This document shows positions 1 through 32,000 of a stretch of 32,000 nucleotides of DNA, in pieces. The notes beneath the pieces were generated by a model. That model saw only the letters and a program-made list of their open reading frames with translations, made no database searches and was not told where the DNA came from. The stretch is taken from assembly GCF_009617975.1 (NCBI RefSeq), contig NZ_CP040089.1, positions 90,001-122,000 of the forward strand, read 5' to 3'. Within the stretch, counting starts at the first letter, position 1, and each line of letters starts with the position of its first letter. Both the position numbers and the translations under genes were made by a program. The DNA is from Candidatus Nanohalobium constans. Its GTDB lineage: Archaea; Nanohalarchaeota; Nanosalinia; Nanosalinales; Nanosalinaceae.

Positions 1-2
1 AT

Positions 3-188
3 CTTGATCACGTTTTCCTAACAAGCATAGATATCAGAGAAGAATTGAATATTTTCACAGCTTTGGAACAATCCAAGAAAATTTTGGAAAATGCCCTCAA
101 CCTCCAATTTAAAAATAACAAAGCTAAAGACTCCAGAATGCTGCTCAGGAAAGAAATAATACCAAAAGTAAAAGAAGAACTGGAATAA
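3..188 (+). CDS. 3' end of a CDS truncated by the window edge (hypothetical protein; ...KEIIPKVKEELE*)
   Basis: Open frame from the window edge to TAA at 186-188; convergent with the P0 gene; not in the ORF track because it is partial. No recognisable family. Confidence 0.3.
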   Translation, partial: LDHVFLTSIDIREELNIFTALEQSKKILENALNLQFKNNKAKDSRMLLRKEIIPKVKEELE

Positions 189-192
189 AAAA
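187..192 (-). terminator. Oligo-T tract (T6 on minus strand) 12 nt after the P0 stop; candidate archaeal intrinsic terminator
   Basis: Minus-strand sequence ...TAACCCTCTTCTAATTTTTTATTCC directly downstream of the stop at 204-206. Confidence 0.25.
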
Positions 193-203
193 TTAGAAGA
201 GGG

Positions 204-1178
204 TTATTCCTCTTCTTTTTCTTCGGACTCGTCTTCTGAATCTTCTACAGTCTCTTCTTCCTCTTCTGAGTCACCATTTTCTTCAGCTTCATCTTCTTGG
301 AGGTCTTCTTTTGCTGCTTCAATGTCTGTTTCTGAATCAACTGCTTCTGCTCCGGATGCTGCGTAGCTGATTGCTTCTTCGATTGTTTCTTCTTCTGGTA
401 ATCCTTCGCTGATTGCCAGGTTCTTGGCTTTCTGGACTGCTTCGCTGACAATTGCCTGCGCTGTTGTTTCGTTGATGATTCCTGCGTTGACTGCAAGATT
501 GAATGCCTGTGAAGCTGCTGCTTCGACATCTGTTCTGTACTGTTCTGTGTCGATGTCAAGTTCTTCAGCACTGAAGAGTTCTCCTTCATTGTATGCTACA
601 TCTAGTGTCAGTCCGATTTCCAGTGGTTCGATCCCCATCTGGTTTAGGATTTCTGCATCTTCGGCTGTGATGGTTTCTCCTTTTTCGACGATTACTCCGT
701 CATTTTGTACATGGATGCTTCCGTCGTCTACCTGTACTTGGAGTCCTGCTTGCTGCAGTTTTCCAAGCATCGGTCCTGGACCTATTCCAGTGTCGCCTTC
801 AGGGACTACGATATCGTTCGGAGCTGTCTCTCCTCCCTGTGCAGCTGCGGAAGTCTTGTTCTCCTGAATCAGCTGATAGAGCTGGAAAGGGTCTTTGTTC
901 GAGAAGATGAATGCTGGCTGAGTTGCATCGTTATCTTCAAGCTGTTCGATATCTTCTTTCTCAGCTTTCTCGATTGCGATCTGCATCAAGGTTTTTCTGC
1001 TCATCTTGATGTCTGCGAACTCTTTCATCTCCTTCTTCATCTGCTGTAGCTGTCTTGAAGGAAGGTTGTGCATGTCTAGGAGTCCGACTACAGGGTAGTC
1101 TTCGATCTTGGTCTTGAACTCTTCGACTTTCTCTTCTTTCTGTTCTCTGGTCATCTGTTTTGGAATTGGCTGGACCAT
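204..1178 (-). CDS. rplP0: 50S ribosomal stalk protein uL10 (P0)
   Basis: N-terminus ...KEEKVEEFKTKIEDYPVVGLLDMHNLPSRQLQQMKKEM is typical of archaeal P0; long acidic C-terminal tail; lies in the canonical L11-L1-L10 gene order. Confidence 0.9.
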   Translation of the reverse strand: MVQPIPKQMTREQKEEKVEEFKTKIEDYPVVGLLDMHNLPSRQLQQMKKEMKEFADIKMSRKTLMQIAIEKAEKEDIEQLEDNDATQPAFIFSNKDPFQLYQLIQENKTSAAAQGGETAPNDIVVPEGDTGIGPGPMLGKLQQAGLQVQVDDGSIHVQNDGVIVEKGETITAEDAEILNQMGIEPLEIGLTLDVAYNEGELFSAEELDIDTEQYRTDVEAAASQAFNLAVNAGIINETTAQAIVSEAVQKAKNLAISEGLPEEETIEEAISYAASGAEAVDSETDIEAAKEDLQEDEAEENGDSEEEEETVEDSEDESEEKEEE

Positions 1179-1179
1179 T

Positions 1180-1806
1180 CTAATTCACCTCTACTGTTGG
1201 ACCCATGGTGGTCTTGATTAAGACATTCTTGAGATTGTTGTCGCCTTTAGGAAGGTGGTTGGATACGAATTCGTAGATTGTATCTGCGTTCATGGCGACA
1301 TTTCCTAGGTCCTGTTCTTCGTTTCCGATTTTAACCTGCATCAAAGGATCTTCAGCAAGTCTGAGAGTTACCGTATTTCTCAGGTCTTCAATGTCTTCTG
1401 AAGGATCTTCTCCAGGCTGTACTGGGTCCGGCATCATGTTTCTTGGACCGAGTACCTGTCCTAACTGAGAACCGATCTTAGGCATCAGTGGTGCCTCTGC
1501 CAGGAGGAATGTAAACTCTTCTGCAAGGTCTTTTGCGTTGGAAGGCTCGTCGAAGTACTCGTCTTCCAGTTCGTTCTCTGTAATGACCTTGTCGGCGTTG
1601 TCAAGGTTCTGAGTAATTGAATCCCCAATTACTGCAACCTTGATCTCTTCGTCTGCCTGATAAGGAAGTTTGATGTCTTCGTTGAAACGATTGTTAGGAT
1701 CAGAAAGATCCAGGTCTCTAAAGTTGAAGACTAGGTCAACTGATTCTGTAAAGTTTCTGTCTTCTGCTTCTTCTACTGCTTGTTCAACTGCTTCTTCGAA
1801 ATTCAT
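1180..1806 (-). CDS. rpl1: 50S ribosomal protein uL1
   Basis: 208 aa; N-terminal ...AVEEAEDRNFTESVDLVFNFRDLDL... and position between L11 and P0 match archaeal L1. Confidence 0.9.
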   Translation of the reverse strand: MNFEEAVEQAVEEAEDRNFTESVDLVFNFRDLDLSDPNNRFNEDIKLPYQADEEIKVAVIGDSITQNLDNADKVITENELEDEYFDEPSNAKDLAEEFTFLLAEAPLMPKIGSQLGQVLGPRNMMPDPVQPGEDPSEDIEDLRNTVTLRLAEDPLMQVKIGNEEQDLGNVAMNADTIYEFVSNHLPKGDNNLKNVLIKTTMGPTVEVN

Positions 1807-1862
1807 TCGAAATCACCCTGCGATTTCTGCATGACCGAGAAAATCTGTGATTTTCGGCTCAT

Positions 1863-2360
1863 CTAGATTCCCTCCTCGTTTTTGAGTTGATCATCGTATT
1901 TTCCTTCGTCAATTTCTTTTCCGACTTCGTAGGCATCTTTGCCGTCAACTGTGATTCCAGCTGAATTGGCGGAACCGATGACTTCCTTGACTGCTCCTCG
2001 TAGGTCCATTGCTAGAAGGTCGCTTGACTTCATTCTTGCGATCTTGCATGCTGTGCTGAAGTCCATGTCGGCTACCTTGTCTAGGTTTGGTTCGCCTGAT
2101 CCTCCGTCGATTCCCAGTTCGTCAAAGATTAGCTGGGCGACTGGAGGTGTTCCGACTTCTATCTCGAAGTCTCCGGTTTCCTCATCGACTTCTACATCGA
2201 CTGGTACTTCCATGCCGTCAAAGTCTTTGGTTTTGTCGTTGATTGCTGACACGACTTCCCCTACATCCGCTGGGAGTGGTCCCAGTTCCGGTCCTAGGGG
2301 AGGTCCTGCGGAGGCTGATCCTCCTTCCACTAAAGTGCTTATTGTGGTCTTATCTCCCAT
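1863..2360 (-). CDS. rpl11: 50S ribosomal protein uL11
   Basis: VEGGSASAGPPLGPELGPL... is the L11 N-terminal domain signature; 165 aa; conserved position downstream of Spt5. Confidence 0.9.
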   Translation of the reverse strand: MGDKTTISTLVEGGSASAGPPLGPELGPLPADVGEVVSAINDKTKDFDGMEVPVDVEVDEETGDFEIEVGTPPVAQLIFDELGIDGGSGEPNLDKVADMDFSTACKIARMKSSDLLAMDLRGAVKEVIGSANSAGITVDGKDAYEVGKEIDEGKYDDQLKNEEGI

Positions 2361-2399
2361 TGTTAATCATCTCGTGTTTTGTGTGATAGTATGTGTGTT

Positions 2400-2837
2400 T
2401 TACTGGTTTGCTTTTCTTCTTACTGTGTCTATGTCGACTGTTGTTGGAATTGGGACTGCTGCATCGATCAGTTCGATTGTTACTTCACGATTGGTGTCGT
2501 CGACTCTTTCGATCTTGGCTTGTTCGCCTTTGAAAGGTCCTGAGATTACTTCGACTGTGTCTCCCTCTTCAATCTTGATCTCTTCTTGTTCTTCGTCGAG
2601 GTATTTTTCGATCTGGTCGACATCTACTTTCTTGTCTAGTACTCCTCTAGCGTTTCTTGAGTCATTGACGAGGTCTTTGATGTCCTGCTCTTTTCCTTCG
2701 ATGAATATGTATCCTTGAAGGTCGTCAGGGTGGAAAAGTGCTTTTATGTCTAGGTTGCTTGTCTTAACCTGGTTTCTCATTGCGTTTATCGCTGTTTTCT
2801 CTCTTCCACGAGTTGTTCTTGCACTGAGTATTGTCAT
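2400..2837 (-). CDS. spt5: Transcription elongation factor Spt5 (archaeal NusG)
   Basis: NGN-like N-terminus plus KOW motif GDTVEVISGPFKGEQAKIERVD; conserved secE-nusG-L11 synteny. Confidence 0.85.
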   Translation of the reverse strand: MTILSARTTRGREKTAINAMRNQVKTSNLDIKALFHPDDLQGYIFIEGKEQDIKDLVNDSRNARGVLDKKVDVDQIEKYLDEEQEEIKIEEGDTVEVISGPFKGEQAKIERVDDTNREVTIELIDAAVPIPTTVDIDTVRRKANQ

Positions 2838-2852
2838 TCTCTTGTTAAACCT

Positions 2853-3065
2853 CTACATTGGGAGTACTAAGTTTTTGATCAGGTAAAATATGAATCCTAT
2901 AAGCCCTATCAGGATGATGCCTGCTCCGGTAACTTTGGCGCTCATCTCAAACTCTTCACGGTCCGGTTTTTCTGAAATTTTCAGGACTCGCCTGTACTCT
3001 TTCAACTTGCTTTCGAGCTCGTTCTTGAGCTTAGCCGGCGACAGTTCTTCGGTATTCATAATCAT
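2853..3065 (-). CDS. secE: Protein translocase subunit SecE / Sec61-gamma
   Basis: 70 aa with one C-terminal TM helix (GAGIILIGLIGFIFYLI) preceded by YRRVLKISEKPDREEF; located immediately upstream of spt5. Confidence 0.75.
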   Translation of the reverse strand: MIMNTEELSPAKLKNELESKLKEYRRVLKISEKPDREEFEMSAKVTGAGIILIGLIGFIFYLIKNLVLPM

Positions 3066-3087
3066 TCAACCATTGACAACTGCCGAG

Positions 3088-3096
3088 TTATATAGA
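3088..3096 (-). promoter_or_regulatory. TATA box (minus strand TCTATATAA) about 27 nt upstream of the secE ATG; implies a leaderless secE-spt5-L11-L1-P0 transcript
   Basis: Minus strand reads CTTTTCTATATAACTCGGCAGTTGTCAATGGTTGA-ATG; the spacing fits archaeal TATA-to-TSS distance. Confidence 0.4.
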
Positions 3097-3206
3097 AAAG
3101 CCTAGACGACTGAAACTGTCTAGAACCCTTCCACCTCGACAGTGGTTCAAACGGGCCTTTAACAAGAACTAAATCTGTAGAAAAATTTATAAAACCGTTA
3201 ATTACA

Positions 3207-4247
3207 TCAGGTATTCAGTAAGTTCCTCACCTTTCTAAGGTTTCTCTCAGGCTCCTCAATAAACCTTATTGAAAAACTTGAACCATCTCTAAGGCTTATT
3301 TTTATCGTCCCTACTCCGAATAAGCTTTCTATTCTGCTTTCAGTCATGGAAATGTTCTCTATGTCTTTGCACAGAAATTCTTCGTCTTGGTGACGGCTCT
3401 CTCTTTTGATGAAATCTCTTTTGATGGTATAATTAGTTGACTTCAGTCCAATATAGTCTGAAATCAAGAGATTTGATACGATAGCTGCTGATCCTATCGA
3501 ACTTATCAATAAAAGCAAATTTGTGGTAATTGCTTCATTGATACTTTCTATCCTGGTTGATGCTAGAAGTATTACTCCAAAGACACCTATAAATATTATT
3601 GGAGCTATGATAAGAGTGATAAATAGGTTAGTTGTTATTCCTGCCCCAACATTTGGTTTAAGGCTGAGTGAGGAGATCCTATCATTAAATCTATTTGTTT
3701 TTCGCTTATTTTTGATTTCTTTAATATCTTCTCTAATCATTCCGCGAAGTTGGTTTTCCAAGAAATCTGGTTTGCTTAAATATTCTAGTTCAACTTCTTT
3801 TTGGGAGGTACTGAGTTTCAGATTTCCGGTGTTAAAGAACCTCTGTAAGAAGGGTCTGTTAACTTGGAGTCTGTCTATGTTATTGAAAGATATGTCCTCG
3901 TTGCTTCGAGTCTTTTTAACCTCTATTTCATCTTCATGAATAATATATCTCCACTTATTCAATTCTTTACTTATGAAATGTCCTTCGACTAACGAAAACC
4001 CAATGAAAAAAAGTATGACGCTAACTGAAGAAGTAAGAATGACTGCGGCAGAACTCACTCCCAAAAAAGGTTTAGTCATCACATAAGATATCAGGAAACC
4101 TATTATTCCTATGACAAATCCTGCTAGGGCTGAGAATCCGGTATTAGGAGATATATTGTTATAGATGTCTCTTCTTAAAAGCGACTTAACAATCATGCAA
4201 GTCGTCGCCGATTTTTTAAATGGCTTGATGTTCACAGCGTCTGACAT
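3207..4247 (-). CDS. Membrane protein with two bacterial-PH (bPH_2/YdbT-like, DUF304) modules
   Basis: Two repeats of a TM hairpin followed by a soluble about 80-aa module (e.g. ISFNNIDRLQVNRPFLQRFFNTGNLKLST and IENISMTESRIESLFGVGTIKISL), as in YdbS/YdbT proteins. Confidence 0.55.
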   Translation of the reverse strand: MSDAVNIKPFKKSATTCMIVKSLLRRDIYNNISPNTGFSALAGFVIGIIGFLISYVMTKPFLGVSSAAVILTSSVSVILFFIGFSLVEGHFISKELNKWRYIIHEDEIEVKKTRSNEDISFNNIDRLQVNRPFLQRFFNTGNLKLSTSQKEVELEYLSKPDFLENQLRGMIREDIKEIKNKRKTNRFNDRISSLSLKPNVGAGITTNLFITLIIAPIIFIGVFGVILLASTRIESINEAITTNLLLLISSIGSAAIVSNLLISDYIGLKSTNYTIKRDFIKRESRHQDEEFLCKDIENISMTESRIESLFGVGTIKISLRDGSSFSIRFIEEPERNLRKVRNLLNT

Positions 4248-4311
4248 TAAACTATAGTAAGAAGAAAGTTATTGAAATAAGTAAAGGGAAGATTTTTAGG
4301 CTTAGCCCACT

Positions 4312-5421
4312 TTAGATAAACTCTACGCCTAGTTCCTGCTCAATTTCGTCCTCATACTCGTCTTGGTGAGTTTTTTCAGGTCCGTAGATCTGTGGGCTGT
4401 CGACCCCTGTGACGATTATCATGGATTGCAGTGAGTTGTCCATGTCTTCTCTGACTTGTGCTCCCCAGATGATCTTGGCTGAGTCGTGCAGTTTTCCTGA
4501 AACTGTGTTGACGACTTCCTGTGCTTCGTTGAGGGAGAGGTTGGTGCCTCCTGTTACATTGACAAGTGCTCCTTTCCCTCCTTCGATGTCTACATCAAGT
4601 AGTGGGTTGCTTAGTGCTTTCTGGACTGCTTCTGTTGCTCTGGAGTCTGTATCGGATTGTCCCATTCCGATCATTGCGATTCCTCCTTCTCCCATGACGG
4701 CTCTGATGTCCGCGAAGTCGAGGTTGACCAGTCCTGGCTTGGTGACGAGTTCTGTTACGCCTTTGACTGCGTTGACGAGTATTTCGTCTGCGATCTTGAA
4801 TGCTGTGTTCAGGGATACATCTGGTACGATTTCGAGTAGCTTGTCGTTTGGAATTACGATTAAGGTGTCGACTGTTTCTTCTAGTCGTTCTAGTCCGTAT
4901 TCTGCGTTTTCTTGTCGTGCTTGTCCTTCCATTTCGAATGGTAGTGTTACGATTCCTACGGTTAGTGCGCCTTCTTTCTTGGCTTGTTCTGCGATTACTG
5001 GTGCTGATCCTGTTCCTGTTCCTCCTCCGAGGCCGCAGGTGATGAATACCATGTCAGCTCCTTCGACCTGCTGTTTTACTTTCTGCTGAGATTCTTTGGC
5101 AGATTCCTCTCCGACTTTTGGGTCTGCTCCTGCGCCGAGACCTTGAGTAAGTTCTTTCCCAATTAGTACTTTTTCATCGGCATTTGCATAGAGAAGGTCC
5201 TGTGCATCAGTGTTCATCGCAACTGTCTCGCAGCCTTCAATTCCTACTTCAACAAGTCTGGAGATAGTATTGTTTCCTGCTCCACCTGAGCCGATTACCT
5301 TGATATCAGCTTTTCTCTGTTCTATCAAGTCCTCAAGCTCGTCGTCAATATCATGGTTTTTCTGCTTTTGAGGCACTGATCCAGAATCGTTCCGCCTTGC
5401 TTCATTTATAGAATCTTCCAT
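4312..5421 (-). CDS. ftsZ: Cell division GTPase FtsZ
   Basis: VIGSGGAGNNTISRL, tubulin signature GLGGGTGTGSAPVIAE, NTDAQ motif. Confidence 0.95.
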   Translation of the reverse strand: MEDSINEARRNDSGSVPQKQKNHDIDDELEDLIEQRKADIKVIGSGGAGNNTISRLVEVGIEGCETVAMNTDAQDLLYANADEKVLIGKELTQGLGAGADPKVGEESAKESQQKVKQQVEGADMVFITCGLGGGTGTGSAPVIAEQAKKEGALTVGIVTLPFEMEGQARQENAEYGLERLEETVDTLIVIPNDKLLEIVPDVSLNTAFKIADEILVNAVKGVTELVTKPGLVNLDFADIRAVMGEGGIAMIGMGQSDTDSRATEAVQKALSNPLLDVDIEGGKGALVNVTGGTNLSLNEAQEVVNTVSGKLHDSAKIIWGAQVREDMDNSLQSMIIVTGVDSPQIYGPEKTHQDEYEDEIEQELGVEFI

Positions 5422-5461
5422 CAGAGGACCACTTTCTTATGTAAAACAAGTAGTCACTAAA

Positions 5462-5471
5462 CTATATAAAA
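5462..5471 (-). promoter_or_regulatory. TATA box (minus TTTTATATAG) about 45 nt upstream of the ftsZ ATG
   Basis: Same CTATATAA-type core as the secE promoter; implies a short 5' UTR. Confidence 0.3.
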
Positions 5472-5562
5472 TTGGCTCAAGCCTCTGCCGCCCGAAAACA
5501 CGAAAAATAAAGCTTGCAGATGAGAAAAAAAGAGAGAAAAGATAGGAGCAGATTTGAAGTTC

Positions 5563-6210
5563 TTACTCATCAAACTCTACTTCCTCTATGCTGGTAAACT
5601 GGGTGATTTCTTCTCTAATTCCGTCCTTCATTTCTTCTGGGAGCTCGTGACTATGGCCGTCATCTTCATGCTTGTGTACGATAGTTGCTTTGTTCCCGTC
5701 AAATTCTATTTCTCCGTGGCCTAGTCGGTATTCGAAGATTTTTCGAGCCTTCTCTTCGTCATCTTCAACTTTTTCATTAACTCTTACCCAGTATTCCAGA
5801 TCTTTTCCTGCGAGCGGATGGTTAAAGTCGATTCTGACTCTGCCAGATCCTTTTGAGATTACTCTTCCGGTTCTCCGACCTATTTGGATCTGTTCGCCTA
5901 CATTGACTTGGACGCCCTGCTTTTCGAACTCTTTTTCAGGGAAGGTGTCCATGTTGTCGGCTTCTCTCTTTCCGTATGCTTTTTCAGCTGGTATTTCGAC
6001 TTCTCTTTCCTCTCCTACTTCCATGTCTTGGATTTCTTCTTCTAGTCCTTCGATTACATAGTCTTCTCCGACTAGGACTGGGATAGGCTTGAATTCTTTG
6101 CCTTGCTTGTTGATTCCGTGTTCTTCTGCTTTTTCTTCGTCTGACAGGTCAAATATTTCGCCGTCAGCCTTTCCTACATAGTCGATCAGAACTAGTTCTC
6201 CGTTTTCCAT
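5563..6210 (-). CDS. FKBP-type peptidyl-prolyl cis-trans isomerase (SlyD-like, with IF insert)
   Basis: LIDYVGK..DGEIFD, VLVGEDYVIEGLEEEIQDMEVGEEREVEIPAEKAYG, IDFNHPLAGKDLEYWVRV are classic archaeal FKBP motifs. Confidence 0.85.
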   Translation of the reverse strand: MENGELVLIDYVGKADGEIFDLSDEEKAEEHGINKQGKEFKPIPVLVGEDYVIEGLEEEIQDMEVGEEREVEIPAEKAYGKREADNMDTFPEKEFEKQGVQVNVGEQIQIGRRTGRVISKGSGRVRIDFNHPLAGKDLEYWVRVNEKVEDDEEKARKIFEYRLGHGEIEFDGNKATIVHKHEDDGHSHELPEEMKDGIREEITQFTSIEEVEFDE

Positions 6211-6253
6211 TGGTTAATTCACGGAAAACAATAAGGCTGAAAATAGTTAAAAG

Positions 6254-6577
6254 ATGCCACGAACAGGAGACAAAAACTTAAGACTTCCATGTACAATTCC
6301 TTCTTGTATGAGCTGGATGGACGAACTCCCTGAACAAGTACAGGAATCAATGGACGACCTACTACTCGAAACAGAACAACACGAAGAAACCTACATGGAC
6401 GCAGAAAACGCGCCAATAGGTCAAATATGGGTAGCAATGGCACAAATGAACAAAAGAATCCAAAAACTAGAGGATCTCGTCCAGGCACAGAGAACAGCAC
6501 TCAAAGAAATGGATGTAGAAGTAGAAGTCGACAAACACCTCGACAAAGATTTGAAAGAAAGCCTGAAAAGATATTAA
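6254..6577 (+). CDS. Small acidic coiled-coil hypothetical protein (true start probably ATG 6308 or 6317)
   Basis: Acidic composition matches the rest of the proteome. The overlapping minus-strand ORF 6219-6500 is Arg/Phe/Leu-rich and atypical. An AT-rich box at about 6240-6253 sits too close to 6254 to serve that start. Confidence 0.4.
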   Translation: MPRTGDKNLRLPCTIPSCMSWMDELPEQVQESMDDLLLETEQHEETYMDAENAPIGQIWVAMAQMNKRIQKLEDLVQAQRTALKEMDVEVEVDKHLDKDLKESLKRY

Positions 6578-6597
6578 GAAGGAAGTTTGGAGAATCT

Positions 6598-9375
6598 TTA
6601 CTCCATTACAATTGCAGGCTTACCTGGCTCTGCTCTATCTGCTTTACCTTCGTCAGATCTTTCCTCAGCTTCAATGATAACTTCGGCATCGAATTCTTCT
6701 TTCCAGCGGCTTTCGTTGGCTTCTAATGCTTCAATCTCTGTTCTTTGTTCCATCAACTGATTTCTGAATTTGCCAGGATTTTCGAAGGCATCCTGTACTT
6801 TCTGATTGACTGTGTCAGCGTGCTGTTTAAATCCTGCGTTGATGGTCTTTCCTGTTATTGCGCCTACATCGCCGAGGTCCAGGTTTTCTTCAATTTCCTG
6901 GAATGCTTCGTACTTCCAGTCTGCTGCTCGGATTACTTTGATTTTCGCTGGTTCTGAATCAACCATTTCCTGGATCTCTCTGATGTCGCTGGCTACTCTG
7001 TCAAAGTATTCGTCTATCTTCTCTGCCTCCTCGTCAAGAAGCTCTTCATCGACTTTAGGCCAGTCAGAGTTGTAAAGGAAGCCTTCATCAATCTTGTTCC
7101 ATAGTTCGTCTCCGAGATGAGGAGCGAAAGGCGCTACAAGTTTAATCAGGGTCTTAACTCCTTCAGTGAATATTGCAGGGTCAGCATCTCTCTGCTTGTA
7201 CCAGTAAAGCTTTGTCAGGAGTTTGTCAACTTCTCCTGCAGCCAAGTTGAACTCGTAGTTGTCGTTGTATTCTGTTACATTTTCTTTGGCTCTCTGAATT
7301 CTGCTGGATACTATACTGTCCTCAAGTTTTGCGTCCTCAAGACTTGCTTCTTGCTCTGTTAGTAAATCCTCGTTCTCAGTGACGAGCCTCTCAATTCTTT
7401 CTAGCATGTCGTGTGATGCCTGAACTCCGTCCTTCGACCAGTCTAGCTCTTTGCTTGGATGTGAAGCACTCAAGATGAATAATCGGGCTGTGTCTGCTCC
7501 ATACTCATCTACAAGTTCTGAAGGCCGTACGACATTGTTCTTAGATTTGGACATCTTGATGGTCTCGACTTCAACCTCTCTGCCGCATTTGCTACAGATA
7601 TTTTCGTCTTCGATTTCTTCAGGATACATCCAGCCGTGTTCAGGGCATTTGTAGGCAGGGTGGTTGACCATGCCCTGTGTCAACAGTTTTTCGAATGGCT
7701 CATCGTCTTCAACCATTCCCTGGTCTCTGAGGAACTTCTGGAAGAATCTTGCATAGATAAGATGCATTGTGGCGTGTTCTATCCCGCCTACATATTGGTC
7801 TACATTCATCCAGTAGTCTGCTGCATCCTCTTCGAAAGGAGCATCTTCGAAATCTGGTGAGCAGTATCTTAGGAAGTACCATGAGGAGTTGATGAATGTA
7901 TCCATCGTGTCGGTTTCTCTTTCTGCCTTTCCTCCACATTCAGGGCATTCTGTTTCCATGAAGCTGTCAGAAGTTTCGATAGGGTTACCTCTACCTGTGA
8001 ATTCCACATCTTCTGGTAGTTCGACAGGTAAGTCTTCTTCAGGAACTGGTACTGCTCCGCATTCGTCACAGTAGACTACGGGTATCGGTGTTCCCCAGTA
8101 ACGCTGCCTGGAGATCAGCCAGTCACGCAGCTTGTAATTAACATCTTCTTCACCAATTTCTTTCTCTTCTAATCTTTCTATTACAGTTTTGATAGCTTCT
8201 TCTTTATCCAAGTCGTTGAGGAAGTCCGAATTGATATGGTCTCCGTCTCCTTCCCAGGCGCCGTCTTCCCCAAAACTGTGGTCTTCAGCAGGTTCTACAA
8301 CAGTTTGAACATCTATTTCATGCTCTTGGGCAAATTCAAAGTCTCTCTGGTCATGTGCAGGAACTGCCATAATAGCACCGGTTCCGGCACCTTCAAGTAC
8401 GAATTCCGCTACATAGATTGGTATTTCTTCGTCGTTGAACGGATTTTCCGCGTATCTGCCAGTGAATACTCCTGCCTTGGATTTCTCCTCCCTTTCCTCG
8501 TCGTCCTTCTGCTTTGCTACCTCAATGTAATCTGCTACTTCTTCGTTTTCTTCTGCTATTTCTTCGGCTAGTTCATGTTCTGGTGCCAAGGCCATGAATG
8601 TGGCTCCGAATATCGTGTCTGGTCTTGTAGTAAATACTTCAAGTTCTCTGCCTTGTTTTAGCGGGAAGTTTATTCTTGCTCCTGTACTTCTTCCGATCCA
8701 GTTCTCCTGCATCTCTCTTACCTTGTTAGGCCAGCCGTCGAGCTGTTCAAGATCGGCGACAAGCTCATCAGCATAATCGGTTATAGCGAGCTTCCACTGT
8801 TCCATCTCCTTATTCTCGTTTACCTCTGAATCGCATCTCCAGCAAAGACCATCTTCAACTTGCTCGTCCGCTAAAACTGTTTCACAGCTTGGACACCAGT
8901 TGACTTCTGCTTCATCACGGTATGCTATGCCTTCTTCAAGCATTTTCTGGAAAATCCATTGGTCCCATTTGTAGTATTCTGGTTCGCAGGTTGTAACTTC
9001 TCTATCCCAGTCTAGGGAGAATCCAAGTCGTTTGAACTCTTCTTTCATGTCGCTGATGCAGTCCAAAGTCCACTCTCCGGGATTAATGTCTCGGTCGATA
9101 GCTGCGTTTTCTGCTGGCATTCCGAATGCGTCCCAGCCCATAGGATGCATCACATTATAGCCTTGCATCGACTTGAAACGGGCGTAGACATCTGAGAGGG
9201 AGAAAGCTCTTCCGTGGCCCATGTGCATTCGTCCAGAAGGATATGGGAACATGTCCAGGATGTATTTCTTTTCTTTATCTTCGTCTTTCTCGGCTTTGTG
9301 AAGGTTGGCTTCTTCCCATTTTTTCTGCCATTTTTGCTCTATCTGTTTGAGTCTTTCTGCGAATTCTTGGGCCAT
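6598..9375 (-). CDS. leuS: Leucyl-tRNA synthetase
   Basis: Class I HIGH-type motif (PYPSGRMHMGHGRAF), KMSKS (IKMSKSKNN), CP1 editing region, 925 aa. Confidence 0.95.
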   Translation of the reverse strand: MAQEFAERLKQIEQKWQKKWEEANLHKAEKDEDKEKKYILDMFPYPSGRMHMGHGRAFSLSDVYARFKSMQGYNVMHPMGWDAFGMPAENAAIDRDINPGEWTLDCISDMKEEFKRLGFSLDWDREVTTCEPEYYKWDQWIFQKMLEEGIAYRDEAEVNWCPSCETVLADEQVEDGLCWRCDSEVNENKEMEQWKLAITDYADELVADLEQLDGWPNKVREMQENWIGRSTGARINFPLKQGRELEVFTTRPDTIFGATFMALAPEHELAEEIAEENEEVADYIEVAKQKDDEEREEKSKAGVFTGRYAENPFNDEEIPIYVAEFVLEGAGTGAIMAVPAHDQRDFEFAQEHEIDVQTVVEPAEDHSFGEDGAWEGDGDHINSDFLNDLDKEEAIKTVIERLEEKEIGEEDVNYKLRDWLISRQRYWGTPIPVVYCDECGAVPVPEEDLPVELPEDVEFTGRGNPIETSDSFMETECPECGGKAERETDTMDTFINSSWYFLRYCSPDFEDAPFEEDAADYWMNVDQYVGGIEHATMHLIYARFFQKFLRDQGMVEDDEPFEKLLTQGMVNHPAYKCPEHGWMYPEEIEDENICSKCGREVEVETIKMSKSKNNVVRPSELVDEYGADTARLFILSASHPSKELDWSKDGVQASHDMLERIERLVTENEDLLTEQEASLEDAKLEDSIVSSRIQRAKENVTEYNDNYEFNLAAGEVDKLLTKLYWYKQRDADPAIFTEGVKTLIKLVAPFAPHLGDELWNKIDEGFLYNSDWPKVDEELLDEEAEKIDEYFDRVASDIREIQEMVDSEPAKIKVIRAADWKYEAFQEIEENLDLGDVGAITGKTINAGFKQHADTVNQKVQDAFENPGKFRNQLMEQRTEIEALEANESRWKEEFDAEVIIEAEERSDEGKADRAEPGKPAIVME

Positions 9376-9437
9376 GTTCGGCTTTTTATCTACAACTTAT
9401 TTGAATTTGTCAGTCTCGGGGAAGTGACCCTCGCTAG

Positions 9438-9447
9438 TATTTTAAAG
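9438..9447 (+). promoter_or_regulatory. TATA-like box (TATTTTAAAG) about 30 nt upstream of the first MinD-like ATG
   Basis: Position and composition only. Confidence 0.3.
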
Positions 9448-9472
9448 GCTGGATTATAATCTTGCACATACA

Positions 9473-10240
9473 ATGACCCGATTGATATGTGTGAGCAGTG
9501 GCAAGGGAGGGGTCGGAAAAACCACGACAACAGCAAATATAGGAGCTGCACTGAGCCAGTTTGGGGCTGATACGGTGGTTCTAGACGCAAATCTTACTAA
9601 CCCAAACCTAGGATTCCACATAGGAATACCACTATACCCTAAGACGCTGCACGATGTTCTCAAAGGAGACGCACATATCACAGAAGCAATGTACATCCAT
9701 GACTCTGGTCTAAGAGTTGTACCTGCAGGACTATCTGTTGAAGATCTTAGAGATACTTCTCCAGAAAACTTATCTGATGTACTTCTGGATACTGTCGGTG
9801 AACCGGACTTCGTCCTTGTAGACTCGGCCGCAGGACTTGGAAACGAATCTATCAATGCTATTGAAGCTTCTGATGAGGTTATGATTGTAACTAATCCTAA
9901 TCTTCCTGCAGTAACAGATGCTTTGAAGACAGTGAATGTTGCTGAGGAAGCAGGTACTGAGATCGCAGGAGTAGTCCTGAATATGGTTAAAGATCATGAT
10001 TCTGAACTTGACAAAGAAGAAGTCGAGTCAATGATCGGCTACGAGGTTCTGATGGAGGTTCCTCATCACGAGAAGGTTGAGGAAGCTCTTTCAGCCAAGA
10101 AACCTGTTGTTCATCATGCACCAGATCATCATGTGTCTGAAAGGTTCAAGAAAGTCGCTGCGGATCTTGCAGAGCTCGAATATGAGCCTGATCTGGATGA
10201 GGATGGTTTTTTGCAGAGTTTGTTTGGCAGGTTCAGATAA
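9473..10240 (+). CDS. MinD/ParA-family P-loop ATPase (archaeal MinD-like), copy 1
   Basis: Deviant Walker A SSGKGGVGKTTTTANIG; VLVDSAAG Walker B region; 255 aa. Confidence 0.85.
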   Translation: MTRLICVSSGKGGVGKTTTTANIGAALSQFGADTVVLDANLTNPNLGFHIGIPLYPKTLHDVLKGDAHITEAMYIHDSGLRVVPAGLSVEDLRDTSPENLSDVLLDTVGEPDFVLVDSAAGLGNESINAIEASDEVMIVTNPNLPAVTDALKTVNVAEEAGTEIAGVVLNMVKDHDSELDKEEVESMIGYEVLMEVPHHEKVEEALSAKKPVVHHAPDHHVSERFKKVAADLAELEYEPDLDEDGFLQSLFGRFR

Positions 10241-10281
10241 GTGTATAAGTGGTTTTTTATTGAAGCTTTGAGAAAAGTGAA

Positions 10282-11046
10282 TTGATGACCCGTATTATTT
10301 CTGTTGTCTCGGGAAAAGGTGGTGTCGGCAAAACCACTGTAACAGCCAATCTAGGAACAGAACTGGCCAAACAGGATCACGATGTGCTGATTATTGACGG
10401 AAACTTTTCCGGGGCCAACATTTCACAACACTTCGGACTCGGATTCCAGGAAGTATCACTAAACGATGTTCTCAATGGGGAAGCATACATCACACAGGCA
10501 GTCTCCAAACACAGTGAAGGAGTATCTGTTCTTCCAGCAAGTATATTAGACTTTAACGCCGACGCAGAAAAGCTAAGGCATTCTATAGTAGACTTCCTAG
10601 GCGATAAAGATTTTGTATTAATTGATACTGCGGCAGGAGTAGGAGATGAAGTCGAAGCAGGTATACAGGCCTCCGATGAAGTACTTCTAGTATCCGAACC
10701 AGAACTTCCTGCGTTGACGAATGCACTGGGTGCAAAGAAACTTGCGGAACAACTAGACAGAGATGTCCTCGGTTTAGCTCTAAACAGTGTCAGAGATGAA
10801 CAATCAGAAGTCCAGCACGAAGATATCAGAGATCTGATTGAAGAGGAAATAATAGCTGAAATACCTGATCACCAGCATGTAAGAGAAGGAATAGCATTGA
10901 GAGAACCGGTGGTAAGCTACAAACCAAACTCTAGACCTTCGAACAGGATTGAAGACCTGGCATACAGAATCAAAGGACAGGAGCCTCCACAGAGAGGACT
11001 TCAAGAGAGACTGGTTGAAAGAGTAAACGATTTCCAACTTTTCTAG
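10282..11046 (+). CDS. MinD/ParA-family P-loop ATPase, copy 2 (start more likely ATG 10285)
   Basis: VSGKGGVGKTTVTANLG; VLIDTAAG; collinear with copy 1 over the full length. Confidence 0.85.
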   Translation: MMTRIISVVSGKGGVGKTTVTANLGTELAKQDHDVLIIDGNFSGANISQHFGLGFQEVSLNDVLNGEAYITQAVSKHSEGVSVLPASILDFNADAEKLRHSIVDFLGDKDFVLIDTAAGVGDEVEAGIQASDEVLLVSEPELPALTNALGAKKLAEQLDRDVLGLALNSVRDEQSEVQHEDIRDLIEEEIIAEIPDHQHVREGIALREPVVSYKPNSRPSNRIEDLAYRIKGQEPPQRGLQERLVERVNDFQLF

Positions 11047-11098
11047 GCCATCTTACTTTTCCGAAGAGTATAAACCGGAGCCTTGATAATTTTTCTCT

Positions 11099-11617
11099 AT
11101 GACTGATACCAAGCCGTATGAGCAGTATTTGTGGAGTCCTAAAAGAGCTGAATACGAGGCTAAGGAAATCCCTGAAGACTTAGATTGTATCTTCTGTGCG
11201 CAGGCAGACGGAGATGACAGGGTTTCATTCCTGCCAGTGTACGAAGACGACTTCTTGATGGTTGAACTCAATATTTTCCCATATAACACCGGTCACCTGA
11301 TGGTCGTACCGAAGAGACATGTCAACTCGATGACAGATTTAAGCGACGAAGAGAGAAACAGATTGTTCTCTATGGTTCAGAGGGTTGAAGAACTTCAGAG
11401 AGAAGCTGTTGACCCGGCAGGAATCGATGTAGGTATGAACATTGGAAAAGCGGCTGGAGAATCGATTCCACATCTGCATGTGCAGCTTGTCCCTATCTAC
11501 GAGAAGGATAGAGGGTTCATGGAGACCAGTTTGGATACTAAGGTCATGAAGGAGTCACTGAAGGACACTCAGGAAAAATACAAGGAGCACGCTGAAATCC
11601 TGGATGAGTACTGGTGA
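11099..11617 (+). CDS. HIT-superfamily nucleotide transferase/phosphorylase (Ap4A-phosphorylase-like branch)
   Basis: CIFC zinc-knuckle-like motif, LNIFPYNTGHLMVVPKRH, and triad variant HLHVQLVP (HxHxQ). Confidence 0.75.
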   Translation: MTDTKPYEQYLWSPKRAEYEAKEIPEDLDCIFCAQADGDDRVSFLPVYEDDFLMVELNIFPYNTGHLMVVPKRHVNSMTDLSDEERNRLFSMVQRVEELQREAVDPAGIDVGMNIGKAAGESIPHLHVQLVPIYEKDRGFMETSLDTKVMKESLKDTQEKYKEHAEILDEYW

Positions 11618-12250
11618 TTGAAGTTGAATAAACAAAATTTTCTTGAATCGGAGCTGCCTCAATTACAAGAGTTGTTCTACGAGAAGAAAAAATCTACTGA
11701 GGAGTCTCTAGAGAGGGATAAGGCAGGTCCTCATGCTCGTGTGATTCCTGAGTTTTTCTTGGAGTTAGGGAGGGAATTCCTCCAGGCTGGTAGGGGAATG
11801 GATGATAGAGATTCTGCTAAAGGACTATTTATATCAGCTGCTTTATTAGGAGAGTTTGCCTATGAAACGGTGGATAAACACTCGTATCAGGTGCTACTGG
11901 AACAACTTAATGGGGCTTCACTTGGTGCTGAACCAGATATAGATCCTTTCATTAATCTGAAATCAATAGAGAAAGCAATACGGGAGGATCCCAGAAAAGA
12001 GATAGAAGATTCTGAAGCTTACTGGAAGGAGAAAAGACAGGATTTACCTTCTAATTATCCTAATTGTGATCACGGTCTTCCAATTCATTTCTTAGAATGT
12101 GCAAAACTTATGCTAGAAACTGCAGAGGCTTCAAATAACTCTGCTTTAGCTAATTCTCTAGCTATATCAGCCAAATATACGGTCATGAATATAGAAAGGA
12201 CCTATGAAAAGGACGCAATGTTGAAATACTACGAGTACCTTAGAGGCTAA
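11618..12250 (+). CDS. Hypothetical all-helical protein (TTG start uncertain)
   Basis: Long ORF with proteome-typical composition, abutting the HIT stop codon; no family recognised. Confidence 0.45.
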   Translation: MKLNKQNFLESELPQLQELFYEKKKSTEESLERDKAGPHARVIPEFFLELGREFLQAGRGMDDRDSAKGLFISAALLGEFAYETVDKHSYQVLLEQLNGASLGAEPDIDPFINLKSIEKAIREDPRKEIEDSEAYWKEKRQDLPSNYPNCDHGLPIHFLECAKLMLETAEASNNSALANSLAISAKYTVMNIERTYEKDAMLKYYEYLRG

Positions 12251-12252
12251 TT

Positions 12253-13584
12253 ATGACATCATTCTTCCACAGCTACGACCTCAGAGGTACTTATCCTGAC
12301 GAAATCAGTGAAGAGGAGGCGGAAAAAGTAGGAAAAGCATACGGTACTTTTATCGATGCTGATGAAGTCCTGGTTGGCAGAGATGGTAGAAAACACGGTG
12401 AAGAAATAACTGAAGCATTTATCTCAGGAATATTATCTACTGGAACCGATGTTGTCTTTGCTGGTATGGTTCCAAGCCCTGTTGTCTACTTTGGACAAGT
12501 AAATAATGATTTTGATTCTGCAGCAGTTGTTACAGCGTCTCATAATCCGCCAGAATACACTGGTTTCAAGTTTAATCTTGAAGGAGCTATGGCTATGTCT
12601 CGGGAAGGCGGCATGAAAGAAATAGAAGATATATATGAAAGAGAAGCGTTTGAGACTGGTCAAGGTGAAAGAAAGGATATAGAGATACTAGATGATTACA
12701 TTGCGGCTGTCAAGGATGAAATTGGTGAAATAGATCTCAGTGTTGTAATTAACTGTGGCAACGGCGTTACAGGAGTCCTGGTCCGAGATCTTTTCGAGGA
12801 GCTCGGCTGCGATGTAAAAATGATTAACGAAGAGGTTGATGGCGACTTTCCTAACCATCTAGCAGATCCTGGAAGTGAGGAGGCCAAGGAATTGACTAAG
12901 GATGTCTTGGCGGATGAGGATCTCGGTATAATATTTGACGGGGATGGTGACCGTGCAGGGTTCGTTCTACCTGAATCTGGTTATATCGATGAGGATGAGG
13001 TCATCGCTTTGTTCTCGGAGCAGTCCCTGAAAGAGAAGAAAGGTGCTGTAGTATATGATCTTCGTGCTTCCAAGCTGGTTCCTGAAAAGGTCCGGGAACA
13101 TGGTGGAGAGCCTGAAGAGACTCGTGTAGGTCATACATTTATCTCTGAGAGAATTCATCAAGGCGGTGATGTCTCCTTTGCCGGAGAGCTTTCCGGTCAT
13201 TTTTACTTCCCGGCTTTCGATTTTCCCTGGGATGATGGATTGTTCGCCGGTGCTTTGATGAGTAAAATGGTCTCGGAGCAGGATTTAGAGGAAAAACTGT
13301 CGTCATTCCCTGTTTATCCGGTTTCACCTGAGCTCAGGATTGACTGTCCTCAGGAATCCAAGCAAGAAATCACCGATGAAATCGCCGAAGAATACTCAGA
13401 TCATGAAACCTCGACCATGGATGGGGTTAAAATCCAGTTTGAAAGCGGGTGGGCGCTGGTCAGACCTTCGAGCACAGAACCGAAGATGAGCGTCCGTTGT
13501 GAAGCAGATACAGAAGAAGATTTAGAGGAAATACTAAGTGAAGTAGAGACGAAGGTTCGAGATCTGATCGAGAAATACTCCTAA
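12253..13584 (+). CDS. Phosphoglucomutase/phosphomannomutase
   Basis: Active-site loop TASHNPPEYTGFKF, metal loop FDGDGDRAGF, sugar-binding GELSGH. Confidence 0.9.
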   Translation: MTSFFHSYDLRGTYPDEISEEEAEKVGKAYGTFIDADEVLVGRDGRKHGEEITEAFISGILSTGTDVVFAGMVPSPVVYFGQVNNDFDSAAVVTASHNPPEYTGFKFNLEGAMAMSREGGMKEIEDIYEREAFETGQGERKDIEILDDYIAAVKDEIGEIDLSVVINCGNGVTGVLVRDLFEELGCDVKMINEEVDGDFPNHLADPGSEEAKELTKDVLADEDLGIIFDGDGDRAGFVLPESGYIDEDEVIALFSEQSLKEKKGAVVYDLRASKLVPEKVREHGGEPEETRVGHTFISERIHQGGDVSFAGELSGHFYFPAFDFPWDDGLFAGALMSKMVSEQDLEEKLSSFPVYPVSPELRIDCPQESKQEITDEIAEEYSDHETSTMDGVKIQFESGWALVRPSSTEPKMSVRCEADTEEDLEEILSEVETKVRDLIEKYS

Positions 13585-14825
13585 TTGATCTCAGCGACGA
13601 AAGCGCCTGAAGAAATCAGGTCTCCCATTCCCACTAATCTTTTCGGTTCTTCATGGATTATAGTAGGTACAGCTACTACTGTGTAGCCATCTATCTGAGC
13701 TATACCTGTCTGTGAGAAATCCTCTAGGTCGAAGAAGTCTTCAAAGTGTTCTAAGTTATCTAACCTGTTTAGATGCATGTCATCTGGCGCCATACTTATT
13801 TCGTCTCTTTCTGGTATTTCGCCTTTTTCTGCCATAGAAACTGCTGCCAAACCTCCAAATAACATGCCTCTACTGATATCCTCTGCGTCCACACTGTAGG
13901 AATTCTCTGCTACAACGCACTGGAACTCCAATGTGTGGATATGGACTCTGGAAACTCCTGTTTCTTCAAGTATATTCTTGGCTGCGTTGTAAACATGTCC
14001 TAGGCTGGACTCTTCTAGATCGAATCCTAAGGCGTCTGAAATGTTTCTTAACTCTCTTTCATCCATTCCTATGCTTGTGAAGTGGGGAGCTATCTGGCTA
14101 AGCATTAACTTATCTTTTCTTTCTCCTTTGGAGACGAATTCAAGGTGTTTTGGTATTTCCACTTTTTCCAGCTGTGTCTCCGCCTTCTTGTACTTCGCTT
14201 CGATGTTTCCTTCTACATCCTGGAAGCCTGAAAGCAGCATCCGATCTATACTGCCTTTTGTCTCCGATAATTTTTCCTCAACTGACTTTCTAAAGTAAGG
14301 TCCGAATCCCCGGATACTATCTGATAATATCAGCCGACAAGACTCTTCTTCAAACTCGATGATATAGTTTTGCTTGGTTCTATCGGAGTTAACGGCTTCT
14401 TCGATTGATTGAAGTGTCAGAGTATCGTCAATAACGGGATACACCACTTCATTATCCATCAACTCTGCTATCTCCTGAGATAGGAAAGGCGTGTAAAATG
14501 CAGCTCTATTACCTATCCGTGATAGGAAGTTTGCCATTATTCCTCCTTGACCGCCTAACTGCTTCTCACAATTCTTTTCAAGGTCAAAATCCAATGAAAC
14601 CTCTTCATTAGAGCAATTCTCTTTACAGTATTTCAGTATCTTCTTTAAATCTTCCTTTGAGCTTACTGACTCCATTTTTTCTGCTTCTACATCTTCTATA
14701 CTTATCTCTAGTTCTTCAAAACTCGATGAACAATCTATGTTCGCATTAAATCCGGTTAAAACATTAGAATCAAAATTTGTTTCTTCTACGGCATCCTGAT
14801 ATTTTTGAATCCATTCCTTCTTCAT
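13581..14825 (-). CDS. ADP-dependent sugar kinase (ADP-PFK/ADP-GK family)
   Basis: N-terminal GFNANIDC, GGQGGIMANFLS, C-terminal VGMGDLISSGAF (catalytic GxGD), typical of the archaeal ADP-dependent kinase family. The substrate (glucose versus fructose-6-P) cannot be resolved by eye. Confidence 0.75.
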   Translation of the reverse strand: MKKEWIQKYQDAVEETNFDSNVLTGFNANIDCSSSFEELEISIEDVEAEKMESVSSKEDLKKILKYCKENCSNEEVSLDFDLEKNCEKQLGGQGGIMANFLSRIGNRAAFYTPFLSQEIAELMDNEVVYPVIDDTLTLQSIEEAVNSDRTKQNYIIEFEEESCRLILSDSIRGFGPYFRKSVEEKLSETKGSIDRMLLSGFQDVEGNIEAKYKKAETQLEKVEIPKHLEFVSKGERKDKLMLSQIAPHFTSIGMDERELRNISDALGFDLEESSLGHVYNAAKNILEETGVSRVHIHTLEFQCVVAENSYSVDAEDISRGMLFGGLAAVSMAEKGEIPERDEISMAPDDMHLNRLDNLEHFEDFFDLEDFSQTGIAQIDGYTVVAVPTIIHEEPKRLVGMGDLISSGAFVAEIN

Positions 14826-15463
14826 AGTCCTTCACAGAGCTCTCTAACTTCTTTTTCCACATTTTCTGATTTTATGACGCCTGAAGCCACTAAAACACCT
14901 TTACATCCTAGTTCAATGCTTTTTTCCACATCTTTCTTGGATTTTATGCCTGCTCCTGTTAGTGTAGGTATATCGCCACTTGCTTTAACAGCCTCTTCTA
15001 TCAGATCAGGCTCTGCTGTCGAAACAGCTGTGTCGCTGCCTATAAGTTCCGGTGGCTCAAACGCGATGTAATCGGGATTAAATTCTGAGTACTTTCTACA
15101 TTCTTCAGGGCTTTGAGCACATACAACTGAAGTTAAACCTTCTTTCCCGCACTTTTTGACTGTTTTTTCTATAACTTTGTCTTCAAGTCTTTTTTCCGAG
15201 TGATTAATCAATGTACCAGTTATTCCTGCATCTTCCAACGCTTTTAACTGGTTTGAACCTGTGTGGCTTCCTTTCTCTACTGGATCGGTGTGCTGGGCGA
15301 ATACTTCGAGTTCAAAGCCATTTAATCGAGCTAAATCAGCTGTTTGAGGGCTTACAACTATTTTTTTATCTGTTTCGGAGGCACTATTTCTAATTTTCTC
15401 TGTTATATTCTCAGAGTTGTTTCCTATTGCTTTTTCGTAGGCTTTGTAGTTTATTATCAGCAT
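14822..15463 (-). CDS. tpiA: Triosephosphate isomerase (short archaeal type)
   Basis: IINYKAY, LINHSEKR, IAFEPPELIGS, GAGI..KKDV, VLVASGV; collinear with Pyrococcus-type TIM. Confidence 0.85.
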   Translation of the reverse strand: MLIINYKAYEKAIGNNSENITEKIRNSASETDKKIVVSPQTADLARLNGFELEVFAQHTDPVEKGSHTGSNQLKALEDAGITGTLINHSEKRLEDKVIEKTVKKCGKEGLTSVVCAQSPEECRKYSEFNPDYIAFEPPELIGSDTAVSTAEPDLIEEAVKASGDIPTLTGAGIKSKKDVEKSIELGCKGVLVASGVIKSENVEKEVRELCEGL

Positions 15464-17232
15464 TATTTTGTCCTCACTTTGAGACTTGTCTCGTTCATTA
15501 TTTTGGCTTCCCCGTTATTAACTTTGACATCTAGCTCCTCACCGAGAACTCTCTTCCCTCGTCTTTCTCCTGAAAAACTGTCTACAGGATCAATCACTAC
15601 TTTTCCATTCTTTACGCTGATTCCAAACAGATAGCTATCTACAACATGGACGAAAAGTCCAGCGCTCCATGCTTGTTCGCCACAGCCAAGTGCTTCTCCG
15701 CTCTCGGAATCTACAACCTCTGGCAATGCACCTAGCTGATTTCTATCTACGAACTGAGTCATCTTTTCCAGGAAGTTAACTCCTTGCTGTCTGTTCCCAT
15801 ATTCCAGATTTGCGGCTGCCGCCCAACAGGTTGTTAACCCCCAGGAAGAACCGGTGTGGTAACCTGAAGCATCGTATCCTGGATCTGTCACTGATCGAGT
15901 CCGGGCGCCAAACCGTGAGGAGAACTCGCCGTTAATCTTCTCCAAGTACTTCTCAGCTTTCTCATCTTCCACATGACCAAACATCAGGCTGACAGCAGGA
16001 TTAATTGATTCACAGTCCTCTCCAAGATTGTCAGCCATGTATTCTTCTCTCTTGAACTCTTCCAAACCGCTTTGAAGCCTCTTAGTACCTCTGTCAAATC
16101 TGTTAAGGGCTTCTATCCAGAGGCTTTGAATGTCAACGGCGTTACTTCTTCCCAGTGTATCCATCCATGTTCCTTCGGGTTCATGCTCTACAAACTTTCC
16201 ATTAGGTCTTTCCTCCCGAAGAAGTCCTTCAACGCAATCTAGGAGCATATCTTTTGGTTCGTAAAATTTTCTAAGTTTGTCAACTGCTATAGCGAATAAA
16301 GGGATCGAATCCGATCTAGCATGATCTTCCTCGGTGTTTTCGTCCAAATTAATTTTTGAGGGGAAGCTGTCCCGTTCTGCAAAGTTTAAAAGTATTTTTT
16401 CCACTTCCTCAAAGTATCCTGCGTCTATCAGTCCTAATACGCTCCAGAAACTGTCGCGCGCCCAGTAACTCTGGAACCATGGATGACCAGCGATTATCCC
16501 ACGACCGTTTGAGTTGTAGATAAGGTTTTCCAGGCTTTCAATGCTGTAATCGAAGGTACGCCCTAGTTCAGGATGTCTCAAAGTATTTTCGTGGCTTTCA
16601 ATTTTTCCTGTATTGTCTCCATCGGTCTTAAAAACTAGTTTGGATTCTTTGGTTTCTCCAGGTCTTAGTTCGCAGCGATAAGTGATTTCTCCAGGAATTA
16701 GACAGACCTGTCTCTCGCCTGGGAAGTGTTCCTTGTAGTATCTGCCTTCTTCGAACTCGAACTTGTCTCCGTTGATTTCCAGGAATTTTTCTCCTGAACC
16801 TATCTTGAGACCTTCATTTTCCTCTACTATGTAGTCTCTGTCCTCTACATCGTTTGATTTTTTCCGGATGTCTACTCCTGGTTCTACTGATGTTTGGACT
16901 GCTGTATCTCCTTCTGACTTGTTCTTGACCTTGAATTCTGTTTTAAATCCGTTTAGTTTTTCTGGTGTGCTTATCTCCTGTTTTATGCTGAGCGTCTCTG
17001 TCTCGTAATGGTAGATGATTTTTTCCCCGTACTCTGTTTCAACCAGGTTTTCTGCATCCAGCCAGTCGCCGTTAACTTTTACCGCAATATAATCTAGGTA
17101 CTTGTAGGGTGGTTTCCAGTAACCGCTCCACTTTTCTTTGAAGCCGTTGTCTAGGTGTGTGTAGAGAAATCCGTGGAGGTTGGAGATTACACCGGTTTTT
17201 TCGTTAAGATTTTCCTTAACCTGATACTTCAT
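15463..17232 (-). CDS. Glycogen debranching enzyme (amylo-alpha-1,6-glucosidase, GDE_C type)
   Basis: GHPWFQSYWARDSFWSVLGL and an (alpha/alpha)6-barrel C-terminal half with ...YHTGSSWGLTTCWAA... Stop and start codons overlap with tpiA (TAATG). Confidence 0.85.
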   Translation of the reverse strand: MKYQVKENLNEKTGVISNLHGFLYTHLDNGFKEKWSGYWKPPYKYLDYIAVKVNGDWLDAENLVETEYGEKIIYHYETETLSIKQEISTPEKLNGFKTEFKVKNKSEGDTAVQTSVEPGVDIRKKSNDVEDRDYIVEENEGLKIGSGEKFLEINGDKFEFEEGRYYKEHFPGERQVCLIPGEITYRCELRPGETKESKLVFKTDGDNTGKIESHENTLRHPELGRTFDYSIESLENLIYNSNGRGIIAGHPWFQSYWARDSFWSVLGLIDAGYFEEVEKILLNFAERDSFPSKINLDENTEEDHARSDSIPLFAIAVDKLRKFYEPKDMLLDCVEGLLREERPNGKFVEHEPEGTWMDTLGRSNAVDIQSLWIEALNRFDRGTKRLQSGLEEFKREEYMADNLGEDCESINPAVSLMFGHVEDEKAEKYLEKINGEFSSRFGARTRSVTDPGYDASGYHTGSSWGLTTCWAAAANLEYGNRQQGVNFLEKMTQFVDRNQLGALPEVVDSESGEALGCGEQAWSAGLFVHVVDSYLFGISVKNGKVVIDPVDSFSGERRGKRVLGEELDVKVNNGEAKIMNETSLKVRTK

Positions 17233-17254
17233 GGTTGAACTTCCAAGTTTGCTA

Positions 17255-17266
17255 GGGTATAAAGAC
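17255..17266 (-). promoter_or_regulatory. TATA box (minus GTCTTTATACCC) centred about 28 nt upstream of the debranching-enzyme ATG
   Basis: Mirror image of the TCTTTTATACC box that serves the divergent glycogen synthase operon. Confidence 0.45.
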
Positions 17267-17305
17267 TATATTTTAACCGTCTGGTAGCACCGAGTTGAGA
17301 GATCA

Positions 17306-17316
17306 TCTTTTATACC
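17306..17316 (+). promoter_or_regulatory. TATA box (TCTTTTATACC) centred about 28 nt upstream of the glycogen synthase ATG; flanked by inverted repeat GAGAGA/TCTCTC
   Basis: Spacing is consistent with a leaderless mRNA. Inverted repeat at 17297-17302 / 17320-25 and direct repeat ACCGAGT at 17289-95 / 17314-20. Confidence 0.45.
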
Positions 17317-17338
17317 GAGTCTCTCCAAAATCTAATTC

Positions 17339-19084
17339 ATGGTCGAACCTGATAACTTCATCGAAGTCTCTTTCGAAGCAGCAAACAAGGTAGGAGGAAT
17401 ACACCAGGTCCTCAAATCAAAGGCCTGTAAAATGCAGGATTTCTACGGCGACAACTACCTGACAATAGGCTTCTACGATGAAGAATCAGCCAGAGAAGAA
17501 TTTGCCTCACGGGAAAACCCGCACAAAGAAATATTCAACGAACTCGAACAAGAAGGAATAAAATGCAGATACGGCGTATGGAACATTGAAACAACCCCAA
17601 ACTGTATACTAGTAGACATCTCCGATATGGAGATATCCGCAGATGAGATCAAGGAAGAGATGTGGGAAAAACACGGAATCGACTCCATGAACGCAGGAGA
17701 AGACTTTGACGAACCAGTAAAATGGAGCTACGCAGTAGGAAAACTGGTTGATAAACTCCTGGCTAAGAAACAGGGCGAAACAGTTGTCCAGCTTCATGAA
17801 TGGCTTTCAACGCCCGCAATGTTCAACTTTGACTCGCCAACAGTATTCACAACACATGCAACGGTTCTAGGCAGAGCACTATCCAACTCAGACTTTGACC
17901 TGCTAGGTGCTGTTGAAGAAGGAAGTGTGGATGATTCTCTGGCATCTGAGTATGGTATAGGAGCCAAGCATCAGTTAGAGAAGGCAGCGGCTGATATTTC
18001 GGATGCATTCACAACAGTCAGTAAAACCACGGGAAGGGAGGCCGAAGCAGTACTGGATCAAGAACCGGATCAAATACTTCCGAACGGTTTCAATGTAGAA
18101 TCATATCCCTCGCTAGAAGAGCTGTCCTATAATCACACAAAAAAGAAAAATGAGATGAAGGAATTTCTCTCAGCATACTTCAAACCATACTACGATGTAA
18201 ACTTGGAGGATGATCCTCGAGTCCTGTTTATATCCGGCAGATACGAGTTCCATAACAAAGGAGTAGATATACTGGTCGATGCACTCTCACAGCTAAACAA
18301 GGAAGAGGGAGATGACTTCTATGTCTTTATCTTCGTGCCGAGCGACACCAAAGGTCCTAAGTCAGAGGTCTTGGATAACATGTCGCTTTATGATGAGTTA
18401 GAAGATCATGTGGACGATATTCTCCCTGATATAAGGTCGAGCATACTGTCCTCAGTTACAGGAGACCAGAATCCATCAGAGGTAGTTGAAGAACTGCTTA
18501 AATCAGGTACGCTTAATTCATTGAGAAGAAACTTCCATGAGAAGCAGGGCAGTCCTCCTGTTGCGGCTTTTGACCTTAACTATCTGGATGATGAGATAAT
18601 GGAAAGCCTCTGGAATGCAGGACTAACAAACGATGAAGAAGACAGAGTCAAAGTAATATTCTACCCGACCTACCTTTCTGTTGGAGATAAACTGCTCTCA
18701 ATGAGTTATAATGATGCAATAGTAGCTTCTTCCGCAGGTATCTTCCCAAGTTACTACGAACCATGGGGTTATACTCCTGTAGAGACAGCAGCAAATGGTG
18801 CACTTTCTATCACCACCGATCTAGCTGGTTTTGGTCAGTTCCTGCAGGAAAACACATCAGAAGATGAAAGAAAAGGTATTAAGGTTCTTGGAAGAAGGAA
18901 TAGGTCGGATGAAGAGGCTGCAGGAGATCTAGCAGAGATGATAGACGATATAGTAAGTTATGATAAGACCGAGATAACTGAGAGAAAGCATAACGCCCGA
19001 AAACTGGCGCAGATGACTTCCTGGAGTAAGCTAGGTAAGAATTACAAGAAAGCACATCAAAAAGCGGTGAGAAACCATCAATGA
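17339..19084 (+). CDS. Glycogen synthase, GT3 (animal/fungal-type) family
   Basis: N-terminus FEAANKVGGIHQVLKSKA closely mirrors the eukaryotic GS signature FE.A.EVANKVGGIY.V..(S/T)KA; GVWNIE..PNCILVD; C-terminal PSYYEPWGYTPVE. Confidence 0.85.
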   Translation: MVEPDNFIEVSFEAANKVGGIHQVLKSKACKMQDFYGDNYLTIGFYDEESAREEFASRENPHKEIFNELEQEGIKCRYGVWNIETTPNCILVDISDMEISADEIKEEMWEKHGIDSMNAGEDFDEPVKWSYAVGKLVDKLLAKKQGETVVQLHEWLSTPAMFNFDSPTVFTTHATVLGRALSNSDFDLLGAVEEGSVDDSLASEYGIGAKHQLEKAAADISDAFTTVSKTTGREAEAVLDQEPDQILPNGFNVESYPSLEELSYNHTKKKNEMKEFLSAYFKPYYDVNLEDDPRVLFISGRYEFHNKGVDILVDALSQLNKEEGDDFYVFIFVPSDTKGPKSEVLDNMSLYDELEDHVDDILPDIRSSILSSVTGDQNPSEVVEELLKSGTLNSLRRNFHEKQGSPPVAAFDLNYLDDEIMESLWNAGLTNDEEDRVKVIFYPTYLSVGDKLLSMSYNDAIVASSAGIFPSYYEPWGYTPVETAANGALSITTDLAGFGQFLQENTSEDERKGIKVLGRRNRSDEEAAGDLAEMIDDIVSYDKTEITERKHNARKLAQMTSWSKLGKNYKKAHQKAVRNHQ

Positions 19085-20205
19085 GTATTGAAGTAGAGTT
19101 TAACGGTCTTGAAACTTCTGGAGTATTAGATGAAAATCTGCCGTACTTCGCAAAAATCGAACCAGGGTATAACCTGGAAAAAATCGACAAGGATTTCGAT
19201 CATCTGGTTGTAATCGGTAACGGCGGATCAATTACGAGTTTGAGAGCTCTTTACTACACTTTTCTTGAAGAAGCCGATAAAACTCTTGATATAGTCTCCA
19301 CGATGGATCCTGACAGACTTGACCAAGTTGCAGCAAATACCGATCCTGAAGACACTCTTATCATGCCTATAAGCAAATCAGGATCAACAGTCGGAGTTAT
19401 AGAGTCTCTAATGTTTTTCATAAACAGGGATTACGACTTTAACCCGTTGACGACACCAGGATCTCCTCTGCACGAAATCGCAGATAGTTTTGATCGAAGC
19501 ATAATCGAACATCAGGAGGTCGGAGGAAGATTCTCCGGACTTACTAATACAGCGTTGGCTCCTGCAGAGCTTATAGGTCTTGATTCTGATGTAATCAGGG
19601 CAGGCGGCAAAGAAGGCTACAGAATGAATGACAAGGCGGTTAAAACAGCTCAAGCCCTGTACAATGCCGAGGAAAAAGGCTTTAACCAGGTCTTAACTCC
19701 GTTCTACTCCTCAAGAATGTTCGGCTTCTACCCTCTCACAGTCCAGCTCATGCATGAAACAGTTTGCAAAGAAGGCGAGGGACAGACATTCTTCGGTGAT
19801 CACGCCCCAGAGTACCAACACCACACAAATCAACGCCTGTTCGGAGGAAAAGAAGATATACTGCCGTTCTTCTTCAGAACAAACCACAGAAACGAAAAAA
19901 TAACAGTGCCCGATCAAATATCCGATATAGACATAAAAGGAAGCAAACTGGCAAACTTCAGCGATAAAAATCTGTCAGAATCTCTTGAAGCAGAGTTTTT
20001 AGGTGTGAGGAAAGCACTGGAAGATGAGGACAGGCCATATATTGATTTGAAGCTTGAAAACTCTAGTTACAAAGGGTTCGGTCAGTTAATGGCATTTCTG
20101 CAGCTGGTTGCGTTTTATTCAGCTAAGATTCGCGGTGTTGATCCGCTGACCCAGCCTGATGTAGAGAAAAGCAAGAAAATGGGTTTGGAGGAGAGACTTA
20201 AGTGA
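19081..20205 (+). CDS. pgi: Glucose-6-phosphate isomerase (short SIS-type PGI)
   Basis: VVIGNGGSITSLRAL, ISKSGSTVGVIES; ATGA overlap with the glycogen synthase stop. Confidence 0.75.
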   Translation: MSIEVEFNGLETSGVLDENLPYFAKIEPGYNLEKIDKDFDHLVVIGNGGSITSLRALYYTFLEEADKTLDIVSTMDPDRLDQVAANTDPEDTLIMPISKSGSTVGVIESLMFFINRDYDFNPLTTPGSPLHEIADSFDRSIIEHQEVGGRFSGLTNTALAPAELIGLDSDVIRAGGKEGYRMNDKAVKTAQALYNAEEKGFNQVLTPFYSSRMFGFYPLTVQLMHETVCKEGEGQTFFGDHAPEYQHHTNQRLFGGKEDILPFFFRTNHRNEKITVPDQISDIDIKGSKLANFSDKNLSESLEAEFLGVRKALEDEDRPYIDLKLENSSYKGFGQLMAFLQLVAFYSAKIRGVDPLTQPDVEKSKKMGLEERLK

Positions 20206-20813
20206 GGATAGCTTACTTGGTGAAGAACTTTGCAGATGGAGATGACTTATCGGAGTATGTGAAGTCCTTGGCAGAGTATATGGCTTCCCAAGGTCACGAA
20301 CCTTTTGTTGTCTCTTTCGATGATGGTTCTAAATACACTGTTTCCGAAGAGGTTGAAGTTGAGCGTTTTCAGCTCCATTTTGACGGTGATTCTCTCTACA
20401 CCTGGGCTATGATGATGAACAATGAGATGAAAGGCAAGGTTGTAGAGAAGATGAAAGATGAGGAGATCGATGTTATACACTCTAATGACTGGATTACGGC
20501 TCCAGGAGGAGTAACACTTTCTAATCATCTTGAAAAACCGTTCTTCCTAACTATTCATTCTACTGAGAATCAGAGAGGATTTCAGGGAGAGAATTCCGGT
20601 TTGATTTCGGAGCTCGAGTGGCAGGGAAGCTTTGAAGCAGATAGAGTATTTGCGAACAATGATGGTGTGAAGAATTCTTTGTTATTTGACCTTGATTTAG
20701 CTGATGAAAAGGTTTGCGTGGCGGATCCGCTTCATGACGGGTGGCAGGAAAGAATTTTAAACTGTTATTGTGAAATCTTCGATAAAGAGGAAGAAGTGGA
20801 GGTGGAGATGTAA
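20202..20813 (+). CDS. Stand-alone GT-B N-terminal (Glyco_transf_4-like) domain protein; lacks the nucleotide-sugar-binding C-domain
   Basis: Collinear with the first about 200 aa of the next gene (MRIAYLV../MRPLFVT.., ..QGHEPFVV/..QGHEPVIL, HSNDW/HAHDW, TIHSTENQRG/TVHSTQKGRDG) but ends before any E-x7-E region. GTG start overlaps the PGI stop. Confidence 0.6.
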   Translation: MRIAYLVKNFADGDDLSEYVKSLAEYMASQGHEPFVVSFDDGSKYTVSEEVEVERFQLHFDGDSLYTWAMMMNNEMKGKVVEKMKDEEIDVIHSNDWITAPGGVTLSNHLEKPFFLTIHSTENQRGFQGENSGLISELEWQGSFEADRVFANNDGVKNSLLFDLDLADEKVCVADPLHDGWQERILNCYCEIFDKEEEVEVEM

Positions 20814-20815
20814 AC

Positions 20816-21958
20816 TTGAGACCTTTGTTCGTAACCTGGGAGTACCCTCCATACAAGGCAGGTGGCATAGCAGCGCACTGCGAAGACCTTGCTACGACAC
20901 TGGCGGATCAAGGTCACGAACCAGTAATTCTAACATACGGAGACGAAGAGGAAACCGAATACAGGGATGGTGTGGAAATCCACAGAGTGCCTTCAACTGA
21001 TTCAGCAAATAATACTCTTTCTTGGGCGATGCATCTCGGACATCAAATAGAGAAAAAGGCTGTACAGTTAGCTAAAAATGATAACTTTGACTTAGTCCAC
21101 GCACACGACTGGATGGCAGTACCAGGTGCAACAGGAATACAAAAAACACTGGATTTGCCCATGGTCTTCACAGTACACAGCACTCAGAAAGGAAGAGACG
21201 GGATAGACTCTCAGTACCAGGAGACGATTCACAACCTTGAGTGGTACGGAACTTACGAAGCAGAGGAAGTCATCACAGTCGGAAGAGAGTTCTCAGAAGA
21301 AGTTAAACACAACTACGATGTGCCAGAAGGGAAAGTAAATTATATTCCGAACGGAGTCGACCTGGAAAAATTCGACAATCATACCAACCAATTAAACTAT
21401 AACGACTATGCGTTGGACTGGGAGCAGATAGTACTGTTCGTAGGGAGAATGTACCCTCAGAAAGGTCCAGGGCACCTGATCGAAGCCATGCCCAAGATTC
21501 TAGAACAGAAACCCGAAGCCAAGTTCGTAATGTGTGGCTCCGGAGCAACAGAACACTATAAAGGAATCGCCAAGGAAACAGTCGGCGACAAAGTACATTT
21601 CCCTGGTTATGTTGCTGAAGAAGAACTTCTCTCACTCATGAAATCCGCTGAAATGACGGTAGCACCCTCGGTGTACGAACCATTCGGAATAGTACCTCTG
21701 GAGGCCGCAGCATGCCAGACGGCAACAATAGGCAGCTATACAGGAGGAATGAAAGATACAATCGTCCACGAATATACAGGTCTCCACACATACCCGGCTG
21801 ATCCGAACAGCATCCAGAATCAGGTAACAAGAGCACTGGAAGATCCGGGATGGACGGACTGGATGGGCGACAAAGCCCGAGAAAGAGTAGAAGACAACTT
21901 CCGCTGGGAACAAATCTCGGCCTGGACAACCGGAATCTATTCTGATGCTGTTGAATAA
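20816..21958 (+). CDS. GT-B glycosyltransferase (GT4/GT5-like; probable alpha-glucan/glycogen synthase-type)
   Basis: PYKAGGIAAH, HAHDW, TVHST, C-domain GRMYPQKG and EPFGIVPLEAAACQT (E-x7-E). TTG start. Confidence 0.85.
   Translation: MRPLFVTWEYPPYKAGGIAAHCEDLATTLADQGHEPVILTYGDEEETEYRDGVEIHRVPSTDSANNTLSWAMHLGHQIEKKAVQLAKNDNFDLVHAHDWMAVPGATGIQKTLDLPMVFTVHSTQKGRDGIDSQYQETIHNLEWYGTYEAEEVITVGREFSEEVKHNYDVPEGKVNYIPNGVDLEKFDNHTNQLNYNDYALDWEQIVLFVGRMYPQKGPGHLIEAMPKILEQKPEAKFVMCGSGATEHYKGIAKETVGDKVHFPGYVAEEELLSLMKSAEMTVAPSVYEPFGIVPLEAAACQTATIGSYTGGMKDTIVHEYTGLHTYPADPNSIQNQVTRALEDPGWTDWMGDKARERVEDNFRWEQISAWTTGIYSDAVE
21932..21958 (+). repeat. Copy 1 of a duplicated gene end (functional 3' end of the glycosyltransferase: GIYSDAVE*)
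   Basis: GGAATCTATTCTGATGCTGTTGAATAA; pairs with 22900-22930. Confidence 0.7.
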
Positions 21959-22016
21959 CTTTCTCAGCTGGTTTTGGTGGTTACGACAATACTATCCTTA
22001 CTCACTGTATGCCAAA

Positions 22017-22028
22017 GGTTATTTAAAC
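22017..22028 (+). promoter_or_regulatory. TATA-like box (GGTTATTTAAAC) upstream of the TumE-like gene; AGGTG Shine-Dalgarno-like at 22060-22064
   Basis: Spacing to TTG 22073 allows a short 5' UTR containing AGGTG 9 nt before the start. Confidence 0.3.
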
Positions 22029-22072
22029 TCAGCTATGTACCTTACACATAGGATGCAAAAGGTGTTTAAATC

Positions 22073-22378
22073 TTGGCTGATAAGATAATAGATAGCAGGG
22101 ATGAAAAACAGAGCTCAGAAGGCCAAACATACATACTGGATGTAGTCGCTTACACTGTTCCAGAAAGCGACCAATTTCCATCAGGGGTAAAGTACAGCTT
22201 CCAAGCTGTATACAAGGAAACGGAACAGCTAATCGTCCGTTACGATAACGCAAACGATAGTCACGCAGCCAAACACCACAAACATGTCATGAAAGATGGA
22301 GAAGAAACTACTGAGTCACTTGAACTACAACCAGGAAACGCAAAACAACTGCATAAACTATTCCAAAAAATGGATTGA
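22073..22378 (+). CDS. DUF6516/TumE-like small protein (putative toxin of a two-gene module)
   Basis: About 100 aa with VRYDNANDSHAAKHHKHV (RYDN..H....HHKH signature as I remember for this family); followed 15 nt later by an HTH partner. Confidence 0.45.
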   Translation: MADKIIDSRDEKQSSEGQTYILDVVAYTVPESDQFPSGVKYSFQAVYKETEQLIVRYDNANDSHAAKHHKHVMKDGEETTESLELQPGNAKQLHKLFQKMD

Positions 22379-22392
22379 AGAGATGAAACAAA

Positions 22393-22845
22393 ATGTCAAA
22401 TGAAAACAGAATTGAAAGAGAAATACCGTACGGGAAAAAACTTGTAATAAAAGAGAGAAATCTGGAACAGGCAGTAGAGGACATGAATCAGCAATTTGAA
22501 TCCTTTATCGAAGATGGAGAAGAATCAGGTGTGGTTGTAGGATTTGAAGATCCTGAAAAAATAAGGCAGATCTTAACTCCTAAGAGAAGAGAATTAATGA
22601 GCGCCATAATATCTGCAGAGCCAGAAAGCATAAGCCAATTAGCAGACATAACAGATAGAGGAATTACAGAAGTACACAGAGACCTAGAAATACTGAAAGA
22701 AAATAAACTAGTCTACATCGAAGGAGAAGAAGTCAACGGCAAAGCCAAGAAACCAGTAGTACCCTACTCAGACATAGAAATCAATTACAACCTGAAAAGC
22801 AGCTTGATGAGTAATAAAGAAGTGAAAGACTTTAAAACAGCTTAG
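22393..22845 (+). CDS. Winged-HTH DNA-binding protein (HVO_A0114/TumA-like putative antitoxin/regulator)
   Basis: VVGFEDPEKIRQILTPKRRELMSAIISAEPESISQLADITDRGITEVHRDLEILKENKLVYIE..KAKKPVVPYSDIEI matches the pattern of this haloarchaeal regulator family. Confidence 0.55.
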   Translation: MSNENRIEREIPYGKKLVIKERNLEQAVEDMNQQFESFIEDGEESGVVVGFEDPEKIRQILTPKRRELMSAIISAEPESISQLADITDRGITEVHRDLEILKENKLVYIEGEEVNGKAKKPVVPYSDIEINYNLKSSLMSNKEVKDFKTA

Positions 22846-22899
22846 CCGGTTGCTTTATCTACTCAATTGCCTACGGGAAGAAGAACAAACAAGTCTATT

Positions 22900-22930
22900 G
22901 GCATTTACTCTGATGCTGTGGAGTGAATAA
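22900..22930 (+). repeat. Copy 2 of the duplicated gene end: orphan remnant that still encodes GIYSDAVE* with only synonymous changes
   Basis: GGCATTTACTCTGATGCTGTGGAGTGAATAA versus copy 1. The differences are ATC/ATT, TAT/TAC, GTT/GTG, GAA/GAG, GGA/GGC and TAA/TGA. Possible weaker extension back to about 22882 (GAACAAA..TCT). Confidence 0.65.
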
Positions 22931-22934
22931 TACA

Positions 22935-22946
22935 GGTTTTAAATCC
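22935..22946 (+). promoter_or_regulatory. TATA/BRE-like box (GGTTTTAAATCC) upstream of the DGR target gene
   Basis: Near-identical to GGTTTAAATCC at 30122-30132; an ATG at 22968 lies about 27 nt downstream of the box centre. Confidence 0.4.
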
Positions 22947-22998
22947 GGTATTCTCCAACATGTACACATGAGTACGCAACTAGAATCATCACCTCGAG

Positions 22999-24243
22999 GT
23001 GACGAAACATCGAAGTGTCACACACACACACGAACTTCTGAATAAGTCTAAGGGCCAGTCGGCTATTGAGTATTTGACTACTTATGGTTGGATGTTGTTG
23101 GTTATTGCTATTGTTGGTGGTGCTGTTTTTACTACTGTTCAAGGTAGTTCTAGTTTGGATTCTAGTGGTTTTGATGCGGTTAGTGGTGTTGCTTTTGTTG
23201 ATGGTGGTTTAACGAGTGATAATACTTTTCAGATGCGTCTTCGTAATCAGGAAGCCGAAGAAATGACGGTAGAAAAAATAACTCTAACCAATGAAGCAGG
23301 AAACAAAGTCGTTGCCCGACCAGGCAAAACTCTGCCAGTCGGAGAAGAAAAAACATTTAATACAATAGGCTTAACTGAAACTGGAGGACAAAATAGTGTT
23401 AATGTTGAAATTACTTATGATACTGGTGGTTTGAATAATTTAGCGGTTAATGGCAGTATCACCGGTGCCTTCAGCCTTGACACTGAGAGGGCTGAGCCTG
23501 GAAACGGCGAATGGGAGTTCGTTGATGTCTCTGAAGTCAATCAGTCAACTGTTGATACCAGTGAAATGTCTGACTTCTATATTATGAAGTATGAGGCTTC
23601 TCGGAGTGATGCTAATTCTACTGACGCAGGTTCTGAATCAACTCCTGTTTCTCAGCAAGGAGTCGTTCCATGGGTTCAAATCAGTCAGAACGAGGCTATT
23701 GATAAGTGTCAGCAGGCAGGCTTCAATTTACCGAGTAACAGGCAGTGGCAGGCTGCAACAATGGCAGAAATAGGAAACTCTTCTACACAACCACTCGGTA
23801 ATACGAATAATAATGAGGACAGTAATGGGGATCAGGGAACGATAGATCCAACAAGTCATGACTGGAACAGTGACGGTGAGAATGATAGGACTTTGACTGG
23901 GAGTGGTCCGGATACTTGGGCTAACACGATTGGAGTCCATGATTTGAATGGTAATGTCTGGGAGTGGACACGGACTGTTGTTGATCAAAGTCATCCGATG
24001 CATAAGGGCGGTAGTAATGGTCAGGTCTCGTCTTGGAACAACAATGGCTATCCAGAAACACTCGGCAGCAGTAATTCTGACTTTGGAGGCGACTATTACT
24101 GGTCTTCGAGTGATGATAATCGTGCCGTTCAACGCGGTGGTGGCGCGCGCAATGGTGCGCGCGCCGGAGTGTTCTCCCTGACCCTGCACAACGCTCCTTC
24201 GCGCTCGCTCAGGTACATCGGGTTCCGGTGTTCTTTTTCCTGA
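22999..24243 (+). CDS. DGR variable (target) protein: class III signal peptide/type IV pilin-like N-terminus plus C-terminal FGE-sulfatase/C-type-lectin-fold domain carrying the VR
   Basis: N-terminus NKSKGQSAIEYLTTYGWMLLVIAIVGGAVFTTV (archaeal prepilin-type KGQ..EYL plus hydrophobic helix). C-terminus FYIMKYEASR, VPWVQISQNEAIDKC, LPSNRQWQAA, HDLNGNVWEWT, RGGG....IGFRC (FGE/CLec hallmarks). The last 38 codons are the VR. The only plausible in-frame start is GTG. Confidence 0.85.
   Translation: MTKHRSVTHTHELLNKSKGQSAIEYLTTYGWMLLVIAIVGGAVFTTVQGSSSLDSSGFDAVSGVAFVDGGLTSDNTFQMRLRNQEAEEMTVEKITLTNEAGNKVVARPGKTLPVGEEKTFNTIGLTETGGQNSVNVEITYDTGGLNNLAVNGSITGAFSLDTERAEPGNGEWEFVDVSEVNQSTVDTSEMSDFYIMKYEASRSDANSTDAGSESTPVSQQGVVPWVQISQNEAIDKCQQAGFNLPSNRQWQAATMAEIGNSSTQPLGNTNNNEDSNGDQGTIDPTSHDWNSDGENDRTLTGSGPDTWANTIGVHDLNGNVWEWTRTVVDQSHPMHKGGSNGQVSSWNNNGYPETLGSSNSDFGGDYYWSSSDDNRAVQRGGGARNGARAGVFSLTLHNAPSRSLRYIGFRCSFS
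23019..23031 (+). repeat. (CA)6C dinucleotide microsatellite inside the 5' end of the DGR target gene
   Basis: CACACACACACAC, read directly from the sequence; encodes THTH in the annotated frame. Confidence 0.9.
24121..24234 (+). repeat. DGR variable repeat (VR), in frame at the 3' end of the target gene
   Basis: 114 bp collinear with 25007-25120 (offset 886). 15 mismatches at TR adenines and 1 at a TR cytosine (synonymous GGA/GGC). An identical GC-rich 3' block CATCGGGTTCCGGTGT is the IMH candidate. Confidence 0.9.
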
Positions 24244-24250
24244 TTGCTGA

Positions 24251-24646
24251 GTGCTGGGTTGCGAGGTGATCAGAATGGGTGAAGTGGATTTTACTGGTTT
24301 GCAGGCGTATGAGGAGGTTTCTCCTGCGGTTGTGAAAGGATTAAAGTTGCTGAGAGACTTGGATGATTATGATACTTATTGGGATTTTATTTTGAAAGGT
24401 CTGCGGCGTGACTTAGCTGAATCCCTACCCCTGCTCGCTGATGGGTATAACCGGTATCATTATGATGAGAAGGCTGAAGCTTACAAAAAAGTCAGGAGTA
24501 AGCTGTCTCGTTGTCAGTCCTGTTTCCTGATTTTGAAGGATATCGGGGTTTTAACGAACGAGGATGTAGATTCAATCTGCCGTAGTTTGGAAGGTGGTAT
24601 TGGACGCCTTAATGGTTTGATCAGTCGAATGGAGGATGATGAGTGA
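24251..24646 (+). CDS. DGR-associated hypothetical protein, possibly a divergent second Avd-like helical bundle (start more likely ATG 24275)
   Basis: Lies between the target gene and avd. Its TGA overlaps the avd ATG (TGATG). The C-terminal half ..YKKVRSKLSRCQSCFLILKDIGVLTNEDVDSICRSLEGGIGRLNGLI parallels avd ..LRKADRELEKTKIFFRLSRDLGFISSGQHENISEDLVELGKMLGGWI. Confidence 0.5.
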   Translation: MLGCEVIRMGEVDFTGLQAYEEVSPAVVKGLKLLRDLDDYDTYWDFILKGLRRDLAESLPLLADGYNRYHYDEKAEAYKKVRSKLSRCQSCFLILKDIGVLTNEDVDSICRSLEGGIGRLNGLISRMEDDE

Positions 24647-24978
24647 TGCAGGATCTTAAACTGTTTCAGAAAAGCTATGATTTTTATGAGGAAGTTTATC
24701 CAACGCTGAAGAACTTTCCCCAATCGGAGCGTTTTGTTATGGTTCAGAAGATTCAGGATTCTTTCTTGGAGTTTATTTCTCACATTATTTCAGCTCGAAA
24801 AGCCAGTAACACGCTTCACCACTTGAGGAAGGCAGATAGGGAATTAGAAAAGACGAAGATTTTCTTCCGTCTTTCCCGTGATCTCGGCTTCATCTCCTCT
24901 GGACAACATGAAAATATTTCTGAGGATTTAGTTGAGCTAGGTAAGATGCTTGGAGGCTGGATTGAAAATGAAAAATGA
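24643..24978 (+). CDS. avd: Accessory variability determinant (Avd; four-helix-bundle, 23S-rRNA-IVS-protein family); start likely ATG 24646
   Basis: About 110 aa, helical, LKLFQKSYDFYEEVYPTLKNFPQSERFVMVQKIQDS... and C-terminal ELGKMLGGWI (compare BPP-1 Avd ..VGRILGSWI); located immediately upstream of the TR. Confidence 0.8.
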   Translation: MMQDLKLFQKSYDFYEEVYPTLKNFPQSERFVMVQKIQDSFLEFISHIISARKASNTLHHLRKADRELEKTKIFFRLSRDLGFISSGQHENISEDLVELGKMLGGWIENEK

Positions 24979-25006
24979 TATTAAGGCAGATGCTGTTTTC
25001 GGAACT

Positions 25007-25120
25007 CGTGCCGTTCAACGCGGTGGTAACGCGAACAATGGTGCAAACGCCGGCGTGTTCTCCATGAACCTGAACAACGCTCCTTCGAACTCGAACAGGA
25101 ACATCGGGTTCCGGTGTCCT
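25007..25120 (+). repeat. DGR template repeat (TR), non-coding template RNA region
   Basis: In the VR frame it contains 9 AAC codons plus AAT; 8 of the 9 AAC codons differ in the VR (GGC, CGC, CGC, ACC, CAC, CGC, CTC, TAC). Confidence 0.9.
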
Positions 25121-25127
25121 CCCAACT

Positions 25128-25150
25128 ACTTCAAACATTCTGTTTGGAGT
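25128..25150 (+). other. Predicted RNA hairpin immediately 3' of the TR (10-bp stem including one G-U, 3-nt loop)
   Basis: ACTTCAAACA-TTC-TGTTTGGAGT; paired by eye. Confidence 0.3.
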
Positions 25151-25363
25151 TCGAGCAAATCCTTGATTTGCGACAGGCGAGAACTCAGTCATCCAATTTC
25201 TTTGGGATGCTGGGGCAAAGCCAACCGGAGGGAGAACTTCGGTATCTGCCAGCCCAACCAACACGATTGTGTGGAGGCGAAAAATTCTCTTACCAAAAAA
25301 TGGGCGACAGCCAGTAAACCATTGATGGTTGAAAGCTGAAGCCCATCTACATCTACTTTCATC

Positions 25364-26362
25364 ATGGTAAACAGCTTTTCAAAAGACTTTGAAACTGTAG
25401 CTGGGTTTCAACCGCTTTACAAAGGCTACAAGAAAGCAAGGAAGGGCAAGCGTTACAGCAGTGAGGTATTAGCTTTTTCTGAAAGCCTTGAAGACAACCT
25501 TTTCGATCTCTCAAACGATCTTTTGACACAGAGTTACTGCCCTAAGGGTTTCAAGGAGTTTAAACTGTTTGATCCAAAGGAAAGAGAGATTAAAGCCCCT
25601 TATTTCCGTGACAGGATAGTTCATAGAAGCCTTCACATATCTCTGGAACCTTTCTTCGATAAAAGGTTTATAGAGCATTCTTATGCGTGTAGAAAAGGTA
25701 AAGGCACGCATGCCGGTGTTGATAAGGCACAAGAATTTATGAACAAGAGTGATGCCGAATACTTTCTGAAATGTGATGTTGAAGACTACTTTGGCTCCGT
25801 TGATCATAAAATCCTAACTGATATGTTGGATAGGAAGATTAGAGATGATAGGATAGTTGATTTAGTTAGAACTATTTTAGCGGATTCTGGAGACAAGGGT
25901 ATGCCTATCGGCACTCTTTACAGCCAGTTATTCGCCAATATCTATCTTAACAAGTTTGATCATTTTGTAAAACAGTCGCTTCAGGCTGATTACTATGTTC
26001 GTTACATGGACGATTTCGTGTTTTTCAGTGATTCCAAGCAACGGCTTCATCAGTTGAGGGAGGCGTCTAAAGGATTTCTTAGGAAGGAGCTGGATCTGTC
26101 GCTGCCGTTCTCCAAAACTACTTTAGAACCAATCCAAAAAGGATTGATCTTTCTTGGTTACAGAATCTTTCCAAATCACAGAAAGCTCAGGAAAAGAAAC
26201 AAGCTGGGTTTCAAGGAAAGGCATGGAAAGCAGAGATCAGAGTTACAACGGGGTGAATTGACTTTTTCTGAGTTGAGGGATTCTATTGAGTCTTGGAAAG
26301 GACATGCTGAACACGCAGATACAGAAAACCTGTGTGAAAACTTTCTTGGCAGTTTGAGTTAA
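25364..26362 (+). CDS. DGR-type reverse transcriptase
   Basis: RT motifs FRDRIVHRSL, SYACRKGKGTH, LKCDVEDYFGSVDH, the DGR-diagnostic PIGTLYSQLFANIYLN ([ILV]GxxxSQ), YVRYMDDFVFF (YxDD) and FLGYRIF. Confidence 0.9.
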   Translation: MVNSFSKDFETVAGFQPLYKGYKKARKGKRYSSEVLAFSESLEDNLFDLSNDLLTQSYCPKGFKEFKLFDPKEREIKAPYFRDRIVHRSLHISLEPFFDKRFIEHSYACRKGKGTHAGVDKAQEFMNKSDAEYFLKCDVEDYFGSVDHKILTDMLDRKIRDDRIVDLVRTILADSGDKGMPIGTLYSQLFANIYLNKFDHFVKQSLQADYYVRYMDDFVFFSDSKQRLHQLREASKGFLRKELDLSLPFSKTTLEPIQKGLIFLGYRIFPNHRKLRKRNKLGFKERHGKQRSELQRGELTFSELRDSIESWKGHAEHADTENLCENFLGSLS

Positions 26363-26622
26363 TTTTTTTCAACTTGTTTGAGTCTTTTCTTGATTTTATT
26401 CTCTGCTTCTCCTTCCAGCTCTACTTTTTCTATTTTTCCTTGTTCTGTGAGTTCCAGAATTGCTTCTTCCTTTTTAGTCAGATTTTTCCCTTTATTATCT
26501 TCTTTAAGGTATCCTCTTATGGCTTCTCTTACTACTTCAGACATTGAACTGTAGTATTCTTCTTCTTTCTTCTTTTCAAGATCTTTCCTCATTCCGTCAG
26601 GAACTTCCACACTTAAGGTCAT
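26359..26622 (-). CDS. Ribbon-helix-helix (CopG/Arc-like) DNA-binding protein, antitoxin-like
   Basis: N-terminal beta-strand MTLSVEVPDGM.. followed by SMSEVVREAIRGYL, typical of RHH proteins. Convergent with the RT, with overlapping stops. Confidence 0.65.
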   Translation of the reverse strand: MTLSVEVPDGMRKDLEKKKEEEYYSSMSEVVREAIRGYLKEDNKGKNLTKKEEAILELTEQGKIEKVELEGEAENKIKKRLKQVEKN

Positions 26623-26733
26623 AATCTTCTATTAGGGCTGAATCCTCTTAAATCTTGCTCTTTTCTGAGAAAATTTGTTGGATAATATGGATTATTCACA
26701 GTTTTTAATAAGTAGAAGTCCGATAGGTGTTTC

Positions 26734-27015
26734 ATGGAGTTGGATTATCATAAGGGTGCTGAAAAGGATCTTGATGAGTTGAATGATGAAGTTGAAAGCG
26801 AGGTTAGAGACAAAGTATCTGAGCTTCGGGAGAAGTTGACTTCTCACTCGGATGTCAAATTGATTAATATTGAGGGTCGACCAGTTTTCCGACTGAAAGT
26901 AGGAGAAAGAAACCAAAAACTAGACCATAGGGTTATATTTGATATTAAGAACTCTGATATACTAGTTCTAGCTGTCATCCACAGGGATGAAGGGTACAAC
27001 ACCATTTCTATTTAA
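26734..27015 (+). CDS. RelE/ParE-superfamily toxin-like protein
   Basis: 93 aa; ..AEKDLDEL.., PVFRLKVGE....HRVIFDIKNSDILVLAVIHRDEGY matches the RelE/ParE core pattern (yRlRvGdyRviy.i....i.vl.v.hR...Y). Confidence 0.65.
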   Translation: MELDYHKGAEKDLDELNDEVESEVRDKVSELREKLTSHSDVKLINIEGRPVFRLKVGERNQKLDHRVIFDIKNSDILVLAVIHRDEGYNTISI

Positions 27016-27021
27016 ACGAAA

Positions 27022-28149
27022 TTAAATCCTATCCAATTTTTCAGCTGCCACTATGAACATTGAGTGACTCCATGCCAATGGTTCTATTCCTTGTCTGTCT
27101 CTGGAGAACTTCTGTTCCGGAATGTATTTGCCTCCTATTTGTTCGACCTGTCTGTCGAATATTTCATGTGCTTCGTCTTCTCTTCCGAGTTCGTGGAGTG
27201 CGATGGCGTACCAGAATGTTAGAAGCGGCCAGGCTCCTGCTCCTTTCTTCAGGTGTTTGGTATGGTGGATTATGCCGTCGTACATGTCGCCAGAATAGCG
27301 CATGACTCCTTCATCAATCATCAATTTTTCTTCAATGAGTTTGACAGTATTCTCCAGTTTCTCGTCTTTCTGTACTACGTTGAATGGCCATAGGAGTCCT
27401 AGGCTGCATGCGTCGACTGTTTCATCGACTACATCGCCGTATGTCCGTGGATAATATGTTTTCTCATTTTCTGTTGCTTGGTGTTGTTCTAGTCTTTCTC
27501 TCATCTGTTCTGCGGTTTTGAACCATTTCTGTTCGTCCATTCTGTCCGCGGCCAGGTAAAGTGCTTCTGAGGAAGCTGCTAGTGTGTAGCTAAAGTTTTC
27601 TTTCATGTCTGGGTGTGCTTCTCGTTCCTCCCATAGGTCGTGTGTGGCGTTGTGGAAGCATTCTTCGTCCCACTGGCTCCAGAGTCCATCGGCAAGTAGG
27701 TGGATGATTTTTTCCTGTCTATCGTCTAATTTGTCGTTGGTCTCCAGTATGCACCATAGGAGGGCTGCAGCCTGGTCGGGTTGGAACTGGTGTCCGAAAT
27801 CTGTGTCTCGTGGTCCGTTGGTTGAGTAGCGGTGGTAGATTACCCCTGAGTCCTCGAATCCTTCTGCTCTATCCATCAGCCATTCATAGAATCTTTCTTC
27901 CTGTTCTTCTTCGCCTAGGATGTCGAGTGCATAAAGTGTGAATGCGGCGTCGCGCGGCCAGACGAAACGGTAGTTAGCGACATTGTCTGGATAGTATTCT
28001 TTATCCGAGTTGCCGGCCACGACTGCTCCGTTTTCTAGGCATACATCGTTCAGTACTTCTCGAGAGGATTCAACCAGCTCCGCTACTCTTTCATCCATAC
28101 TAGCGTTTTTCTCTTCGCTGGTTAAAATACTCTTCACTCTGCTGAGCAT
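27022..28149 (-). CDS. GH15 glycoside hydrolase (glucoamylase-like catalytic (alpha/alpha)6 domain only)
   Basis: NYRFVWPRDAAFTLYAL, HDLWEE (catalytic-acid region), GAGAWPLLTFWYAIAL. Confidence 0.8.
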   Translation of the reverse strand: MLSRVKSILTSEEKNASMDERVAELVESSREVLNDVCLENGAVVAGNSDKEYYPDNVANYRFVWPRDAAFTLYALDILGEEEQEERFYEWLMDRAEGFEDSGVIYHRYSTNGPRDTDFGHQFQPDQAAALLWCILETNDKLDDRQEKIIHLLADGLWSQWDEECFHNATHDLWEEREAHPDMKENFSYTLAASSEALYLAADRMDEQKWFKTAEQMRERLEQHQATENEKTYYPRTYGDVVDETVDACSLGLLWPFNVVQKDEKLENTVKLIEEKLMIDEGVMRYSGDMYDGIIHHTKHLKKGAGAWPLLTFWYAIALHELGREDEAHEIFDRQVEQIGGKYIPEQKFSRDRQGIEPLAWSHSMFIVAAEKLDRI

Positions 28150-28164
28150 GAAAAAGGAATTAGC

Positions 28165-28875
28165 CTATTCTGGTGTAAGTTCATTGTTATCCAACCAAGC
28201 AACCATCTGACCAAACATGTACTCCTTCCCATCCCTAGAGAAAGAATGCTTCTCACCTTCAATCTTATCCAGCATCACGGAAGTATCCAGTTTCTCAGCT
28301 GCCTCAAAACTGAACTCGGGATGAACAGTGGTATCTGCTGCACCATGGAAAATCGCCACAGGAATATATAGACTATTTTCCAACTCCTCGAAATCGTAAC
28401 TGTCGAAGTCATCAAAGAAACTCTCATCTATAGGCTTACCATCAATATACTCAAAGCGACCCTTAGCTTCAACAACTTCCCTAAACTTATCCATGATTTC
28501 CTTATATGTCACAGGTGCCTTCCCAATAACAGCATCAACATCTATATCTTCAGCAGTGTGGAAAACAACTTTTCCGCCGAAACTAGTGCCGAAGAGAATA
28601 GTATTTTCTGGTTCAAAATAATTTACGACTGCTTCTAAGTCCTTGATTCTAGAACTTAAGTCCTGGTCAATAAACTCTCCATCAGAATCTCCGTTGCCAC
28701 GGAAACTAAGAGTAACTACATTGAAGCTTTCTTCAGCTAACTCCAAGTACTCTGATTGTCTTTCCTTGTTTCCACCAAATCCGTGGCAGACAAAAATCCA
28801 AGTGTCTGAGTCTGCTTCTTCATGAGTTACTGCTACTTTTTCCCCGTTTTCAGCTTCTATAGAATATTCTTTCAT
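28165..28875 (-). CDS. Alpha/beta-fold hydrolase
   Basis: FVCHGFGGNKE oxyanion region, nucleophile elbow GTSFGG, C-terminal HGAADTTV and ..GEKHSF (His). Confidence 0.7.
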   Translation of the reverse strand: MKEYSIEAENGEKVAVTHEEADSDTWIFVCHGFGGNKERQSEYLELAEESFNVVTLSFRGNGDSDGEFIDQDLSSRIKDLEAVVNYFEPENTILFGTSFGGKVVFHTAEDIDVDAVIGKAPVTYKEIMDKFREVVEAKGRFEYIDGKPIDESFFDDFDSYDFEELENSLYIPVAIFHGAADTTVHPEFSFEAAEKLDTSVMLDKIEGEKHSFSRDGKEYMFGQMVAWLDNNELTPE

Positions 28876-28883
28876 ATTACTGC

Positions 28884-30101
28884 TTATTTCCTCAATCTTT
28901 TTTCGACCTGCTGCTGGAAATCCATCAAATGCTCTGTAATCACGGCGAATCCTTGGTGTGGATGGTCGAAGTAAGAGAAGTAGTTGTGGACCGATCCGTC
29001 ATCGTATGTTTTCGTAGCGATATGGTGCAGGTGGTCGCTGGTCAGGAATTTTCGCCAGACTTCTTTGATCTCCGGATCGTCAAGCTGTTTGACTTTTCCT
29101 TCTAGTTCCTGCATTTTCTCGAAAAGCATCTTCTGCATGGGGTTTCCAAGCCAGGCTGAGGCATCCATTTCCTGGTCTGCCCATGATACTGTGTTGTATT
29201 CGAATGCATCGAACTCGCCGACAGGTTCGTTATTTTGTGCGACTTCTCTTACCTTGGCAAATTCCAGGTTGTCGTGTTTGAGTGTTTCTTCTGGTAGTGC
29301 TTCGAGGAACCAGAGGATGCCTGTGCCTTCCCAGTGGTGTTCTCCAAAGGTTTCATAGTCCATGAACAGGTTTAGCATGTCACCCTGCGCCTCTGAAAGC
29401 CACAAGGCGTATTTTTCAGCTGTCAATGGGTACTCATCCCACCATTCAGCAGAGAATCGATACCCTACATCGTCCGTTAGCTTTCTGTTTCTCAGCATCA
29501 CATTGTTTCCATTTTCAGTGACGAAGTCTGGCTGAGTATAAGCGTGGTTTGGGCTTCTCCATCCGAGGATTCTGTCAGCGCCTTCGGTAAATATTCCCTT
29601 GTATCCCTCTTCCGCCGAAATTTTCCCGATTTCGTTGTGGTAAATCAGCTCAGTGTTTGTCATAACCTGAGGATTCACTCCAAAAGTATCTTCCACAACT
29701 TGTCTATGATGGTTTAGCTGCCATCTGAACTCTTCTTTGTCGTTGAATAGTCCTGCGAGGCTGTGCTGGTATGCCTGTCCGATGAAGTCGATAGAGTTGT
29801 CTGGGAACTGGTTCAGCATGTCGATGAGTTCCGGATGGTATTTCTTGGCTTGTTCTATCCAGGCAGTTGACACCGAAAAGTTTACTTTCAGGTTTCTGTC
29901 GTCTCCCTCTCGTCTTTTGGCTTCTCTTAGTAGTCTTTCGGTTGCTGGGAAGTAGCAGTTTTCTGCGACATCTTTGAAGAAGTGTTCGTTCATCTCATCG
30001 TCGAAGTATCGGCCGTAAAGCGTGCCTGCGTCCTTTTTTACTCCGTCAATCCTGAGTCTGTGTGGTTGATGTACTTCGAAGGAGAGGGTTACTGGTAACA
30101 T
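28884..30101 (-). CDS. GH57 family alpha-glucan-active enzyme (AmyC-like alpha-amylase)
   Basis: N-terminal LSFEVHQPHRL, MDYETFGEHHWE, WADQE..; 405 aa. Confidence 0.8.
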   Translation of the reverse strand: MLPVTLSFEVHQPHRLRIDGVKKDAGTLYGRYFDDEMNEHFFKDVAENCYFPATERLLREAKRREGDDRNLKVNFSVSTAWIEQAKKYHPELIDMLNQFPDNSIDFIGQAYQHSLAGLFNDKEEFRWQLNHHRQVVEDTFGVNPQVMTNTELIYHNEIGKISAEEGYKGIFTEGADRILGWRSPNHAYTQPDFVTENGNNVMLRNRKLTDDVGYRFSAEWWDEYPLTAEKYALWLSEAQGDMLNLFMDYETFGEHHWEGTGILWFLEALPEETLKHDNLEFAKVREVAQNNEPVGEFDAFEYNTVSWADQEMDASAWLGNPMQKMLFEKMQELEGKVKQLDDPEIKEVWRKFLTSDHLHHIATKTYDDGSVHNYFSYFDHPHQGFAVITEHLMDFQQQVEKRLRK

Positions 30102-30121
30102 AAGTTTGTCTTTTCAGTCGT

Positions 30122-30134
30122 GGTTTAAATCCGG
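30122..30134 (-). promoter_or_regulatory. TATA/BRE-like box (plus-strand GGTTTAAATCCGG) about 26 nt upstream of the GH57 ATG
   Basis: Spacing fits a leaderless start; the motif recurs at 22935-22948. Confidence 0.35.
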
Positions 30135-30145
30135 CACGGTATCTA

Positions 30146-30157
30146 GGGTTTAAAATT
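30146..30157 (+). promoter_or_regulatory. TATA-like box (GGGTTTAAAATT) about 28 nt upstream of GTG 30179
   Basis: Spacing only. Confidence 0.3.
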
Positions 30158-30178
30158 CAAAGATACCTAACTCAAACT

Positions 30179-30418
30179 GTGAACTACCGAACCCAGGAAG
30201 TAGAAAACGGAACACTCATCAAAGTGGAGGCCGACGAAGCAGCAGTGATAGTCAAGGAAAACGGTGAGGAAAGAATATATCTGCCTTCAACAAGCCATAA
30301 TGATTCCACATACTACACATCTGACACTAAATCGCTGCAACAGTCTCAACAGGGTTTCTCAGTAGTTCACAACGGTCAACCAGATTCTATAAAGGTTTTC
30401 TCAACACAGGAGAATTAG
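30179..30418 (+). CDS. Small hypothetical protein
   Basis: 79-aa ORF with a correctly spaced TATA box, immediately upstream of the rhodanese gene; no family recognised. Confidence 0.4.
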   Translation: MNYRTQEVENGTLIKVEADEAAVIVKENGEERIYLPSTSHNDSTYYTSDTKSLQQSQQGFSVVHNGQPDSIKVFSTQEN

Positions 30419-30421
30419 AAT

Positions 30422-30742
30422 ATGGACACAATCACAACAGAAGAACTTCAACAACTCAAAGACTCAGGAAAACCATTTAGACTCGTCGATGTACTATCCA
30501 TAGACCACTTCCAGGAAGAACATATACAGGGAGCAGTCAACCTTCCGCTGAGCGATATCGCATCAGAGGCCATGGACCGATTCGACATGAATGATGAAAT
30601 CATAGTGTACTGCAAAGACAAGGAATGCTCCGCAAGTCCGAAAGCTGCAGCCAAACTCGAAAGCATCGGTTTCCAGAATGTAAAAGACTACGAAGAAGGC
30701 CTCAAAGGCTGGAAAAACGCAGGAAAACCTACAGAATCATAA
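30422..30742 (+). CDS. Single-domain rhodanese-like sulfurtransferase
   Basis: LVDVLSIDHFQEEHIQGAVNLP, active-site loop VYCKDKECSAS, GF.NV..YEEGLKGW. Confidence 0.85.
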   Translation: MDTITTEELQQLKDSGKPFRLVDVLSIDHFQEEHIQGAVNLPLSDIASEAMDRFDMNDEIIVYCKDKECSASPKAAAKLESIGFQNVKDYEEGLKGWKNAGKPTES

Positions 30743-31786
30743 ATTCCTGTAAATCTCTATTATTTCATCTGTCATTTCTCCCCAACTCCTACTTTCTTCA
30801 TCTACCACTATATCCTGTCTGAGTCCTTTCTTCAATCCTTCAGCAATAGAATCTGAATCAGGATCAATCTCAATTATAGAATCACCTGATATAAATTCGG
30901 AGACGCCGTTTTCAGTCGCCAGTACGGGTGTTCCGGACTCCAATGCCTCGCTGATAGTTAGACCAAAAGGTTCGTTGATCGAAGGTGAGACAAAAAGGTC
31001 CGCACATTTGTAGTAGTCGCCAAGCTCCTCTGTAGGGATGAAGCCGGTGAAAATAGTGTTCTCATGAATATCTAGCATTTCTGCGAATTTTTCCAGGCTT
31101 TCACGCATCTCGCCGTCACCTCCGATTACTAAAGTAGCTTCTCCGCCATTTTTCAGGAACTTCTTGAAGCCGTAGATCAGGTGTTCGATTCCTTTCTGCT
31201 CCGCGTGCCGTCCAACGAAGAAAACCATGTTATCTTCGATATCCAGCTTTTCCTTGATGTCCTGTCCTTTGCCTTGGGGCTTGGAGAACCCGTTATAGAT
31301 TACCTTAGGCTTTTCTCCGTGCTCTGATTCTACTTCTTCAGCCAGTTTATTACTTACAGCTATAGCTTTGCCAGGTTTCTCGACAGCCAGTTTCTCCAGG
31401 TCTGTAACCTCTCCATCATGGTGTTCTCTGCTTCTCCCGGATGCTAAAGAATGAATAGTCGAAACCCAGCTACAGTCGCTGTACTTCTGTGCTTTGAAAC
31501 CGGCTTCTGCGCCAAACCAGTCATGTGTATGGATAATATCGAAGTCATCGGCTAATTCAGCTACTTGAGAACTCATTTCGCGGGCCTTCCAGACCATGTC
31601 ACCCTCGCCCACATCTAGGCCAACGATGTTTTCTTTCTCTGGAGCCCTATCTTGGGGTAAAGCTAGTTTTACCTCTACATCATCTCTTTTCTGAAGCTCC
31701 TCAAACAGATGCTTCACATGGATATCTAGGCCGCCATCAATGTTCGGAGGATAGCCCCACCCCAGCAAAAGGATTTTCTTATTCAT
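30737..31786 (-). CDS. GT-B glycosyltransferase (GT4-like), third paralogue
   Basis: GYPPNIDGGLDIHV, HTHDW, TIHSLASGRS, GRHAEQKG, EPFGLTISEALESGTPVLAT. Confidence 0.85.
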   Translation of the reverse strand: MNKKILLLGWGYPPNIDGGLDIHVKHLFEELQKRDDVEVKLALPQDRAPEKENIVGLDVGEGDMVWKAREMSSQVAELADDFDIIHTHDWFGAEAGFKAQKYSDCSWVSTIHSLASGRSREHHDGEVTDLEKLAVEKPGKAIAVSNKLAEEVESEHGEKPKVIYNGFSKPQGKGQDIKEKLDIEDNMVFFVGRHAEQKGIEHLIYGFKKFLKNGGEATLVIGGDGEMRESLEKFAEMLDIHENTIFTGFIPTEELGDYYKCADLFVSPSINEPFGLTISEALESGTPVLATENGVSEFISGDSIIEIDPDSDSIAEGLKKGLRQDIVVDEESRSWGEMTDEIIEIYRNL

Positions 31787-31813
31787 TAAGAAAAGATAGA
31801 GAAAAGGAATGAT

Positions 31814-31999
31814 TTATTCGATGTGCATTTTTTCGTTTGTCATTTCGATGCTGGTTTCTTTGTCTTCCATGTCGAACATTGCTCTGATTGCGTCTACATT
31901 GTCTGGTACGACGATGCTTTCTTGGTGTACCATGTGGATCCAGCGTAGTTTGCCGTCTTCTACATCGATTGTTTCTCTCCAGACCCCTGCTTCTGGCAT
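31814..31999 (-). CDS. Hypothetical protein, possibly N-terminally truncated by the window edge
   Basis: ORF runs to the last codon of the window; composition is typical of the genome. Confidence 0.3.
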   Translation of the reverse strand: MPEAGVWRETIDVEDGKLRWIHMVHQESIVVPDNVDAIRAMFDMEDKETSIEMTNEKMHIE

Positions 32000-32000
32000 A

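Follow-up and report, generated by a model that had tools for sequence, protein, structure and literature searches.

Sequence features of the diversity-generating retroelement of Candidatus Nanohalobium constans LC1Nh and its prepilin-like target

The cassette described here is very probably (roughly 0.92) the chromosomal diversity-generating retroelement (DGR) of Candidatus Nanohalobium constans LC1Nh, which would vary the C-terminal binding surface of a prepilin-like target protein. It lies in a 32-kb stretch of DNA, referred to as the window. A preliminary description of the window had called a complete DGR, and this call was borne out by the adenine bias between the template repeat (TR) and the variable repeat (VR), by the Avd model score and by the match of the reverse transcriptase (RT) to a DGR RT structure. 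The parts are all found on the + strand and follow the order originally given, with coordinates off by only a few bases. The source organism had been guessed to be of Nanohaloarchaeota/DPANN type, correctly, the RT being 100% identical to a protein of Candidatus Nanohalobium constans (973,463-bp genome); the claimed metabolic context also holds, i.e., glycogen synthase, GH15, GH57, a debranching-type enzyme and LeuRS were all found in the window.

Whether this DGR had been described before was initially left open. La Cono et al. 2020 PNAS (PMC7443923) reported the DGR locus of strain LC1Nh, and that paper assigns its variable proteins to the FGE subclass with the CLec fold and proposes a role in host interaction. 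Because this is the same locus of the same genome, the DGR finding itself is already known. Its main text is silent on four features: the N-terminus of prepilin type, the additional Avd-like gene, the (CA)n tract and the spacer RNA. These, together with the same cassette in Haloplanus salinus, were undescribed in the literature searched; the preliminary description, too, had overlooked the N-terminus and the tract. The features of the cassette are as follows:

22938–22944 (+): TTTAAAT, putative TATA box (archaeal type) ahead of the target/DGR operon
22999–24243 (+): DGR target gene, 414 aa, GTG start; its FGE-sulfatase/C-type-lectin-like domain ends in the VR
23019–23031 (+): (CA)6C tract within the stretch that encodes the signal-peptide leader; may act as a phase-variation switch by strand slippage
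23062–23478 (+): pilin-like module, N-terminal alpha-helix (aa 22–49) plus beta-sandwich (aa 54–160), from AF2 and Foldseek
24120–24231 (+): VR, 112 nt, the final 37 target codons before ...SFS*
24215–24246 (+): VR 3' hairpin ACATCGG-GTT-CCGGTGT, then TCTTTTTCCTGATTG, IMH-like
24275–24646 (+): acidic Avd-like four-helix-bundle accessory gene, 123 aa, pI 4.8
24646–24978 (+): Avd, 110 aa, ATG at 24646
25006–25117 (+): TR, 112 nt, offset 886 from the VR
25118–25363 (+): spacer from TR to RT, predicted structured RNA
25364–26362 (+): DGR reverse transcriptase, 332 aa

Repeats, spacer and reverse transcriptase

The VR and TR differ at 16 of 112 nt, and 15 of these 16 mismatches fall on TR adenines (hypergeometric P = 7e-11 for at least 15 of 16 on the TR's 26 adenines), the sole exception being position 24168. 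Nearly all of the adenine-site mismatches (14/15) lie in codon positions 1–2. The repeats of the preliminary description are real, but their ends at 24234 and 25120 overshoot by 3 nt, the homology ending after GGTGT. The 26 adenines are spread over 15 codons, including nine AAC and one AAT; a stop codon is unreachable by any TR adenine substitution, and about 1e14 protein variants are possible. No second VR was found within the 32-kb window. At the site of the IMH-like sequence downstream of the VR, the TR instead reads CCTCCC. The VR 3' hairpin is invariant among the compared loci, though the target proteins are only ~50% identical. Past the hairpin, the window, L001, L019–L026 and L027 share TCT(C/T)TTTCCTGATTG exactly or almost exactly, in place of which the L032/L033/L036 lineage carries TCTCTTTCTCCTGATTCC.

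The spacer, previously given as 243 nt, is present but measures 246 nt. An RNAalifold consensus from six loci contains 46 pairs, with compensatory changes in 12; 96.7% of cells are paired, versus 28–45% when the partners are slid, and none of 500 shuffles matched the observed values. As judged by this covariation, the spacer is a structured RNA, for which the following helices are predicted on the + strand together with the hairpin at the TR 3' end:

25101–25117 (+): TR 3' hairpin
25118–25122/25273–25277 (+): spacer helix
25184–25194/25205–25214 (+): spacer helix
25300–25311/25335–25346 (+): spacer helix
25317–25320/25327–25330 (+): spacer helix

The RT matches RVT_1 (6.6e-20) and carries the expected motifs, IGTLYSQ at aa 182–188, which fits the pattern [ILV]GxxxSQ, and YMDD at aa 214–217. 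Its top NCBIfam match is group_II_RT_mat (148 bits), and database annotators have labelled its homologues "retron-type" or "maturase", which would fit a group II intron RT, a retron RT or an RT from a defence system, with the 112-nt repeat as an ordinary duplication. However, 148 bits is far under the cutoff of 300 for that model. The RT is far nearer to the DGR RT structure, aligning over residues 12–323 with the Bordetella DGR bRT (8ub7; E 5.2e-54, 187 bits), whereas group II intron and retron RTs score at most 72 bits. No Rfam family matched the spacer RNA, intron and retron RNA families included. The mismatches are adenine-specific, and a canonical Avd gene adjoins. This alternative is regarded as refuted.

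Two Avd-family genes and the proposed mechanism

The "small ORF" that the preliminary description left unexplained encodes a divergent paralogue of the Avd/23S-IVP four-helix-bundle type that is both conserved and acidic. Judged by conservation, it starts with the ATG at 24275 rather than the GTG at 24251. The protein is 72–99% identical in 10 protein clusters; between the window and Haloplanus salinus it is 85% identical (global; 86% by BLASTP), compared with 71% for the RT. Its own PF05635 matches are below threshold (E 0.005–0.011). A family-only profile retrieves 50 clusters, and PF05635 was matched by 23 of 35 scanned sequences (34 of the 50 family clusters plus the window protein); a broadened profile found 2gsc in the PDB (3.6e-10). 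The AF2 model is a helical bundle (pLDDT 81), with 2gsc, 2rld and the Avd chains of 8ub7 and 4dwl as the top Foldseek matches.

The stop codon of this gene overlaps the Avd start in the sequence TGATG, an overlap kept in L001 and L019. Avd itself scores 101 bits against NCBIfam NF033474 DivGenRetAVD (cutoff 80; E 3.8e-29) and 5.6e-24 against PF22296 bAvd. The window Avd has a pI of 6.4, versus 9.2 in L001 and L019, and typical Avds are much more basic (Wu et al., PMC5758913).

The Bordetella BPP-1 DGR (mtd-avd-TR-brt; 8ub7, 4dwl) shares with the window DGR the order target/VR, avd, TR, structured spacer and RT, as well as adenine-specific mutagenesis and a C-terminal C-type-lectin-like variable domain, and the two RTs align over their full length (E 5e-54). 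In contrast to phage-borne BPP-1, the window DGR is cellular and archaeal, has the additional acidic Avd-family gene and a spacer without detectable sequence similarity to any Rfam family, and targets a pilin-like cell protein rather than a tail fibre. Every step of the mechanism proposed here is extrapolated from the BPP-1 paradigm, the sequence features being what is observed in this locus. Transcription would first yield an RNA that includes the TR and the structured 246-nt spacer; this RNA would then be bound by an RT–Avd complex, probably with the co-translated acidic paralogue. The complex would synthesise cDNA, misincorporating opposite template adenines, and this cDNA would take the place of the VR. 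The 3' boundary of the VR may be set by the shared GC-rich hairpin ACATCGGGTTCCGGTGT and the VR-specific sequence after it. Up to 26 adenines in 15 codons would thereby be randomised, giving the ~1e14 variants of a C-type-lectin/FGE-like binding surface.

The target protein and its leader

The target consists of a leader, a prepilin-like cleavage motif (KG|Q), a hydrophobic helix, a beta-sandwich and the FGE-sulfatase/C-type-lectin-like domain. The PF03781 search suggested earlier, when run, placed the FGE-sulfatase match at aa 207–411 (E 6e-13). The top PDB sequence match is 5vf4 (E 5.5e-8), presumably TaqVP, a DGR variable protein from Thermus aquaticus. Of 16 aligned homologues, the 13 with gene models reaching the N-terminus carry KGQSAIEYL(T/M)TYGWMLLVVAIVGGA in near-invariant form, and the leaders ahead of it differ in length. 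In the AF2 model, moderate confidence is confined to the pilin-like module (sandwich pLDDT 65–84), whose best Foldseek match is the Pyrobaculum archaeal type IV pilin 8fk7_A (E 1.9e-3); the C-terminal domain has a pLDDT below 50 and no confident fold. Curated class III signal and pilin models gave no match to the window-type N-terminus. Some homologues fuse the same VR domain to a different, model-recognised archaellin/pilin N-terminus (TIGR02537, UpsA), and other nanohaloarchaeal proteins join the pilin-like module to LamG or PKD domains. Given its N-terminal signal of prepilin type (a leader of variable length, KG|QSAIEY and a hydrophobic helix) and its beta-sandwich, the target is most likely exposed as a variable adhesin, on the cell surface or in a fibre resembling a type IV pilus, where it would contact the haloarchaeal host. 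A paralogous second target elsewhere in the genome (P0122) departs from the TR-encoded peptide mainly at Asn codons.

It is very doubtful that the target is instead an FGE-type (SUMF1/EgtB-like) enzyme, whether cytoplasmic or secreted, as the NCBI names "formylglycine-generating enzyme family protein" and "SUMF1/EgtB/PvdO family nonheme iron enzyme" and weak NCBIfam matches to EgtB and SenA (E 0.004) would suggest. These matches reach 16 bits against cutoffs of 360–420, and the NCBI model (P0121, 362 aa) begins at residue 53, leaving out the conserved N-terminal signal and helix. The DGR variable proteins TvpA and TaqVP use the FGE fold as a C-type-lectin scaffold. In DGR variable proteins generally, the C-type-lectin scaffold is usually of the FGE fold (PMC7443923). 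For a surface adhesin, a parallel is found in Bacteroides DGRs (bioRxiv 10.1101/2024.11.15.621889), which reportedly also diversify the adhesive part of a pilus-type appendage. That appendage is a bacterial Type V pilus, whereas the window protein has an archaeal type-IV-prepilin-like signal and a presumptive link to a fibre.

The (CA)6C tract is the sole dinucleotide repeat of at least five units in the 32 kb (chance expectation 0.01 matches), and a (CA)n tract was found in every nanohaloarchaeal homologue locus examined. In a 2002-nt alignment of L019/L020 with L021/L023, the single internal difference is one CA unit, which sets whether an upstream ATG is in frame. Based on these two alleles from metagenome assemblies, the tract is possibly an on/off switch of the target reading frame. 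In SSR phase-variable bacterial adhesins (e.g., Helicobacter SabA, PMC2715451; review PMC11868660), a dinucleotide tract likewise lies in the 5' coding region, where gain or loss of units shifts the frame of a surface protein; those cases are bacterial, whereas the window is archaeal and its putative switching is seen as two alleles rather than as reversible switching. The archaeal distribution of phase variation was named as a matter for future work in a 2025 review (PMC11868660). If the switch is real, phase variation and DGR hypervariation would act on one protein, unlike in SSR adhesins.

Activity, related lineages and flanking genes

The four-gene cassette also occurs in L001, L019–L023 and L027, and Haloplanus salinus, a haloarchaeon, carries it within an island of low GC. 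About 37 further RT clusters share at least 54% identity, several of them named Nanohaloarchaea or Nanohalobium and one in a complete 916-kb genome. TR/VR differences fall at adenines in 12/13 cases in L001, 10/15 in L019–L023 (four of the five non-adenine mismatches of L019 lying at the 5' margin of the fixed 112-nt comparison span), 17/17 in L027 and 16/16 in L032/L033, whose pair was reconstructed from overlapping contigs. Other DPANN DGRs (Paul et al. 2015, 2017; Handa et al. 2016, cited in PMC7443923 and PMC5758913), as far as the available accounts describe them, have CLec-fold variable proteins with a presumed role in host attachment. They too reside in small-genome symbiotic archaea; the window lineage differs in being halophilic and in its tandem IVP-like and bAvd arrangement.

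Current activity is the point at which an alternative carries some weight, although it is the less likely one: an intact-looking DGR that is now silent or very rarely active, its VR written once or a few times and effectively fixed, with expression varying mainly through (CA)n and cassette exchange by recombination. The VR is shared unchanged by eight independent L019–L026 contigs and by the 1.4%-divergent L032, L033 and L036; apart from the CA unit, the 4.2-kb cassettes of L019 and L021, VR included, are 100% identical between flanks ~15% apart; and the window Avd has lost its basic charge. Against silence, all four ORFs are intact, every lineage keeps its TR adenines and AAC codons, compensatory changes maintain the pairing of the spacer helices, the VR differs from its own TR lineage by lineage, and consensus assemblies hide minority VR alleles. 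For LC1Nh, the analysis covered one genome sequence.

The TTTAAAT motif is conserved, at a similar spacing ahead of the (CA)n tract, in the window and in L030, L031, L032 and L036. The cassette is flanked by the following genes, of which the upstream pair has a syntenic counterpart in L032 (86% nt identity):

22073–22845 (+): toxin-antitoxin-like pair (TumE; HVO_A0114/HTH_20), Pfam 5e-13 and 1e-24
26359–26622 (-): RHH gene, Pfam 7.6e-5
26734–27015 (+): ParE toxin gene, Pfam 1e-8

The retroelement cassette and the proposed reading

The region contains one long imperfect direct repeat and four co-directional genes, and every sequence-level defining feature of a diversity-generating retroelement (DGR) is found on one strand, i.e., a reverse transcriptase (RT), a TR/VR pair, a VR domain in the target and an Avd. 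The complete DGR that the preliminary description had called at 22935-26362 is thus upheld. The components are as follows.

22999 (GTG start), + strand: target gene, a 414-aa ORF with an FGE-sulfatase domain (PF03781, E 6e-13)
23019-23031: (CA)6C tract, between the target GTG start and the KG/Q codons
24120-24231, + strand: VR, the last 37 codons of the 414-aa target ORF, followed by the final SFS and the stop codon
24275-24646, + strand: small ORF with a conserved ATG start at 24275 (123 aa, pI 4.8)
24646-24978, + strand: Avd, with its ATG at 24646, adjoining TR and RT
25006-25117, + strand: TR, in the gap between Avd and RT, 886 nt from the VR
25364-26362, + strand: RT, with a match to RVT_1

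The RT carries the motifs IGTLYSQ (aa 182-188) and YMDD (aa 214-217), and its best PDB match, over the full length, is the Bordetella phage DGR RT 8ub7 (E 5.2e-54, 187 bits), far above the group II intron and retron RTs in the PDB (at most 72 bits; best group II E 3.7e-19). The DGR-type RT with IGxxxSQ and YMDD motifs that had been read from the sequence is therefore supported. As a group II intron RT the protein scored 148 bits with TIGR04416, against a cutoff of 300, and as a retron RT 59 bits with the retron St85 model, against a cutoff of 235; a search for intron or msr/msd RNA found no matching Rfam family at E up to 1. The RT stays basic in the window (pI 9.0). The Avd-like gene was confirmed as a DGR Avd by two models above their cutoffs, i.e., the NCBI equivalog model NF033474 (101 bits, cutoff 80) and PF22296 (85 bits, cutoff 40). 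The pI of Avd is 6.4 in the window vs. 9.2 in the orthologues of the Haloplanus salinus locus (L001) and of a sister nanohaloarchaeal lineage (L019).

The VR differs from the TR at 16 of 112 positions, 15 of which are TR adenines (hypergeometric P = 7e-11 for at least 15 of 16 mismatches on adenines, with 26 adenines in 112 nt), and 14 of these 15 differences fall at codon positions 1-2 of the target ORF. Nine AAC codons and one AAT codon occur in the TR, no adenine mutation gives a stop, and mutating the TR adenines could produce about 1e14 peptides. No further VR copy was found within the 32-kb window. The repeat ends given in the preliminary description hold to within 3 nt; the spacer, given there as 243 nt, is actually 246 nt long.

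The last 17 nt of both repeats form an invariant hairpin, ACATCGG-GTT-CCGGTGT. On the 3′ side of this shared GC-rich hairpin, a VR-specific TCT(C/T)TTTCCTGATTG in most loci and a TR-specific CCTCCC are largely kept across loci, and from its sequence the hairpin with its divergent 3′ sequences looks like a candidate IMH/IMH* pair. Apart from the 7-bp hairpin, a DNA fold 3′ of the VR gave no sign of a cruciform (z 0.18).

The expected FGE-sulfatase-type target gene ending in a VR is likewise present, with the VR occupying the last codons and PF03781 matching the protein. The best PDB sequence match of the target is 5vf4, which we take to be TaqVP, a DGR variable protein of Thermus aquaticus, and the VR is accordingly placed, at the level of sequence similarity, inside a predicted C-type-lectin/FGE-type variable domain. 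In the AF2 model of the full target the C-terminal domain is not confident (mean pLDDT 47), and the VR residues are not mappable onto a binding surface.

The organism had been taken for a Nanohaloarchaeota/DPANN-type symbiont, and this is correct, the RT being 100% identical to a Candidatus Nanohalobium constans protein; the glycogen/glycolysis context is also found, with glycogen synthase, GH15, GH57, a debranching-type enzyme and LeuRS all present in the window. DGRs are well known in DPANN archaea. La Cono et al. 2020 (PMC7443923) describe a DGR locus in strain LC1Nh with variable proteins of the FGE subclass and a CLec fold, and propose a role for it in symbiont-host interaction; no other paper in the searched literature brings Nanohalobium and DGRs together. 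About 37 further RT clusters, 54-84% identical to the window RT, were found, several of them named Nanohaloarchaea or Nanohalobium and one from a complete 916-kb genome, so one statement of PMC7443923 is now outdated. The DGR itself is real, complete, and correctly read and placed, and it is already published for this strain; it adds nothing new, and any importance would lie in its finer anatomy. So far as the searched literature shows, the acidic Avd paralogue, the prepilin-like target, the candidate SSR switch, the structured spacer and the exchange of the cassette, including with a haloarchaeon, are new.

We put forward, at a probability of roughly 0.4, the reading that the target is an archaeal type-IV-pilin-like adhesin, switched by the (CA)n tract and rewritten by the DGR, that a third protein belongs to the machinery, and that the cassette has been exchanged, including to Haloplanus salinus. 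A slipped-strand (CA)n switch in the leader coding region would turn the adhesin on and off, and the DGR would rewrite its binding tip. The retrohoming machinery of the clade would use an acidic Avd-family paralogue as its third protein, possibly in a mixed assembly with Avd, and the whole cassette would have been exchanged by recombination among divergent nanohaloarchaea and would have reached the Haloplanus salinus genome. If this holds, an adhesin that is pilin-like, phase-variable and DGR-hypervariable would provide a concrete molecular handle on host recognition by a nano-archaeon. Few DPANN archaea have been cultivated together with their hosts; Ca. Nanohalobium constans is among them, and the ideas on the finer anatomy are therefore testable.

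The acidic Avd-like protein and the spacer RNA

Of the cassette proteins, that of the small ORF is conserved best, with 85-89% global identity between lineages, vs. 71-73% for the RTs and 51-65% for the targets in the same comparison. Its stop overlaps the Avd start in a TGATG, likewise in L001 and L019, and this overlap may reflect translational coupling. On its own the small ORF matches PF05635 (23S rRNA-IVP, Avd superfamily) only below threshold (E 0.005-0.011; 16 bits at E 0.011, cutoff 33.8), and nine of ten orthologues match weakly. An hhalign comparison of the small-ORF alignment with the local Avd alignment gave a probability of 2%, which is not significant; both alignments are too shallow, so a large profile search was needed to address the Avd/IVP link. 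A family-only profile retrieved 50 clusters at E ≤ 1e-3 among 1.84e9 protein representatives, and of the 35 sequences scanned (34 of the 50 clusters plus the window protein) 23 match PF05635 (best 1e-37) and 3 match bAvd. The broadened profile also matched the IVP-family structure 2gsc over its full length (E 3.6e-10).

An AF2 model of the small ORF (pLDDT 81, pTM 0.76) has a four-helix-bundle fold, with long helices at residues 37-55, 63-89 and 95-122 behind two short N-terminal helices. The top Foldseek matches of this model are 2gsc, 2rld and the Avd chains of 8ub7 and 4dwl, at TM 0.6-0.7 with E values of only 0.016 or worse. In each of the four lineages for which it was computed, the pI lies at 4.5-4.9, and the basic charge typical of DGR Avd proteins (mean pI 9.5, PMC5758913) is absent, so the protein is not simply a second canonical Avd. 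We conclude that the small ORF encodes a divergent, acidic paralogue of Avd.

Three distant relatives (33-46% identity), each directly upstream of a bAvd gene, were found on the following contigs.

L037, 169-2318: distant small-ORF relative
L038, 258-996: distant small-ORF relative
L039, 5001-7383: distant small-ORF relative

A DGR-type RT follows bAvd in L037 and L039, the two contigs long enough. Since two of the three contigs are from non-halophile metagenomes, the tandem arrangement of Avd-like gene and bAvd is not confined to halophiles. We also conclude that a subclade of DGRs shares the conserved layout "IVP-like + bAvd + TR + RT". Among 372 DGRs, Wu et al. (PMC5758913) found only one with two avd genes. 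The small-ORF protein may pair with the Avd pentamer or regulate it, and the conservation of this acidic paralogue suggests a three-protein machinery in this DGR clade rather than an RT-Avd pair.

The spacer between TR and RT is predicted to be structured. Its consensus structure over six loci has 46 pairs, 12 of them with compensatory changes, and 96.7% of the cells are paired, vs. 28-45% with slid partners; no shuffle reaches the observed values. No Rfam family matched the TR/spacer RNA. By analogy with the Bordetella Sp RNA, the spacer RNA could be the region for RT-Avd binding and priming.

The prepilin-like target and its (CA)n tract

The N-terminus of the target reads ...NKSKG/QSAIEYLTTYGWMLLVIAIVGGAVF (the slash marking the cleavage position), i.e., a variable leader, a KG cleavage motif and a hydrophobic helix, which is a reading by motif without a model score. 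The segment KGQSAIEYL(T/M)TYGWMLLVVAIVGGA is near-invariant in 13 of 16 aligned homologues, namely those with gene models reaching the N-terminus, and the leaders before KG in these 13 vary freely in length and sequence; the second target paralogue of N. constans (P0122), with MKFRTSKG/Q..., belongs to this near-invariant set. Judged by its residues, the N-terminus follows the pattern of class III (prepilin-type) signals and their assembly helix. The window-type N-terminus found no match in Pfam/NCBIfam (PF04021, PF07790, TIGR02537) at E up to 10, and a profile of the N-terminal module retrieved no pilin from the PDB. AF2 is confident for the target only in a helix (aa 22-49) and a beta-sandwich (aa 54-160), and the top Foldseek match of the model is the archaeal type IV pilin 8fk7_A (E 1.9e-3, TMt 0.45), a result that carries weight for the N-terminal module only.

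Other nanohaloarchaeal proteins carry this N-terminal module as well, joined there to LamG or PKD domains. Two homologues, P0151 and P0153, share the VR domain with the target and have a different N-terminus, which in P0151 matches TIGR02537 (23.6 bits, cutoff 20) and UpsA. A pilin-like surface display of the target is thus likely, though not proven.

The NCBI model of the target, P0121 (362 aa), begins at target residue 53 and leaves out the conserved prepilin-like signal and hydrophobic helix (window 22999-23157); JGI gene callers shorten several target homologues likewise. The paralogue P0122 lies elsewhere in the N. constans genome, is 415 aa long and 82% identical to the target, and has a leader without the CA tract. 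At the protein level, most differences between its C-terminus and the TR peptide lie at Asn codons, which makes it probable that this is a remote VR served by the same TR.

The (CA)6C tract is the only dinucleotide repeat of at least five units in the window, and a CA tract of varying length occurs in all nanohaloarchaeal homologue loci examined. In the sister lineage, the loci L019 and L020 differ from L021 and L023 by one CA unit, which is the sole internal difference in a 2002-nt alignment.

L019, about 6660-6680: (CA)7C allele, shared with L020; an upstream ATG is in frame and gives a 428-aa prepilin
L021, about 2585-2600: (CA)6C allele, shared with L023; no in-frame start lies upstream of the KGQ cleavage site

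A 5′-coding tract that sets the frame and is polymorphic in length, as in an SSR contingency locus, is therefore found in the sister lineage only; in the window strain a single allele is known, in frame with GTG 22999. From these alleles, the CA tract is a candidate slipped-strand phase variation locus in an archaeon. A 2025 review left the distribution of phase variation in archaea to future work (PMC11868660), and if the proposal is true, the target would be among the rare archaeal candidates for phase variation by SSR. A near-perfect palindrome, TCATCACCTCGAGGTGACGA, at 22986-23005 spans the GTG start and a Shine-Dalgarno-like GAGGTGA motif, and a second GTG at 23015, one frame off, would come into frame if one CA unit were lost.

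Activity, exchange and neighbourhood of the cassette

Within each lineage, the mismatches between the VR and its TR lie almost exclusively at adenines, with 12 of 13 in the Haloplanus salinus locus (L001), 17 of 17 in L027 and 16 of 16 in L032/L033, the latter three being further loci with related cassettes. The value for L019 is 10 of 15; of its five mismatches outside adenines, four lie at the 5′ edge of the fixed 112-nt stretch compared. Together with the differences of P0122, which lie mostly at Asn codons, this pattern indicates that retrohoming has occurred repeatedly in the clade. No population diversity of the VR was seen in related assemblies, the VR being identical in eight contigs from different assemblies (L019-L026) and likewise across L032, L033 and L036, i.e., three strains that are 1.4% divergent. 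Invariant assembled VRs neither prove nor exclude low-level activity. The low basicity of the window's Avd (pI 6.4) is likewise unusual, and current activity of the DGR in LC1Nh is unproven.

A 4.2-kb stretch comprising the whole DGR cassette (L019, 6200-10400) is 100% identical to L021 save for one CA unit, and Zip and DnaJ, the genes on its flanks, diverge by about 15%. An identical cassette within divergent flanks suggests that it was recently transferred by recombination or spread in a sweep; that the CA unit is its sole difference also suggests that the SSR changed faster than the VR.

Haloplanus salinus is a haloarchaeon, from a lineage of the kind that nanohaloarchaeal symbionts live on. 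Its cassette is located as follows.

L001, 10001-13319 (L001 being QPHM01000001.1, 1274509-1295708): target / Avd-like / Avd / TR / RT

This cassette lies in an island of low GC content (45-52% vs. 65-72% in the flank) that is at least 13.8 kb long and also holds an integrase, Orc1/Cdc6 genes and HsdR. The cassette resembles that of the L019 nanohaloarchaeal lineage most (RT 86%, Avd 94.5%, small ORF 96.7%) and is without a (CA)n tract. The Haloplanus copy indicates that DGR cassettes pass between lineages of symbionts and lineages of the host type. No viral or plasmid vehicle turned up in the sets searched: IMG/VR gave no match to the RT or to the small-ORF alignment, and in the phage and plasmid collections no tblastn match exceeded 45% identity. 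An RT search of genome contigs returned one short Nanohalobium contig and distant bacterial DGRs, with neither N. constans nor Haloplanus among them.

Several related loci depart from the common layout. A PIN-type toxin-antitoxin pair is inserted between Avd and TR in L031 (3822-4381), and L033 (713-1840) has about 790 extra nt between VR and TR. The cassette of L030 (1612-2007), seemingly without both Avd genes and with no detectable TR/VR repeat, may be decaying. In the window, toxin-antitoxin-like genes bracket the DGR, with TumE and HVO_A0114 upstream (22073-22845), a pair that is syntenic in L032, and RHH and ParE downstream (26359-27015); the DGR and this toxin-antitoxin block lie within the glycogen-metabolism gene cluster.

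Follow-up and report, generated by a model that had tools for sequence, protein, structure and literature searches.

Does a pair of near-identical direct repeats in the chromosome of Candidatus Nanohalobium constans LC1Nh record the work of a diversity-generating retroelement (DGR), or did an ordinary duplication or an editing process give rise to it? We addressed this question in a 32,000-nt stretch of the genome (hereafter the window; NZ_CP040089.1, positions 90,001 to 122,000), in which a repeat finder returned an ungapped direct repeat at 24120-24234 and 25006-25120, with a spacing of 886. An earlier note, based on alignment by hand, had reported this offset and a mismatch pattern almost confined to the adenines of the downstream copy, and a base-by-base comparison bore out both. 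Across the interval used for the statistics (variable repeat (VR) 24121-24231 against template repeat (TR) 25007-25117), the copies differ at 16 positions, 15 of which are TR adenines: 25028, 29, 34, 35, 45, 46, 47, 64, 68, 73, 88, 89, 94, 95 and 25100, exactly the positions named before. The recount also returned the 26 TR adenines claimed (in 111 nt), giving a hypergeometric P of 8.1e-11 for the enrichment; the even spread over all four bases that would have spoken against the pattern was not found. The figure of 16 mismatches had been given for repeats ending at 24234 and 25120, where it does not stand, because these longer intervals contain 17, including the boundary mismatch (P = 4e-10). 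The sole mismatch at a base other than adenine (VR A24168 versus TR C25054) is synonymous (GGC/GGA), and eight of the nine AAC codons have been changed in the VR, to GGC, CGC, CGC, ACC, CAC, CGC, CTC and TAC, both as the note had it. The 14 variable codons have a coding capacity of up to about 1e14 protein variants. We found no further TR copies on either strand of the window when only non-A positions were scored, using the full-length TR and 40-nt pieces of it.

These mismatches bear directly on two explanations that involve no error-prone reverse transcription. Under the first, the 3' end of the gene was duplicated as an ordinary segment, and the copies then accumulated neutral mutations or exchanged sequence through gene conversion with P0006, a paralogue 82% identical to the target that is available in the same genome as a recombination partner. 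However, the mismatches strike a single base in just one of the two copies (P 8e-11), and they comprise three types of substitution. The A-specific pattern is also seen independently in two related cassettes, from Haloplanus salinus (L018; 12 of 12 TR/VR mismatches at A) and from L021 (10 of 12), and in every related cassette the unvaried copy sits between avd and a DGR-type reverse transcriptase (RT) gene. We therefore give this explanation almost no credence, and the base-specific pattern effectively refutes plain duplication. Under the second, a deaminase or an editing-type process acted on DNA or RNA, which would account for changes that are specific to one base. Adenine deamination, however, yields A>G only, whereas the TR-to-VR spectrum (A>C, 7; A>G, 6; A>T, 2) includes all three alternative bases, with A>C and A>T together exceeding A>G; moreover, the cassette encodes no deaminase. 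The substitution spectrum refutes this process, to which we assign a similarly negligible probability.

The surroundings of the repeats point to a DGR. The VR ends 12 nt ahead of the target stop codon, the TR falls within the stretch from the avd stop codon (24978) to the RT start (25364), and together they belong to a complete DGR cassette on one strand: target gene with VR, avd2, avd, TR, spacer and RT gene (Table 1). All of the expected elements are thus present in canonical order, in support of the signature of mutagenic retrohoming proposed earlier. We conclude with high confidence that the repeat pair and the cassette constitute a DGR of Candidatus Nanohalobium constans LC1Nh.

Table 1. 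Features of the DGR cassette, in window coordinates
Feature	Coordinates	Strand	Size	Basis or description
DGR target gene, LC1Nh_0123 / QGA80031.1	22999..24243	+	414 aa	ORF; exact protein in NCBI; homologue alignment
(CA)6C dinucleotide tract	23019..23031	+		Inside the predicted leader peptide; translated THTH
Putative class III (type IV prepilin-like) signal peptide	23050..23130	+		K18-G19, predicted cleavage, Q20-S-A-I-E24, then hydrophobic helix YGWMLLVIAIVGGAVF
Variable repeat (VR)	24120..24231	+		Last ~37 codons of the target, then the final SFS-stop
VR-specific flank TCTTTTTCCTGATTGCTGAGTGCTG	24232..24256	+		Candidate IMH-like target-recognition element; alignment of 5 VR downstream regions
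avd2, acidic four-helix-bundle protein	24275..24646	+	123 aa	Probable diverged Avd/23S-rRNA-IVP paralogue; start ATG 24275 set from homologues
avd, canonical DGR accessory protein	24646..24978	+	110 aa	Pfam bAvd E 5.6e-24; NCBIfam
Template repeat (TR)	25006..25117	+		Non-coding; 26 adenines; 9 AAC codons in the VR frame
TR-RT spacer, conserved structured RNA	25118..25363	+	246 nt	Alignment of 6 cassettes, RNAalifold, pair counts
DGR reverse transcriptase, QGA80034.1	25364..26362	+	332 aa	RVT_1 E 6.6e-20

The RT carries the hallmarks of its class. Its signature, IGTLYSQ (residues 182-188), matches the DGR RT motif [I/V/L]GxxxSQ, and it keeps the catalytic box YMDD together with R74 and I181 (here I182), residues shown to promote adenine mutagenesis (PMC7826257). 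The closest solved relative is the Bordetella phage bRT (8ub7_A), matched over residues 12-323 with an E-value of 5e-54. About 38 clusters form a clade with the window RT at at least 54% identity, all of them hypersaline where a source is named; the next relatives reach at most 47%, and the nearest non-halophile relatives in the collections searched are bacterial and phage proteins at about 40-43%.

As reported earlier, the copies share an identical, GC-rich 3' end of 16 nt, CATCGGGTTCCGGTGT, and then part, with the first difference at 24232/25118 (T in the VR, C in the TR). All five related VR copies continue from GGTGT into TCTYTT(TC)TCCTGATT(G/C)CTG, and all six related TR copies continue from GGTGT into CCTCC, so that each flank is conserved and the two differ from one another. 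The VR flank is conserved across genera, although only three of its codons are coding. The candidate IMH/IMH* boundary is thereby strengthened, and we infer that the 16 shared GC-rich nucleotides and the copy-specific flanks may act as IMH and IMH*.

Downstream of the TR, the spacer forms a conserved structured RNA. In the alignment of six cassettes, 97.8% of cells are paired across the 56 predicted pairs, compared with at most 46% when the partners are slid, and compensatory changes occur at 10 pairs, a result matched by none of 500 shuffles. Covarying helices lie at 25184-25194/25205-25214 and 25300-25311/25335-25346. The TR-specific CCUCC (25118-25122) opens the spacer and is predicted to pair with GGAGG (25227-25231), and the invariant block GGAGGGAGAACUUCGGU is expected to hold the nucleotide that primes cDNA synthesis. 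The spacer parallels the Sp segment of the BPP-1 DGR RNA, which is reportedly about 140 nt long, compared with 246 nt here. An Rfam scan of the whole window matched no family, and ARAGORN found no tRNA or tmRNA genes there.

These elements fit a mechanism proposed by homology to BPP-1. The avd2, avd, TR, spacer and RT segments would be co-transcribed, and the RT, bound to Avd and probably also to Avd2, would both copy the structured TR-spacer RNA and be primed by it. The product, a cDNA of the TR with random bases opposite template adenines, would take the place of the VR in the target gene's 3' end. This replacement may be directed by the 16 GC-rich nt common to both repeats together with the VR-specific flank, and the CCTCC flank of the TR would protect the template.

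The cassette has two accessory genes. Avd is found in 74% of DGRs and is typically basic, with a pI of 9.5 (PMC5758913). The window avd is clearly a member of this family (NCBIfam equivalog model DivGenRetAVD, 101 bits against a cutoff of 80), yet neither its product (pI 6.42) nor Avd2 (pI 4.76) has the basic pI of typical Avd proteins. The AF2 model of Avd2 (pLDDT 81, pTM 0.76) has four long helices, at residues 17-28, 37-55, 63-89 and 95-122, and its best PDB fold matches in Foldseek (2gsc, 2rld, 8ub7 and 4dwl) are IVP-family and Avd chains at TM 0.6-0.7. Because the E-values of these matches are non-significant, the family assignment rests on profile evidence. Avd2 itself matches PF05635/PF22296 below the cutoff (E 0.013; 16 bits against 33.8). 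In a profile search that gathered 50 representative clusters, 21 of 32 aligned members matched PF05635 (best 1e-37), and the Avd2 profile aligned to the window's own Avd with an hhalign probability of 64% (E 6.6e-5).

Several features link the two accessory genes. The avd2 stop codon overlaps the avd start (TGATG), no other protein of the cassette is as well conserved as Avd2, and avd2 lies directly upstream of canonical avd in all four distant relatives examined. Avd2 and Avd retain 84-86% identity between phyla (84% between the window Avd and its Haloplanus copy), which implies purifying selection. A dual-Avd architecture has been recorded only once among 372 catalogued DGRs. On the basis of the overlap, the conservation and the recurrent gene order, we tentatively propose, at somewhat less than an even chance, that these cassettes form a distinct DGR sub-lineage in which the acidic Avd2 is an obligatory partner of Avd. 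On the same reading, the lineage would have moved between nanohaloarchaeal ectosymbionts and Haloplanus salinus. Avd2 might form a hetero-oligomeric accessory ring with Avd. In Haloplanus salinus, a haloarchaeon, the cassette is 71-86% identical to that of the window and lies inside a low-GC island of QPHM01000001.1, at about 1.276-1.289 Mb. No DGR in Halobacteria was described in the literature searched, and a search of phage and plasmid collections for a vector of the transfer returned no RT above 43% identity. If the proposal is correct, a symbiont and a haloarchaeon of its host kind both hypervary homologous pilin-like lectins.

Evidence from related genomes bears on whether the element has been active. 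Across VR alleles from related metagenome contigs, 24 of the 26 TR adenines vary, compared with only 4 of the 85 other positions. Measured against the window TR, the VR of L029 has 18 of its 19 mismatches at TR adenines and that of L019 has 16 of 19. At the population level, the past activity inferred earlier is thus supported, with three VR alleles that differ almost only at TR-adenine positions. A DGR that diversified its VR in the past and is now inactive, leaving the TR/VR difference as a frozen record, nevertheless has to be weighed. The comparison within the window draws on one consensus genome, and the non-A mismatch at 25054 indicates that the TR or the VR drifted after the last homing event. 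By contrast, none of the four ORFs is disrupted, the residues for catalysis and for adenine mutagenesis are retained in the RT, and L029, a contig whose Avd2 is 99% identical to that of the window, has another VR allele. Inactivity would also be in keeping with the lack of a hairpin after the VR, where no stable hairpin or cruciform was found (DNA fold of 24212-24300, -5.2 kcal/mol, z = -0.46, no better than shuffled sequence), and with the non-basic Avd and Avd2. Low protein pI, however, is expected in the proteomes of salt-in halophiles, which the low Avd values fit, and both the purifying selection on Avd2 and Avd and the compensatory changes in the spacer RNA argue against decay. We consider a fossil element unlikely.

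The target protein suggests what such a DGR would diversify. It begins with a pilin-like segment, continues with a beta-sandwich module and ends in a predicted FGE-sulfatase/C-type-lectin domain, which bears the VR; Pfam PF03781 (FGE-sulfatase) matches residues 207-411 (E 6e-13), a span that includes the VR. Class III signal peptides have a leader ending in [KR]-G, Q or A after the cleavage site and then a hydrophobic helix (a FlaFind-type pattern), and G(-1)/E(+5) is the type IV prepilin pattern, with E at +5 as in bacterial prepilins. The target begins accordingly, with a short charged leader that ends ...NKSKG and continues after the predicted cleavage site as QSAIEYLTTYGWMLLVIAIVGGAVF, with Q directly after G and a hydrophobic helix further on. 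This arrangement is conserved in homologues, and KGQSAIEYL(T/M)TYGWMLLV is nearly invariant among those whose gene call extends that far. The N-terminal 52 aa gave no Pfam match to PF04021, PF07790 or PF07963 at E-values up to 10; among relatives, P0035 and P0037 match Pilin_N weakly (E 0.03-0.04) and the bacterial P0116 matches N_methyl (2e-9). Judging from these motifs, the target is probably a secreted, type IV pilin-like surface protein.

Structure prediction of the target with AF2 reached a pLDDT of 46, with confidence limited to residues 52-165. A fold search with this low-confidence model gave no significant match; an archaeal type IV pilus subunit (8fk7) ranked 12th, with a non-significant E-value of 0.02 and a TM of 0.51 to the target. 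The lectin region is poorly modelled (pLDDT below 50), so the case for a VR within a lectin binding site depends on analogy and the Pfam match, from which we infer that the variable codons may form a C-type-lectin-fold binding site on a surface protein. A likely role would be to adapt the attachment of an obligate ectosymbiont to changing haloarchaeal host surfaces. The paralogue P0006 is a second candidate target in the same genome.

The LC1Nh DGR is genuine but not new: La Cono et al. 2020 (PNAS; PMC7443923, SI Fig. S12) had reported such a locus, with FGE/CLec variable proteins, in LC1Nh, and exact protein matches (QGA80031.1 and QGA80034.1) show that genome and genes are those analysed here. 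The element is a textbook DGR, and because its presence in LC1Nh was already in print, identifying it contributes little by itself. The main text of PMC7443923 mentions neither pilins, pili nor a Haloplanus DGR, and what goes beyond that account is the variation among VR alleles, the recurring tandem Avd2-Avd and the Haloplanus salinus cassette. Few DPANN archaea grow in stable co-culture with their host, and Candidatus Nanohalobium constans is described there as one of them. The co-culture makes this a rare archaeal DGR for which activity, target function and accessory proteins are experimentally accessible, and the pilin-like lectin target, the tandem Avd pair, the covarying spacer RNA and the Haloplanus island cassette provide starting points for experiments.

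Compared with known systems, the cassette shares the order target, avd, TR, RT with BPP-1 (mtd-avd-TR-brt), the prototype and architecture B1 of Wu et al. 2018 (PMC5758913). The two RTs align over their full length, with R74, I181, [I/V/L]GxxxSQ and YMDD in common. In both systems the TR is rich in AAC codons, the GC-rich 3' end common to TR and VR gives way to flanks specific to each copy, and structured RNA follows the TR; the VR lies at the C-terminus of the target domain, which has a C-type-lectin fold in BPP-1 and a predicted one here. Unlike the phage-borne BPP-1 element, which diversifies a tail-fibre protein, the window DGR is chromosomal and archaeal, has a pilin-like target, carries an additional, probable Avd paralogue upstream of avd and encodes acidic to neutral Avd proteins; it also lacks the hairpin that follows the VR in BPP-1, a feature that is not universal among DGRs. 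The DPANN archaeal DGRs reported by Paul et al. 2015 and 2017 and Handa et al. 2016 (BMC Struct Biol 16:13) likewise occur in reduced-genome episymbiotic archaeal hosts and have CLec-fold variable proteins for which a role in host attachment has been proposed. In contrast to theirs, the window RT belongs to a clade set apart from its next relatives (at least 54% versus at most 47% identity).

Three minor features were also recorded. A T7 run (26363-26369) directly follows the RT gene. The 3' end of the TR could form a 7-bp hairpin, ACAUCGG-GUU-CCGGUGU (25101-25117), which is invariant and hence shows no covariation. Finally, the (CA)6C tract recurs in L019, and the string HTHT is found in five relatives of the target (P0007, P0009, P0018, P0025 and P0034).

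Comparison of the two halves of an ungapped direct repeat (24120–24234 and 25006–25120, spacing 886 nt), recovered with a repeat finder, revealed an almost exclusive loss of template adenines. Base by base, the variable repeat (VR, 24121–24231) and the template repeat (TR, 25007–25117) differ at 16 positions, 15 of which are TR adenines. Because the TR holds 26 adenines in 111 nt, mismatches are enriched at A with a hypergeometric P of 8.1e-11. An earlier note, made from the sequence alone, had proposed this alignment as a check, and the 15 adenine positions are exactly those it listed. Its other details were also recovered: the sole non-A mismatch (TR C25054, VR A24168) is synonymous, eight of the nine AAC codons of the TR in the VR frame are altered in the VR, and the 3′-terminal 16 nt are the same in both repeats, with divergence starting at 24232/25118. 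Only its mismatch count needs correcting: 16 is right for 24121–24231, but the interval that it had aligned actually holds 17, because the boundary mismatch falls inside it. The observation is therefore confirmed, and its interpretation as mutagenic retrohoming is supported. The substitutions comprise seven A>C, six A>G and two A>T. If all TR adenines vary freely, the 14 variable codons allow the TR to encode around 1e14 protein variants, and its AAC/AAT sites cannot yield stop codons. Searching both strands of the window, also with only non-A positions scored, we found no further TR copy. A 129-aa open reading frame (24950–25339, +) without a Pfam match spans the TR; it owes its existence entirely to the TR having retained the reading frame of the VR, and is most likely no real gene.

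The earlier note had also held that the element has been active, and suggested comparing VR alleles across related genomes or metagenomes. In loci recovered from public data, mismatches again fell mostly at TR adenines: 12 of 12 in the TR/VR pair of Haloplanus salinus, 10 of 12 in that of a metagenome contig (L021), 18 of 19 between the window TR and the VR of L029 (a JGI contig with an Avd2 99% identical to that of the window), and 16 of 19 for the VR of L019 (a contig syntenic with the window, with a 75% identical target). When the VRs of the window, L029 and L019 were each compared with the window TR, 24 of the 26 TR adenines varied in at least one allele, compared with only 4 of the 85 other positions. 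These alleles support mutagenic retrohoming at the population level and are no measure of present activity. At site 25054, the VR has A in the window and T in L029, and three of the six TR alleles have A; on the simplest reading, the window TR most likely changed from A to C after the last homing event, rather than the reverse transcriptase (RT) having erred at a C.

Features of the DGR cassette (all on the + strand)
Feature	Position	Length	Remarks
Target	22999–24243	414 aa	LC1Nh_0123 / QGA80031.1 (exact-sequence match); C-terminal half FGE-sulfatase, PF03781, E 6e-13
Avd2	24275–24646	123 aa	start set from homologues
Avd	24646–24978		Pfam bAvd, E 5.6e-24
TR	25007–25117	111 nt	starts 28 nt past avd stop
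TR–RT spacer		246 nt	
RT	25364–26362		QGA80034.1 (exact-sequence match); followed by T7 run

The element is a canonical diversity-generating retroelement (DGR). The genome paper (La Cono et al. 2020, PMC7443923) reports DGR-related sequences in the LC1Nh genome (973,463 bp), describes the variable proteins as CLec-fold members of the FGE subclass, and proposes that the DGR may mediate ectosymbiont–host interaction. A DGR as such was therefore already known and the novelty of the element is low; worth further attention are its dual-Avd module, pilin-like lectin target and covarying spacer RNA, and an island in Haloplanus. The closest solved relative of the RT is the Bordetella phage enzyme bRT (8ub7_A, E 5e-54, residues 12–323 aligned). 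Kept in this alignment are YMDD, Arg74 and Ile181 (here Ile182), the latter two of which have proved in experiments to promote adenine mutagenesis (PMC7826257), and the DGR signature [I/V/L]GxxxSQ is present as IGTLYSQ. Avd scores 101 bits against the NCBIfam equivalog DivGenRetAVD (cutoff 80), and the VR ends 12 nt before the target stop codon. The DGR block lies among archaeal genes for housekeeping functions and glycogen metabolism (L10P, L1, FtsZ, LeuRS, ADP-PFK/GK, TIM, glycogen synthase, GH57 and GH15). The glycogen-metabolism cluster is split by the block together with an HVO_A0114-family HTH gene (22393–22845), which suggests an inserted island, although its GC content shows no deviation. 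In sequence look-ups, the upstream HTH protein and the glycogen synthase, like the target and the RT, matched proteins of Candidatus Nanohalobium constans LC1Nh exactly. Directly 3′ of the RT lie a ribbon-helix-helix gene (26359–26622, −) and a ParE-family toxin gene (26734–27015, +); in the syntenic L019, a PemK toxin pair (6401–6955) lies upstream of the cassette.

Avd2 is the best conserved protein of the cassette: between Nanohalobium and Haloplanus it is 86% identical, compared with 84% for Avd, 71% for the RT and 50% for the target. Pfam returned nothing above threshold for it (23S_rRNA_IVP at E 0.013), yet several lines tie it to the Avd family despite this score. Its AF2 model is a four-helix bundle (pLDDT 81) that, among PDB folds, comes closest to IVP-family proteins and Avd chains (TM 0.6–0.7, E-values not significant). 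An exhaustive profile search placed 50 representative clusters in the Avd2 family; PF05635 is matched by 21 of the 32 aligned members, and hhalign relates Avd2 to the window's own Avd at E 6.6e-5. The stop codon of avd2 and the start codon of avd overlap (TGATG), and a canonical bAvd gene immediately follows avd2 in all four distant relatives checked (L025, L026, L027 and L028), including L027, a complete DGR with the same gene order and an RT that is just 41% identical. An HMM of the family detected no Avd2-type gene beside the bacterial DGR RTs of loci L002–L016, and Wu et al. (PMC5758913) recorded two avd genes in 1 of 372 DGRs. We infer that Avd2 is a diverged paralogue of Avd and acts in concert with it.

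The target N terminus reads ...NKSKG followed by QSAIEYLTTYGWMLLVIAIVGGAVF, a pattern that we take to be a class III, type IV prepilin-like, signal peptide; Pfam models gave no match to this N terminus. Among homologues with gene calls extending that far, KGQSAIEYL and the hydrophobic helix hardly vary. The RefSeq call (WP_217907053.1, 362 aa) starts 52 codons later than GenBank QGA80031.1 (22999–23154) and loses both the motif and the transmembrane helix, and many metagenomic homologue calls likewise begin at MTYGWMLL; conservation supports the longer form. Separate relatives of the C-terminal lectin half, some named 'flagellin-like' by JGI, show weak N-terminal Pilin_N matches, and one bacterial relative has a true N_methyl prepilin motif. 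Target residues 1 to ~145 are common to many nanohaloarchaeal proteins in which LamG, PKD, Glug or DUF285 domains take the place of the C-terminal lectin; this pilin-like module seems to be a shared scaffold for surface display, with various binding domains grafted onto it. Its coding region (22999–23430) has counterparts in dozens of nanohaloarchaeal proteins (P0045–P0086). The AF2 model of the target is confident for the β-sandwich (residues 52–165) alone, and fold searches with it returned nothing significant. An 82% identical paralogue (P0006) is encoded elsewhere in the genome, and N. constans has a single recorded RT of this clade; P0006 is therefore probably a second, remote target. Conservation is mosaic between the two Nanohalobium-type cassettes of L029 and the window (22900–24700): avd2 DNA is 87–100% identical, compared with just 50–90% for the target upstream of the VR. 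The target body evolves, or is exchanged, far faster than the accessory genes. The predicted leader peptide also contains a (CA)6C tract (23019–23031), kept in the L019 orthologue and recognisable in several homologues by the string HTHT. The tract may act as a phase-variation switch, because a slip of one unit would change the reading frame; alternatively, if translation really starts elsewhere, it may be a 5′ element under conservation.

The candidate IMH/IMH* boundary proposed in the earlier note is supported by related copies, in which VR-side and TR-side flanks are each conserved and mutually different. After the common CATCGGGTTCCGGTGT, every VR copy reads TCTYTT(TC)TCCTGATT(G/C)CTG..GCTG and all TR copies read CCTCC, which is the IMH/IMH* logic. 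The VR-side flank is kept across Nanohalobium, Haloplanus and metagenome contigs, with merely three of its codons coding; no stable hairpin was found 3′ of the VR. The TR–RT spacer, similar in this respect to the Sp region in the DGR RNA of BPP-1, is structured, contains long invariant blocks and matches no Rfam family. A consensus structure of 56 pairs was derived from an alignment of only six sequences; in that same alignment, 97.8% of cells are paired, compared with at most 46% when partners are slid, and compensatory changes occur at 10 pairs, a number that none of 500 shuffles attained. Covariation lies mostly in the helices 25184–25194/25205–25214 and 25300–25311/25335–25346. CCUCC directly 3′ of the TR (25118–25122) is complementary to GGAGG at 25227–25231, 105 nt further downstream, with which it is predicted to pair, and the TR 3′ end (25101–25117) is an imperfect palindrome, ACAUCGG-GUU-CCGGUGU, that could form a 7-bp RNA hairpin; both are invariant in the six cassettes and so carry no covariation signal.

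The RT clade comprises around 38 clusters at ≥54% identity, with the next relatives at ≤47%, and no close relatives were found in phage or plasmid collections. All source-named members are Nanohalobium or Nanohaloarchaea. The locus can no longer be called absent from other nanohaloarchaea, as it was in 2020. The same four-gene cassette, with target (399 aa), Avd2 (123 aa), Avd (110 aa), TR and RT (331 aa), is carried by Haloplanus salinus, of the class Halobacteria (L018; QPHM01000001.1, 1276509–1293708; cassette at locus positions 8001–11319); the literature searched contained no description of a DGR in Haloplanus or other Halobacteria. Its proteins are 50–86% identical to those of the window. 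The cassette lies in a low-GC stretch (43–54%, compared with 60–73% to the right) of at least ~12 kb, a lower bound because the stretch runs past the left end of the fetched locus. This island also contains integrase and Orc1/Cdc6 genes and sits inside a 2.97-Mb contig. This setting points to horizontal movement of the DGR cassette between a nanohaloarchaeal lineage and a haloarchaeon.

What the first reader, a model, noticed from the sequence alone, without database searches (positions are those of the whole stretch)
22999..24243. DGR target fuses a type IV pilin-like (class III) signal peptide to a hypervariable C-type-lectin/FGE-fold domain
The N-terminus (..NKSKGQSAIEYLTTYGWMLLVIAIVGGAVFTTV) has the archaeal prepilin/archaellin-type layout. 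It has a short basic leader, a G-Q cleavage-type site, a Q-x-x-x-E spacing followed by YL, and then a hydrophobic helix. The C-terminal roughly 230 aa carry FGE-sulfatase/CLec hallmarks (YEASR, VSW-like PWVQIS..EAI..C, LPS..QW..A, GNVWEWT, RGG....IGFRC), and the VR forms the ligand-binding tip. Together these predict a pilus subunit or pilus-tip adhesin whose binding surface the DGR rewrites. For an obligate episymbiont this would be a plausible way to adapt to variable host cell surfaces. The linker (residues about 60-170) has no fold I can recognise.
Basis: partly seen in the sequence, partly recalled or inferred. Interest (0 to 1): 0.8.

Follow-up and report, generated by a model that had tools for sequence, protein, structure and literature searches.

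The report
DGR-diversified lectin fused to archaeal pilin
A tiny salt-loving symbiotic archaeon carries a gene that joins a type IV pilus subunit to a sugar-binding-type domain whose tip is rewritten by a retroelement. The same gene has a slippery (CA)n repeat at its start that probably switches it on and off, so it looks like an adjustable, switchable host-attachment device.

Summary
ORF 22999-24243 (414 aa) is the target of a complete DGR: VR 24120-24234, TR 25006-25120, 15 of 17 mismatches at TR adenines, Avd and RT downstream.

The window is Candidatus Nanohalobium constans. Its DGR and FGE/CLec variable proteins were published in 2020, but no pilin link was found in any paper I could read.

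Three results support the pilin reading:
- The N-terminus is an EppA/Epd-type class III signal (K-2, G-1 | Q+1, E+5, then a 23-residue hydrophobic helix).
- This pilin module is 50% identical to the organism's own 152-aa short pilin. Orthologues of that pilin lie directly after a T2SSE ATPase and two T2SSF platform genes in about 44 related loci.

The C-domain models as a CLec fold, and its best PDB match is the DGR protein TaqVP.

The protein is therefore an archaeal "modular pilin" carrying a DGR-diversified lectin module. Whether it polymerises into a pilus or only stays anchored in the membrane is not shown.

An unexpected addition is a (CA)n tract in the leader-coding region. In orthologous loci it changes length in 2-nt steps and moves the gene in or out of frame with conserved start codons. 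NCBI annotates the gene from L53, which removes the pilin N-terminus.

The parts
22938..22945 (+). TATA-like box TTTTAAAT, candidate archaeal promoter of the target gene
   Evidence: Read from the sequence. TTTAAA-type boxes lie at a similar distance upstream in orthologues L160, L161 and L003. Its function as a promoter is inferred.
22968..23045 (+). Frame opened by the predicted leaderless ATG (22968). It encodes MSTQLESSPRGDETSKCHTHTRTSE*, runs through the (CA)n tract and stops at TAA 23043-23045. It is out of frame (+1) with the pilin ORF; one extra CA unit would fuse it to the prepilin.
   Evidence: In L161 the homologous ATG is in frame (MNLQSVSLLLQGGEKLECHTHTHTHEFLENSRKG|Q).
23019..23031 (+). 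(CA)6C dinucleotide tract in the leader-coding region. It is the only dinucleotide repeat of at least 5 units in the 32-kb window and a candidate slipped-strand phase-variation switch.
   Evidence: In syntenic orthologous loci only the tract length differs (11, 13, 15 or 19 nt), which sets the frame relative to the upstream ATGs.
22999..23055 (+). Leader peptide if GTG 22999 is the start (aa 1-19, MTKHRSVTHTHELLNKSKG). The predicted prepilin-peptidase cleavage is after G19.
   Evidence: rules from PMC4371748. Cleavage itself is inferred.
23056..23142 (+). Mature N-terminus: Q20 (+1), E24 (+5) and the hydrophobic alpha-1 helix (aa 20-48), which is the pilin assembly helix.
   Evidence: AF2 helix 22-48. 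Q20-L26, Y29-L33, V35 and G40 are invariant in 60 sequences. 29 of 30 residues are identical to short pilin P0157.
23158..23478 (+). Beta-sandwich globular head of the pilin module (aa 54-160)
   Evidence: AF2 pLDDT 85-97. Best PDB hit is 8fk7_A, the Pyrobaculum archaeal type IV pilin. Homologous to 145-170-aa stand-alone pilins.
23512..24240 (+). C-terminal CLec / FGE-sulfatase-fold ligand-binding module (aa ~172-414)
   Evidence: Pfam PF03781, E 6.2e-13. Foldseek: TaqVP 5vf4 2e-11, FGE, Mtd. phmmer against PDB: TaqVP 2.9e-8.
24120..24234 (+). Variable repeat (VR) of the DGR, encoding aa ~375-412. There are 14 diversifiable codons, about 1e14 combinations.
24251..24646 (+). Conserved 131-aa accessory ORF between the target and Avd (weak four-helix-bundle/Avd-like signal)
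   Evidence: Pfam 23S_rRNA_IVP E 0.013 and TIGR02436 E 0.014. 86-89% identical in L001 and L002. A 123-136-aa ORF sits at the same place in L160-L169.
24643..24978 (+). Avd accessory protein of the DGR
   Evidence: PF22296 bAvd, E 5.6e-24
25006..25120 (+). Template repeat (TR)
   Evidence: 15 of 17 TR/VR mismatches are at TR adenines
25364..26362 (+). DGR reverse transcriptase
   Evidence: RVT_1, E 6.6e-20. 71-73% identical to the RTs of the L001 and L002 cassettes.

Best explanation
The gene encodes an archaeal modular type IV pilin with three parts:
1. An EppA/Epd-type class III signal peptide and hydrophobic alpha-1 helix (aa 1-48).
2. The beta-sandwich head of the Nanohaloarchaeal 'system 1' pilin (aa 54-160).
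3. A C-type-lectin/FGE-fold module (aa ~172-414), grafted through a short linker, whose last ~35 residues are the VR of the adjacent DGR.

Shown here: the domain architecture; the homology of the N-module to pilins encoded next to T2SSE/T2SSF assembly genes; the CLec fold; and a TR/VR pair with adenine-specific mismatches.

Inferred mechanism: the precursor is inserted by Sec. An A24 prepilin peptidase cuts after G19, leaving Q20 as the first residue. The alpha-1 helix, almost identical to that of the cell's short pilin P0157, lets the pilus machinery take the protein up. The bulky lectin module is then displayed, most likely at the tip or sparsely along the filament, or on a short pseudopilus.

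The DGR (RT, Avd, 131-aa accessory protein, TR RNA) rewrites 14 codons of the lectin surface, about 1e14 variants. This retunes binding to host (haloarchaeal) envelope glycans or proteins.

A (CA)n tract in the leader-coding region probably adds on/off phase variation by slipped-strand mispairing. In this genome the tract length puts the conserved leaderless ATG out of frame.
For: DGR.

Organism and published DGR/CLec context: and PMC7443923.

Class III motif:
- Invariant across 68 homologues, with G/A at -1 and K at -2.
- Unique among the window's ORFs.
- Matches the experimentally defined EppA substrates KGQ(V/L/I), which carry +1 Q and +5 E (PMC4371748).

Pilin identity:
- Stand-alone 145-170-aa versions of the N-module lie directly after T2SSE (1.5e-36) and two T2SSF genes (6e-21, 3.4e-18). 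They are accompanied by an A24-like peptidase and 3-5 further KGQ-type proteins, in about 44 of 78 loci.
- This layout is that of 'system 1'/Epd pili.
- P0157 of N. constans is 50% identical over 151 aa.
- In strain M3_22 the DGR-target orthologue sits next to an A24 prepilin-peptidase homologue.

Structure:
- pLDDT 85.7 for the whole protein and 82.5 for the N-module.
- TaqVP, FGE and Mtd are the top matches for the C-domain.
- 8fk7_A, an archaeal type IV pilin, is the top match for the N-module.

Recurrence: the same CLec domain is fused to a second archaeal pilin N-terminus (P0031, TIGR02537 at its cut-off) and to bacterial N_methyl prepilin N-termini (P0112, 2.2e-9). L122 among the bacterial ones has a TR in cis with 14 of 14 A-mismatches.

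N-module paralogues carry LamG, GLUG, DUF285, PKD and other modules. This parallels bacterial modular pilins (PMC8179133).

The organism makes pilus-like filaments and has a FlaI/FlaJ/FlaJ2 operon (PMC7443923).
Against: - No curated model (Pfam PF04021 Class_IIIsignal, TIGR02537) hits this N-terminus, even at E up to 10.
- The structural match to a solved archaeal pilin is borderline (E 1.3e-3, TM 0.5). Generic Ig-like sandwiches score only slightly worse.
- No assembly genes or peptidase are in the window. I could not fetch the N. constans loci of P0157 or P0002, and no N. constans peptidase orthologue appeared.
- Archaeal class III signals also occur on non-filament proteins such as the Sulfolobus binding proteins, so polymerisation is not implied.
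- The start codon is uncertain: a 19-aa leader from a GTG, with the conserved ATG out of frame. The gene may therefore be phase-OFF in the sequenced culture.
- DGR activity in this strain was not shown. The comparison of orthologues was uninformative.
Confidence: 0.75

Rival explanations
1. Class III-signal surface lectin that is never polymerised. The prepilin-type N-terminus serves only for export, processing and membrane anchoring, or for a very short pseudopilus stalk, as with the Sulfolobus bindosome sugar-binding proteins. The DGR-diversified CLec domain sits on the cell envelope rather than on a pilus.
For: - Archaeal prepilin peptidases process non-pilus substrates (PMC4371748).
- There are ten or more paralogues per genome with large C-terminal modules of up to ~1,290 aa, which could not all be filament subunits.
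- The target gene is not in a pilus operon in the window.
Against: - The alpha-1 helix is 29 of 30 identical to that of the operon-encoded short pilin, and its residues are invariant across the family. That is more conservation than a simple anchor needs.
- The whole pilin head domain is retained, not only the signal.
- Bacterial modular pilins with the same design are incorporated into pili (PMC8179133).
Confidence: 0.3
2. Ordinary Sec signal peptide or N-terminal transmembrane anchor. On this view the resemblance to a prepilin is coincidental.
For: Pfam and NCBIfam class III / archaeal pilin models do not match.
Against: - The motif lies before, not after, the hydrophobic domain, and is invariant in 68 homologues with G/A at -1.
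- Homologous short proteins are encoded directly after T2SSE/T2SSF genes.
- An A24 peptidase gene is adjacent in M3_22.
Confidence: 0.04
3. The public annotation is right: translation starts at TTG/L53 and gives a soluble 362-aa FGE-family protein without signal or helix.
For: NCBI record P0001. No canonical ATG is in frame upstream.
Against: - The 52 'untranslated' codons are conserved at protein level in 68 homologues. The paralogue P0002 in the same genome is annotated full-length.
- In AF2 the beta-sandwich starts at aa 54 and would be left without its helix.
- The family has no record of enzymatic FGE function. The best relatives are DGR variable proteins.
Confidence: 0.03
4. In the sequenced LC1Nh population the gene is in a phase-OFF or low-expression state. 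The conserved leaderless ATG (22968) is frame-shifted by the (CA)6C tract, so little or no full-length prepilin is made until the tract slips by one unit. This is compatible with the best explanation and concerns expression only.
For: -: ATG 22968 lies ~26 nt after the TATA-like box and reads out of frame to TAA 23043.
- orthologues with 13- or 19-nt tracts have no in-frame start.
- Gene callers then begin at M27 (P0012, P0019, P0020, P0023, P0024).
Against: An in-frame GTG at 22999 sits within a GAGGTGA (Shine-Dalgarno-like) context and could still initiate. Transcription start sites were not mapped. A consensus assembly hides subpopulations.
Confidence: 0.35

Closest known systems
DGR variable proteins with CLec/FGE fold (Thermus aquaticus TaqVP 5vf4; Treponema TvpA; Bordetella phage Mtd; archaeal AvpA), including the variable proteins already reported for Ca. 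Nanohalobium constans (La Cono et al. 2020, PMC7443923)
   Same: C-terminal CLec/FGE-type domain with the VR at the extreme C-terminus. Adenine-specific TR/VR mismatches. Avd and RT encoded downstream. TaqVP is the best structural and sequence match in the PDB.
   Different: Those proteins are described as lipoproteins, phage tail fibres or proteins without recognisable export or anchor signals. Roux et al. 2021 state that archaeal clade-5 targets typically lack any recognisable transmembrane or other domain. Here the CLec domain is grafted onto a complete type IV pilin module. The 2020 paper on this organism does not use the words pili or pilin in its main text; its supplement could not be read.
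Bacterial modular type IV pilins (Streptococcus sanguinis PilB with a vWA module and PilC with a ConA/LamG lectin module; Raynaud et al. 2021, PMC8179133)
   Same: A small pilin module (class III signal, alpha-1 helix, globular head) joined by a short linker to a bulky ligand-binding module. Paralogues carry LamG (PF13385) and other adhesion modules. Presentation by the filament is predicted to be at the tip.
   Different: This one is archaeal. It has the EppA-type motif (Q at +1) instead of the bacterial IPR012902 N-methylation motif, and a beta-sandwich head rather than the bacterial alpha-beta roll. The module is hypermutated by a DGR, which the S. sanguinis work does not describe.
Epd pili of Methanococcus maripaludis / archaeal TFF 'system 1' (EpdL ATPase, EpdJ and EpdK platform proteins, EppA peptidase, KGQ-type pilins)
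   Same: One ATPase plus two platform genes, a dedicated peptidase, and several pilins with K-G|Q...E(+5) processing sites.
   Different: The sequences are too divergent for PF04021 to score. The presumed major pilin here has a ~110-aa beta-sandwich head, whereas EpdE is reported to lack a globular domain. No experimental data exist for the Nanohaloarchaeal system.
DGR-diversified adhesive subunits of Bacteroides type V pili (bioRxiv 10.1101/2024.11.15.621889)
   Same: A DGR retunes the adhesive part of a pilus protein.
   Different: It involves a different pilus class (type V, a chaperone-free strand-exchange system), a different domain of life and a different carrier module.
Simple-sequence-repeat contingency loci of bacterial surface proteins (for example repeats in the signal-peptide-coding region of Neisseria opa genes; from general knowledge, not checked here)
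   Same: A short tandem repeat between the start codon and the mature protein changes length in whole units and shifts the reading frame.
   Different: Here it is a dinucleotide (CA)n tract in an archaeon, combined with two overlapping ATGs in different frames so that two of the three length classes are 'on'. It sits on a gene that is also a DGR target.

Membership tests
Archaeal type IV pilin / class III (EppA-type) signal peptide protein | Processing site before the hydrophobic domain: G/A/S at -1 and a charged residue at -2 | tested here: met
   K18-G19|Q20. In 68 homologues -1 is G (61) or A (7) and -2 is K in 54. Rule from PMC4371748.
Archaeal type IV pilin / class III (EppA-type) signal peptide protein | Glutamine at +1 and glutamate at +5 (EppA substrates) | tested here: met
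   Q20 and E24 are invariant in 60 aligned sequences. This is the only window ORF with [KR][GA]Q...E.
Archaeal type IV pilin / class III (EppA-type) signal peptide protein | About 20 hydrophobic residues right after the cleavage site, forming an alpha-helix | tested here: met
   aa 25-47 have mean Kyte-Doolittle hydropathy 1.65. AF2 helix 22-48.
Archaeal type IV pilin / class III (EppA-type) signal peptide protein | Match to curated models (Pfam PF04021 Class_IIIsignal, PF07790 Pilin_N, TIGR02537) | tested here: not met
   No hit at E up to 10 for the N-terminal 59 or 179 aa. Neighbouring KGQ proteins of the pilus loci reach only sub-threshold PF04021 scores (17.0 and 13.7 bits against a cut-off of 23.7).
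Archaeal type IV pilin / class III (EppA-type) signal peptide protein | Homology to a pilin encoded with the assembly ATPase and platform genes | tested here: met
   Short N-module proteins lie directly after T2SSE plus two T2SSF genes in about 44 of 78 loci. 50% identity to N. constans P0157.
Archaeal type IV pilin / class III (EppA-type) signal peptide protein | Pilin fold (N-terminal helix plus beta-rich head) resembling solved archaeal pilins | tested here: inconclusive
   8fk7_A is the top PDB hit for the N-module but is marginal (E 1.3e-3, TM 0.40/0.50). Generic Ig-like folds follow closely.
Archaeal type IV pilin / class III (EppA-type) signal peptide protein | Cleavage by a prepilin peptidase and incorporation into a filament | not testable with these tools
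   Requires biochemistry, mass spectrometry or electron microscopy. FlaFind itself was not available; I applied its motif from memory as a regular expression.
DGR variable (target) protein | VR/TR pair whose differences fall at TR adenines | tested here: met
   115 nt, 17 mismatches, 15 at TR adenines
DGR variable (target) protein | DGR-type RT and accessory protein in cis | tested here: met
   RVT_1 6.6e-20; bAvd 5.6e-24. The same cassette order occurs in L001, L002 and L160-L169.
DGR variable (target) protein | VR embedded in a C-terminal CLec fold | tested here: met
   AF2 pLDDT 85-98 over aa 172-414. TaqVP 2e-11, FGE and Mtd are the top matches.
DGR variable (target) protein | Ongoing mutagenic retrohoming in this strain | not tested
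   There is one consensus sequence and no read data. The comparison of orthologues was uninformative.
Formylglycine-generating enzyme (catalytic FGE/SUMF1) | Catalytic cysteine pair near the C-terminus / copper site | tested here: inconclusive
   Only three residues (SFS) follow C411 of the GFRC motif, so a second downstream cysteine cannot exist. The positions of the catalytic residues in human FGE are from memory, not from a tool. The best relatives are non-enzymatic DGR proteins.
Modular type IV pilin (sensu Raynaud et al. 2021) | [quoted passage not shown] | tested here: met
   aa 1-160 form the pilin module, aa 161-171 a low-confidence linker, and aa 172-414 the CLec module
Modular type IV pilin (sensu Raynaud et al. 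2021) | Bacterial IPR012902/PF07963 N-methylation motif | tested here: not met
   Absent here. It is present in the bacterial CLec relatives P0112 (2.2e-9) and in L111, L117, L122 and L131.
Simple-sequence-repeat phase-variable (contingency) gene | Repeat tract in the 5' coding region whose unit number differs between otherwise identical alleles and changes the frame | tested here: met
   Shown in orthologous loci L162/L080 (11 nt), L163/L164 (13), L165-L169 (15) and L170 (19), all with identical flanks. It was not tested within the N. constans population.

The most novel reading that the evidence does not exclude
An obligate archaeal episymbiont places two independent hypermutation devices on one pilus-displayed adhesin. 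The DGR rewrites the lectin's binding surface, which sets specificity. A (CA)n slippage tract in the cleavable leader sets expression.

Two overlapping ATGs (ATGTATG in one subgroup) make two of the three tract-length classes ON. Because the leader is removed at G|Q, both ON classes give an identical mature protein.

This would be a programmed contingency locus in Archaea. It would also give a function and a cellular location to the so far domain-less archaeal DGR targets.
Probability: 0.4. Interest if true: 0.8.

Novelty: new variant of a known kind. Interest (0 to 1): 0.62.

Why it matters
Large surveys state that DGR targets of DPANN archaea and CPR bacteria show no recognisable membrane or other domain, and leave open whether they are surface proteins at all (PMC8144416). 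For one widespread Nanohaloarchaeal family this work gives a concrete answer: the diversified lectin rides on a type IV pilin module that belongs to a conserved pilus system.

The prediction can be tested directly in a cultured symbiont-host pair, Ca. Nanohalobium constans LC1Nh with Halomicrobium. In that pair pilus-like filaments and cell-cell contact have already been imaged.

The work also shows why such targets look domain-less. The public annotation starts the gene after the signal and helix, and several metagenomic gene calls start inside the helix because a (CA)n tract shifts the frame.

The same pilin-plus-CLec design recurs with three unrelated prepilin N-termini in archaea and bacteria. 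This suggests a general solution for host attachment in ultra-small symbionts.

The repeat-length polymorphism is a rare candidate for classical phase variation in Archaea.

Tried and rejected
- **Curated models on the N-terminus.** Pfam and NCBIfam scans of the N-terminal 59 and 179 aa at E up to 10 found no class III or pilin model. I therefore relied on motif rules, homology and synteny.
- **N. constans loci.** Look-ups of P0002 (the paralogue) and P0157 (the short pilin) returned nothing. The GTDB representative set did not include this genome. The organism's own pilus locus, peptidase and second target could therefore not be inspected.
- **Metagenome scan.** Only 13 of 80 had prepilin-like N-termini. 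No TR was found within the flanks of L003, L080-L084, L101, L107, L111, L112, L117, L130 or L131. These may be remote targets, non-DGR lectins or contigs that are too short.
- **DGR activity among orthologues.** I compared L162, L163 and L170. They are only ~87% identical overall, so VR divergence (about 18%) is not clearly above background (about 14%). I dropped this test.
- **Prepilin-peptidase homologue search.** It confirmed the family (PF01478; names 'prepilin peptidase' and 'A24 family peptidase'). It listed Nanohalobium sp. MAG members but no LC1Nh protein.
- **Literature.** Paul et al. 2017 (Nat Microbiol) and the SI of La Cono et al. 2020 could not be read. Prior mention of a pilin link there cannot be excluded.
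- **VR clustering.** Whether VR residues cluster on one face was not checked, because the tools do not expose model coordinates.
- **The ORF at 24950-25339.** It is simply the TR read as protein. The antisense ORFs inside the target gene were treated as spurious.
Full report
**1. What is at the coordinates**

ORF 22999-24243(+) is real. It encodes 414 aa beginning MTKHRSVTHTHELLNKSKGQSAIEYLTTYGWMLLVIAIVGGAVFTTV and ending ...RYIGFRCSFS.

It is the target of a complete diversity-generating retroelement (DGR):
- A 115-nt VR (24120-24234) pairs with a TR (25006-25120). There are 17 mismatches, 15 of them at TR adenines, mostly in AAC codons.
- Fourteen codons are diversifiable, giving about 1e14 combinations.
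- An Avd gene (24643-24978, PF22296, 5.6e-24) and a reverse transcriptase (25364-26362, RVT_1, 6.6e-20) follow.
- A conserved 131-aa ORF (24251-24646) lies between the target and Avd.

The rest of the window is an archaeal chromosome: ribosomal proteins L10, L1 and L11, Spt5, FtsZ, LeuRS, two MinD-like genes, and a glycogen/glycolysis cluster. The DGR cassette is bracketed by toxin-antitoxin pairs. No pilus assembly gene is in the window.

**2. Organism and prior knowledge**

The protein is 100% identical to an NCBI entry of Candidatus Nanohalobium constans on a 973,463-bp contig.

La Cono et al. 2020 (PMC7443923) already reported a DGR locus in this cultured nanohaloarchaeon. They stated that its variable proteins belong to the FGE subclass with a CLec fold. 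They also describe pilus-like stalks by EM and an operon with FlaG, FlaI, FlaJ, FlaJ2 and seven hypothetical proteins. Their main text never uses the words pili or pilin, and their supplement was not readable here.

The DGR and CLec parts of the finding are therefore already known. The pilin part is not, as far as I could read.

The NCBI entry has 362 aa and starts at TTG/L53, downstream of the signal and helix.

**3. The N-terminus is an EppA/Epd-type class III signal**

Of 118 homologues, 68 contain QSAIEY. It is preceded by G (61) or A (7) at -1 and by K at -2 in 54 cases. Where a start codon is close, the leader is 3-13 aa.

In a 60-sequence alignment Q20, S21, A22, I23, E24, Y25, L26, Y29, G30, W31, M32, L33, V35 and G40 are invariant.

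These are the features established experimentally for Methanococcus maripaludis Epd pilins processed by EppA:
- sites KGQV, KGQL, KGQI and RAQI;
- a +1 glutamine that EppA requires;
- a +5 glutamate;
- a cleavage site that precedes the hydrophobic domain (PMC4371748).

In the window this is the only one of 104 ORFs with [KR][GA]Q...E near its N-terminus. It is also the only hit of a FlaFind-like pattern that is followed by a strongly hydrophobic segment (pattern written from memory).

Against formal membership, Pfam PF04021, PF07790 and TIGR02537 do not score this N-terminus at all.

**4. The supposed linker is the pilin head, and the whole N-module is a pilin**

AlphaFold2 with 40 homologues gave mean pLDDT 85.7. 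The model has a helix at 22-48, a beta-sandwich at 54-160, and a mixed alpha/beta domain from 172 to 414. A second model of aa 1-175 with 60 homologues gave pLDDT 82.5, with values above 90 in the sandwich.

The best PDB match of the N-module is the Pyrobaculum calidifontis archaeal type IV pilin 8fk7_A (E 1.3e-3, TM 0.40/0.50). It also appeared at E 2.3e-4 with the full model. This is weak, because Ig-like sandwiches follow closely.

The decisive evidence is genomic:
- A scan of GTDB representative genomes with the N-module found 153 relatives. They are mostly in Nanohaloarchaeota, often ten or more per genome, and also in Woesearchaeota, Nanoarchaeota, Iainarchaeota and Methanosarcinales.
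- Many are only 145-170 aa long, that is, the N-module alone.
- In about 44 of 78 loci this short protein lies directly downstream of one T2SSE ATPase (PF00437, 1.5e-36) and two half-size T2SSF platform genes (6e-21, 3.4e-18).
- An A24-like peptidase and a winged-helix gene lie upstream. Three to five further KGQ-type proteins lie on the other strand.
- One ATPase plus two platform genes plus many class III proteins is the signature of archaeal TFF 'system 1', the Epd type found in methanogens and DPANN.

N. constans has its own short version, P0157 (152 aa). It is 50% identical to aa 11-160 of the DGR target, and 29 of the first 30 mature residues are identical.

In strain M3_22 the orthologous DGR cassette sits next to the A24 homologue. 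Members of that family carry PF01478 and are named prepilin peptidase by NCBI.

**5. The C-terminal domain**

Pfam FGE-sulfatase matches aa 207-411 (6.2e-13). Foldseek against the PDB ranks the DGR variable protein TaqVP first (2e-11), followed by formylglycine-generating enzymes and the phage protein Mtd. By sequence alone TaqVP is again first (2.9e-8).

The VR covers the last ~35 residues, as in known CLec variable proteins. I could not test whether the variable residues cluster on one face.

**6. A recurring design**

The N-module is a carrier for many C-terminal modules in Nanohaloarchaea. These include LamG, GLUG, DUF285, PKD, PQQ-like and PLD modules, and short cysteine-rich tails.

This mirrors the 'modular pilins' described in bacteria. 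There a functional module is grafted onto a pilin and is thought to be tip-exposed, and LamG is among the commonest modules (PMC8179133).

Conversely, the same CLec domain is found on two other kinds of N-terminus:
- a different, curated-model-positive archaeal pilin N-terminus (P0031: TIGR02537 at 20.2 bits against a cut-off of 20);
- bacterial N-methyl prepilin N-termini (P0112: PF07963, 2.2e-9).

Thirteen of 80 metagenomic CLec relatives carry one of these three prepilin types.

TR/VR pairs in cis with adenine-only mismatches were verified for Haloplanus salinus L001 (12/12), M3_22 L002 (17/17), L162 (15/15), L163 (10/11) and the bacterial L122 (14/14).

The cassette (target, 123-136-aa ORF, Avd, RT) occurs in different genomic contexts. 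In Haloplanus, a haloarchaeon, it lies within an integrase/Cdc6 island. Avd and the 131-aa protein are 84-94% identical across these cassettes, whereas the targets are 50-64% identical. The cassette is therefore mobile.

**7. Unexpected: a (CA)n switch**

Twenty-four nucleotides upstream of the G19 codon lies CACACACACACAC (23019-23031). It is the only dinucleotide repeat of at least 5 units in the window.

Such tracts of 6 nt or more occur upstream of 6 of 8 CLec-type N-module genes, but of only 2 of 69 other N-module genes. One also precedes a CLec gene with the other archaeal pilin type (L081).

In a set of syntenic loci from different samples (NikR, Zip, ..., target, 123-aa ORF, Avd, RT, DnaJ) the flanks are the same and only the tract length differs:

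| Loci | Tract length | Consequence |
|---|---|---|
| L162, L080 | 11 nt | first ATG of ATGTATG is in frame |
| L163, L164 | 13 nt | no in-frame start |
| L165-L169 | 15 nt | second ATG is in frame |
| L170 | 19 nt | no in-frame start |

. The ATGTATG motif lies about 26 nt downstream of a TATA-like box. With 13 or 19 nt, gene callers start at Met27 inside the helix (P0012, P0019, P0020, P0023, P0024).

In the window a TATA-like box (22938-22945) predicts a leaderless ATG at 22968. It reads through the tract out of frame and stops at 23043-23045. One more CA unit would fuse it to the prepilin, as is the case in L161. The in-frame alternative is GTG 22999.

I infer slipped-strand phase variation. 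This has not been shown within a single population.

**8. Mechanism and rivals**

Best-supported reading (confidence 0.75): the protein is a modular type IV pilin processed after G19. The 'system 1' pilus machinery takes it up through an alpha-1 helix that matches the short pilin. It displays a DGR-tunable lectin for attachment to the host.

The main rival (0.3) accepts the pilin module but holds that the protein stays membrane-anchored, as bindosome components do.

An ordinary Sec anchor (0.04) and the NCBI short form (0.03) are disfavoured by conservation and synteny.

Independently, the gene may be phase-OFF in the sequenced culture (0.35).

**9. Novelty and verdict**

The DGR and the CLec target in this organism are published. 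Modular pilins and DGR-tuned type V pilus adhesins are known in bacteria.

Neither the main text of the paper on this organism nor the three DGR-target papers I searched (Roux 2021, Paul 2015, Handa 2016) mentions a pilus or pilin. No paper in the library contains both 'diversity-generating retroelement' and 'prepilin'. Elsewhere, a 2024 survey lists a bacterial GspG-type pilin domain among rare domains holding a VR. The Bacteroides preprint reports DGR-diversified type V pilus adhesins.

The large survey by Roux et al. explicitly leaves open whether archaeal targets are surface proteins.

I rate this a new variant of known kinds, interest 0.62. The (CA)n switch is the most surprising element.

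Noticed in passing
window 23019-23031 (with 22938-23058); related loci L080, L162-L170, L160, L161, L002, L003, L008, L081, L082: A (CA)n tract lies in the leader-coding region of DGR-target pilin genes. In syntenic orthologues with identical flanks its length is 11, 13, 15 or 19 nt. This places one of two overlapping ATGs (ATGTATG), or neither, in frame with the prepilin. In the window the predicted leaderless ATG (22968) is out of frame. This is a candidate slipped-strand phase-variation switch in an archaeon.
   Followed up: partly
window 22999-23157: The public NCBI protein (362 aa, 'formylglycine-generating enzyme family protein') starts at TTG/L53 and so omits the class III signal and pilin helix. 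Several metagenomic gene calls for homologues start inside the helix (MTYGWMLLV...). Such truncations may explain why archaeal DGR targets are reported as lacking membrane domains.
   Followed up: yes
window 24251-24646: A conserved 131-aa ORF lies between the target and Avd, with only weak four-helix-bundle/Avd-like signals (E about 0.01). A 123-136-aa ORF sits at the same position in every related cassette examined, and is 86-89% identical in L001 and L002. It may be a second accessory protein of this DGR lineage.
   Followed up: partly
window 22073-22845 and 26359-27015; L001, L160-L169: In the window the DGR cassette is bracketed by toxin-antitoxin modules (TumE + HVO_A0114 upstream; RHH + ParE downstream) and interrupts a glycogen-metabolism gene cluster. 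The same cassette lies in different contexts elsewhere (PemK, PIN/VapB and RHH/ParE neighbours). In the haloarchaeon Haloplanus salinus it lies in an integrase/Cdc6 island. This points to horizontal transfer between symbiont-type and host-type lineages.
   Followed up: partly
L002 8447-11203 (strain M3_22, CP046106.1): The orthologous DGR target gene lies immediately next to, and divergent from, an A24 prepilin-peptidase homologue. In other genomes that peptidase heads the T2SSE/T2SSF/pilin locus.
   Followed up: yes
window 22990-23001: A perfect 12-nt palindrome, CACCTCGAGGTG, overlaps the GTG at 22999. It contains a GAGGTGA Shine-Dalgarno-like string. The GGTG(A/G)... part is conserved in orthologues L160, L161 and L003. 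Its function is unknown.
   Followed up: no
L002-L079; proteins P0041-P0109, P0177: The KGQSAIEYL pilin module is a multi-paralogue carrier family (ten or more per ~1-Mb genome). Its C-terminal modules include LamG, GLUG, DUF285, PKD, PQQ-like and PLD modules, and ~270-aa forms ending in cysteine-rich CxGxxC tails. The module alone also occurs after T2SSE/T2SSF genes in Woesearchaeota, Nanoarchaeota and Methanosarcinales MAGs.
   Followed up: partly
L122, L111, L117, L131; P0112, P0117: Bacterial proteins with canonical N-methyl prepilin N-termini (GFTLIELL...) carry the same VR-type CLec domain. L122 has a TR in cis with 14 of 14 adenine mismatches. Type IV pilin-CLec DGR targets therefore also exist in bacteria, probably in CPR-like groundwater and sludge lineages.
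   Followed up: partly
window 9473-11046: There are two adjacent MinD/ParA-family ATPase genes. A MinD-like gene also lies at the edge of the pilus loci in L037, L043, L045 and L048. FleN/MinD ATPases are listed among components of archaeal type IV pilus loci in the literature. No link was tested here.
   Followed up: no
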